Below, piece by piece: positions 1 through 64,000 of a stretch of 64,000 nt of DNA. This stretch comes from Yuukianura sp. NJ FZ-2021. Lineage: Eukaryota. A model generated the notes under the pieces. The model was not told where the DNA came from. It made no database searches and saw only the letters and a program-made list of their open reading frames with translations. Location: positions 4,340,001-4,404,000 of the forward strand of contig CM102283.1 in NCBI GenBank assembly GCA_046563655.1, given 5' to 3'. A program made the position numbers and the translations under genes. How positions within the stretch are numbered: the stretch's first letter is position 1; each line of letters begins with the position of its first letter.

Positions 1-3000
1 GAACTAAACGGAATATTTGGTCATGTTATCAAGGTAAACTTTAAAATTTTGAAATCACTTTTAGGCAAAGCATTTGAAATGAAACAAATCACTTTTGAAT
101 TGGCAGATCATCACGATTACCAAGAGAATTCTGGAGTGTGTGTCCCATGGAGGGGGGCCTCTGGGGGAAGTACTGCTGCGCACGCACTCCGACCATGTAA
201 GTATTTATATAGCTACCCAGATGTAAGTATTCACTAAAATGAGAGGTCAAAGGTTATGTCAGCGTTAAACCTTGAGCGTATTGCATTTCCAGATGCCTGA
301 ACTCTTGGATGGATACAGTTCCTACGCAACGCATCTTGGAAGTTCTGCCACAATCTTGGCGGACAAGATGACCTTTCAACTTTTCGCCAAATTTGTACTG
401 GAGACTCCTGTTCCCAAAGGTCATTTGGACATGACCTCGCTTCTTTTTGCTCCTCTGGAGGTCAGTTTTTAATTAACCAACTTAAACTGAAGTCACTTAA
501 GCAATTGACACTTGAATCTCCCAAATCTAACCTGTTGTTCATAGCATCTGAGAAACCTGTGTGAGATATCTGAAGAGATTTTGCATTCCTCCCCCGAATG
601 GAGTCCAATCGCCCAGGAACTGAAGGTCACTTTCAAAAAACCTCAAAATTGTGCCAAATTCAAAAAGGTTTTTGGATTTTCATTTCAAAATTTTGATATT
701 AGGATTGTTACGGTGACATTGTTTGTGAAACGGACTTTATGGAGCCCATTTCTCACCTGAGCATGAAAAAGTCTCCGCTCCTATCCGTCAGACATCTCGA
801 AAAACGAATTGTCTCTACACGGTTTCAAGTCAGTTGACCTTTGACCTTACATTTTTTCTTAAATTTTTTAAAGTAACACTTTGAATTGGATTTCAGGAGT
901 TCAAAGTTTGTGAAAAGGGTCGTAAATGGTTATTTGGAAGTCGACTGTTTCGGAAGGAGAGTGACGGATCGTTTTCTGCCGTTTGGGCGTTTCTGTTTAC
1001 CGACATCCTCGTGCTGACTTCGCATCATACGACGCGTGACCGCGTCTTCTTCGTCAGAGACGCGCCGCTCAAGCTCCAGGACGTCACAACCCTCCATTTC
1101 AATGTACCTAAGAAACACGGTAATGATCAAAACGCTTTCTCACCTTCATTGTTCTCGCCTATCATCAATTGATTACAAATCAATCATAAATCATCTTCTA
1201 AACCACTTTTCTTATGAACTGATAACGAATTAACGCCATGTTTCAGAAAATGAATTCCGGTTGCTGTTTGGTCCGGAAGTGACTCCACCCCACTCCCGTC
1301 TCGATCGACTGCTAAAGAAAACGAAGAAGCCAAATCAGCTTATCCTTAGAACACCCAATAGTGAACTCAAAAACATTTGGAAACTGCTGCTCCAGAGACA
1401 AATGTGAGTCCAAAGTTTTTCACAAACTTAACAATTTTTTTTTCAAAAACTTTGAATATTAAATTTTGTGTTGAATAGCATCACACTGAACACCCGAATC
1501 TCAAAGTCATCGTCCTCGAATTTCTCCATTTCCGAATTCTGTGAAAAGTTTCCAGAGACTGTGCCTGTGGAAGACGAAAAGGAAGAAGTGAAATGTGAAG
1601 TTCAAGAAGAGGCACCGGATGCATCAGACAAATCAAGGATACCGTCCCAGGAAGAAGAGAGGCCAATTGATGAGCATGCGCATACCAGCGAAGCGAGTCC
1701 TGCGCATAGTACTGAAGAAATAGACGAGGTTGTGACAGTAGTGCCAAAAGACAAGAGTCCAGAGAAGGTTGTGGAAGGGGAGAAGGGGCCAGAGGGGGTT
1801 CGGAACAAGAAGAAGGTGGACCACAAGGACTCCCCCATGATCGGAGGAGGGAGTGAGGGACGGCGCAGACGCATTCTGGTAGACTACAAGGTCAGAGGTG
1901 ACTACCCCGAACTATTTGGAATCTCACCCAGAGACAGACGCTCTTTCATCAAGAGTCTGGGCCACAAAGTTGACCTGCGCACTGGAGACGAAGCTGAACT
2001 AGTGACTCCCTACTACTACATTTCTCCACACCCAAGTCCACTTCCTGCGCAGAAGCAGAAGCAACTGAGCAAGTGTGTGTCTGGAGGGAGGATGGGCCTG
2101 AAGGGGAGAGAAAGTCTGCAACTGTCTCCGCTGAATTTGGTTGTGGAAGAGCGGGAAAGAAGTCCAGAGGAATCGTCGTCGAATGACTCCGGGATCAGTG
2201 ATGAGCCTGTGCGCATGCGCTGGAGCAGTCGGCCTGCTGCGAATGTGATTGGTGGGCAAGCGGGAGTGGGTCGAAGGAGCGAGGTAACTACGACTTCCGC
2301 TTTACCCAGAGTCCTTGAGACCAAACAACCGGACACTCAAGGTACTTTCTCTTTCATCCCCCGCCCCTTTCCACCCTAACACATTTTCCAAACATTACGT
2401 CATCAAAAAATACCCGCCAATTTCGGGATCCACCGGATAGAAATTTGTAGCACATCATTAACGGACCTGTTAAAATAATATTTACTTTCCATTTTCACAA
2501 CTAGAAGAGTACTATTAATCTTCTTTTCTTTTCTGCTTTCTTTTCTTTTCGCTTGTTTTTTTTCAACATTGTTATTTATTTTGTCAGTTACTTGGAAAAT
2601 GAGTATTTCGATGGTTTTTAACTATTATTTTTGACAGATCTGACAATGATGTGCTAATTAATAAAGTAGAGGTAACGGAACTTACTTGAATTTGTGATGA
2701 CGTAGTGCATAAACAATAGATTCCACATTGACAAGGGTTGCGTGACATCTCGACATAAAAGTTTCCGCAATAACAATTCCTGAGTTTTCAACCAATACGA
2801 GATAGGCAACGCCCCAATTTCAGAATCAATGTTGCGTTTAAATTCAAGAACAAAATTGTCCATTATTTCGGATTTCATTCAAGATTTCATTACATCTGCA
2901 AAGATGTAATTGTTTGAGTGGTGAAAAAATCTGTTTCAATGAAAAAGTGATTTTACTATTATAGGTTAGGCGAGGGGAAAGTTAGTTCAGAGGGAGAGAA

Positions 3001-4926
3001 AGATTCATGGGTTTGAGCAGAATTATTTATGGGTTGTGAGGGAGCAGCAGTATCTCAGTCCAAGCTAATCGACGCGGAGAAAGCTACCAATCCAATCTTC
3101 AATTTTCTTTAAACCACCAATATATTTTCACAACTTTCTAAGGAATACCTATACATAACAAGAATAAAGAAACTGACACTTTCGTAAAACAAAAATTAAA
3201 CGCGTAAGCGCGAGATTTATATTTCAAATAAATATTCAACCACACAAACTGATAGTAATAACGCAAATTTAAAAAAACTGACCGCTTACAAATTTTTTTT
3301 TCAAATTGTAATATTTTGCGCGTTCTGTTCTCTACTAGTATTTTTCTGCCAATGTGACAAGCTTTGTGTTTTTGTTGTATTGACAGGGCAAATGGCGAGA
3401 TCTGTGGGGGTAGGGAAAGCAGACAAGTCGACGGAAACGGACGACGCACCACAAATCCTCACGCCCATCCAAATCCGTCTTCTCAACAATCAACGTCGTC
3501 GTGCTTTTTTTAGTCAATGCCAAACTACGTCTGCGCAGCCGCCAAAAACAACCGCCACAGAGGCCCTTATCGTCAAAATCTTCACCAACGAGCCCCTCCA
3601 TGTCACGACGCCCCCAAAAAACTCCCCTCGTCAAAGTGACGCAGACACTCGGAAACGCAAAAGCGTCGGAATAGAGTATGCTCTGCTGGAGCAAGAAAAA
3701 GTGGCGCAGTTGGAACGCGTCGAATCGTCAGACGACTCCACCTCCTCCGACGCAGCATCCGCCTCCCCCGCCAGCAATGAAAACGGAACCACCGATCCAT
3801 CTTGGTCATCATCGTCCTCGTCACTCTGCAAGGAGGAATCTCTGCGTAGTACGTCTTCTTCATTGAAACTGAGCTGTGGCCCCACCCAGCATCCGCCTCA
3901 CCCCCAGATCCTCATCACAAAAGAATCTCCTACTTCGGGCGGAGAGGAAGGTGGAAGTGACAGCCACCCGCAAACGTTTGAAGACGAGGCAGAGGAGTAC
4001 TTTGAGGACGAAGATGACTTCTCGAGCGCCAGCCATGCAACGATGACTCGTTATGGGACTTATGAGAGCTTGGAGAAACTGGAGAACGAAGACACACTGT
4101 CGGGTCTCCCCGACTTTTGCCGAGCGATGCCGAGGTCACGAGCGAGATTTGCATTTGATGATGAAGAAGATGAGGACTTGGAAGGAGACTGCGCTTTGGA
4201 AGAAGAAGATCTGTTCGAAGAGGACTTTGAGTCGGACTTTAACTTCCGATTTCCCACTCAAGTACCAGACAACAGCTACAGCAAGTCCAGTTAACTTATC
4301 TATAAATTGAAAAGTTAATTAAAATTAATTTCCTAAAAATTTAATGTTTCGATATGTTGTAAAAGGTGTGTCCAGACTTGGTCCACTTCCGCCTCTGCTG
4401 GAAGAAGACTACGAGGACGAAATGTATGAAGAGAGCAAGGGAGTGAGCGCAGGTTCTCCACAGGCAGGAACAAGTGATGGATCTTCTCAAGATCATGCGT
4501 CCTGCAGCACTCCATCCAGAAGGCAACAAGCCGTAAGCTTCAATTCGTCAGTAATATATCGCTTTCTAAGAAAAAACCAATCAATGTATATTATTATAAT
4601 ATAATACATTATAATAAATAATATAATAAGTTTACTTAATTTTGCTCAAGGGTCTGATGGGTGAGAATAGATTTCTGCTGAGTCGGATCGCAACAATTTA
4701 CGCCCGGAGCTCCATCTCCCCGCTCAAAATCTTCAGAGACCTGTGGCTCAAGAAGCGGTACAATTAATTAATTAATTAATGTTGGATTACTTAATTCAAC
4801 TTAATCTATAAAGTCATTTCTGTTCTTACAGTTATCGAGAGTGGGGTGGGTACAAAGAATGACGGCGGGTGCATGAAGCGGTGGAGACGGCGGAATCCCA
4901 AGTTGGGTGGGGCTGAAGCTTCTTAG
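1..4926 (+). CDS. RhoGEF-like (DH-PH) protein, 3' part, multi-exon, with long disordered acidic C-terminus
   Basis: Spliced exons read by hand give ...MPELLDGYSSYATHL...LDMTSLLFAPLE|HLRNLCEISEEILHSSPEWSP (degenerate DH C-terminal motif). This is followed by ...VWAFLFTDILVLT...LILRTPNSELKNIWKLLLQRQI (PH domain). Large low-complexity exons lie at ~1479-2341 and ~3387-4289, and the last exon ends GGAEAS* at 4926. The start lies upstream of the window. Confidence 0.7.
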
Positions 4927-5100
4927 TCGTCCGAAATTCGATAGAACAACTAGTCAAACCCCCTTTGAAGCTCCATTAAAAACATAACGAGTCCGCACCA
5001 ATTTGTAAAAAACAGCAGTTTATTTCATTTTGTTTTTACCTAAAAATGTTCTGAAAAATGGACATCACCGAAACGCAATAGATGAACGTTATCTGAAACG

Positions 5101-8100
5101 TTAAATATGTTGTTTGTACTGAGTGAGTGAGGGTGTGGGGAGTTTTTGCTGCCCCTTGGGGAACGTTGTCTCGCCGTGCTCCCGAAGGTGCTTGATGAGA
5201 GCTCGAAAGGTGTCAAAAGACAGTTCGCAATCCGAGTACTTGCAGACGTAGGTAGCATTTGGGGAGTTTGTGCCATGAACAGCATGCTCTGAAATTAAAA
5301 AAGGCGGGTTGTAAATTGTTTACAACAGTTTTGAAATTTTACTCAAACTTAGTCAATTTTTCCTATTAGAATTTACCATGAGTTTCTCGTTGTCGCTGTT
5401 CATCAAATTGTTCGAAGCAGAGACGACACGTCCAGGAAGCAGTGGACCCTTCACTTGGCTTTTTGTTCACAAGTGATGGCGAGTACGTTTTCTCTTTCTC
5501 TGAAACAATTTTCTTAGGAAGTTCTTGCTTCTTGTCATCAATGATTTTCTTAGGATCAGCCTCAAAATAGGAATTCAAACCGTGGATTTTGCGAAGGTGG
5601 TTTCTTAGGCTCCGCAGAGTCATCACTTTCTGGCATACTTTGCACGGAAAGTGACTGTCAATTGCATCCTTTGTCTCGTGAACATCGTACTCTAGAAACA
5701 TAAAAGTGAAACATTCAATTCATAAGCACACGATAGTACACGCACAGAATAGGACAGAGAATGAGTGAGTACATGACGTTAATACATAACATTAGTAACT
5801 TAATTAATAGTTAAAATACTTTTATGCTTACCATGGACAACTCTGGTATGCTGCTCAGCGAACGTAAGGTCACAGTGTCTACAAGGAAATACGAATGTTC
5901 CGCTGTTGTTTTCTTTCGTAAGTTTGGGTGGTATCAGAGAAGCAATTTTCTCCTTTCCCTTCCCGTGAGTTCTGTCCATGTGAATGAGCAAAGCACTGAA
6001 TTTACCAACTTCTTTGGAACAGAATCTGCAACTGAATTCAGATGTGGGGTTCCCAGTGTCATGCAATCTGTCCTCATGTGCTGCTCGATCTTGCTCTTCC
6101 ACAAATCCCTGAAAACAAAACAAAGACACTAACACTATAGCAATTCTGGATTGGTATTGCTGAAACCTCAATTACAACGCGTCTCCGGATTTAATTAGAA
6201 CTTATTCATACCTGGCCACAGAGTCGGCACTCCCATAAATCTTCATCCTCATCTGAAACCTCCATTTGTTCAGAATCACAAAGAGTATGTTCTGTTTCGT
6301 TTTCCTGCACAGTTTCTCCGTTAAGTGCTTTTGAAAGTGCCTGCAAATCTTCCTCAGATTCCATTTCCAGGCCCTGGTTGATCCTCTCACGATGTTCTCG
6401 GATGTGTCGGGCCAGCCAGTTCTTTGCACCGAGGATCTTCCTACAATCGGAGTACTTGCACTGCAATACAGTTCCGGGAGTATTGATGGCATGCACTGCA
6501 CTCTCATGTGAGTTTCTCTCCGCAATCGAAGACAAAAATTGGAAGCACATTCGACACTCGACAGAACCATCCTCCAGGGACGACGTTTGCTCTGTAACGG
6601 GTTCTGCTTCCTCAGGCACATCTCCGTCCTCATCTACAACATGATTTGATCCATTCACATTCACTGGAACAGGAGCATCTAATTTGGGCTCCGCAGGAAC
6701 AGGAACTTGCGCTTGGGATTGATTCTGAAGAGCTTTAGCAGCTTCCAACAGTCTCTCGGCCCCATGTTTGTCTTTGTAATGTTGGATGAGGAGTTTGAGT
6801 GTAGGACACACCTCACGACAAGCAATGTAACGACAGCGAAGAATGAACTTGGTCTGGGGAGCTGCATGAACTCGTCTCTCATGTTCCACACGACTGGCCT
6901 CATTTCCAACTAAAAGTATAATGTCAAGCATACAAAAGTTAAATACAAACACAGGAACTTAGCAGATGAAGATGTAAAAATAACATTACTCGGATTCATT
7001 CCCTTACATATTTGGGGACAGACTCTACACTTTTTCCTCGTAAAGGACACCCTATCTTCCGGGAGTTTGAAGTGAGAGTCTTCGTGTTGCTTGAGAAGGA
7101 TAGCGTCTTGAAAGCGACGTGGACATCCGGAACATTTGAACGGCATGAACTCTGGAGAAATAAATTAGCAAAATAAGCTACTAAAAAATTAGTATGTACA
7201 ATTTCGTTAATTATTTGCATGCTCGCCTTCGTGGGTCATCATGTGCCTCCTGAGAGCGATTACGACACTGAAGTCTTGGCTACAAATTTCGCAGGAAAAG
7301 GCATTACCCCCATCTTGATGGTTGATGAGATGCTGGCGGAAGTGGTCAGAACGTCGAAATTGTTTGAGGCACTGGGGGCATGTGTACCGCTGACGCCTAG
7401 GTTGTTGGGATGGAGCACTGTTGGTTTGATTTGATGCACCATTGACAACGAAGTGACTCGATTCTGGCGGTGCTATATTAATGTCAGTGTCGCTGCTGGT
7501 GTCAACTTCAATGTCATTGGAAGTGTCCTCTTCAGACTCCACTTCAGTGCCATTTACAGTAATACTTATATCTTGAAATTGAGGCTCGAATACTGGAGAT
7601 TGTAGTGTGAGAAATCGACGCGGCCACTTCCTTCCACTTCTAGCTGCTTTCGGATCCCCGAAACAAGTTTGTGCGGAAGAGGAATTTTCATCACTCTTGG
7701 CATAATCTCCTAAAAAACAGAAATGAACCGTGAAACGAATGAGTACTCAGACAATCACAAACTATAACGACATAATGGATATTGTAAATATTGTTTAACT
7801 GATTACTTTTCGCAAGGTGTTTTGCTTGGTACGGAAACACTAGAGCTCATATGATCAAAGTGGTATTCGTACCTGATTTGTGTGTTTCCAAGTGTGAAAA
7901 AAGATTATTGATGTCTATGAAATCACGTCCACAAAGTTGGCAAGTGTAATCCATGTGAAAACTCTCTTCACTGTCTTGTGCATCAGACAAATCATTGTTA
8001 TCCATTGGTTGGTAGTCATCCTCTTCTTCAGCAATAGGACTATTCATTGCTCTGTCATGAACGTTTCCGTTGCCAACGTCTGTATGCTCATCCATTTCTT

Positions 8101-8518
8101 CTTCTGTTTCCCCGCTGCTTTCCTCGTCATTTTCATCCGAGTCCTCATCGAGATTACTTTCTACACCTGTATTGAGAATGAGTATAGCTGTTTAGTCAAA
8201 GGAATTAAATTAAATTCAAAATTTTATGTCCTCAACTTATTCCTTTACATTTAGTTCAGAGACTTCAACTCAGAACTCACTAAATAGTACAAATATGGTA
8301 ACTGCATAAAGTATCCAATTTTTCAAAGGAGGAAATGATCCTTCCTAATTCAATCCAACTAACTAAGTGTACCTTCGAGACAAACTGTCCCCGCCGTTAA
8401 GCGCACCCGAGTGTAGTGGCGAATGTTACAGTTACATTCATTTGGAACCAAGGAGGATTCGATTGACTAAGAAAATTGACTTACTTGGACAAACGTCTTC
8501 GTGCTCATCCACTTCCAT
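5101..8518 (-). CDS. multi-C2H2 zinc-finger protein, multi-exon
   Basis: Numerous C2H2 motifs occur in consecutive minus-strand exons (CPQCLKQFRRSDHFRQHLINH, CEICSQDFSVVIALRRHMMTH, CSGCPRRFQDAILLKQHEDSH, CRFCSKEVGKFSALLIHMDRTH). The likely ATG is at 8518 (MEVDEHEDVCP|gtaagt) and the last exon ends YKQHI* at 5101. Confidence 0.85.
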
Positions 8519-9432
8519 TATGGCTGTTGGCAATTAATTCAAAGTAGTAATCGGAACTCGGAAGCACAACTTCATGTTCATTCTTTGTATTACTGATTAT
8601 GCTGATTCGCCTTCGTCAACAACAGAACGGAGTGGAGGGCAATTTAGAAAGTTTTTAAAATTAAACACAATTCGGACGTGGGCCCTCTCTTTATTTTGCC
8701 ACTTATTGCTGTTTGAAGTTTGACCTACTATTCCACTGATTCCTCCGAAATGCCAATAATGATATACCTTAGGTGAGTCGCAGATGCTGCGAAGTCGCAA
8801 AACTGACGAGGGAACACTCCAAGGAAGGAGTGCGTCAACTTTTCAAATTTAAAAAATACAATCGGGATATAAGGGAAATATAAAAAACATTTCTAACTTA
8901 GAGGAGTGCTTTTAAGTACAAAAATTAATTTTAAAATCTAAAAAAAATTATTTAATACCTTGTTTGTAAGCTTTTTTAAGGAAAGAGTTATTTAAATGTA
9001 TTATATTTAAACAACTCTTTCCTTTAAAAAACAATAATTCATAGTGAAAGTCGTTGATACCCCTCCACACAGGGGGTGCAGGCTATTTTGAAAAAAATGG
9101 ACGTCAAAATGTAAGCGGTAATAAAAATTAAGAATTCGAAAAGGAAGAAATCCCATTACCTTTAATTTCACACCAACTCATTTCTTCATTACCACACAGT
9201 TACATTCCCAGATTCCAGAAAACCACATTTCCTTATTATCTTATCACACAATCGTATTGCCATGCTTCCGCCGACCTATAGTATTGAGCCAAGGAATTTC
9301 AAAAAAGTAATTTCTCAGCCTTTGTTTTATTTAAGAATTGATATTAATGCATTTTGAACAACTAAACTGGCATGAATTATAACTTTTGAACTACCGAGTC
9401 CTTACTGAACGTTATTTTGAGTTACAAAATTT

Positions 9433-9624
9433 CTACCCACTTCGCGGAACGCATTTACACTTTGGACGTTTCCGAGATCCAAGGTTGGTGCAATATCCTC
9501 CAGATTTGTAACAATTTCCGTCATTGCAGCCACCAATCCCAGCGTAGCATGAATCCGCTGGAGTGGCCAGCACAAGTACAGCAAATAGCAACAAAATTCC
9601 CAGGCCCACTGTTTTGAACTGCAT
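9433..9624 (-). CDS. small secreted cationic 6-Cys defensin/knottin-like peptide
   Basis: ORF MQFKTVGLGILLLFAVLVLATPADS-CYAGIGGCNDGNCYKSGGYCTNLGSRKRPKCKCVPRSG has a signal peptide and six Cys ending in CxC. A splice acceptor lies just before the ATG, with a candidate 5'UTR donor at ~10808 and a TATA-like TATAAA at ~10880. Confidence 0.7.
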   Translation of the reverse strand: MQFKTVGLGILLLFAVLVLATPADSCYAGIGGCNDGNCYKSGGYCTNLGSRKRPKCKCVPRSG

Positions 9625-9709
9625 CTCCTACAATCTCAAAAATTCATTTAATTACAACGCTGGACTGTGTGCAATATTGTGTTAAATTCGTAATCGTAAG
9701 CCAAAAAGT

Positions 9710-10374
9710 GGTTGAGGTAAGGTTTAACGATCGTCATTGTAGCCGCACAGTGTAGCCGCCGGCGGCCATCTTGGGTGGCTACGCCAGAGCGGCAACATTT
9801 GTAGCCGCCTGTGAGAAAATTTCCCTTGTTGCCACTCTACTGTAGCCGCATATGCGAAATAACGCTAGCAACAATGTTTTAGAATTTTGCCAGTCAACGT
9901 AAACGAAAACCTCGAATCTAATTACTATTGTCAAGTGCTAACCTAACCTAACGCCGCGCCTTCCACGCGGGAAAGTAAAAGTTAATTCTCTAAATGAAAC
10001 AACAACAAAATAATTAGATTGGCAACCTTTACTTTTTGATTCAGGAAATCCAAAATCCTGTTATATTTTCCCGCGCCGAAGGCGCGGAGTTAGGTTTTTT
10101 AAAGTTCGCAATACTGATTGCGTGTTTAGGTTATGTTGTTTAATGTTCGCAGTACTGATTGCGTCTATAGGTTAGGTTATCTTAAATTGTTAAGCAGTGT
10201 TGCCGGTATTATTTAGCATGTGCGGCTACAATATGGTGGCTACAAGGCAAAATTTTCCACGGGCGGCTACAAATGTTGCCGCACAAGTGTAGCCACCCAT
10301 TGTAGCCACCCAAGATGGCCGCCGGCGGCTACACTGTGCGGCTACAATGACGATCGTTAAACCTTACCTCAACC
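9710..10374. mobile_element. MITE with long TIRs, GG...CC termini and 8-bp TSD (Merlin-like)
   Basis: Perfect ~73-bp TIR GGTTGAGGTAAGGTTTAACGATCGTCATTGTAGCC.... TSD CAAAAAGT at 9702-9709 and 10375-10382. Internal TAACC/TTAGG runs. Confidence 0.9.
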
Positions 10375-10988
10375 CAAAAAGTTAATTCAAGATACATAGG
10401 TAGAACATATAGGCTTTACCTCTTGAAATTTTGAAGTGTTTGGACGGACAGCTTCTACGTGACTGATTTTAAGTTCTGCTTTCCTCAACTGCTTTTCCAA
10501 GTCTGAGCAAGGTACTTTAACAAACGTTTCTTTTATAGCAGTATTGGCGACGTATTCCGGGATTAGTAGATCGTTCGTCGCAGTGATTCTTCGAAGTGAT
10601 GCTGTTCCTGATTCTGATGCAATGTTGCTGGATGGATAAAAGTAAACTGGATTAATTACCACTTCCAGTAAATATCCACTGGGAGAAACAAGCGTCATCT
10701 CATCTCTCATCTTTCAGAATAATTTGAAAGATGCAAGAAGCTCCATATTTTTGATAATTTTGGCTTGGAATTATTGGATTTAACATTAAGACGCACCGAA
10801 TTACTTACAGTTAATCACGTATGTTAATGTTTTGCTGGTAATATATCAATATTCGAGGTTAATTATTTAAAATGCTTCTTTATAATCCTATTCAATTTTG
10901 TATGCCTGCCCTGTTCAATTACTATCTCAACCTCTCAACACGATTTCATTTCGGTTTTGAACAATCAACACATTAAACTTATAACATA

Positions 10989-11222
10989 CAGTCGAGTTTC
11001 CCTTTTATTCCATTTGCCAAATACAAAACAAATTGCAATTGGACTACACTGGGGTTAGAAAATTACGTGAGTCTGAAGTCAAATTGTCATTGGCAATTCC
11101 CCAATTTGCCATTTGGCGTTTCATGTTGCCAGTTCACCGCCAATGTACGGGTGCGAGTTTTGTACTTCTCAATTGTATTTTGTTTTGTATTTGGCAAATG
11201 GAATAAAAGGGAAACTCGACTG
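10989..11222. mobile_element. Tc1/mariner-type MITE
   Basis: ~50-bp TIR CAGTCGAGTTTCCCTTTTATTCCATTTGCCAAATACAAAACAAA, flanked by TA on both sides. Confidence 0.85.
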
Positions 11223-13292
11223 TATATACATTCAAGTCACAAGTAATAAGAGAAATGGTTGACACTTGACGATTACTCAAGCTTCTCATATCCCGAAAGC
11301 TATTCAGCTTAATTTTTTTCACTAAAATAATTAATTTGGTGGAATTTACAATAACGCAAAGTCCCTAACTAAACTTTACTCTACTTTAGTTTTAATCCTT
11401 ATTTATAAGTTACGCCCATGTTGGGTTTAAAATTCTCACGCCTAGTTTCATCTACTTTTTGTCATCCAATTTGTCCACATTCATCCACATTTTATCCAGC
11501 CATGGACGAAACTCAAAAAAAGGTGGATTTCCGGCAACATTGTTCTTAGTCAGAAATTAAACAGTAGCGGATAAGCTATTTGATGAAGAAATTAAATTCC
11601 GCATGTGAAGCTGATTTTCCTGGAAGCAGAGCTGTTTGTCAATAATTTTGTTAAATTTATTCTGTAAACTGTTTTCTCTTTTCTTGCAAAGTCATGAGCT
11701 ATCACTAGGCAATCGAATCGACAGATAACGGCAAAAATTATCTGGATTCTAACAGTTTGTCAGGGATAACTAAAAGTTCAATGACTGCAACACAGAATGA
11801 CACTTCAGTTTTATTTTGAAATTTTTTCACGGGATATTTTTTATTTTTTTTGAAAAACATGATGTTGAGTATGCCGCAGAAAACTGGTTTTAACAACAGC
11901 TTTTGTTTGCCAATCCAGCACATTTCCGTAACAGTGCATCGTCACGGTTTGAATTCTAGGCAGAGAGAGTTTTCGTTTTCGACCGCCAAACAATAACACT
12001 AAATTTTATTTTTCAATTTTTGCACGGGATATTTTTTTTTTTTTTGAAAAACCGCTTAGCATGCGTGGTGTTGAGTTTGCTGGAGAAAAATGCCTACAAC
12101 AGCGGATTTTGTTTGAAGATCCTGCACATTTTCGTAAATTAGTCGGGGTCAGAACGCCTTCTCTCCTTGAATTTGAAATCATCCTATAAGTCAAATGTCG
12201 AATAATAGCTGCACTAAATCTCTGATTCGACCTCGGTTCGTAAAAAAGAAAATAGTTTTTTCTTCAACAGGTTAGGCAATAACTCGAAGTTTTTAAATTT
12301 TGTTAAAAAACTGGGAAAACTTGCTCCACCGTACTTTCCTATGGCAACGATTTATATGTGATCAAATGGGATTGGCGGAAAAAAAATGTTCGGGACGCGA
12401 TTTTTGAAAACAGGACTTATTTCCTAACCTCTTGAACAATTCCGTTGCTGTAGGAACCTTGGATTCGACGGACTTAATGGATCTCGTCTGTGAATTATTA
12501 CTAGCCTAGGTCAGATCTTACTAAACAAAGAAAGAAGGAACGAACGAAAGTCGCGGTACACGCCATAATGCCACTGTTAAATTAATGGGAAAGTGCAAAT
12601 TGTGTCACTATGCTAATTCAACCAATGCATCTCTCCAGAACGCCAGTGGCGTTGTGTTATTTACGCGACAACTGTAGGAAGAAACTTGTGTACAAAGTTG
12701 AGAATTGATTGAAAAGTGTGTCGGGAAAATAAGTTCATAACATTTCAGATCCAGTTTATTGGTCACTATATTCGACAAGACATTATTTGAATTTTGTACA
12801 AGGAGCAATTATAACAGCATCACTCTGAGGAAAACGAAACTTCATAATTGTTTATATAAAAAGTACACAACTACTAAAAGGAGTGCTTCTACAAGGTGAA
12901 GAAGCAAAACTGGAATTGTGCAATTGAAGCGCGAGGTTGCAATAATAGTATACGTACTGCCGGATTTCAAAGCCCGTAAACTGAATCCTTGCAGTTGCAC
13001 TCTCAAGTGGCAACCGATGTTGAGCATCAATCAAGTAAGACTGAGACTCAGTGTTTTTTTTTTTACCGAAGTGGACGTTTTGTTTGGAAATTGATTCCTT
13101 TTTAAAAGTTTATCTAACGAAGAATCGTACCAAAAACGTTCACTATGAAAAATGATGTATGATTCACTTATTGGGCAACTCCAGTTGACGAGGGCGGGTT
13201 CTACTTATTAGTTTCACACACTACTACGTCGCCTTATTATTTTAAAGATTCGCTGGCTTGCCCATGTTGAATTCCCCCTGTTCCTGGAATAC

Positions 13293-14623
13293 TCAAGCGA
13301 GGTTTGCCGAGATGGAATGATGTGTAGGTTTGGCGGCCGGTGCCGTTGGAGCCCTTTGAAGTAGCGGTGGAGACTTGTAGTGAAGCTTTCGACCGTTTGT
13401 CTGCAAATTCATAACAATTTTACATGTATGTCTTCTTCACACAATTTATGAGTATATTTTTTTTTAGGTTTGAAGAAAATTTACCTTGGCATAGACTAGT
13501 TGGGCATGTCTGAGTATGGCAAGAATGTCGCCCACAGCAGTGATGTCCATGTTCCGTAACCACTGATCGTTCAACTCATTTAGCATGTTGGGCTTCATAC
13601 GATTTTCGTCAAAGATATTTGCGTATCTCTCCTCGTGTCCGGAACGAATACCAGCAGCTCGGAAGAATTGAATCCAGTCTTCTAAATATGAAAGTGCGTG
13701 GTTTAGTGAAATTCCTATACTAGTCAATCAATTGCAAAGAATCGTGTTGAATTAAAGACTCACCCCTGCTCACGTTGAGTTCGTACTCCAACAATTTGTC
13801 CTTAAGCGCTTCATTTTCCTCTTCCAGTACTTTGTTTCGTTCCCTGTAGAAATTGAGCTGGCGTACCATCTCCTCCTTTTCGGCCTTTTTCCGTAGCCGG
13901 TTTTCGTAGGAGGCTCGAGCAGCGGCTGCTTCCGGATACAGTGTAGTATCCAGTTCATACATTTTCTTTGGTCTACTTCCTCCACCGCCAGATCCACCGC
14001 TACCACTGCTTTGGGACGACTGACGCTTATGACTTCGCACTCTGGATGGCATGACCTTGGGCTTCATCTCGTGTTGATCAAAACTTCCGTCGTTGTCTTC
14101 CATGAATACAAGGTCCACTTGGCAGCCGTCTGCTGTGTCATAACAATCGTCTGCTTCTGCATCTTCGTAGACACGCTGATGTTGTAAGTTCGGTTTCCTT
14201 CTTTGAGCGACGTCCAGTCTCACCTAAAGCACAAGCATTAATTAATAAATTCATCTTAGTACATCACATGGAAGTACTCATGGACTGTAATGTCCCCTTC
14301 TATAGTTACATTGAACAGACGAGGTGACACCACAGTAGTACCAACAGCGACGCCCATGCGCCATGGTTTGAATTTGGGTTTTAAATGGAAGGTAATGAAA
14401 CACTATACCCTATTTATCTACTCTAAATACACCGATCACCAACATACCACTGAAAGCGGCCCCGCTAAACTTTGAAATTGGAGATTACCTGTGGAGTTAG
14501 CAGTTGTGCCGTTGTGTCATCCAGTTCCTCATCCTCGTAGTCCTGCACGTCTTCCTCAACCTCGCCCACTTCGTACTTCATGAATGGCTGAAAGTGAGCA
14601 GCAGGAGTTCGTCTGGTCGCCAT
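13293..14623 (-). CDS. protein with coiled coil and C19orf47-type SAM-like domain, 4 exons
   Basis: Exon DWIQFFRAAGIRSGHEERYANIFDENRMKPNMLNELNDQWLRNMDITAVGDILAILRHAQ resembles the recalled C19orf47 SAM-like domain (EWIQFFKEAGI...GDIIAILKHAK). ATG at 14623, a coiled-coil exon at ~13766-14223, and stop at 13293. Confidence 0.7.
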
Positions 14624-15650
14624 ATTCGATTAGTACTTGGCACGGAGCAGCAGGGAGTCTTCTGTAAATTATTTTAAGTAAATGATCGATTAGTTCGACT
14701 ATAAATTGAGACAACTTTACGTCGAGATAATTAGTAATTGGAAAATGGAAACGGATGAGTCGTGTGAAGAAGAGTGTGTGTGAAGTCGAATTTCGTACTT
14801 ACTTGACTTGGTATCCAGGGAGGGACGACGTGGGTACGATATGAATACGATTGTTATAGGGGTTTGTGTGGAGATGAGAGGAGTTGGCGTTGGCCATGCC
14901 TAGACGTGAGGGGGAAAACGTGTCTCAAAACGTTGCGGCGTCCCTCTCTCCCTCTGCTGTTTCTAGGATTAGTTTTTGTCAGCCGAAGCCGATACCCTCT
15001 TCTGTGCCTCTTCTTGCATCTTCACTCGTCTTCTATCGACTCACTTCTCTGGATCCACAAAAACGAGGACACACTCCGTACCGACGAAATCCACCAGAAC
15101 AATAGCATCATACTCTTCCCATTCCTTCTGGCGCAGCAACGTTCAGCTCAAAGTACCCACATTTTTTAAGCATCATTCGAACATCTCTCCTCTCATTTCT
15201 CTTCATCCTATTGTTTCTGCATGCACAAGTGCCAAAACGACCAGCACGTTCTGAAATTCAGATCAAACTACTTTTCTATTGTCTTCAATCTTCACTTCGT
15301 TTACGTACTAGATGTGCAGGAATCGTTGTAATAGATTGGCCACTTCTTGAAAGATATGCCCGAACAAACCTTTAGGTTTTTTTTAAAGATAAATCCGTTT
15401 TGCTAATTGAGTTGTGGAACTGTAATAGTAATAGATAAGTCGGTTACACAACTCGATAGCCAGTAGTTATCAGAAGAACTTACAAAATCACAGCAGCAAC
15501 ATAGACATAAAAGACGAAATAAAAAAAAAAGGGATCAGCGCTACTTTAAACTCTTTAAAATCAAAAATATCATCAAAAATAGACAAACAACGATTTTTAC
15601 TGGTTTTTTTTTTCGAATTAAAGTGAGTGATGAATCCATAATTTACTCAA

Positions 15651-17727
<2,077 letters not shown>

Positions 17728-18189
17728 GGTGTGTTTGTGATTTGATTCAGTAGTTCCGTATGCTCAATTCCAATGGGTTCTCAGGTGGAATCAGAACAAC
17801 CGGGGACGGGAAGTGACTCCAAGTTAACCTTGGAAGTTCAAAGTGGAAGGAGCAGTTGAGTGAATCTCTGCTCGTACTGCCAGCAGAAACCTTAGTAATT
17901 GACTTTTCAATTAGTAAACTAACTTACAACTGCTGCTGCTGCAAGCGTTTGACGGAGTGACAGAAGACGGCAGGGTGGATGAGAGCCTACTTGCAGTAAG
18001 TGATGTGCCAAAGAGTACCGGTACTCCGTGGCTCAATTCACTGCGAATGTGAGTTCTGTGGCACACAGCCCCAACACGTCACCCTCTGCTCTTTGCCAAC
18101 TAGTCAAGTCTCAGCTAGACGCGCCAAATTCAAAAACATCAACAAAATAATCTCCCCACCCAAAACTGCCAACCAACCCACTCAATTCA

Positions 18190-18442
18190 GGGTTGGCGTA
18201 AGGCTTAAAGATCTTCATTGTAGCCGCCTGGTGTAGCCACATCAGGCGGCTACACCAGGCGCCTGAGAGGCTACAACAATGGGTGGATACACTATGCCGC
18301 AAATTATGTTACCACTTTAGTTACGTTAGTAACTAAGTAGTTAGTAAGTGGCTACAAAGGTTGCCACTATCAGCCGACAGAACAGACTACCAGATGCCTG
18401 CATCACGGCTACAATTCGCATCGTTAATCCTTACGTTCTACC
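18190..18442. mobile_element. degenerate MITE related to the 9710-10374 family
   Basis: Imperfect TIRs GGGTTGGCGTAAGGCTTAAAGATCTTCATTGTAGCCG / GGTAGAACGTAAGGATTAACGATGCGAATTGTAGCCG share TGTAGCC/GGCTAC motifs with the 9710 element. Degenerate TSD TCAATTCA/ACAATTGA. Confidence 0.65.
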
Positions 18443-19150
18443 ACAATTGAATTCAGAATAAATACACAAAACAAAGCACAGCCAACTGTTTTGAATTTGA
18501 GTCGAAGTACGATAATAAAATAAAAGCTAATCTGAATCTGAGATTAAGAACTTTAATTACTTTCGCCTATGCGTCTTGTCAAATCGTTTTTTTTTATGAA
18601 AAAACATGAAAAACATTTTCCAAGGGACGCTTTTAAAAGCTGGTATTTATAAAAGGGTAATACCCCTCACCCAAAGAATGACGATACTAAGAACCACGAA
18701 CCACCCTATGCTATAAAGCAGTTTTCGTCATTCCAGATTATCTTTTGTTTACTCACACATTTGCTATTTGCTATTGCTTGCTGCCCATATGATTCGATTG
18801 CGATTTGGTAGGAGGCTGTTCCAAGTTATCATCTCCGTCTTCCCTGACATTAGCTTTTAACCAAAGTTCAAAGGTCGCTGCACTCCACTTCCATTTGATT
18901 TTAGTTTTTGGGCTCATCATCAGCTTCACACTTATCAGTAACATCAACATGTAAGGAAGGGAATATGGCAATGATATAATAAAAAATATCTCCCTAGTTG
19001 GTCTCTATTATGCTTTTCCGCTATCATTGTTTAGTGACACTCAACAGTGCAGGAATGGGTTCCAACAAGAATCCGCTAGAGAATTGAATTTTCTTCGGGA
19101 TAAGTGCTGACCCATTACCGTGGAGTCCGTCCGTACCATAAAACGACGAA

Positions 19151-22100
19151 ATGTGGGTAAAGCCAGAAGAGATTCTTATGCCCGGTACTTTTTGGTAAAG
19201 TGAAACATTTCTTTAAAATGATAAGCTACAATTATTTTATTCTGCCTTAAAATTATATGGATATTCATATTCGTATTCATGACACAGGATTCCCGAACAA
19301 GCCAATACTTATTTCGTGTTACAACAGAGAAGAGGTCATGGCAATCGGAAAAAGAACATAGGTTCCATCCTGGTCCGGACTTTGGACACCGGTTCTTGAT
19401 ACGAAACCGCCCCCATACCGAATCCTGCATCAAACGCCAAACTCCGAAGTTTATTACCGTACGCCTTCTAATAAGAATGAAAACAACACTATTTTTCACT
19501 TGAAAATCTCTCTTTTCTTACTTTAGTTATTGCGTGTTCTCTGACACAAAGAGAGATTTTACAAGACTGGGCCTGGATAGAAAAGAATTTAATGAACACT
19601 CTCTACAACTTCGACAATGAAGAACAAGTTACTGAATTTGTCAAATGCAAAATTGAATCCCTTGTTGCAGATTTGAAGCCAAAATCTGATTTAGCTGAAG
19701 GTTAATTCAATTAAATTCAGACTATTTTCCATTTAGCACCAAATTATAACGAAAAAATTGTTTTCTAATTTGTGTAGATGCCGAAAGTGAATCGTTTCGC
19801 GCCTGCTCTCACCGATTTCGCAAGATTTTTAATTTTCCTGAACAAGAGAAATTGGTTAATTTTTACTCCTGCAGGTAAGCAGCTCATGTTTTATGCAATA
19901 TGTTGGCCCACCCACAACATTCGACATTGGCTATCGTTGTAGTTACTGGAAAGGGAGTCTTCCGAGGCAGGGGTGGCTGTACCTGAGTGTTTCTCATCTT
20001 TCATTTTATTCCTACCTGATTGGCAAGGAGACCAAGATAAAACTGCGATGGACAGACGTCACCGGACTTGACACGATCAACTCATTCGTGTTTCCAGATT
20101 CCATACAAGTTTCCACACGAGAAGGACAGGTGAAGTAAAATATAAAAGATTCTGATAACTTAGAGTTGTGGTGTTTATTCAATAATTTGTTTCTATTTTC
20201 AGTTTCACTTTTCCATGTTTGTCAAAAAGTCTGAAACGTTTAACTTAATGACACAACTTGCCAATCTTGCAATGAGACAGTAAGAAATCACTAAAACCTG
20301 GAATTTACTTGAGAGATTCGATACAACACAGTTCTCTGATTATGTAGGCTTATGGATGAGAGGAGTTTTCGTGAGGATCCAGACTTGTTATGTAAATCCA
20401 GCAAAAACGTTCCAAAGAAAGCGTCAGTGCTGAAACGGGACATTGATGCGCGTGCAGAGTCCGAGGCTTACAGAAACATTTTCAGATTACCGGCTGAGGA
20501 AAAACTGGATGGACGGACGCAGTGTGCTCTCTGGACACCTTACAATAAAAGAGAGCCCAAGGGGACACTCTACCTGTCAAACAATTACGTCTGCTTCAAA
20601 AGCAAAGTAAATTTAAAAAAAGCAATTATCGAAACTGTTATAATATTTAGCCAATCCAGTAACTATCATTGCTAACGTTGGATTATCATATCACACAGGT
20701 TCCAAGACTGGTTGACCTAGTTATCCCGCTTCGTGAAGTCCAAGTCATCGAAAAGAGTACATCAGACGCCACGAGTCTTCTCTTCACCATGAAACACAAA
20801 TCGTCCTTCCTTCTTACGCAACTCGAGGACCGAGATTTTCTGTCACAAAAGCTGTCTGAACTCCTTTGGAAAACGTCTACACCGAAATCTCCGTATGACC
20901 ATTTGAATTCAATCATTGAAACAATTATCAGTCAGAAAATAATGTTGGTTGTATGTACTTAAGTCTAAGTATTTTACTTTTTAATATTTTTGCATATTTT
21001 TCGCAGAGTGTCCTCCAGTTTGTCGAGCTCTGTCAACAGTTTTATCCTGCTGGAAAGTGGAACTGGAGAAGGCGAACGACGAAAAAATTGTGAGGCATTT
21101 TTTTTAATTTGTGTTCTTATAGATTATTTGTATATTTTTTTTGTGCTGATTGTATTTTTTATTTACGTTTTTGAAATCAGCGCTTTTACTGTTTTTTATT
21201 TTTGCAGATGAGGATGGAATCCTCCATGAACCCCTGATGGAACTGTTTCCACTTCCAGTTCATGGTGACATTCTCGAGCGAGAGCAGGAGACCGAGCGTC
21301 AGTGGAGTCGGCACTTTGAGGAGTTTGGGCGTGGGATTTCCATTTACAGAACAACAGAGACGACTGAACTAATTTTGCGAGGTGTACCGGATAAGCTCCG
21401 CTCCGAAATCTGGCTAATTTTCTCGGGTGCTTCAAACGACTTGGCCATTCACCACGGACGCTACGCAGAATTCGTGGAAGGGGCAGTTCGGAAGAAGTGT
21501 CAAGCGAACGAAGAAATCGAGCGGGATCTTCATCGCTCTCTGCCAGAACACCCCGCTTTTCATCATGAAGTGGGACTAGGTGCTCTACGTCGTGTTCTGT
21601 GCGCGTACGCCTCCAGAAATCCACACATTGGCTACTGTCAGGTAAATAAGATTTACAAGTATGTCGCTCACATCAATCCCAACATCAACTGATTTTTATG
21701 AAATTCTGTTTGAAAATTAGGCAATGAACATGGTTGCTTCAGTCCTCCTGCTGTACTGTAGTGAAGAAGAATCTTTCTGGCTCTTGGTGGCGATTTGTGA
21801 GAGACTGCTGCCTGACTACTACAATCGGAAGGTGGTCGGTGCCATGGTGGATCAAAATGTGATGGATGAACTGATGGAGAAGCATTTGCCCAAGGTCCAC
21901 GCCCACCTCTCTAAACTCAACATGATCGGAATGATCTGTCTGTCCTGGTTCCTAACACTGTTTCTAAGGTAGGACTCGAGTAGAACATTTCAATTTTCTA
22001 TACTATTAGATTAACCACATAAATATGTAATAACAAATAATAATAATGAGAAGGTCAAGTTAATAATGTCAGTGATTCTGTTTTAGTGTCATGTCGTTTG

Positions 22101-23929
22101 ACGCTGCCGTCTGCATCATGGACTGGTAAGGGATTTGATTTTATCGATTTCATGGAATCGAAATTAAGTGCAACAGAATTATGAAATTTACCCTACAAAA
22201 CTCTTTGTTTTGCAGTTTTTTCTACGAAGGCGCCAAAGTAATTTTTCAAGTGGCCTTAACAATTCTGGAGCTTAATGAAGATGCGCTGCTTCGTTGCTCG
22301 GATGAAGGTGAAGCAATGCAGCTATTATCAGACTACCTTTCTGGAATCTACCTTGTGCAGGACTCTCTCATTGACATTGGAGAAGATCTAACAAAAGCAC
22401 ACAGTCCAAACGATATTGTTCTGCACATGCTCCCTTCATCACTGCCTGTCGGACCCAAGACACGACTAGGCAGCCAGAAGCGGTCTATTGCCATCTCCAC
22501 GCTGATCTTCGAATCATATCGAAGGTTTGATACTATTCTGCAAGCAACGGACATTGCTACGCTCCGTCTCAAACATCGTCTTCGTGTCATTCAAACCTTG
22601 GAAGACACTGCGATGCGGAATGCTCTTCGAACGGTGTCGTTGGACAGGACCAAGTTTAGTGCCGATGAAGTCCAGGAACTGTTTTTGCTTGTTCGGTGCG
22701 ACCATATTTGGCAAGTGGCGGCAGGGCTGGGCGTGCCAGAAGAAAAGGGGAGTGGCAACGGTGCCAACGGGTATCTCCAATACCAACTGCTGGATCTGGA
22801 GCAATTCAGAGCAGCGTTCATGGCATTCAGTCCTTGGGCGAATAATGGAAATCCCAACCTCCATCCGCTCATTCAGCGCCTATTCACTGTAAGTTTATCT
22901 TTCCATTTTTCTCGAAAATATTTAACATGCACTTTTATCTGTAGTTTTTCGATGATGATGGAGATGGCTATATGAAATTCAGTGACCTCGTTCATATCCT
23001 TGGTATCACGACGCATGGAGAATCGACGCTTCGTCTGCGACTGTTTTACTCTCTGCATCTTCCTCCTCTGCTGAACACGACTGAACAAGATTTGACGTCA
23101 CCCGGTAACTTATATTTTTTAAGAAGTTACTTTTAATTTTTCACTTGCATTCTCTCTCATGCGTCTTATAAAATTTTAGAAGAAAGTTCTGCCGAAATTG
23201 CGACAGAGGCTTCCGAATTCTTCAATCTTCAGGCCGACGAGGCTTGTGAGGAGAGATCAACGTCATCATCGGTAGTATCCATTCTCAGGGGACCAACGCC
23301 CGGTAACATTTATAAACCAAAAGCAATTATTTGCCAACGATTAACATGTTAACTGTGTTGAATAGATGAGGACAGCAAGGGAAGAGAAGAGAGGCTGATT
23401 ACACTTCGTGGACTGAGAGAATCCATGCTCAGTGTTGGCTCACCGCTACCTCCAATGGATCAGCCGCACTTCATTGCCATGTGGAAGTCCTTTTACGACA
23501 TTTTCATTCAGCAGAAGAATGAGCAAGAAGCCTATCATTCCATTGTTAGTGTCGGAACTCTGCTGATTCGACTGGGAGACGCCAGAAACCGATTTAAGAA
23601 TCCCACTTCTGGTGCTGAAGAGACTCAAAAGATTCCCGACTGTCAAGGGAGCGACAGGTCCAAATTGGAGGTAAAACGGAATTAAATTGAAATATTTTAT
23701 GATATTAAACGTTTTTAATTAAGTTTAAACTTTTTTATTCCTTTAGCTTCCACTTGGTACTGGAAGTGACGACTGGGAAATCAGTTTTGAGCAGTTCGTG
23801 GCATCGATTCTGACGCAGGAGCCACTTGTGGAATTTTTCGAAACGGAAACACGTCTGCAGAATGCGTTGGAGAAATGCAAAGCCAAGGGACTGCTGCGCC
23901 AATCAACGCTCGCCTCGTCTCCCGACTAA
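19151..23929 (+). CDS. TBC1D9: TBC1 domain family member 8/9 (GRAM-GRAM-TBC-EF-hand Rab GAP)
   Basis: N-terminus [19 protein letters not shown] domains ([17 protein letters not shown]), TBC motifs ([33 protein letters not shown]) and C-terminal [13 protein letters not shown]...SSPD*. Confidence 0.95.
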
Positions 23930-25266
23930 ACCAAAGACTTAATCGTCACCAAAGAAAGCCAATCAAAATCAATCAGGACGAAATTCGTCCACTTTCCTCG
24001 ATTATTTTCATCCATCCACTGGGATTGGTGAAACCATCAACTAAACACTTTTATACTTTCCTTCTCTCGTGCTGTTTTAATGATCAAAACTAAAGATGAG
24101 TAAACCGTCAACATTTTGAACACTGCTTCGTTTCGTTCCTTCTCACGCCATGGAATTTGAATTAAGCAAGTGTTGAATGTAGGAGGTTTCTGGACGGAAC
24201 CGTTCGAACCTTTGTTATTTAGTTTGGTATGATGGACTGCCATCTACGAACAAATGTATTTGAAACAATGTCCACAAGGATAGGTTTGTCAATCCGTCCA
24301 CATCAGTTAGGTTTAAACGTTCATGAACCTCCGGTCAGGAGATTCGGATGACGCCTGTAAAAAGTATGGTCAACTTTTAACTGTGTTTTTATGTTTTGTT
24401 TGATTTGTGATGGAGATAAGAGTAGAAAGATGAGAAATGTCAATATTGACTGGGATATTTTTGGACAAGTGATCTGCTGCAGGGCAAGTTCACTTCCCCT
24501 TGTTATGGCCAAGTCATTTTGAGGCGTCAGAAGAAAGACTTCTTCAGTTGGGATCCAAGTGATCTCATCATTCTTCAGTTCCTGTTCAATCTTTTGTTCC
24601 ACTTGTTTCACCTCCTCAGGTTTTAGAACAGCATCATCAATTGAGCAATTAGGGAGAGGCAAGATGTTGGCATAGCGGAAACTACTAGGTACGACTCCGC
24701 TCTGCTACATTCAGCCCTCGTCCTCTTGCTTCGTAAACTTCGCTTTCACACACCGTCGTCGCCAAGCAGTATTTCCAGGGTAGTCCAATCAGAAGAAAAC
24801 CTTGACGACCACAACAGCAAAAGTCTCAAAGATTGTAGAAGAGGCCTATCGTAAGGTAAATCAAATGTGTAAAAATTAAAGTAAATTGCACTGTAATAAA
24901 TTACGATGAAATTGTTAACTGTTTTCGGACCAATTAAAAATTTGAGTTGGACATTTCGTTTACGGTGACTGAGCAGCGAATAAACCAAAATGACGCTATC
25001 ATTTGGATCACATTATAACTTTCATAGTTTCACGCTTGATTATTTACTGCTTACAACTTTAAAAGAAACGTATTGCGTTTTGCGTCCCAAGGCTGCGTGC
25101 ACTTATTACGGTAAATTAATTGAATGAATAAAAAACATTCCGAACTCGGCGAATAGTTTAATTTGTACAAGGAAAGTCTTCGCACAAAATCTACAGAAGG
25201 TCTTGGCTAAGTTCGATGACTACGTTCATCATGTTGGTTTGACTAATTAGTAACCATGTAAAGAAA

Positions 25267-25476
25267 TCACAACGTCTCTCTCGGATCTGGCGGGCCCCAG
25301 GACGGCGGATCTCCAGGCTTCCTGTTTCCTCCGAAAAGCGCAGATTTATCTCGATATTTGGCAGACCGTAGCATTTCGTGATTATCGAATTGTTGGCCAA
25401 CGAACCCACAGGCTGCGATGATTCCGAAGAATGGAATCATCTTGAAGTTGAAGCCGAAGATGTTGACCTTTACCAT
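25267..25476 (-). CDS. NDUFB1: NADH dehydrogenase 1 beta subcomplex subunit 1 (MNLL)
   Basis: 69-aa ORF with a TM segment followed by the RDKSALFG...PPSW motif typical of invertebrate NDUFB1/ND-MNLL. A splice acceptor lies 4 nt before the ATG. Confidence 0.88.
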   Translation of the reverse strand: MVKVNIFGFNFKMIPFFGIIAACGFVGQQFDNHEMLRSAKYRDKSALFGGNRKPGDPPSWGPPDPRETL

Positions 25477-25579
25477 GGTTCTAGCAAATTAAATCAATAA
25501 TTATACAGTTAAGTTCCCCAGAACTAAAAGTCGCAGCATCTAAGCTAATAGTACATAGTATATTACCCAAGAGGTGCAC

Positions 25580-25823
25580 TTATGCAGTAACCTGCCCCGT
25601 TCGCCGTTCTTCAACTGCCTTGCCAAGTTTCCCTGTCAATGGAGTGAAACATTTCTTGCTTACTTTAAAATGTAGATTGTTAAATATGAATTGACTGAGC
25701 ACCTAACTATTATGACTTACACTTCCGAGTGTGATTCCAATCTGCGATAATCAGACCAAAGCAAATGACGGGGAAGATAATTGACGCTCGATATCTTTTC
25801 CAAGAAGTGGCTACACCACCCAT
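25580..25823 (-). CDS. spliced 51-aa single-TM micropeptide, copy A (exons 25823-25721 and 25632-25580)
   Basis: MGGVATSWKRYRASIIFPVICFGLIIADWNHTRK|WKLGKAVEERRTGQVTA*. A canonical 88-nt GTAAGT...TTGACAG intron joins the exons in frame. Confidence 0.7.
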
Positions 25824-26432
25824 CAAGGGACAAGAATCAACTGAAAAGCGTCTAGTGAATTCACTGGTTACCCACAACACAACAATCAAGGATTTAAGCT
25901 ACGCAAAATTCAATGACAAAAAACTGATCAACAGCAATACTGTGCAGCTGGTGTGAATCGTGTATGTAAGCGCAGAAGAGTGAGAGTGAGAGTACGGTTA
26001 GTACGGACGAGTTCCAAAGTAATCAGCAGTTTGTTTCTTACTTTTGTAAAATCGAGCTCACTAATCCTCGGAAATCTCGGAAGTTTGCAAAACAGAAGCA
26101 AATTCCTGTATGCGGCTGCGTAAGGATTAGTAATCCTAATCCGGATTCCGGAATTTGCTTCTGTTTTGCAAACTTCCGAGATTTCCGAGGATTAGTGAGC
26201 TCGATTTTACAAAAGTAAGAAACAAACTGCTGATTACTTTGGAACTCGTCCGTACTAACCGTACTCTCACTCTCACTCTTCTGCGCTTACATACACGATT
26301 CACACCAGCTGCACAGTATTGCTGTTGATCAGTTTTTTGTCATTGAATTTTGCGTAGCTTAAATCCTTGATTGTTGTGTTGTGGGTAACCAGTGAATTCA
26401 CTAGACGCTTTTCAGTTGATTCTTGTCCCTTG

Positions 26433-26676
26433 ATGGGTGGTGTAGCCACTTCTTGGAAAAGATATCGAGCGTCAATTATCTTCCCCGTCATTTGCTTTGG
26501 TCTGATTATCGCAGATTGGAATCACACTCGGAAGTGTAAGTCATAATAGTTAGGTGCTCAGTCAATTCATATTTAACAATCTACATTTTAAAGTAAGCAA
26601 GAAATGTTTCACTCCATTGACAGGGAAACTTGGCAAGGCAGTTGAAGAACGGCGAACGGGGCAGGTTACTGCATAA
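26433..26676 (+). CDS. spliced 51-aa micropeptide, copy B (exons 26433-26535 and 26624-26676)
   Basis: Mirror copy of 25580-25823 in the right palindrome arm. Confidence 0.65.
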
Positions 26677-27266
26677 GTGCACCTCTTGGGTAATATACTA
26701 CGTACTATTAGCTAGAAGAAATCGAGCGTCAATTATCTTCCCAGTCATTTGCTTTGGTCTGATTATCGCAGATTGGAATCACACTCGGAAGTGTAAGTCA
26801 TAATAGTTAGGTGCTCAGTCAATTCATATTTAACAATCTACATTTTAAAGTAAGCAAGAAATGTTTCACTCCATTGACAGGGAAACTTGGCAAGGCAGTT
26901 GAAGAACGGCGAACGGGGCAGGTTACTGCATAAGTGCACCTCTTGGGTAATATACTACGTACTATTAGCTAGAAGAAATCGAGCGTCAATTATCTTCCCA
27001 GTCATTTGCTTTGGTCTGATTATCGCAGATTGGAATCACACTCGGAAGTGTAAGTCATAATAGTTAGGTGCTCAGTCAATTCATATTTAACAATCTACAT
27101 TTTAAAGTAAGCAAGAAATGTTTCACTCCATTGACAGGGAAACTTGGCAAGGCAGTTGAAGAACGGCGAACGGGGCAGGTTACTGCATAAGTGCACCTCT
27201 TGGGTAATATACTACGTACTATTAGCTAGAAGAAATCGAGCGTCAATTATCTTCCCAGTCATTTGC
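26464..27266 (+). repeat. tandem repeat, 257-bp unit, ~3.1 copies
   Basis: ATCGAGCGTCAATTATCTTCC recurs at 26464, 26721, 26978 and 27235. Confidence 0.97.
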
Positions 27267-27272
27267 CTTACC

Positions 27273-28287
27273 ATGGCAGCTGCTCATGCTCGCCCGCCAA
27301 CACTAGGCGCTCGGTTGGCCGCATCCGAAGCCCAGAGAAGGAGAAATAACGCAGTCATTAACTCTCAACGACATACTATTAATCAACTACTCGTTACAAT
27401 TATACACACTAGAAATTCGGTAGCAAACCTTACCGGAACTTACCGAACTCTACAAAACCAGAACCGCCGACTGCAAGATTCGTTAAATTTGGCAAATTGG
27501 AGACTGCAGTTAGTGACATGTAAGTTCTATTGGAAAAAGTTTACTATCGTGGGTTAGTACTTTTGTCAAAAAAAATGTTTTTTTTTCATAACTTGATGGT
27601 TTTCAGTGTGCTGAGTAAGAATTTAGCCGCGGAGACCCAACTTTCCAGTGCTTTCAATTTTTTTCAAAATTTTGAAAAAAAATTTCGAAAAATTTTTTTT
27701 TGCTCCGACTTGCATGAAATTCATTTCCTAGACTAATTCGCGTGTGCTGAACCCGATTCTGAAATTAGATTTGGCAAAGACCTACAATTAACCTAACCTA
27801 ACCTAACCTAGCTTAACATAAAGTAAAACAAAATCTAATTGCAGATTCGGATTCAGCACCCTCGAATTAGCCTAGGAAATGAATTTCATGCAATTCGGAG
27901 AAAAAATTTTTTTTTGAAATTTTGAAAAAAAAAATTTTTGAAAAAAAAATTCAAAACAAAAAATTTATTTTTCCGCGGTCATATTCTTACTCATTAGGGT
28001 CTACTACATCATAAAAGTGCAAAAAAAAAAAATTTTTTTTTTTTGAGAAAAGTACTAACCCACGGTAGTAAACTTTTACCTTGACTTTTTTTGAATAAAT
28101 TATGAATTATGAATTATGAATAATGTTTGAATAAATAATTTATGTAGATATCCTTGTGGCGACGTTAAGCTTCGGAGTATTCTATACTGTGCTGCTGCCC
28201 TTATTCAGTTCCATTCGGTTGAACCAATCCGCCGCAGATGACCCATTGCCGAATTTACATAAGGTTAGATTGGAATTTAGGTTATAA
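27273..28287 (+). CDS. orphan coiled-coil plus TM protein, 2 exons (27273-27519 and 28148-28287)
   Basis: MAAAHARPPT...YRTLQNQNRRLQDSLNLANWRLQLVT|YILVATLSFGVFYTVLLPLFSSIRLNQ...*. The GTAAG donor and TAG acceptor are phase-compatible, and a MITE fills most of the intron. Confidence 0.5.
27532..28080. mobile_element. foldback MITE with GG termini and central (TAACC)n
   Basis: TIR GG(A/T)AAAAGTTTACTA(T/C)CGTGGGTTAGTACTTTT. Inverted symmetry continues inward (CTCCGACTTGCATGAAATTCATTTCCTAG...). No clear TSD. Confidence 0.8.
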
Positions 28288-28405
28288 ATGGAAAAATTGA
28301 GGTTTACACCATAGCTCCGATTTTGATGGCAATTATTTTGGCATTTAGTAGGCTCGTTTTGAAAAAAATTGACATCAAAATCGGAGCCACGGTGGTAAAC
28401 CTCAA

Positions 28406-28803
28406 TTATACTGTTTTGTACATTTTCTGGATGCTCTGTGCAGCCCCTTCAACAGTTCCAATGACAGTTCCTCTGCTAGTGTTTTGACACCATCCACGCA
28501 GTCCCAGTTCCTTTCCTTTGGCTACCGTGTACTTAAAATTAAAAATACGTTTATTAAATTAATGAAATTTTCAAAAGATCGGTTCAAAATCGAGGAGATT
28601 TCGAATTCAAGAGGTGTCTGACTTAGTACTTTCCGAAAGAAAACTCCTAAAATAAAAAGAAAATTTTTTTTAGAACGTTCCTTTTCGTAATCTTTTTTAA
28701 GAAAAAGAGACATTTTTCCGTTTCGTTTCTCACCTTGTACTTTTCCCTGAACTTCAAAATCCAACGAATGAAGAGACTGAGGCGACGTTACTGCATCAGC
28801 CAT
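28406..28803 (-). pseudogene. ACYP: acylphosphatase, 3'-truncated (last exon not found)
   Basis: Exons 28803-28734, 28646-28630 and 28531-28422 give MADAVTSPQSLHSLDFEVQGKVQGVFFRKYTVAKGKELGLRGWCQNTSRGTVIGTVEG...QKM. The expected WL...GSP...I terminal exon is absent, and read-through stops at 28406. Confidence 0.8.
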
Positions 28804-28945
28804 TTTGGAACAAATTCAAAATTCCCGCCATAAAACAATAATGTGATGTCGTATTTTTAAATTCTTGATTACTGGAAAATTGGAATTCAAAATGCGAATT
28901 TTACACAGTACCTAATGCATGTTTAAATTCTGGTTTTGTTAGACA

Positions 28946-29616
28946 ATGTCGGAGAAAGAAAAGAAGCCCTTCCAGCAGACCGCTGACCGACACGAAAGTC
29001 GCTACGACAGCGAGATACAACACAATGTTGTTGAAAAATGGGGGCCGGTATGGAAGGAGTTGAACCACCGCATGAATCCAGAGGAAGCCGTTACTTATGA
29101 CGCTGCTGTTCAGACTGCCATTCTCTATGGTGAAAAGTCGGAAGACCACAAGGGACGTCTGAGCAACGAAGAAACTGATCGGATGATCAACGATGCCGAT
29201 CAATACCAAGCGGAGGAGGAGAAACAGGAGGACCGTGTTTCGGCCAAGAAATCATTGGAGAGCTACTGCTTCAACATCAAGAACATAATTGAGGAGGAGA
29301 ATATCAAGGACAAAATTTCTGGTAAGTGACCTCTAACATTTTTTTGAAATTGCGAATTTTGAAAACTAAATGTTTTTGAATTTTTGCAGAGGACGATCAC
29401 AAATTGGTTGGGAACAAGTGGGTAGAAATCATCAAATGGCTCAATGCCAATCAGCTCGCAGAAAAGGAAGAATTTGAAGACAAGCAGAAGGAGCTGGAGA
29501 AGATTTGCAATCCAGTTATCACTAAATTGTATGCTGCGGGTGGAGCTCTAACTTCCGGAATGCCCGGAACTGGTGGATTTCCCGGAGAGGGAAAAGTTAG
29601 ACAAGAACGAAGTTAA
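28946..29616 (+). CDS. chimeric HMG-box fragment::internally deleted Hsp70/Hsc70 (gene or pseudogene), 2 exons
   Basis: [26 protein letters not shown] resembles HMG-box helix 3. [30 protein letters not shown] matches the end of the Hsp70 NBD and joins directly to [15 protein letters not shown]...LESYCFNIK, then after an intron [35 protein letters not shown] (Hsp70 lid). There is no EEVD. Confidence 0.75.
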
Positions 29617-29789
29617 TACAAGAATTCATCTACAGTCGAAGCACGGCATGTGTAGAAAAGTATCTTAAAACGAATCAAATTGTTTCTAAGCGATGTCAGT
29701 AGATGCCCAGGTTCAAAATGAGGTGCTGCCACAGACACAGCCAAATAAATTAAGATTGCAACTGCAGATTAAGATGCAGTTATAAGCAT

Positions 29790-29856
29790 TACGGACGGAC
29801 AGACGGACGGACGGACGGACATTACGATCCCTATAAGTATCTGACGATACTTAATA
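29790..29856 (-). mobile_element. DINE-1/Helentron-like terminus fragment
   Basis: A (GGAC/AGAC)n microsatellite followed by hairpin AAGTATCTGACGATACTT and AATAA, the same layout as the ends at 39375-39396 and 52698-52719. Confidence 0.55.
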
Positions 29857-30237
29857 ACAGAGATTGCCCGAACACCATAAAGTAGTTTCTTGAAGGTTTC
29901 GTTCACTAAGTCAGTTAACGTTCAATAGGAATTGATTATAAGCTTATAAACATCAACCTACTTATCATACTGTGTAAAAAGTAAGTTTACTAATCCGTTT
30001 ACTTGTTTCTAACGGCGTTCTCTCGGGAACTTGTGTTTTCCTGAACATAACACGTTTTGACTCCCGTTGCGTTGATAAGAACAGCATTACATAGAAGATT
30101 GAGACGTTTCGAAGGTATGAGAGTAACCTGATATGGCATGATCGTTAAAAATTATCCTCCGATGAGTACATTTGTTATGGTTGACATTACGGCAACTTGA
30201 AATTGGAACAAGAAGAGGACTTTGATTTAGTTTCTGT

Positions 30238-30415
30238 GGTTGGAGAGTAGCAAAGGGGTCCGTTTTTCTTTTAGTGTGAGCTATGTTTATCAAATCAGGA
30301 CACAGTGCACAGTCCCTGAGTTAGGTTAGGTTAGGTGTTGAAGGTGCACTGTGTCCTGATTTGATAACCTAACTCACACTAAAAGAAAAACGGACCCCAT
30401 TGCTACTCTCCAACC
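30238..30415. mobile_element. MITE with GG...CC termini, 8-bp TSD and central (TTAGG)3
   Basis: ~70-bp imperfect TIR GGTTGGAGAGTAGCAA.... TSD GTTTCTGT at 30230-30237 and 30416-30423. Confidence 0.9.
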
Positions 30416-30504
30416 GTTTCTGTCATTTCAGTTCCTGCTGATCGTGTTTCGCAGGAGGAGGGGAGTGAACCTTGGATCAAGTGAGATCGAATAACAACCA
30501 AGTT

Positions 30505-32545
30505 ATGACTGAGCTACTAAATGGGAAGAGCAAGGGGAAGGTCAACGGTTCGTGTTGCGCAGAGAACGGGAACAATGGTGCGTCGTCAGTTGGTGGGTTG
30601 GGGTGGGAAAGCGGCGTTTGGGCCGTGGGGCTTCTCAACTCCGCTTCCAACTATATGACCGCTGAAACTTTCGGGTTCAAGGCCAATGCCAACGGAGTGT
30701 CCCTGCGCAAGAAGCAGACATGGCTGTTGGAGGGGGCAGAGCACGGTGAGGCCGTAACGCTCAAGTCACACTTGGGTAGGTACTTGGCAGTGGACTCTTT
30801 TGGCAACGTCACTTGCGAAGGAGAGGAGAGAGACGCCGGCTCCTTCTTCGAAATTCAACTCATCCAAGGTAAGTTGACCTCTTCTTAATCCTGTAAAACT
30901 ACTCTAAATCTTATTTTTAATTGGACTTGTTTTGACAGGTGGATGGGCACTCAAGAACGTTTCCCGTGGCTACTACTTGGGCTCATGCTCTGACAAGTTG
31001 ACTTGCACTGCCAAGACTCCTACTTCAACCGAAATCTGGTCCGTTCATCTCTGCGCTCGGCCACAAGTGAACTTGAGAAGCGTCGGACGTAAACGATTCG
31101 CTCGTCTATCGGAGGATGGGGATGAAGTGATTGTGGATTCTAACGTGGCGTGGGGTTCCGACACCTTGTTCACTCTTCAGTTCAGACAAGGACGATATGC
31201 ACTACAAACTCCAAACAACAAATTTCTCACCAAGGATGGGACACTTGTGGTAAAACTTCGAATAGTTATTTATGCATGCAGTTGATAAATTCCACGGATA
31301 TCAAAATCCAATTCGAATTTCCTACAGTAAACATTTGTTCTTACTGTTTAGGACGCAGTTGACACCGCATGCTTCTTCTGGGTTGAGTTCCATCGTGGAC
31401 AATTGGCTTTACGCGACAGTGCTGGACTTTACTTGGCGCCCATTGGATCTAAAGCTCTGCTCAAAACGCGGTCCAGTACAATTACAAAGGATGAACTATT
31501 CTATCTGCAGGATTCGTTTCCACAAGCGGGATTCGTCGCTGCACTCAATTCCAGATTCCTCTCAGTCAAGCAAGGTGAATGCACTACCGGCTTTCATAGG
31601 TTTATCTGCTTCGTCTCTTTTAACTAACTGATGGCCGTTGTTTTTGTAATGTAAGGTGTGGACCTGACTGCGAACCAGGAGGAGATATCTGACGACGAAG
31701 TGTTTCAATTGGAATTTGAGCCCTCTGTTCGGCAATGGTACTTGCGTACAATGAAGGACAAGTACTGGACACTCGAAACCCAGGGTGGCATTCAAGCATC
31801 GTCGCAGACCAAGTAAAGCATTTCAAGGAAATCTATTTGTTTCCAAAATCTGATTTTTGTTTGCATTTTTGCAGGACTTCCTCTGGTCTTTTCGATTTGA
31901 AATGGAGTGAAGATGGATCACTGGGATTCCGAGCCCAGAATGGAAAGTTTCTGGGGGTGAAGAGGTCAGGTCATCTGTACGCCAATTGTGACCAAGGAGA
32001 CGAGCATGCCAAATTCTTCTTCCATCTGGTTAACAGGTCTCATCTCAGCCGAATACCAAATTTATGTTTCTTCATGCTATAAAAATTTTATGCACCAATG
32101 CTTGTCACCCCAATTTTTATTGTATGTTGTTCTTATTAGGCCTCGTCTCGTCCTACGGTGTGAACAGGGATATCTTGGCTTCAAATCTCCGTCGTATCCG
32201 CGTCTGGAGTGTAACAAGGCTTCTTATGAAACCATCTCGGTGGTGAGAGGCGAGAAAGGCAGAGTCACTTTTAAAAGTAAGTCAACTGATAATTCTGCAT
32301 GTACAAATGGTGATTAATGTATTTTATTTGCAGTGGGCGGAATGTACTGCGTGCTTCGTGGGGAAGGAGAAGAGGTGGTTGCCGAAGGCGACGCTGCAGC
32401 CGCTTACAAGTTTCTATTTGAGCTCAGAGAGCCCAATCGACTCGCAATTCGGACGGAGGGTGGGCGCTATCTCAACGCACTGAAGAACGGACAAGTGGGC
32501 CTGGGTGGCTCGGATCCCGCGGAAGCGACGCAGTGGGAGTTTTAA
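30505..32545 (+). CDS. sn: fascin (singed)
   Basis: Beta-trefoil fascin motifs [64 protein letters not shown] and C-terminal ATQWEF*. Confidence 0.96.
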
Positions 32546-33139
32546 GTAGAACGTTAAACACAACTAAAAAAGGTCCCCGTTGGGAAGTGACTAAGATCTG
32601 CGGTGCTCCCTGAGTGGAAACCAAAGGAATTACGAATCTCCTCTCACGCAATCCACTTATACTGGCTCCTCCTCCATCACTCTCTCCATGTAAAATTTTC
32701 CAAAATTAAGTCGAACAGTACTTCGACTTGGACAACATACACTTTACTTTTTATTCACCAAATTACTGTAGCTTTATGTCAATTCACACCTTTTGCAACA
32801 AATGTAAAATTCGTCCTAGAAATTAGCAGTTTAGTACTTGGTGTGTAGTGTCAGAGCAAGTACTTATTAGACGGTTAGGCTTTTTCACTTTTGCAATTTT
32901 CTACTGATTTCATAAATACTGCAATGCAAGGACTTGTAATCATGTCAAGTAAAACCATGTCCTATTATGACCTTTTGTGTGTATTTTGGTGGCGGGAAAG
33001 TTAAAAAAAAGTGTTTCAAGGTTACAAATGGAGCTTTACAAATATCCACTGACTGTTACTTTATTATTGGTGGCAACAAATGATGGCGGAAACTTTTGAA
33101 AAGTTTCAAAAATCGTGGGGGTGAGAAAAAGTCAAGATT

Positions 33140-34416
33140 TTATGCGGCCTCTCCATCTTCTTCTCCCTCCTCCGCAGAAGCGGTGAGCATCGCAATCAGT
33201 TTCCCGGTGTCAATTCGTCCTGCGTTGTCAATGCTCATTTGCTCATAGGCGTCGTCAATCTCACTTTGGGAAAACTTCTCACCGAATGTCATCAACGCAT
33301 GCTTCAGTCTAAAAAATTAACCAATCACAGTCATTTTCACACAAATTCAACGTATGGCCAAGATTGGATTCTTGGATCTTAAATATTCCTGGTTCTTACT
33401 TGTCTCCGTCGATTTTGCCGCCTTGGTCGAATGATTTGAAGGCAGCGACGACCACTTCGTCATCGTCGGCACTTCCGGACATGCGGTTAGCGAAAAGCGT
33501 AAGTAGCATGGTAAAGTTGAGTGGTCCATTGGCCTCTCCCAGCATCTCGTCCAGCTCCTTCTCGTTGGCCACTTTGCCCATGGCATCGAAGGTAGCTCGT
33601 AGGTCACTCTTACCGATGATTCCATCCTTGTCTGCGTCCATCATCTGGAAAGCCTACAAATTCCCACCATAACATCAACAACCTCATCTCCATTGGTCAA
33701 TGCATCTTAGGTTAGCATTTAGTATGTTTAGTAGGTTTTAGACCTTTTAAATTGCGACCAAATTACATGGAATCCAAAATACATAGGTTAGGTTGCCATT
33801 TCCCTCCTTGAACTCTGAGAGTTCAAGGAGGGAAAAAAAGGGAGAAGACGTTACTGCCCGTACGCTTGGCCTTCTTGGACTCTCGTGTGCTGGAGCGTTT
33901 AGGAGCCTCTTCTGCGGCAGGCGCAGGCGCAGCGGCAGGAGCCTCAGCCTCATCTTCCTTCTTCTTCTTCGTCTTCTTCACCTTCTTGTCATCGGCCTGC
34001 AAGTGATCACAAGTTACACAACATTAGTCGGGCCACAAACTAAAAATAGAAACTTGTGAACCAGGATTCAAGGAAAGATGGAGATTCACCAAAGGAAAAC
34101 TTTTTGGGACACAATTTTGGCACTTTCCCAAAAAATCTAACATCGAACTATTCCCAACTCACAAAAATTTCTAGAATTCCTAAAATTCAATGCGGAAGCT
34201 ACGTTCATTGACTAGAACTTTGAAGTGACACGAACGTTTGGAGAAATCGAAATGGAGGAATCGAACGTTTTTGAAACGTTTAGAGCTGGTGGGTTTTGAT
34301 TCCTTGAAGTTTGGACAGAACTAATTAAGACACTCTCCAAACAATTAAGTTAATTTAATTGCACACATTATTAATTAATTATAGCTAGATTGAATGTTAT
34401 AAGTTGGACTCACCAT
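33140..34416 (-). CDS. Mlc2: myosin regulatory light chain 2; exon 2 end appears disrupted in this sequence
   Basis: ATG-only exon at 34414-34416, then ADDKKVKKTKKKKEDEAEAPAAAPAP...KRTGSNVFS, an EF-hand exon AFQMMDADKDGIIGKSDLRATFD and a last exon ending EAA*. There is a frameshift and a missing GT donor near 33800-33840. Confidence 0.9.
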
Positions 34417-35219
34417 GTCTGCCTGTGTCCTGGAGTGAGAGATACGAAGGAAGCAGAAGTTGAATGCTGAGACGTCGCTGTACAAGTGATCTCGGAGGAC
34501 TGGTCAGATCTTGTGGAAGCGACTTGTGAAGCGATCTGTGTCTCCTTGGTTTTTGGCTTGGGTGAAGCGCAGACTTCGTCCCAGTCCAAAATTAAACTCG
34601 AGCTCCTTCTCTCCTTTCACAAGCGGCAGTCAAACACTCCTAATTTGGACTAGAACAGAGAAATGGCTTCGAGAACAGCATCATGTCATGCGTATAACTT
34701 CCTTCCGCTCACATGAAAAAGAAAATACAAACCATTTTCAAAAGTAACATAACTAAACTAGTTAAGTAGATTGGTCAGATCTCAGACAAAAGTCAAGCTA
34801 ACGGACTGCAATTGACCTCCAGTCGTTACTTTTTACTTTCCTTTTCCAATTCCTTAATTCCCAAAGTTTTTGCCAACTATCCCAAATTATATACAAAATT
34901 TATATGAATTATACTACAAAAAAAAGAAATTCTAGCGTCCTTGCCATGATAAATATGATTTGAAAAAAATTTGGATAAAAAGATCACGAATTGCTGCTTC
35001 GATTTCCTATAAGTATCTGACTGACATCCCGAATCGTCGCACGCTTAGTGGAGCCTGAATATATGGTAGTTATGTTTTATTGTTATTAATTATAATATAT
35101 TATACATATGTATTGAAATTAATTGGAAAATATTGAGAACTACAAATAAGTCAAATAAATAGTCCATTAGAGGTCTAACATCTACTAGCGTCAGAGTCAA
35201 AATCCATTACGTTCTAACG

Positions 35220-37040
35220 TTACTCAAATGCAAAGTTCTTCGTCTTCCTAGTTCTGGTTCCCCTTCTGAGTGAGGTTGGTTTCCTTGGTACCCTTCTGAT
35301 TCTGGACGGGACGAAGGGAGGTGATGGGGAAAAGCCTGTCACAAACCTGGATCGTGGTCGAAGTGGGACAAGTAATTTGCTCCTTGCTTCCAGCATCCCT
35401 TCTATGCTCATTCCACTTAAGTCACCAACCATGTTCGTGTCCTGCGTTGACCCTGCGTCCTTCAGTGCTGTGTGCGATGGTGCTGGCTCCTTCACTTTCT
35501 TTGCTGGCGGCGAACTTCCATTTCCACTTTCCGTCTCCTTCTGTGGTCGTACAAGAGTCTGCTCCGGTTCGTCCTGTGCTGTGCTCAGTCCATGCAAGTC
35601 ACCAACGATGTTCGTGTCTTGCGTTGACCCTGCGTCCTTCAGTACTATGTGCGATAGGGATCTGGCTTTTGTCTTCTTAGCAGTCGGTGAACTTCCTTTT
35701 GCACTTTCAGTCTTCCTCTTCTTAGCAGAAGGAGAACTTCCTTTTGCACTTTCCGTCTCCTTCTGTGGTCGCACTAGAGTCTGCTCCGGTTCGTCCTGTG
35801 CTGTGCTTAGTTCATGTAAGTCACCAACGATGTTCTCGTCCTGCGTTGACCCTGCGTCCTTCAGTGCTTGGTGCGATGACGCTGGCTCTTTCGTCTTCTT
35901 AGCAGTCGAACTTCTGTTTGCACTTTGCGTCTTCTTAGCAGGTCGCGATCTTCCCTCTGCACTTTCCGTCTTCTTAGCAGGCGGTAAACATTCTTTTGCA
36001 ATTTCCGTCTTCTTAGCAAGTGGCGAACTTCCTTTAGTACTTTCCGTCTTCTGTGGTCGCACAAGAGTCTGCTCCGGTTCGTCATGCGCTGTGCTCAGTG
36101 CACGTAAGTCACCGCTGACACTCGTGTCACGCCTTGATCCTGCGTCCTTCAGTGCTGGGTGCGATGACGCTGGCTCCTTCGTCTTCTTAGCAGTCGAACT
36201 TCTCTCTGCACTTTGCGTCTTCTTAGCAGGTCGCGATCTTCCCGTTGCACTTTCCGTCTTCTTAGCAAGCGGTGAACATCCTTTTGCAATTTCCGTCTTC
36301 TTAGCAAGCAGCGAACTTCCCTTTGCACTTTCCTTCTTCTTCTGTGGTCGCACCAGAGTGTGCTCAGGTTCGTCATGTGCTGCCATCAGAGGATCATCAG
36401 GGATGTCAATGTCATCATCATCAGTCTCCATTGATACGTCCACCAGTTCCCGAATCATTCCACAAATCTCGTTCAATTTAGAATCCAGACGCCGTTTCCT
36501 TTCGCGAGACGCAACCGGTATGACGACTTTCACTGTTATATAAGGAGGAATTTTCTTACGTGGAGGCTCATCCGTCACTCCACTCTTGTTAGCTGGTGTT
36601 CGTTTTCCTTTCGTCGGTGGTTTACTTTGTGGCCGACTTGTATGCAAAGCGGGAGGAGTAGAAGCCATTTTTCGTTTTCCTTTGCCAATCTTAGGTGGAA
36701 CGCGAATTGAGCTCAACTCATTGGAAGTTACTGAAGCGATTTCAACTTGCACTTCATAGTCACTCGAATTGGACTTTGAAAGAGGTAGTTCCCATGTCTC
36801 CGATTCAGAAACAAGATCCACCAGCTCAATGTCCGACTCTACTTCGTCTTCATCCTCCTTTTCAGGGTCTTGCTTCTCCGTATTCACGGTGACCTGTGAA
36901 TCAGGCGTCTTGTAAAGGCGTGAATCAGGCAAACTTGAAAGTGAAACGCAGCTTTTGGCGGGATGCGTGAAGCTCTTCTGTGAGCCAGATTGATTAACAA
37001 CAGGAAATATGGGAGTCCCACCCCACTCTCCCATTATCAT
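35220..37040 (-). CDS. intronless 606-aa Lys/Ser-rich repetitive low-complexity protein
   Basis: Long uninterrupted ORF with repeated A(H/Q)DEPEQTLVRPQK, SSP(L/P)AKKTES and ALKDAGSTQD modules. No recognisable domain. Confidence 0.6.
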   Translation of the reverse strand: MIMGEWGGTPIFPVVNQSGSQKSFTHPAKSCVSLSSLPDSRLYKTPDSQVTVNTEKQDPEKEDEDEVESDIELVDLVSESETWELPLSKSNSSDYEVQVEIASVTSNELSSIRVPPKIGKGKRKMASTPPALHTSRPQSKPPTKGKRTPANKSGVTDEPPRKKIPPYITVKVVIPVASRERKRRLDSKLNEICGMIRELVDVSMETDDDDIDIPDDPLMAAHDEPEHTLVRPQKKKESAKGSSLLAKKTEIAKGCSPLAKKTESATGRSRPAKKTQSAERSSTAKKTKEPASSHPALKDAGSRRDTSVSGDLRALSTAHDEPEQTLVRPQKTESTKGSSPLAKKTEIAKECLPPAKKTESAEGRSRPAKKTQSANRSSTAKKTKEPASSHQALKDAGSTQDENIVGDLHELSTAQDEPEQTLVRPQKETESAKGSSPSAKKRKTESAKGSSPTAKKTKARSLSHIVLKDAGSTQDTNIVGDLHGLSTAQDEPEQTLVRPQKETESGNGSSPPAKKVKEPAPSHTALKDAGSTQDTNMVGDLSGMSIEGMLEARSKLLVPLRPRSRFVTGFSPSPPFVPSRIRRVPRKPTSLRRGTRTRKTKNFAFE

Positions 37041-37132
37041 ATCATCTTATTTTCATCAAATGACTGAATGATAACAAACTGGTGAATGCTGACGCTGATT
37101 GAATGCTGGTAGTTTTGGCTTTCTTGGCATGA

Positions 37133-37702
37133 TTACTTGTTGGAATGTGATACTCCTGCAGCCCCTGCACCGCCGTGTGACATCTGTCTCTCTAGATCCT
37201 GGAGCTCCAAGATATCCGACTTAAACTTCAGTTTTAATATTTCCCGAAAAATTTCCTCATGGTGTTCGGGTACAGTGATGCCCATTCGCTCCAGGGCTGA
37301 TACGTTCATCCGGAGCAAGATTCTTCCATTCACATTGTTCTGGATCAAAATCAAATGAAATCATGATTGCGCAGTTTTAGTTAATCATGTCACAAACATC
37401 AATATCCTCTACTTCAAAATACTTGCCTCGTGAAAGACATGAGAGTATCTTTCCCCCAAGTCTCCGCAGTGGCGCTCGAACCATAGAACTACTTCCTGGA
37501 TTGTCCAAAGCGCCGGAGGACGAGGACGAGCACGCGTCGTTGCGCTCTTAAAAAAGAATGAAAAAAGCACTGGATAAGAATAATTTTTAATCAGTTTTTA
37601 GTTAGGTTGTTCAGTATTTTTGATTACCCTGTTGGGACTACGGCCCAGTCCTTCTTCCCCTCGCACACCAACACCGCCGCTACTACCGTTCAAAATAACC
37701 AT
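37133..37702 (-). CDS. ave: aveugle/SAMD10-12 family SAM-domain protein, 3 exons
   Basis: PRPPALWTIQEVVLWFERHC...|NNVNGRILLRMNVSALERMGI...IFREILKLKFKSDILEL matches the recalled aveugle/SAMD12 pattern. Confidence 0.85.
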
Positions 37703-38680
37703 GGGAATATTCCAACAGTGAGAAATGAACAATTAGTAGTTAAGAACGTGAAGGTCAAGGTTCAAGGATTCAGAACTTCAGAAACCAAAAACAAAAACTG
37801 TAAAATAAAAACCTCCAGAATGAAACCAAATGAAAAGGCTGTATATTCAAAATTAAGGATTACTTTTAATTAGCTGTTAATTACTTACACTTCCAACGTA
37901 ATCCAGAAGTTTCGACAAACACGATAAAGACTCATAAACAGTATGAAGCAACTATCCAGGCAGGAGGAGACATTCACGTTCATTAATATTAAACTAATTC
38001 ATAGTCTAAACTAACACTAATCAAGATTAGTTAAATAATTTTACTATTTAGTTTCAGTTCAGTTAGCCAAGTGTGTTCCGAAAATTCAAATTCTGTAAAA
38101 CTAAAATGACAATAATATTCAAAAGTGTCAAATTTTTGTTTTTGATGATCAGAAATTCTATGAAAAGTGAATGCTAATATACTAGTACTGCTACGAGTAC
38201 GCATTGACGTGTGTCCTCAGCTGGGCACTTATTTTAGCGCCTCTACTGGTATGGTCGGAAGGCGTCTTGTCTCCTTATCAGGATCAAAAACACTTTCAAG
38301 GAGAAAGTCATTTGGCCACTTGAAAGTTGTGCAAATTACGACGGCTTTAACGATTAATTTGGCACTCAAAATAGCGGTTGATCAGAGTAAAACAACTTTC
38401 ACTAGTATAGTCTAATGTTTGTGCACAACAAGAAACACTTTTTTCAACATAACTTCCATTTTCCACACTTAGATTTCAATTAAAATTAATTTTCAAAAGG
38501 AAAATTAAGGAGATAAGGAGATAAAGAAAAAAATGAGGAAAAATGAAATAAGACGAAACTTGGTGAAAAATAATGCAAAAAAAAAGTGAAATTGGAAAGC
38601 TTTTAACCTTTGATTTTGTTGGGGCAAGAGAAAATGTGTGGAGAATTTGTGTTTTGAGAGTGGACGAAACACAATATGAA

Positions 38681-39396
38681 AATAAACGGTTGTAAACCGG
38701 TGTACGTAAGTAGCGAAGATAGCGCCCCCCCGGGGGGGGGAGTGGGGGTGGGTTCCCCCCACTATCCCGCCCTACCCCGGGGGAGAGGGGGTGTGTTCCC
38801 ACGGGTGAGTGGAGATGGGGTTCCCTCTGGGGGAGTTGAGATGGATTCCCCCGGGGGGAGTGGAGATGGGTTCCCCCGGGGGAGTGGAGATAGGTTCCCC
38901 CGGGGGATTGCAGATGGGGTTCCCTGGGGGAGTGGAGATGGGGTTCCCCGGGGGAGTGGAGATGGGGTTCCCCGGGGGAGTGGAGATGGGTTCCCCCCGG
39001 GTTAGTTGAGATGGGTTCACCCGGGGGAGTGAAGATGAGTTGCCCCCTACCAGGGCCTTAAAGTGAAAAAAGTTGACCTTTGACCTGGAAGGAGGTCACT
39101 TGGGGTCAAGTGATGTCCACAAAAGTTGTTGGTCTCGAAGAGACGAACAACTTTTGTATAGGTCATTTTCCATGTTACCGGGGATGAAACCGGTTGACCT
39201 TGACCTTTGACCCGGAAGGAGTTGACCCACCGGGATGATATTCAATAGTGAACATCCGCCCGACCTCCGGTGTTCACTAGTGAAAACAGATCCCGGAAAT
39301 GTTGAGCCGTTTCCGAGATAATTGCCGCCGGCGGCCGGCCAGACAGACAGACAGACAGACAAGGTCGATGCATAAAGTAGCTTCGCTACTTAATAA
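38681..39396 (-). mobile_element. DINE-1/Helentron-associated (HINE-like) non-autonomous element with central 24-bp G-rich minisatellite
   Basis: 5' subTIR plus hairpin AAGTAGCGAAGCTACTT, (GTCT)n microsatellite, central GGGGAGTGGAGATGGGGTTCCCC-type repeats (~38800-39050), 3' subTIR at 38708-38718 and terminal stem-loop CGGTTTACAACCG. Confidence 0.8.
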
Positions 39397-39720
39397 AGTG
39401 GAGTCAACTCCTACAGACTCTCCCTGTTCTCAGCAACTTTCGGTGCTTTTCACACTCAAAAAATTCAAGTTATTCTGACGAAATGATGATGGAAAATCAT
39501 CACAAATGACTTTTTACACAAGAAAATTGTTACAACTGTCGTTTCTGTTTCTTTCCAAGGAAAAACCAGCAATTTCCGCATTAATTGGCCTTTTTAGCTC
39601 TGTTTTCGGATAAATAACATGAAAAATTCATTTTTAACTTTCATAAAAAAAATTACAAAGAAAGTTTGGGAAAAAGAAGCAAAAAAAGTGAAATTGAAAA
39701 GTTAGGTCATGTAACTAACT

Positions 39721-39900
39721 CGGCCATGTAATATATCGTTGGAAAGGGCTCGACTCCCTGAAACAGAAAATGTATATATTGACCTTGTATGACCCCCCAT
39801 TTGACCCCCAGGGGTCAGGTTGAGGTCATCGCAAACAACTAGGCCATGTAATATATCGTTGGAAAGGGCTCGACTCGCTGAAACAGAAAATGTATATACT
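39721..39900. repeat. 120-bp-period direct repeat of a TE-derived motif, related to the inverted repeat at ~54320-54620
   Basis: GGCCATGTAATATATCGTTGGAAAGGGCTCGACTC.CTGAAACAGAAAATGTATATA occurs at 39722 and 39842. Confidence 0.7.
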
Positions 39901-40103
39901 GACGATTTCACACGACGATTTCACAAATCTTCTAGCAAAAAGAGTCAGAGTCGGAGTCGTCACCGACTCCCGACTCCCAAATTTCCAAAGAGTCAGAGCC
40001 GGAGTCGACCACCCGACTCGACTCTTTACTAAAGAGCGGAGGCGGAGTGGAGTCGGGAGTCGTGACTCCTGAGTCGGTACAGAGTCGAGAGTCGTGAAAG
40101 CCT

Positions 40104-41063
40104 AAGTCAAAGTAACTTTTACTTGTACTTTGACTTAGAAAAATGAGGATATCCTCATTTTCGGAAAGACAAAGTGGCAAGTCAAAGTATAAGTTCGAGT
40201 GGAAGTTTGACTGAGAATTGAGCTTTTCAATCAAACTTCGAACTTGCACTTTGTGTGTCCGAAAATTGATAATTACAAGATTTAATTGTCGCTGAACAAG
40301 AATTTGACCTTAAGAACGCTGAAAAACCGAATTAACTAATTACAATTAATGATTAACTTTAATTGGTACATTTCGCACAGAAGATACATAGATTTAGGGT
40401 AATTTTTGGACGCTGCTGGACGCGAAAATGGCTTCTACTGTATAACGTTGAAAAACGTAAACCTGATTAACTAATTACAATTAACAATTAACTTTCATTA
40501 GTACAATCAGCACAGCAGATGATACAGTTAGCGTGATTTTGGGTCGCTGAAAAGGAAAATAACTTGAAGAACATGTACAATTTTTGCTTTATGAAATCTG
40601 CCTAAGTCTAATGTACATGTAAACTTTTTGCTTTATGAAATCTGCCTAAGTCGTAAAATTTTTGCTTTATGAAATCTGCCTGTCGTAAAATTTTTGCTTT
40701 ATGAAATCTGCCTAAGTCTCATGTACATGTAAATTGTTTGCTTTATGAAATCTGTCTAAGTCTCATGTACATGTAAAATTTTTGCTTTATGAAATCTGCC
40801 TAAGTCTCATGTACATGTAAAATTTTTGCTTTATCAAATCTGCCTAAGTCTCATGTACATGTAAAATTTTTGCTTTATCAAATCTGCCTAAGTCTCATGT
40901 ACATGTAAAATTTTTGCTTTATGAAATCTGCCTAAGTGAGTCAAAGGGAGTCAAAGGGAGGAGTCACAGTTTACTTGTGTTGCGAAATAACAACCGAAGT
41001 TGTACTTTGATTTTGACTTTCCTCCGTCACAAAGTCAAAGTACAAGTAAAAGTAACTTTGACT
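40104..41063. mobile_element. TIR element containing a 44-bp minisatellite
   Basis: Terminal inverted AGTCAAAGT(A/T)ACTTTTACTTGTACTTTGACTT. An internal unit TTTTTGCTTTATGAAATCTGCCTAAGTCTCATGTACATGTAAAA is repeated about 9 times (some shortened) at ~40580-40937. Confidence 0.75.
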
Positions 41064-41574
41064 GAAATAACAACTTATCCAATTTTTTTTAACTTTTGTT
41101 GTTGATTGCACCATTTTGTTCCGAATTGGATAAACATTTACATACTGAAGAGATTTGTTTTCTTTCAGTAAATTTTTGTTTAAAATAATTGCAGGAAACG
41201 AATGTTACTTCGAAAAATTCTGGAAAATCCAATTTCTTTGGTTCGGAAGAGTACGAAATATTACGCTTTTCAAAAAACAGTAAATCAACATGATAGGGCT
41301 GATTTAACGTCTGATTTAACATTTATTTTTCCAGTCTAAACATAGTACATGGTCACCCCAATTCTGTAATTGCTTTTAGACTTAAGTTGTGTCAAAACGA
41401 CGTCAACAGCTATATACACTCTACAAAATTTAGTTGATTAATTAAGTTGAAGCACAAACAATTTTGGGTAGTGACCTATGACCTTATCGCTACAAAACAG
41501 GTATCACAAAATTTGGCGAACATCTTGAGAAAACTGGTTTCAATTTTTACTATTGCATGTTTTTCAACAAAACA

Positions 41575-45009
<3,435 letters not shown>

Positions 45010-46067
45010 TTACCACAAAAGTTTTGCATGTTGTAATACTGGAAATTGTATCTCCTGTACTAACTAATTTGATTTCGCAGTCAGTTATCCCACTCGTAGA
45101 TAGAAGTCAAGCAATACCAGATGACGTGTCTGATTCCTTCCTTTTCAGTTATCCTGTCTTAAGTCGTCTCCACACTAACCAATTATCTAGTAGCAATGTT
45201 TGTGCCAGCTTTATTGTCCGATTCTGGTGCCATCGACATTGGAAACCCGTTCCCATTACCAATTTTAGCTACTGGCAATTTTCTTGTAAATTGAAGGGCG
45301 GGAATTTACTGTTTTCAAAGTTTTGTTTGTTTACGTTTTGATTCTGACACAAGTTGTGTCACACAACTCACTTTTCATTCCGACAGCTGTTCATGAATAA
45401 CTTAAGTTAATGGATTAATTAAGTTAATTAATTCATTACGTTAATTAATTACGTTAGTTATTAATTAATTAATTAAGTAATTATTGAGTAATTCATGAAC
45501 ACTATTGTAGTTAAATACGTTTCAAGTGAGAGTTTGAGTTTACTATGAGACTTTTCACTATCAGTGGAAGCCACTCCCCCTCTCAATGAACCCTCCAATT
45601 CCGGGCCGGCAATAATTCTGCTGCACTGTTTTGGATTTGATTTTCGAATCTAGAAAAGTGCAGCAGCAATATCGGCGCAAGGCTTGCACCGATATTGGTG
45701 GCATGAGAATTTGTATCCCACACCACCAATTTTTCTGCCGATTTTGATGTGCACCGATATTGCTGCCAAGAAGATTGGTAGTGTGGAGATGCCTTTTTAT
45801 ATCTACAAAGCCTGTCCGTCCCAACTCTAATTTTTAACCGGGCCCTCTCGGATGGAGTTGATTTTGCAAAAAGGTGCAAAAAAAACAAAAAATCACCCTT
45901 GGTTTCGAAATTTTCAAAAAATGTTAAGCACTGCGCACACTCACGTTTTAACCACCACTAAAGCAATTGAGAAGTCAAGATTTAAGGCTCTGTTAGCTCG
46001 GCAACGAAAAGGTCTGATAACTACTTAAAATTGACCATTTTCTAAAATCAGTTAAAAATCGTAGGAT

Positions 46068-46310
46068 CAACGTAGAACGTTAAGCAAGGTATCAAAATTT
46101 GCGGAAGAGCGTGGCGGGGTATTCAACGGAACGGAATCGAAATATCTTAACCCGTTTAAAAGTTATAACCGATTTAACAAAAGTAATCGCGAATAATCGT
46201 TGTTTTTTAGGTTTCAACGTGAGAATTTCTAATTTTTTTTTCCGTTGAAAACCCCGCAATCGCATTTCACAAATTTTGATACCATTAATCGTCTTTCTAT
46301 GTTCATCCTA
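46068..46310. mobile_element. imperfect inverted repeat, probable MITE interior
   Basis: GGTATCAAAATTTG...GCGGGGT.TTCAACGGAA is mirrored by TTCCGTTGAAAACCCCGC...CAAATTTTGATACC. Confidence 0.55.
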
Positions 46311-46747
46311 GCGTGCTCTGGCACTCATTTTACAAACTGACCAAAAATTCTCGAAGTTTGACTGCGAATCCACACAAATCACCAAGACATCGGCAATTGT
46401 TTATATGTTTGAACGAAAGATACAACAAATCCCCACGGGTGGATTTGAGTGAAAACGAACAAATATGCCGACTTCTAGTGTCAAACAAAAATCAATTTTG
46501 TAGTTGTTAACGGAAACGATTGGTGTAAATTAGTCAACAATAAGTCGTCCTTAAGAATACGAATATTGATGTTTCAAAAGTTAATTAAAAATTTTGTTTG
46601 AGTTAATTTGACACTTTGTTTTATTTGAGACTTTAAGTTGAAGCACAAACAATTATATCTTATTGCTACAAAACAGGTATCACACAATTTGGCGAACATT
46701 TGGACAAAAACTGTTTTCATTCCTATGTAGCACCAACTCTAAACATC

Positions 46748-47372
46748 TATAGTTTGATTTTTTATTTCTGAACCTTTGTTTATCCGATTTTAAAATTCAA
46801 AAATCAGTTGCATGAGAAACCAATCGGAAATTTCTTGCCGAAAGTTTTCAAGTAACTAATTTATTAACTAAAATGAACAATGAAAACGAATTCACTGGAG
46901 TTGTGTATCAACGTATTTTTTTCCTGTAAACTATGACGCTTCAGTTACTCCATACTCTCAGAGGTTGCCTAAATTTATTTATACGTGATATTACTTTGGG
47001 TTGACCTGTGACCTGAAACAATGGTTGCTGAGTCACATGCAATTTACAAAAAATATACTCCGCTCATGTAATGGAACTACTTTCAAATGCGTAATTTTTG
47101 AAGTTGGCTGGAATACTCCCTTTTTCCTTAAGGTCGTTGGAGAAATAAAAATGAAAAAGCAAACTTTTGGCTTTAAAACTTAGGATTCACTTCAGAGATC
47201 CGAGGAAAAAATGAGTCTTTATCCCTTTTATAACAAAAAAAGAACTTACAGTATCATATTTAGTAAGCAGTCCGATTGGTACCGAACATAAGCGCTCGGT
47301 TATCGAAATTGCTATTAGCAACGACATTAATTTGCGATAAACAAAGGTTCAGAAATAAAAAATCAAACTATA
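46748..47372. mobile_element. TIR element with 37-bp perfect inverted ends
   Basis: TATAGTTTGATTTTTTATTTCTGAACCTTTGTTTATC and its reverse complement ending at 47372. Confidence 0.7.
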
Positions 47373-47847
47373 ACATTTTTGGTAATATGCAAGTTTAAAA
47401 TTTTCGTTTTTAGGGCAGGAGCTACGAGCTACATCTTTTGCTGCATTTAAAAAAAAACAAGAGTGCCGATTTTAAGATACTGTAGAGAATTGATATTTTT
47501 TTTACACATTTTCTACATTGATGACTTTTGAATGAACGTTTAACTATGATTCGCGCTCTACTCTGCCCTACTTTTAATTGTTAAAGTTAAAGGTTAGTTT
47601 AACATATTTAACTACGTTAACAAAAAGTTAAAGTTTAACTAAAAGAAGCTTAATTGAAGTTTAACTGATAATCTACTTGGAATCTTAAAATATTATTAGT
47701 AACCCCTCCTGCCATTTTCGTCTTTTTCAATTTCCCCCTTCAGTCTGAGATTGTCGGAACGCTGAACACTTTAAACAGTTTTCTCTTCTTCAAAATTTTG
47801 AAGAAAAAATCAGTTTTCTCTTCATAGTTTTGAAAAAAAAAGTTCTA

Positions 47848-50800
47848 TTAGGATGTGAGCTCGTTTTCCGACAACTCAGAAGGCAGATCCGAATTCGCTC
47901 CGATTCCGGACGACGCTTGATCAGTTTCTAAAATCGCTTCTGCGCTGGTCTCTTGTCTCGGAATTTCTGACTCAGGCAGTGGACTAATCGTGCCCGACTC
48001 GGTTTCACTCGGAACAGCCGTAGCGATTTCGGAATGAACTTCTTGCACCAGAGTGGCCAGATCGTCGTCTCGTTCGGCAGAGTTCGGTACTTCTTGTACT
48101 GAGCTAACGGGAGACTCCGTGGGAACTTGTTGCTGGTTGGTTATGTTAGACTGTTCTCTGCTGGCGTTGGCTTCGATCACGACGCCTTCGGCACTTGACT
48201 CTTGAGAGGCGCTCTGCCCATGTGGCGTCAACTGTTCGCTGTCGACGTCCTCGGTGGCATTTTCTGTCATTTCGTTAACCAGAGTGTCGTTGATGTAGCT
48301 CATGGGCAACTGCGTCGTCATTTCTTCGCGTTCTCTTTCTTCGACCGGCAGAGTTTCAATTTCGCGCCGCGGGATAATGAGCTGTTCGAATCGGTGCGGC
48401 TCCTGCTCTGGCCTATTCTGCTCTCCACTTTGTATCATTTCGTGGCTCATTTCTTCCTGTGACATGGACGTTCCAATTTCGTCACTCGAAAGGGATGATC
48501 CCAATGTGGTGGATTCGTTGTTGGATTGTGCCATCTCCATGTCACTGTAGACCATGAATTCGTCAGAGTTACTCACAGAGGGACGAGATGCAGAAGTGGC
48601 TCGCGTGTTGGATCCGTCTCAGCTGTTTCGGAAGAGTCGAACGCCCGGTACGACTTGCGTCCGGTACTGTTTTGGGCGGCGTCGTCATCATGAACGTCAC
48701 CTATCGTTGGAAGGGTGGTCACTTCTGATTCAATTTCAGGCTGAGTTTCGGCAGAAATCTGTCGACCTTGTGGTACCGGTTCTACAGATACTTGCTGATC
48801 CTCTTGTACCGTTTCGATAGATGTCTGTCGATCCTGTGGTACCGTTTCGGCAGAAGTTTGTCGTTCCTCTGGTACCGTTACGTGTACCGATTCGGAAGTT
48901 GTGTTTGTGACGGTTGGATTATCATGAGCTAGCGGTTCTCCTAGATCCAACGTGAGTGGAGTTGTGACCAAGTCAGCCGAATCGCTGGCGAACGTGATCG
49001 TAATGACTTCGGGTTCCGTTTGGACGACTACTGCAGCCACATTTTCGTCCGGTTCGGAATGAGTCGGAGGTGGTTCCAGTGTCGTTGACGTGTGTTCGGT
49101 TACGGTTGGAGGTTCAACTGGATGAGGCTCACTAGTTTCGTTATGTACGACGACTGCAGTTGTGGGTTCAGCTGGAGCCGGTTCAGAAGTGGATTCTGAG
49201 TGGATTTCTGGATGTGCCGTAGTTGACGTTGTGACTTCTTCAGGCGAATGTGACGAAACTATTTACAACGTCTGGCGTCGGTGTCGAATCCTGTAGCTGT
49301 GATTCCTCGCTTGATGACTGGTTGGATTCTTCCTGTGGTGTCACTAGAGGCAATTCTGTTGTTGTTGTTGTGGAAGCTTCTGTAGTAGTTGTGCTGACAG
49401 TCGTCACTTCTTGTGGGGCAGACGTGACTGAAACGGGAATTGGAGCAGCAGTGGTAGTGGTGGAAGTGGCAACTTCGGATGGTGGTTCTGAAGAAGACGC
49501 AGAGGAAGATTCAATATCTTCTGGCACATGCACCGGGGGTTCGACGCACGTCTTTTTGTCAGAGTCCAGCAGTTTATCTTCTGGACAAGTACACATGAAC
49601 TCCAGCGATGATTCGTCAAAGGCACAATTGTGTGAACACCCTCCATTTGACAGTTTGCAGGAATTGTACAGGGCTGTAACAAAAAAATTCACAAATTCAA
49701 AAAATCTTCAAAAAAATCCTGCAAAGTTTTTCTTTGATTATGATTACGGTAGAGCACAGTGCCGCGTCCGAGCGTGAAACTGCCCACTTCCGTTAAACTA
49801 CTGACCAAGGTCTGAATGGTACGGAAAGTAGGAGCTTCTTCCCCAACGCCAATTCGACTCCATCCAATTCGCAATTTAGCAATTATGCTCCCACTTCTGC
49901 AAAAAATGGATTCAAAGTTGAATTGATAGTAAGAATAAAATGCGAATTTTTTTCATCTACTATTGAAAAATTGGTAGAATTCGATTAACTTCTTTTTTTG
50001 AAATTCTTTACCTGAATTCGGTAACATGAGCTGAAGCGACATCAATGTTTTCTTCAGCCTCCAGCTTCTGCTTCACTTCACTTTCCACTTCTGCCGCCAG
50101 CGATTTGAACTTTGAGCTCGTGGCATCGTCCAAATCATCTTCAAATTCTGCATCTTTGAACCTCAGCTCAACGTCAGCGGCATTCGGAACTACAAAAAAT
50201 GCACAGCTAAGCGTCAAAACTTAATTTTTATGCTGAGGTATCGAGGTACCGGTGACCTTTGACCTCAATTATTTACCGACTGCTGAAATTCTCAAAAGTT
50301 CGGTTCCAAAAAACGATAAGCCTTTAACAGTTAGGTTGAACAGATTTCGTTTTTACCGTAATCTGTAGAGGGTTCAGTGGATCTTTCAGTGACTTCTGGT
50401 GTGACGGGCGGTGGATACGAGGATGACCCGAGGTCAGTTTCAGTGGAACTGAATGTGCTAAGGTCATCTGGATTTCCAGTGGACGTCGTCATTACTCGCT
50501 GACTCAAAGTAGCATCAGCACTCTTTTCAGGAATCAGACCAACTGTAATTTGAGATTTCATTAACACTATCCTTTGGACCAAAACAGATGCCTTTAGTCA
50601 CTCTTCATAATCATAACACTTCAAAACTTTAAAGCTTTGTAGTATTAAATACAACAAACTACAAATCCAAAACCGTTTACGTAACAAACTACGTTAGTAG
50701 AAAACTGACCTGCTGCTAGCACAGCCACTGTAATGAGCGCTGCAACTAAAAGCCCGCCAAGACCCCAGCACAAATACTTTTGCAATTCCGGGAATTCCGT

Positions 50801-51338
50801 CGCTTGTCTTTAGTCACTGACAGCTTCTCTCCACGCCAGTTCCAAAGTAAACAATTTGCGCCAAAACTTCAAAATTTTGAAATTGAATGAATTAAAAACA
50901 AAATTTTTTGAATGAATTTCAAAATCTTACGCAAAGAACTTCTTGAGTTGGTTGACGGAAATGAAGTACTCTGGAAACTTTTCATATGGACCAAATTCTG
51001 ACTGGGGTTTGTGTGGAATCGTGTCCAGGACATTGACCCCGTGAACCAACTCTGTGTTCACTGCCTCGGTGACCTTCGGAGAGCACTCGGTGCCTCCACC
51101 GGTTTCTGCGTAGTGGTCCATTGGAATCTCAGTTTGATTCTTCATTGACTTCTTGTTCCCGTTTAATTCGTTGAGTGACGATGGTCCATCGCTGAAGCTT
51201 TTGTTGTCTATGCCACGTACTCGTGACGCTCCAGCTTCAGCGTCAAAGTGCTCTTTTGCGTTTGCGTAGGGCGATGGGGGTGGGGGAGGAGAATCCTGGA
51301 TGGGAATCGTCACGTCGCTTCCGCTCGAGATACTCATA
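47848..51338 (-). CDS. type II membrane mucin-like protein with SEA and EGF-like domains; frameshifted as assembled
   Basis: TM YLCWGLGGLLVAALITVAVLAA (~50710-50780), SEA domain (SSKFKSLAAEVESEV...HVTEFR|SGSIIAKL), EGF CKLSNGGCSHNC...CTCPEDKLLDSDKKTC and a long S/T/E/P tract. The frame changes near 49257 and 48597. Confidence 0.75.
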
Positions 51339-52697
51339 TCTAAACAAAAACCAAACAAAAATGTTGTCAATTTTTCCAAAAACATGTCCAAAAAGTTCTT
51401 TTTTCCTGCAGTTTTACTTTTACTTTTCAATTCTCAAAACAAAATTTTTAGGCTGAAACTCGACTCCTTTTTGAAAATTATCTGCTGAGGCTGAAGACAT
51501 AGACAGTTTGGCAAAAGGCTAAAGAATTAGTTGTTTCGTGGAAATTTCAACGGAGCGGTTGAATAACCACCGAAAACATTTTTTGCAACATTTTTTTTTG
51601 TACAACAGCAAAAAAAAAAGCCGTAACAGTTTTTACCAAGAGAGGAATTGGAATTTGAATGTTTGAATCTGGAAGATGATTCAGAAAAAGGCATCAAACC
51701 AAGACGACTTTTCCATCTGCTGGTGCAGACTTTTTCACTTGCCGACAAAAATTTCAAATAAGACTAAAAGTAATATTTTCAATTTTTTTTTGAGCGAACA
51801 AATAGAATTATTTAATGTACAAAATGCAAATAGAATCGACGCCCAATCATCACCAATTTAACTAGCCATTTAAAATTTCACTTTCAAACATCCATTTTGT
51901 CAAAGATATATTCATCATTCTTCTAAAGTATTTACAATAATCGTAACTTCAGCTCAGCAAAGTGTACTTCAATAATTTTAAAATTTTAAGTTAATTTTAA
52001 ACTTAATATCAATTTTTAAACCAGAATAGCCAACTGAGGTGTAATAACCTGTTCATGCAGGAAACTTTCAGAATAAAAAATTGAATTGAATTGAAATTGA
52101 ACCAAAAAAATAAAACGAAACCACTTTTCCAAAAAGCCTTTTACGAACGTTCACACAAAAAATTAATATTTTGGGCCATAAAAATCTTCCTTCGAATGCA
52201 AAATACTGCCATGCTCATCGTATATCTTCCGAAAACTCTCATTTTTACGGCACAAAAATTCTTCAAGTTTTGCCAAATTTAATTCCTCTCCCGCCCCGGT
52301 CTGTCTGTATGCTCAAAATTGCAAATTTAATTTCAAAATTGCTAGTTTGCTTTAAACATTGCAACTTCTATTTTCAAAAGTGTTGTCCTTTCGAAATTGC
52401 AACTTTTATTTTCAAAAGTGTTGTCTTTTCGAAATTGCCAGTTGCCAAAATCTCGAAAATACAATTTGCGCTAACATAAACAAAACCTAAAGGTTTTGTA
52501 AACTTTAAATGAAAAAAGTATTGTTAAACGTAGGTTTTGTTAGAGATTTGGCCTGTTTTGTTGCATGAGTAAAGTCGGAGATCATGCGATGTGTTTGTCC
52601 TTGGACATTTCTATTGTTACTTTTGTTATTCAAAGGAAGGAAATGTGGAGCCAAGAAACCTAAAGTTTGACCTGCACAACCAATTTACTTTTTCAAT

Positions 52698-53333
52698 TAT
52701 TAAGTAACGTAAGTTACTTTATGCATCGACCTTGTCGGTCTGTCTGTCTGTCTGTCTGTCTGGCCGGCCGCCGGCGGCAATTATCTCGGAAACGGCTCAA
52801 CATTTCCGGGATCTGTTTTCACTATTGAACACCGGAGGTCGGGCGGATGTTCACTATTGAATATCATCCCGGTGGGTCAACTCCTTCCGGGTCAAAGGTC
52901 AAGGTCAACCGGTTTCATCCCCGGCAACATAGAAAATGACCTTTACAAAAGTTGTTCGTCTCATCGAGACCAACAACTTTTATGTACATCACATGAACCC
53001 TAGTGACCTCCTTCCGGGTCAAAGGTCAACTTTGTTTTTGTTTTAACGTCCTGGTGAGGGGACGTGGAGGGAACCCACACTACTCCCCCGCGAAAGCCAC
53101 CACCAATCCCCGGGGGAACCCACCACCACTCTCCCGGGGAACCCGCCATCACTTCCCCGGGCAACCCATCCCCACTGTCCCAAGGGTGGAGATGGTAAGG
53201 GAACACACCCCACTCGGTTTAATCTCCGTGACCTCCCTCCAGGTGAAAGGCGGGTCAACCGTTAACCTGGACAGACCAAGTCGAAGACCACAAGCTTACG
53301 TTACTTATTTATACCGGTTTACAACCGTTTATT
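52698..53333 (+). mobile_element. DINE-1/Helentron-associated (HINE-like) element, second copy
   Basis: Core is near-identical to the reverse complement of 39060-39396. SubTIRs AAGTAACGTAAG (52702) and CTTACGTTACTT (53295), and 3' stem-loop CGGTTTACAACCG. Confidence 0.8.
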
Positions 53334-54319
53334 GGAAGAGGCGGATACTCTTGGGAGGGAGATTAGCAAGATTAATTGAAGACAGAAGGACATGCGCACT
53401 GCGCACAAATCGACACTGACACGCCTCAACCTCAATCGCTCATTTAGTCCAATTGTTTTATCCCAAACAAGAATTATGATTATGAAAGTGTAACATAAAT
53501 CAGAATAATTTTTAATATTTTGAAATACATAATTTTTGAAAATTTTGAAACCAAAGCTTAATTGGCGGGTGGGTCATGCTGAGAACTTGAATTTGAATAG
53601 CTTGGAGGCGGATTTCATGTTGGACGGAAGTTGCGCTGGGTGAGTGTGGGAGAAAAGTGTTGTCGGATCGCCCGGGAAATTTCAAAATTTCGTCCTGTGT
53701 GATGAAAAAGTGCTTGCATGAGTTTCCCTTTCCGCTCATATCTTGATGGCCGATGTCTTTATATTTCTTCAAGTCATTGAGCAACAAACAACAAAAACAT
53801 GGAAGAGGCACCTCCAATTTTAAAAATATAATTGTGCTTATGATTCTCAAAAGAGTTTGAAATTAGTATAATTTGAGTGTTGGAGTTATGATTTTCCGGT
53901 TTCCAAAATTTCAAATGTTTGAAAATTTTATTAGCTTGGTTTTACCGTTGCGTTAAGGTAAATAGACGCAAGAGGAAGCGGGAAAATGGACATGTTTCGT
54001 CCTGTGCACGGTGGGCCATAATTGACTTTTTCTTGGCCAAAACCGGAAGTCATAATTCGCACCCATTTTTTCATGAAAAGTTAGCATTATCATGGGCAAC
54101 AACATAGCAAAGTTTTGGGTTATTTGGTCAACCCTAAAAAAAGTTGTGCCGACGGAAAGTGGGCACTTGTACATTGTAGTATACGGGACTATATTTGGGA
54201 AGCCATCCCCGTCCATCCCTTTGTCCCATGCCGAAGATCTTTTTGATTTCTTATTCTACAGGACGAGGAGTGTCTTTCCTGTTGCCACCAGCTGCCCCCG
54301 CTGTACAGGTCAGGGGATA

Positions 54320-54620
54320 CATGGGGTCAAAGGTCACCATATGATCACATGATGACCCCAGGCAAGTGATATGCCGTTGGAACGGGCTTGAACTCCTGAT
54401 GCAGAAAATGTATATATGTTGATAGGTCTGACCAACTGTTTGACCTACAGGGGTCATAACATGAATGACCTCAACACTTGCTGGGGTCTAGAGGTCAAAC
54501 AGTAGGTCAGAAATATCAACATGTATACATTTTCTGAATCAGGAGGTCAAGCCCGTTCCAACGGCATATCACTTGCATGGGGTCATCATGTCATCATATT
54601 GTGACCTTTGACCCCGGGGT
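54320..54620. repeat. inverted repeat, TE-derived
   Basis: GGGGTCAAAGGTCAC...GCAAGTGATATGCCGTTGGAACGGGCTTGA is mirrored by TCAAGCCCGTTCCAACGGCATATCACTTGC...GTGACCTTTGACCCC. Confidence 0.75.
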
Positions 54621-54965
54621 CAACAAGCGGTTGACCCAGGCTAATGAAATTTACCACGTTTAAATTTCATACAAACAAGTAACTTCTGACTTAATATGGG
54701 TCAGAAATAAGAAACCGGGTTTTGGCCAGACTTTTGGAGCAAATGGCCCACTGTGCTGTGTCAAAAAGGAAACGGAAATTAATTGCATCTCTTGTGTTAC
54801 GACAAGCCAAAACATCCCACATTTTCCGCATAACGGACCCAATTTAACACCAAAAGTTCAAAGAGCAAAATCCAAAAACTGTTGAAATTTTTTAAATGAA
54901 TTTCCAAAAATTCGAAAACTAAGCAATGTTTGTAAATTGCAAGCCAAACTTATCATTGACAAACA

Positions 54966-55061
54966 GAAAAATGTTGCTGATGAAAAATGTTGGTGAGGAA
55001 AAATGTTGCTGACGAAAAATGTTGGTGAAGAAAAATATTGCTGACGAAAAATGTTGGTGAA
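54966..55061. repeat. 16-bp minisatellite, 6 copies
   Basis: GAAAAATGTTG(C/G)TGAN units. Confidence 0.8.
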
Positions 55062-58000
55062 ACTGAATTCGAGTTGAACTGCAAGAGATGCATCTCTTGT
55101 GCAATTATCTTTTCAGATGGGAATTGAATGCCAATTTTAGAATTGGCTTTCAAAATACTAATGAGGTCCGTGACATACGTTAGGTTTAAGTAGCCAACTA
55201 AAAACTAACGTGACATAGGGTACGTGGAGGACCCTTGACAAGTGACCGCAACGACCGTGGTCAAGTGACACCTTTTCAGGCGACGAGGCACCGTAATTGC
55301 ACATTAAGCAACCACCTTAAAACTACTCACACTCGACGTCCTTTCAATTCCTTCGTAGGCGCACGCGCAAACAGTTTCACAGTCGGCTGAGAACAGTCAA
55401 CAGAAACAAGGCCATATTCGGTTGCACAATCACTCTTACTTTTTGTCACTTTTCCAAAAAAAGCGCGGTTTGACATCAACCACTTCAAATAAAAAAAGTG
55501 AATGGCCGTCAACTGCGTCTCGGCATAGACTTAGGGTCAAGAGCAAAGAAAATTCAGATCTTGGTTAAAGTGAGCCAGTGAGCGTGACCTCGATGGTGAC
55601 CTTTCGGAATTTCTAATCCGACGAGATTATGCAACCCCCTGCTGAAAATTTTTCAGAATTTGCAAATTCGGTGGAATTTATGCACCACATTGAAATTCCG
55701 CCGCCATGTCACGCCACACAGTCTAGTATAGCAACTAAAAGTTTGATTAAGAGCTGAGACGTGGGAAAATTTGAAATTTGACTTTGGCAAATGTAAAAAT
55801 TTGAGACGCTGATTTGAACAAATCAAAATTTTGAACTGTAATCATTTGCATTCGGGCATTATGCATACCCAATGATGATTCATTGTTAAACTCGCTTGAA
55901 AAGTAAAAGGAATGTTATCTCAAAAATTCAAAAATTGCGTGTACATGCAAAATCGGTGACTGTCAAAATCGGGCGGCAAAATTTAAAAAAAGAGCATCAA
56001 TCTTTTTAGTCTGCTGATTTTTTGTCCTGTGCATACGAGTAAAGTGGTTGACGTTTCATGGCTGCAGGAAGGAGAGACAGCATGAGAGCCCAGAAATTGG
56101 TTAATTTGACAGGCGTGGAGACTGTGTGTGTGCTAATTGACATGCGTTCTCTGGAGACTAAAATGCGGAAGTTCAAAGGTCAATCACCCCATGCACATGT
56201 GGAATTAATTCAAAAATGCGGTGGGAACTGTAGTGGGTGGAGAGGTGGGAACTTTATAACAAAAAAAAATTGAAACTACGTGCGAAATCCATGGAGAGAG
56301 GTCGGATTGCAAATAAAATGGAAAGTGCTCAAGGGTAGAGAATGGAGATGACGAGGCACTTTGATCCTCATGCATTTGCTTTAAAAAGTGTGGGAAGGTT
56401 CGACAATCGATGAATTAAGTACCACATTTGCAATTGGAGATGCATTTTATGCCACCCAATCCTCTGACTCACAAAACTCCAATTGATTTGCACATTTTCT
56501 CTTTTTCATAGTTTCCATTTTTAAATACTACACTTAAATTACGTTCCACTTAAGCTCCAATTTCAACCTTTGTTCTTTGCAGTTACCAAAGACGCGATAT
56601 TTCATTTTTCATTCCATCTAAATTTCATTTTGAGAAATTTCAAAAAATTAAACAGCCCCGGGAGGCAAAAATTGAAAAATTGTTAAAAGTCGCAGTCCAA
56701 GTACTTTCACTCAACCAAAAAGTTAAGGAGTGGTGTTATTTATGCTCTGGCTTAAAGTGGACTGTGCAAACTGTGAAATCGCACATCCGCTAACCTTTGG
56801 TTTCACAAATTTCGAAAATTAGCAAGAATTATTGGCACTAATAAAAACTTAATAAATAAAATTTCGAAAAGGAATGACGGACAGAATGACAATCACTGAA
56901 AACCATGAAATGTTTGCTGTTTTTTGGATTTACTGTTTTTTGTTGTTGCTAATTTTTATCAATGAATCCGTTCCAGGTGAGTGAGTGCGTGGATGTAACG
57001 CATGCGCAACAGAACTTTCGCATGTACAAACAAGGCGTCTGATGACCTCGCAGATTTTCACACTCACACAAACCTTCCTCTTCAATTCCTTGTATTTAAT
57101 CCATTACTTTTAAGCTACTCACAAAACAGGAAAAAGAACTATTCGTTCAGGAAGCGTTTTAAACTTTCCAAGTCAACCAATCCAAAATCCCGATTAGAAT
57201 GCCGAGCAAAATTAAGCTAACCTAGAACAATTTAAAATTGAAAAAAAAAGTTAAAAAATTAAAATTGTGTTAATTAAATTGCACAACTTTTGACCCCAAT
57301 CTTTTTGTTTAGTAGTTTATGCGCCATAAATTGGAGTTGTTTTTCATATAGTGCGTTGGATTTGAATTAAAAGTGAGTGGAGATGAGGATGAGCAAGTGT
57401 CTCTTGTCACGTTTTATGGTGAAGATGTGTTTAGAATATTTTGGGGTGTGAGGATGTAACCTAAGCTACGGAGCCATTTACCTTTAGCAACAATATGTAC
57501 TTGATGAACGATGTTTTTTGTACATGTACAACCTCACTAGCATAACAATGTGCAACAATGCAACTACCCACTACGGGGGAATGACACTTCATCCCCCTCC
57601 AAACTCATCTTTTCCCCAAACAAGCTCAAAACCTAACATAAGCTCAACCTATACTCAGAAACGTTTAACTCAACTCTGTTTTTTAAAATATCAAAATTAT
57701 ATAAGCACAAAAACTAGTTTTCTGAAAATACAACTTTTTTTTTTCAAAAAATGACAGAATTTGAGCAAATAAGAATGTGCTTGGAGTTGTGGGATGGCGG
57801 AAACGGAAGTGTGCTGTTGGGTGATGTCAAAATCCTTATGTGTAAATTGACGGGTGAGGTAATCTCAAGTCTTAATTCATTGAGGGCAATCCCAATTCTT
57901 GCAATTCAAGAAACTTCAAGTGCACTTTGAGCCTCATGACAGGACAGCTCCAAAGCAAGGTACATGCGCATGCGCACTCCTCCGAAAAGGTACATGCTCC

Positions 58001-61000
58001 AACTAAAAAGCATGCAGTCTGAGTCCACTTCACAAAATGAATGAAGTGTCCAACGGATCTTGAGAAGATGACAAAAGCAGAAAATTATCAAGAACCAATT
58101 GACGCAAACACTTTTAAAATGCAATTTTTATCAAACGGAAAATTTCTAAACGTCTTTTCCTCTTTTCTAAGATCAGGCGGAAAGACGAACTTACGCAAAA
58201 GACGTCTTTTTTTGAAACATTTTGTGGAAGACGTTAATGTCCTCTTGCAACATACTGTCTAATTTACATAAATTGCGATCTTAAAAATGTCAGTGTCTGT
58301 GCACTTGGACAAGACAACGGAATTAAAAATGTGCAGGAGTTATGACCACTTAGGTCAAAGGTCATGTGGCACTGACATACATATTGCATCATCTCACTCA
58401 TCAACTAGATCATGCAAACTGGAACTGCTTAACATTTTTAGACTCCAGTTTACAAAAATAGAGACAAAAAATAGTCTAAAAGGAGAACGCGGCTCTAAAA
58501 TAAGTCAACCCAACTTGCAAAAATAAGCTTTTTTCACGGTTTGCAAAATCGTTTCCGTTTAAACTCCCAAAAACCTTCCGTATGCTCTGCGCATTCGCAC
58601 ATCATAAATGTGTATTTCAGGCGGATGTTTATGAAAACTCCAATGGAATGAAAAATATAAAAACCAAAAGGAAAATAACTGAAACTTGACACGGTCCATC
58701 TGCTGTTGCATATGTTGAATCCAATGTTACGAAATGTGAGTCAGAAATTTAAAAATGATGCAAAAGTTAAATTGGAAAATGAAATGATTGAAAACTGGAA
58801 TTGAAAAATGAGTAAAATGAAACGATTGTAAAATTTATTTTGTCGAAGTACATGGAATTGGGAAACGATGATTTGGAAGCGTCATGTCAGGATGGTTGCT
58901 CAGTGTTAAGATGTAATCAACTCTTGGTTAATTTTGTACAAAGCAAGGAAAAAACTAATTACACAGATTCATTCTTCGTAAAACCAAAATCCTATTTCAC
59001 AAATTGCCAACTTTAGCCTTCCTCATACCAAAATTTTTAACATTGCGGACGTTATACGTGTGGACGTCATGGACGTTATTTCTTATGCTTGTGGTCATTA
59101 TCGACTTGCGTGGACTGCGTCGTTATTGTTATGAAAAATTATGGACACATTATTGTTATGTTCGACGTTTTGGACATCATGGTTGCTGACGTTACATGCG
59201 GAATGTTTCATCATGAAACATCAAAAAAATTTTCAGCGTCCAAGCAATAACGTCAAGAATAAAAAATAATGGATCTTTCACGTACGTTATTATTTGGAAG
59301 CTGAATTTTTTTTTCTATAATTTCCATTAATGAACTGAAATATTAGATAAACTACCGTATCAACTCTGTTCCTGGAAGCTTTTAGAATTTTGAAAATTGA
59401 TTTTGTGGCTTTTTCCCACGGTCTGAAGAGTTGCGTTGTTATGACTTTGAGAACTCTGGAGATAGAGATAGAATGGAACTTGCTTCGTGCATTTCCTTGT
59501 TCGATTGTCTTCAAGCGTCTCTTTTGACGCTTTTGTCAAAGCAAAGGATATGAAGTTGGTGAGAATAGGACAGATAAGTGTATATCGCTCTCTTCTCCAG
59601 CCTAAAACGCCTTCCCATTCAACCAACATACGCTTTTCAAAAGATTTTGAACAAGTGTCATAATGCCGTTTGAACAGAACGGAGTTCCAGAACAGAAGGA
59701 AGTGATTGATTAAACCAGGAAATGAACAGCTTACTCAGAATGCACTGCTGCAGTATTCTAAATTTAGAACAGCAGATGAACCTCTAAGATGAACAATTTC
59801 AAAAATACTTACTTTTTTGAGTTGAGAGTTCCGATTTCTTTGAATTTTCCAACGACAGTAACGCTACTCACTTTGAATTTATCAAAATTGAGGCTTTGTG
59901 GTACGAATCACTGGAACAGTTTGAGTGGCGTTGGAGTGGGACTGGAGTTGGACTTATAAATGAAGAGTGACGCAAGGGAGTTGTCCCTTGGTCGGATATC
60001 GTCAGATCGGACTTGGAAGTGGAAGGTTTAGTTGACAGTTCGTGGAACAACTTCTGAAGTGTCACTTTTGGATTCGGTAGTGAGTGTGATGACGATGGAG
60101 TCCAGAGGGAGACTGCAAGGGATTGGAGGGTTGGAAGCCCAGGAACAACATTCACTTTGGCTTAAAAGAGGGTGGATTTCCATACCTTTATTCCCATGCT
60201 CACAAAGCATTACATCTCCAATCTCGAGTTACGTTTTCCATTCCAACTACCTCGCTATTCTACTATTCTCCACTCATTTCCGCTCATAACTTCAATTTTA
60301 GTCGATTTTAGTCAGTCAGCAGATGAGAAAACTTTTTTGGTCACTCTACAAGAGAAACTGCAAATTGATTTTAATTATCCCTGCCGGACGTTTCAATCGA
60401 TTTTAGTCACCCAACACTTTTTGTTCAATGTTTAATTGTTCAAAAACTTTGTATTCAATTTTACACTGCCTTAAGATCGATTGCAAGGAATTCATCGAAA
60501 CGTTTTGCTCGATTTTAGTCACTTCAAAAGTCAGTGACTTTTTAATATAATTAGAAGACATTAGCTCCAAAAACTTTTTAATCGATTTTGATTCTAGACC
60601 CGTTACATTTTAAGAACTTTACTTTTTAAGTCGAATTTTAGTGACTCAGGGAATTAGAAACTTTTTAAATTTCGGACGACCTGCGATAGAAACTTTAATA
60701 TCGATTTTGGCTACCAACTTTGAATCGAAAACTTTTTAGTCGAATAGCAGTACATCCTCGTCACATCTACCAGATGCTATTTTTCTCATGTTCAAATAAG
60801 GTTTTTCATTACTTTAATAAATATTATGCTTAATTTATGCATTTGACAAAAAAAAATCAGATTACGTTTTTGTGAGGAAAAAATGTGAAGGAAACATCGG
60901 AACTTTGACACTCAAATTCTAAGAATTTTAAAATTAGACTTATTGTTAGTCTGGAAAAAATTGAAAAATCGCCTGGACTGTTGGAATTGGTGATTGAAAT

Positions 61001-61472
61001 CGAGTGAAACGTTAGTTTTAATCAGAGTGATGTTAACTATGATACTATTGTTGGTTGAGGTGCATTGTTCTGCCGAAGTTTGTTCCGAGTCCAGTATGTT
61101 CCTCTGAAATGCAGGATTTTTTTTATGCTGTAGATGCAGTTTTGGAAGGAGACCAAAGTATGTCCAAGTAAAGAAGAAGGTGAATGGCTTCCACCTGACA
61201 CAATCGATTGATAGTGAATGAATCCAATCTGAGATCCAATTCCATTCTGCGCATGCAAATCACAATCAATTGAACACAGTGTGAATCAGCACAAGTAATG
61301 CTGGAAAGTACTTCCTTAGTTGGAGCGTTGCGTGGCCGTGAGAGGCCCCATGGTACATAGGTCAAGGGGGTCTGCATTCTGCAATTCAGCCGCTGGCTAC
61401 CTTTCCTTCCAAACTGAACCAATCTTGGCAACTGCAACAAACAAAAACAACCACGCCCAACTTACATTCTAA

Positions 61473-64000
61473 ATCACTCCAAAAATATACTTTCAGTTTT
61501 TGAGTTATGCGTTGAACATTTATTATGCTTATTACTATTTATTGTAAAGTTTAATTTAAAATATATTAAAATTCTTAAAATGCTAGTAAAAATTTTAAAA
61601 ACTAATTAAAAAAATAATTCAAATCACATATTAAAACACTTAAATAAAATATGAAATAATGTCAAATATAAAAATAGGAAGGATGTATTTCTGCTTCATG
61701 ATTCAGCAAACTTTTTCTTCTTCGAATTTTTCTTGCAAGTTGCAATTCAAAATCCTCGAGAGGGAGTGCAGCGGACAGGTTCCTATTAAAAAAACGTTTT
61801 TAAATTAGAAAACAGTGTTGAAATTGTTCTACAAAGGCAATTGGCAGCCAATATTTTTTGAAAACTTACGGTTCTGAGCAGAAGTCTCATTTTTTCGTAG
61901 TGGTCCAACGCATAGCCTAAGCTATGGTTCTAAAATCACAAAAAGAAAACACAAATTAGCAAAACTTTAGACAGACATCCACATCTTCTGTGAAACAGAA
62001 TTTTAGTTGGTTAAAAGTTGCATAATTTTTAGGAAAACGATGGAACTTTAAAAAAAGTGGCGAAATGTGTAAATAGCGTTGGATTCTTACGGTCTTCTTC
62101 GTAATCCAGCTTGAGGATGTAGTACTTGATGCATCTTTCTTGGATGAAGCTTCCGTTAGTCTGAAGGTGATTGCGTATATTGAAGACACCGACAACAAAT
62201 TCAACATGGTCGTCGTGTACAATGAATTCATCGTTCCGAATGTGTCCAACGCAATCCAGCTTCCACGCCGCTTCGAATTCTTCCGGTGGACAGTCTGAAA
62301 ACAAAATTTAAAAAAAGTTGTAATTAACAACGTTGCTAAAAGAGTAAGTTTTAAATTCAATAAATAAATTTTAAAATTGAATTCAACATTTTTAAATTGA
62401 GCTTTAACTTGAATTTTAAATGGAAAATCAAAAGTTAACTACAACACTATCCTGAAATCAGTTTCAGAATTTTGTCTTAAACTTTTACTCCGATTAACAA
62501 AAATGAAGATAAGGCAATAAAGTAGACTGTGACTTACAAGGTTCATTTTGTTGCGGAAAGTGATCGATAAATATTTTGAACCCTTCCTGCAAGTAGACGC
62601 AGAAACTAACTTCTACTTTCCTTTCCGGTTCCAGTGGCATTCCTGGTTGGTGAAATGGAATAAGCTTGCCGATATACATGATTTAAGTTGTTACTTTTTC
62701 AAAATTTGAAAACTCAAAGAAGGTTTTAAAATATGTTGTGGTTTTTGAAATTGTGAGGAAGTAATGGCCAAGTCCTTGTCTTTTGGAGGTGAGACTGAAA
62801 CTGAATTTTGGAAGTGACACGGAAGGTGATGAGGGCTACTTAAAAAAAATGTGAACATCTCTTCCACTTTTAGAATCTGGGGAAGGAAGGGGGGCCCTTC
62901 AAGGGTCACTTGCTTTGTTTTAACTTCCGAGGAAAGGATGTTGGTTGTGTGGTTTCAAAATTAGCACGTAAAAACTACCCGGTTTTTTGGAAAGACAAAA
63001 GAGAGGGAAGGAAACCGATAATTTGCGGAAGAATTTGTAAAATTAATAGTAACATGTATTAAATTTTCCAAAGCTTAAAATTTATATATATTCCTACGAA
63101 GTTAAATATTCGAGTCATGCATGTTCTAAATGTTGTTGAAATGATTGCTTTAACTAAAAGCTACTGATGAAATCATTCTTTTGATGAAAATGAAAATTGA
63201 AAAATGAAAATGAACACGACAAATCTATGGTTTTACGGTTTCAACGTCACTCCAAAAATATACTTTCAATTTTTCGCTTTATGTTGTGCTGAATATTTAT
63301 TGTAACGACTAATTTAAAATTTATATTAAAATTCTTAAAATGAATACAATATATAAAATTAAGTCTTTTATATAATTAAAATCAACTCTTAAAAATACAG
63401 ATAAAATATGAAATAATGCTAATTATAAAAATAGTAATGAAGTATTTCTGTTTAATAATTCAACAACTTGTTTCTTCCAATTTGTCTTGCATCTCATAAT
63501 CCTCGGGAAGGAGTGCAGTGGACAGGTTCCTATTAAAAACATTTTTAAGAATTAGAAAACAATGTTCTAAATTGCTGTATAAAGGCAAATGGGACTTAAT
63601 ATTTCTGCAAACTTACGATTCTGACCAGAAGCCCCACTTTCTCAAAGTGTTCCAGCGTATAGCCCAAGCAAAGTTCTAAAAACAAAAAGAAAACATGAAT
63701 TAGCAAAACGTTGGACAGACTTCCATATTGAAGAAGCGAAATTTCAGGTATTCATAAGTTAAAAATGTTTTGGGTGAAAAAGATTTTTAAAATATGAGAA
63801 ATGTGTAAATGGCATTGGATTCTTACGGTCTTCTGCGTAATCAATGCACGAGGCTTCCATTAGGCAGTGGGTGATGGCGAACATTGTGAACGGCAACTAC
63901 AAATTCAACATGGTCGTCATGTACAAAGAATTCGCCCTTCTGGATGTGTCCAACGCAATCCAGCGTCCACTCTCCGAGTTCAACTGGTGGATAGTCTGAA
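61473..64000 (-). pseudogene. two tandem paralogous multi-exon gene fragments of unknown family, probably degenerate
   Basis: ~61473-62300 is duplicated at ~63247-64000 with matching splice sites. They share exon peptides such as WxLDCVGHI...DDHVEFVV and EDRKNP, and frameshifts are present. Confidence 0.5.

Follow-up and report, generated by a model that had tools for sequence, protein, structure and literature searches.

An in-frame HMG-box::Hsp70 chimera within a gene-fragment mosaic at a joint between duplicated blocks

An in-frame fusion of an HMG-box fragment with two fragments of an Hsc70 gene is encoded on the plus strand at 28946-29616 of the window analysed here (G000:C1:4340001-4404000, 64,000 nt of a 98.7-Mb assembly). 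The fusion is real, and a genome search shows its ORF to occupy the centre of a larger mosaic, present as a single copy, in which an antisense acylphosphatase fragment, an HMGB fragment, two Hsc70 pieces, an exon of a small-Tim gene and one Helentron-type repeat end follow each other. Two large duplicated blocks flank the mosaic, which sits in the 4 kb that join them. We consider it probable that it is decaying junction filler, left behind by break repair with repeated template switches that joined the two blocks. A living chimera would represent an Hsp70 derivative reduced by nature to the lid and would directly test the role of the lid apart from the chaperone cycle. If it is dead, it is a clear, ordinary record of repair stitching pieces of housekeeping genes into gene-shaped sequence in a rearranged genome.

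The chimeric frame and the parts of the mosaic

The spliced ORF encodes 200 amino acids in two exons (28946-29321 and 29390-29616) and ends with a stop codon at 29614-29616. An acceptor AG (28941-28942) precedes the ATG at 28946, the 68-nt intron (29322-29389) has intact GT..AG borders and is inherited from the Hsc70 parent, and 128 nt beyond the stop codon, at 29744, lies an AATAAA. The gene-like anatomy of acceptor and ATG, intact intron, stop and AATAAA is hence complete. The initial annotation had described an in-frame HMG-box::Hsp70 chimera with a splice acceptor upstream, a retained intron, no stop over ~200 codons and no EEVD. All of this is borne out, the chimera itself by alignment with Hsc70 and by a match to an HMGB parent (G000:C1:5069853-5069944, 85% identity over 92 nt). 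In the alignment, chimera residues 37-66 correspond to Hsc70 357-386 and residues from 67 on to Hsc70 505 onward, with residues 67-125 of exon 1 aligning with Hsc70 505-563. Exon 2 matches the lid structure 1ud0_A (3.9e-21), so that the helical lid is present. Between the two Hsp70 parts 118 Hsc70 residues (387-504) are missing, in agreement with the earlier expectation that 115-120 residues normally lie between AILxGDKSE and DKGRLS.

The mosaic begins on the left with the 5' part of an acylphosphatase gene (28419-28901, minus strand; Pfam PF00708, E 2e-5), which comprises three exons and two introns, lacks the last exon and is 89% identical to G000:C3:994328-994810. It is followed by ~31 nt of filler (28902-28933) and by the HMGB piece (28934-29023, plus strand), which consists of an intron end with its acceptor and the last 27 codons of box A. 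A 26-nt filler (29024-29049, plus strand), overlooked by the initial annotation, separates the HMG and Hsp70 parts; a genome-wide search with its first 25 nt, allowing up to 3 mismatches, finds nothing besides the filler itself. Hsc70 piece a (29050-29145, plus strand; ~residues 357-386) is 84% identical to the parent on C5 (L021:4236-4332), and a 1-nt gap near 29056 relative to this parent sets the reading frame of the chimera. Before Hsc70 piece b (29145-29587, plus strand; 88% to L021:4776-5218) 444 nt of the parent are skipped, and the piece runs from ~505 in the lid into the glycine-rich tail; the overlap at the a/b joint is 1 nt. The EEVD tail is replaced by a 44-nt filler (29588-29631, plus strand) that holds the stop codon. 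Behind it lies the broken last exon of a small-Tim gene (Tim10/DDP family; 29632-29743, plus strand; 77% to G000:C1:4691467-4691582), which has a 1-nt gap and a 3-nt gap compared to its parent and is frameshifted. A match at C1:4692383, near the Tim donor, was considered as a further donor and rejected as a dispersed repeat.

The donors are thus four unlinked genes on three contigs, and the pieces are 11-23% diverged from their parents. The parent loci of the chimera segments could be identified, HMGB on C1 and Hsc70 on C5. Genome searches, which give lower bounds, detected every parent a single time and the mosaic nowhere else. For the fillers no template was found in the window or in the four donor neighbourhoods, nor genome-wide for the one filler searched there. 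Since introns are kept, copying took place at the DNA level. The DNA-level shuffling proposed earlier therefore stands and was understated, as four unlinked genes contributed five pieces that retain their introns. The accompanying hint at a function is not established. The extension of the mosaic to both sides of the ORF (acylphosphatase, small Tim and repeat end) had been missed.

Tested for the features of the families from which its parts derive, the chimera falls short in all but the helical lid. The HMG part alone reaches a Pfam E value of 0.015 and 16.2 bits against a cut-off of 25.4 and covers profile positions 42-67 only, so that the full HMG box of ~69 residues above the cut-off is absent. 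The initial annotation had named a missing HMG-box profile hit of this segment as refutation; the piece alone stays below the cut-off, and the next exon of its parent gene hits HMG_box with 2e-25. The complete Hsp70 ATPase domain is reduced to residues ~357-386, the interdomain linker and the substrate-binding beta domain both lie inside the skipped 387-504, and the C-terminal EEVD, in which the parent Hsc70 ends, is lacking. By the features tested, the chimera belongs neither to the Hsp70 nor to the HMG-box nor to the Pack-TIR families. An Hsp70 without ATPase domain, substrate-binding beta domain, interdomain linker and EEVD has no Hsp70 cycle, and the EEVD serves TPR co-chaperones. If translated, the chimeric protein would be unable to run this cycle and would be at most a lid decoy. 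DNA bending is not expected, as a complete HMG box is missing.

The joint between the duplicated blocks

The left flanking block (1-25864) is an inverted duplicate of G000:C1:4846929-4919388 with 75-99% identity by segment. It measures ~74 kb in all, continues ~48 kb to the left of the window, and its inverted partner stops at an assembly gap. Identity between the two drops from 97-98% far off to 87-93% near the joint. The genes in this block, which we take to be Sec61-alpha-, TBC-domain- and NDUFB1-like, differ between the copies with pS 0.091 and pN 0.005 over 685 codons; the pN/pS of ~0.06 indicates strong constraint, and the proteins are almost identical. The right flanking block (29852 to at least 53557) is 5'-truncated at 29852. 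Its long copies are found at C1:434-465 kb and C5:979-1009 kb and a short one at C5:1436-1438 kb, with 82-99% identity. Its genes are presumably fascin- and myosin-light-chain-like, and two in-frame fascin pieces differ between the copies by 1 replacement and 13-15 silent changes in 223 codons, which again points to strong constraint. The right block in the window has lost ~7 kb of upstream sequence common to two of the other copies, and through this loss the fascin-like gene may have lost its promoter. Either the flanking blocks are duplicates that still work, or the assembly has placed diverged haplotypes one after the other; the left block and its partner, in particular, could represent a ~480-kb inversion of which two old haplotypes were assembled in this way.

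Three further features of the right block lie apart from the mosaic. At 30238-30415 there is a MITE-like insertion that the three paralogous copies lack. An open frame of 608 codons with long internal repeats (35223-37046, minus strand) is 95-98% identical in the paralogous blocks. At 41543-46632 ~5 kb are missing from both long paralogues, and a polyubiquitin/calcium-pump-like chimera is found there beside a high-copy repeat. Its donor matches were confirmed at C4:13.37 Mb (polyubiquitin) and C3:13.66 Mb (which we assume to be calcium-pump-like).

On the left side of the joint a young fold-back (25543-27269) has 573-nt arms with 4 differences, plus three 257-nt tandem copies. Through it, the NDUFB1 5' (upstream-ORF) exons are present in further copies on the plus strand, together with their splice donors (26690, 26947, 27204), and face the chimera. 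NDUFB1 and the chimera both begin with an acceptor few bases before the ATG, and the 5' region of NDUFB1 in the window differs from that of the other NDUFB1 copy. At 27273-27519 there is an 82-codon frame (27273-27518) with an ATG and a GT donor at 27520 that has no other match in the genome. As a leader exon this frame was discarded, its donor being out of phase with the chimera. A MITE-like element with 55-nt terminal inverted repeats (27532-28080) and the remnant of a TIR repeat family, consisting of two inverted ends (28286-28416), lie between the fold-back and the mosaic. Both close on themselves, and no partner TIR arm was found to the right of the mosaic.

At this duplication breakpoint several distant templates are joined, four genes end to end with 26-44-nt fillers, and the mosaic adjoins the fold-back and a truncated rolling-circle repeat. 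Repair synthesis, either by FoSTeS/MMBIR-type switching or by transposon gap repair, would have copied the pieces. Replacement divergence is uneven among them (P 0.0007), silent divergence is not (P 0.27), and because dN differs a single event does not fit; the copying probably took more than one round. Microhomology at the joints amounts to 1 nt at Hsc70 a/b, elsewhere there are fillers, and later divergence blurs the joints. Such joints, with little microhomology and with fillers for which no template was found, do not single out one repair pathway. The pieces from HMGB and Hsp70 may have come into frame by chance or through one later 1-nt loss, followed by drift.

Cargo, gene or artefact

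The main mechanistic rival to template-switch repair is capture by a Helentron. The right end of the mosaic carries the 80-nt terminus of a high-copy HINE/DINE-1-like repeat (29778-29857, minus strand) with a 14-nt subterminal repeat and a GTCY microsatellite, the other end of which is missing. Full-length copies of this family have the 14-nt subterminal inverted repeat at both ends together with the GTCY microsatellite, and DINE-1/HINE elements are described as bearing subterminal inverted repeats and a microsatellite in the accessible text of PMC4067079. All 5' end features of a Helentron/HINE (subterminal repeat, microsatellite, TT target) are present at 29778-29857. The HINE-like family (L004-L020) has a length of 0.6-1.2 kb and includes composite copies with the end of one element inside another. 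The gene pieces would then be functionless cargo of an element whose 5' end survives at 29857 and whose 3' end was lost by later rearrangement. The repeat terminus directly abuts the right block, where there is an AA/TT site; the three paralogous sites lack this terminus. Moreover, as far as the same portion of the paper goes, Helentrons occasionally carry gene fragments and HINE-like elements lie near the breakpoints of Drosophila duplicates (PMC4067079). However, in 24-33 kb the other terminus is not seen among the matches listed. Within the window the subterminal repeat is matched exactly once, allowing 1-2 mismatches adds no further match, and neither a 3' repeat nor a stem-loop is found. 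The mosaic is single copy and gives no sign of amplification, and the portion of PMC4067079 considered here places gene fragments only in elements of two of its genomes. On balance we regard the cargo origin as unlikely.

Somewhat less likely still is that the chimera is a young gene under selection. It would consist of a mirrored NDUFB1 leader, the HMGB acceptor with its ATG, the small-Tim poly(A) signal and selected lid helices. The mirrored NDUFB1 promoter region and 5' exons would splice to the HMG-derived acceptor, and the C-terminal lid helices would be kept as an EEVD-less stand-alone module, while the N-terminal third drifts. As judged from sequence, its product could be a decoy that competes with Hsc70 for lid partners. 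In favour of such a gene, frame and splice sites are kept despite ~10% replacement divergence, the plus-strand donors of the fold-back are combined with an acceptor-then-ATG layout like that of NDUFB1 itself, and isolated lid fragments have solved structures (1ud0, 3lof, 2p32). A protein of the same architecture was not found in a search of 68-219-residue proteins, where the 10 hits among 49 candidates were all Hsp70 pieces that covered at most 46% of exon 1. Among the 15 of 63 papers listed on truncated or chimeric Hsp70 lid forms, titles and the opening lines of abstracts name no such fusion.

The overall divergence fits the drifting copy of a constrained gene. In 181 codons aligned with the parents there are 26.5 silent and 41.5 replacement differences, a dN/dS of 0.35 (0.50 with kappa 3). 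As the null model we used a copy that drifts while the protein of its parent is held constant; it predicts 45.0 or 40.3 replacements of 68, compared to 41.5 observed (P 0.26 and 0.71), so that the overall dN/dS cannot be distinguished from drift, which speaks against a selected gene. The initial annotation had named a dN/dS near 1, together with a lack of expression, as refutation; a value of 1 is not the appropriate null, since constraint on the parent persists and ~0.5 is expected. Function can thus not be concluded from a dN/dS below 1 when the parent is constrained. The truncated acylphosphatase piece, which is antisense and lies outside the protein, illustrates this: its ratio is equally low (dN/dS 0.20-0.25; 4 replacements and 6 silent changes in 65 codons, frame open), so that values below 1 do not speak for function in this case; its replacement/silent ratio is not different from that of the chimera (Fisher P 0.30).

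The direction of the changes is also informative. Among 31 Hsp70 differences (2 of them at the a/b joint), the residue favoured by other Hsp70s is found in the parent in 26, in the chimera in 3 and in neither in 2, based on a comparison set of up to 16 sequences, six from this genome and ten from a protein search. In Hsc70 piece a, seven of nine changes strike columns that are invariant in 6/6 genomic Hsp70s. Within the lid, too, substitutions (Cys to Trp at 136, Asn to Lys at 102) fall at positions where the comparison set does not vary, which again argues against a selected lid.

The open frame and the 3' end of the ORF speak for a selected gene. Once the joints are in frame, a stop codon would be avoided with a probability of 0.11-0.27 and a frameshift with ~0.18; the frameshift rate is taken from one event, and the latter probability has a 95% range of 0 to 0.96. 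The combined chance of staying open once in frame is ~0.02-0.05. This low chance is partly offset, because the finding was picked for being open and in frame. Exon 2 alone has a dN/dS of 0.19-0.26 (P 0.05-0.13 against drift). The last 45 codons contain 1 replacement, whereas silent codon changes number 5 (5.2 expected). A permutation test for the lowest 45-codon window gives P 0.002, the size of the window being a post hoc choice. Two readings account for this quiet 3' tract, purifying selection that acts on the C-terminal lid helices and a later overwrite by an Hsc70 allele that still works, and the overwrite explains it equally well. Working copies in this genome differ at ~6-12% of silent sites. 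Furthermore, the fold-back, with 4 differences in 573 nt, looks far younger than the divergence of the ORF and cannot explain its maintenance in the past, unless the arms were homogenised. In the repair account, which we prefer, the conserved 3' tract would be such an overwrite.

That chimeric reads or contigs produced the mosaic is very improbable: the inverted partner of the left block does end at an assembly gap, a pattern also made by haplotype switches, and the read runs may be the assembly's own sample, but each piece is 11-23% off its parent, a divergence not to be had from chimeric reads that join loci already present, and the left junctions are bridged by contigs of three runs. Contigs of two of four DNA runs (X1 record 6, X3 record 21) bridge the three left junctions without differences, and an X2 contig (record 14) bridges them with 23 other letters. 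Runs X1, X2 and X3 are one sample, which may be the assembly's own data, and they are perhaps not independent of the assembly. For the right-hand junctions there is no bridging piece among the pieces listed. In run X5, 3 of the 30 bins to the left of the mosaic have zero depth, and the contigs listed for it include none at a junction; this run was left out of the evidence. An empty allele, suggested by contigs diverging left of 29852 (X2 record 15, X5 record 30) and by the low depth of the mosaic in X1 (102-126 vs ~300), was withdrawn, as the three flank paralogues explain both signs. Changes at 29424 and 29442 occur in contigs and are absent from the assembled Hsc70 parent, hence other Hsc70 alleles exist. 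At the Hsc70 locus (L021, G000:C5), the contigs of one sample bear variants at depths above that of the mosaic, and these represent unassembled alleles or copies.

Relation to known systems

With cytosolic Hsc70/Hsp70 (PF00012) the chimera shares the lid helices and 30 residues of the ATPase-domain end, but it lacks ~356 residues of the ATPase domain, the linker and the beta domain. Loss of the EEVD is shared with plant Hsp70T, which the available part of PMC10687569 defines by loss of the C-terminal motif. The likeness to HMGB/Dsp1-type HMG-box proteins (PF00505) is limited to the last 26-27 residues of box A, whereas a complete box is not contained in the chimera. Animal Pack-TIRs, including Ssk-FB4, resemble the mosaic in their intron-bearing host fragments, template switching and de novo filler (45 bp there), according to the text at hand (PMC8277862). 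In contrast, no TIR pair encloses the mosaic described here, and it is single copy.

Closer parallels come from duplication breakpoints. FoSTeS/MMBIR junctions, as characterized in the sections consulted of PMC8421209 and PMC6902434, likewise contain short distant pieces between duplicated blocks, a fold-back and little microhomology. The mosaic differs from these in its genic pieces of 90-480 nt, which stem from four genes on three contigs, are 11-23% diverged and are of unequal age, and the pathway would be read from sequence here. Drosophila chimeric duplicates with DINE-1/HINE, in the passages available (PMC4067079, PMC2211543), were likewise duplicated at the DNA level and carry a repeat of the HINE type where they break. 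They are described there as functional gene duplicates, while in our case four donors are mixed and the chimera is known from DNA alone. By analogy, the chimera would behave as a templated junction insertion, which is a known kind of structure, and it resembles the Drosophila duplicates with DINE-1 at their breakpoints.
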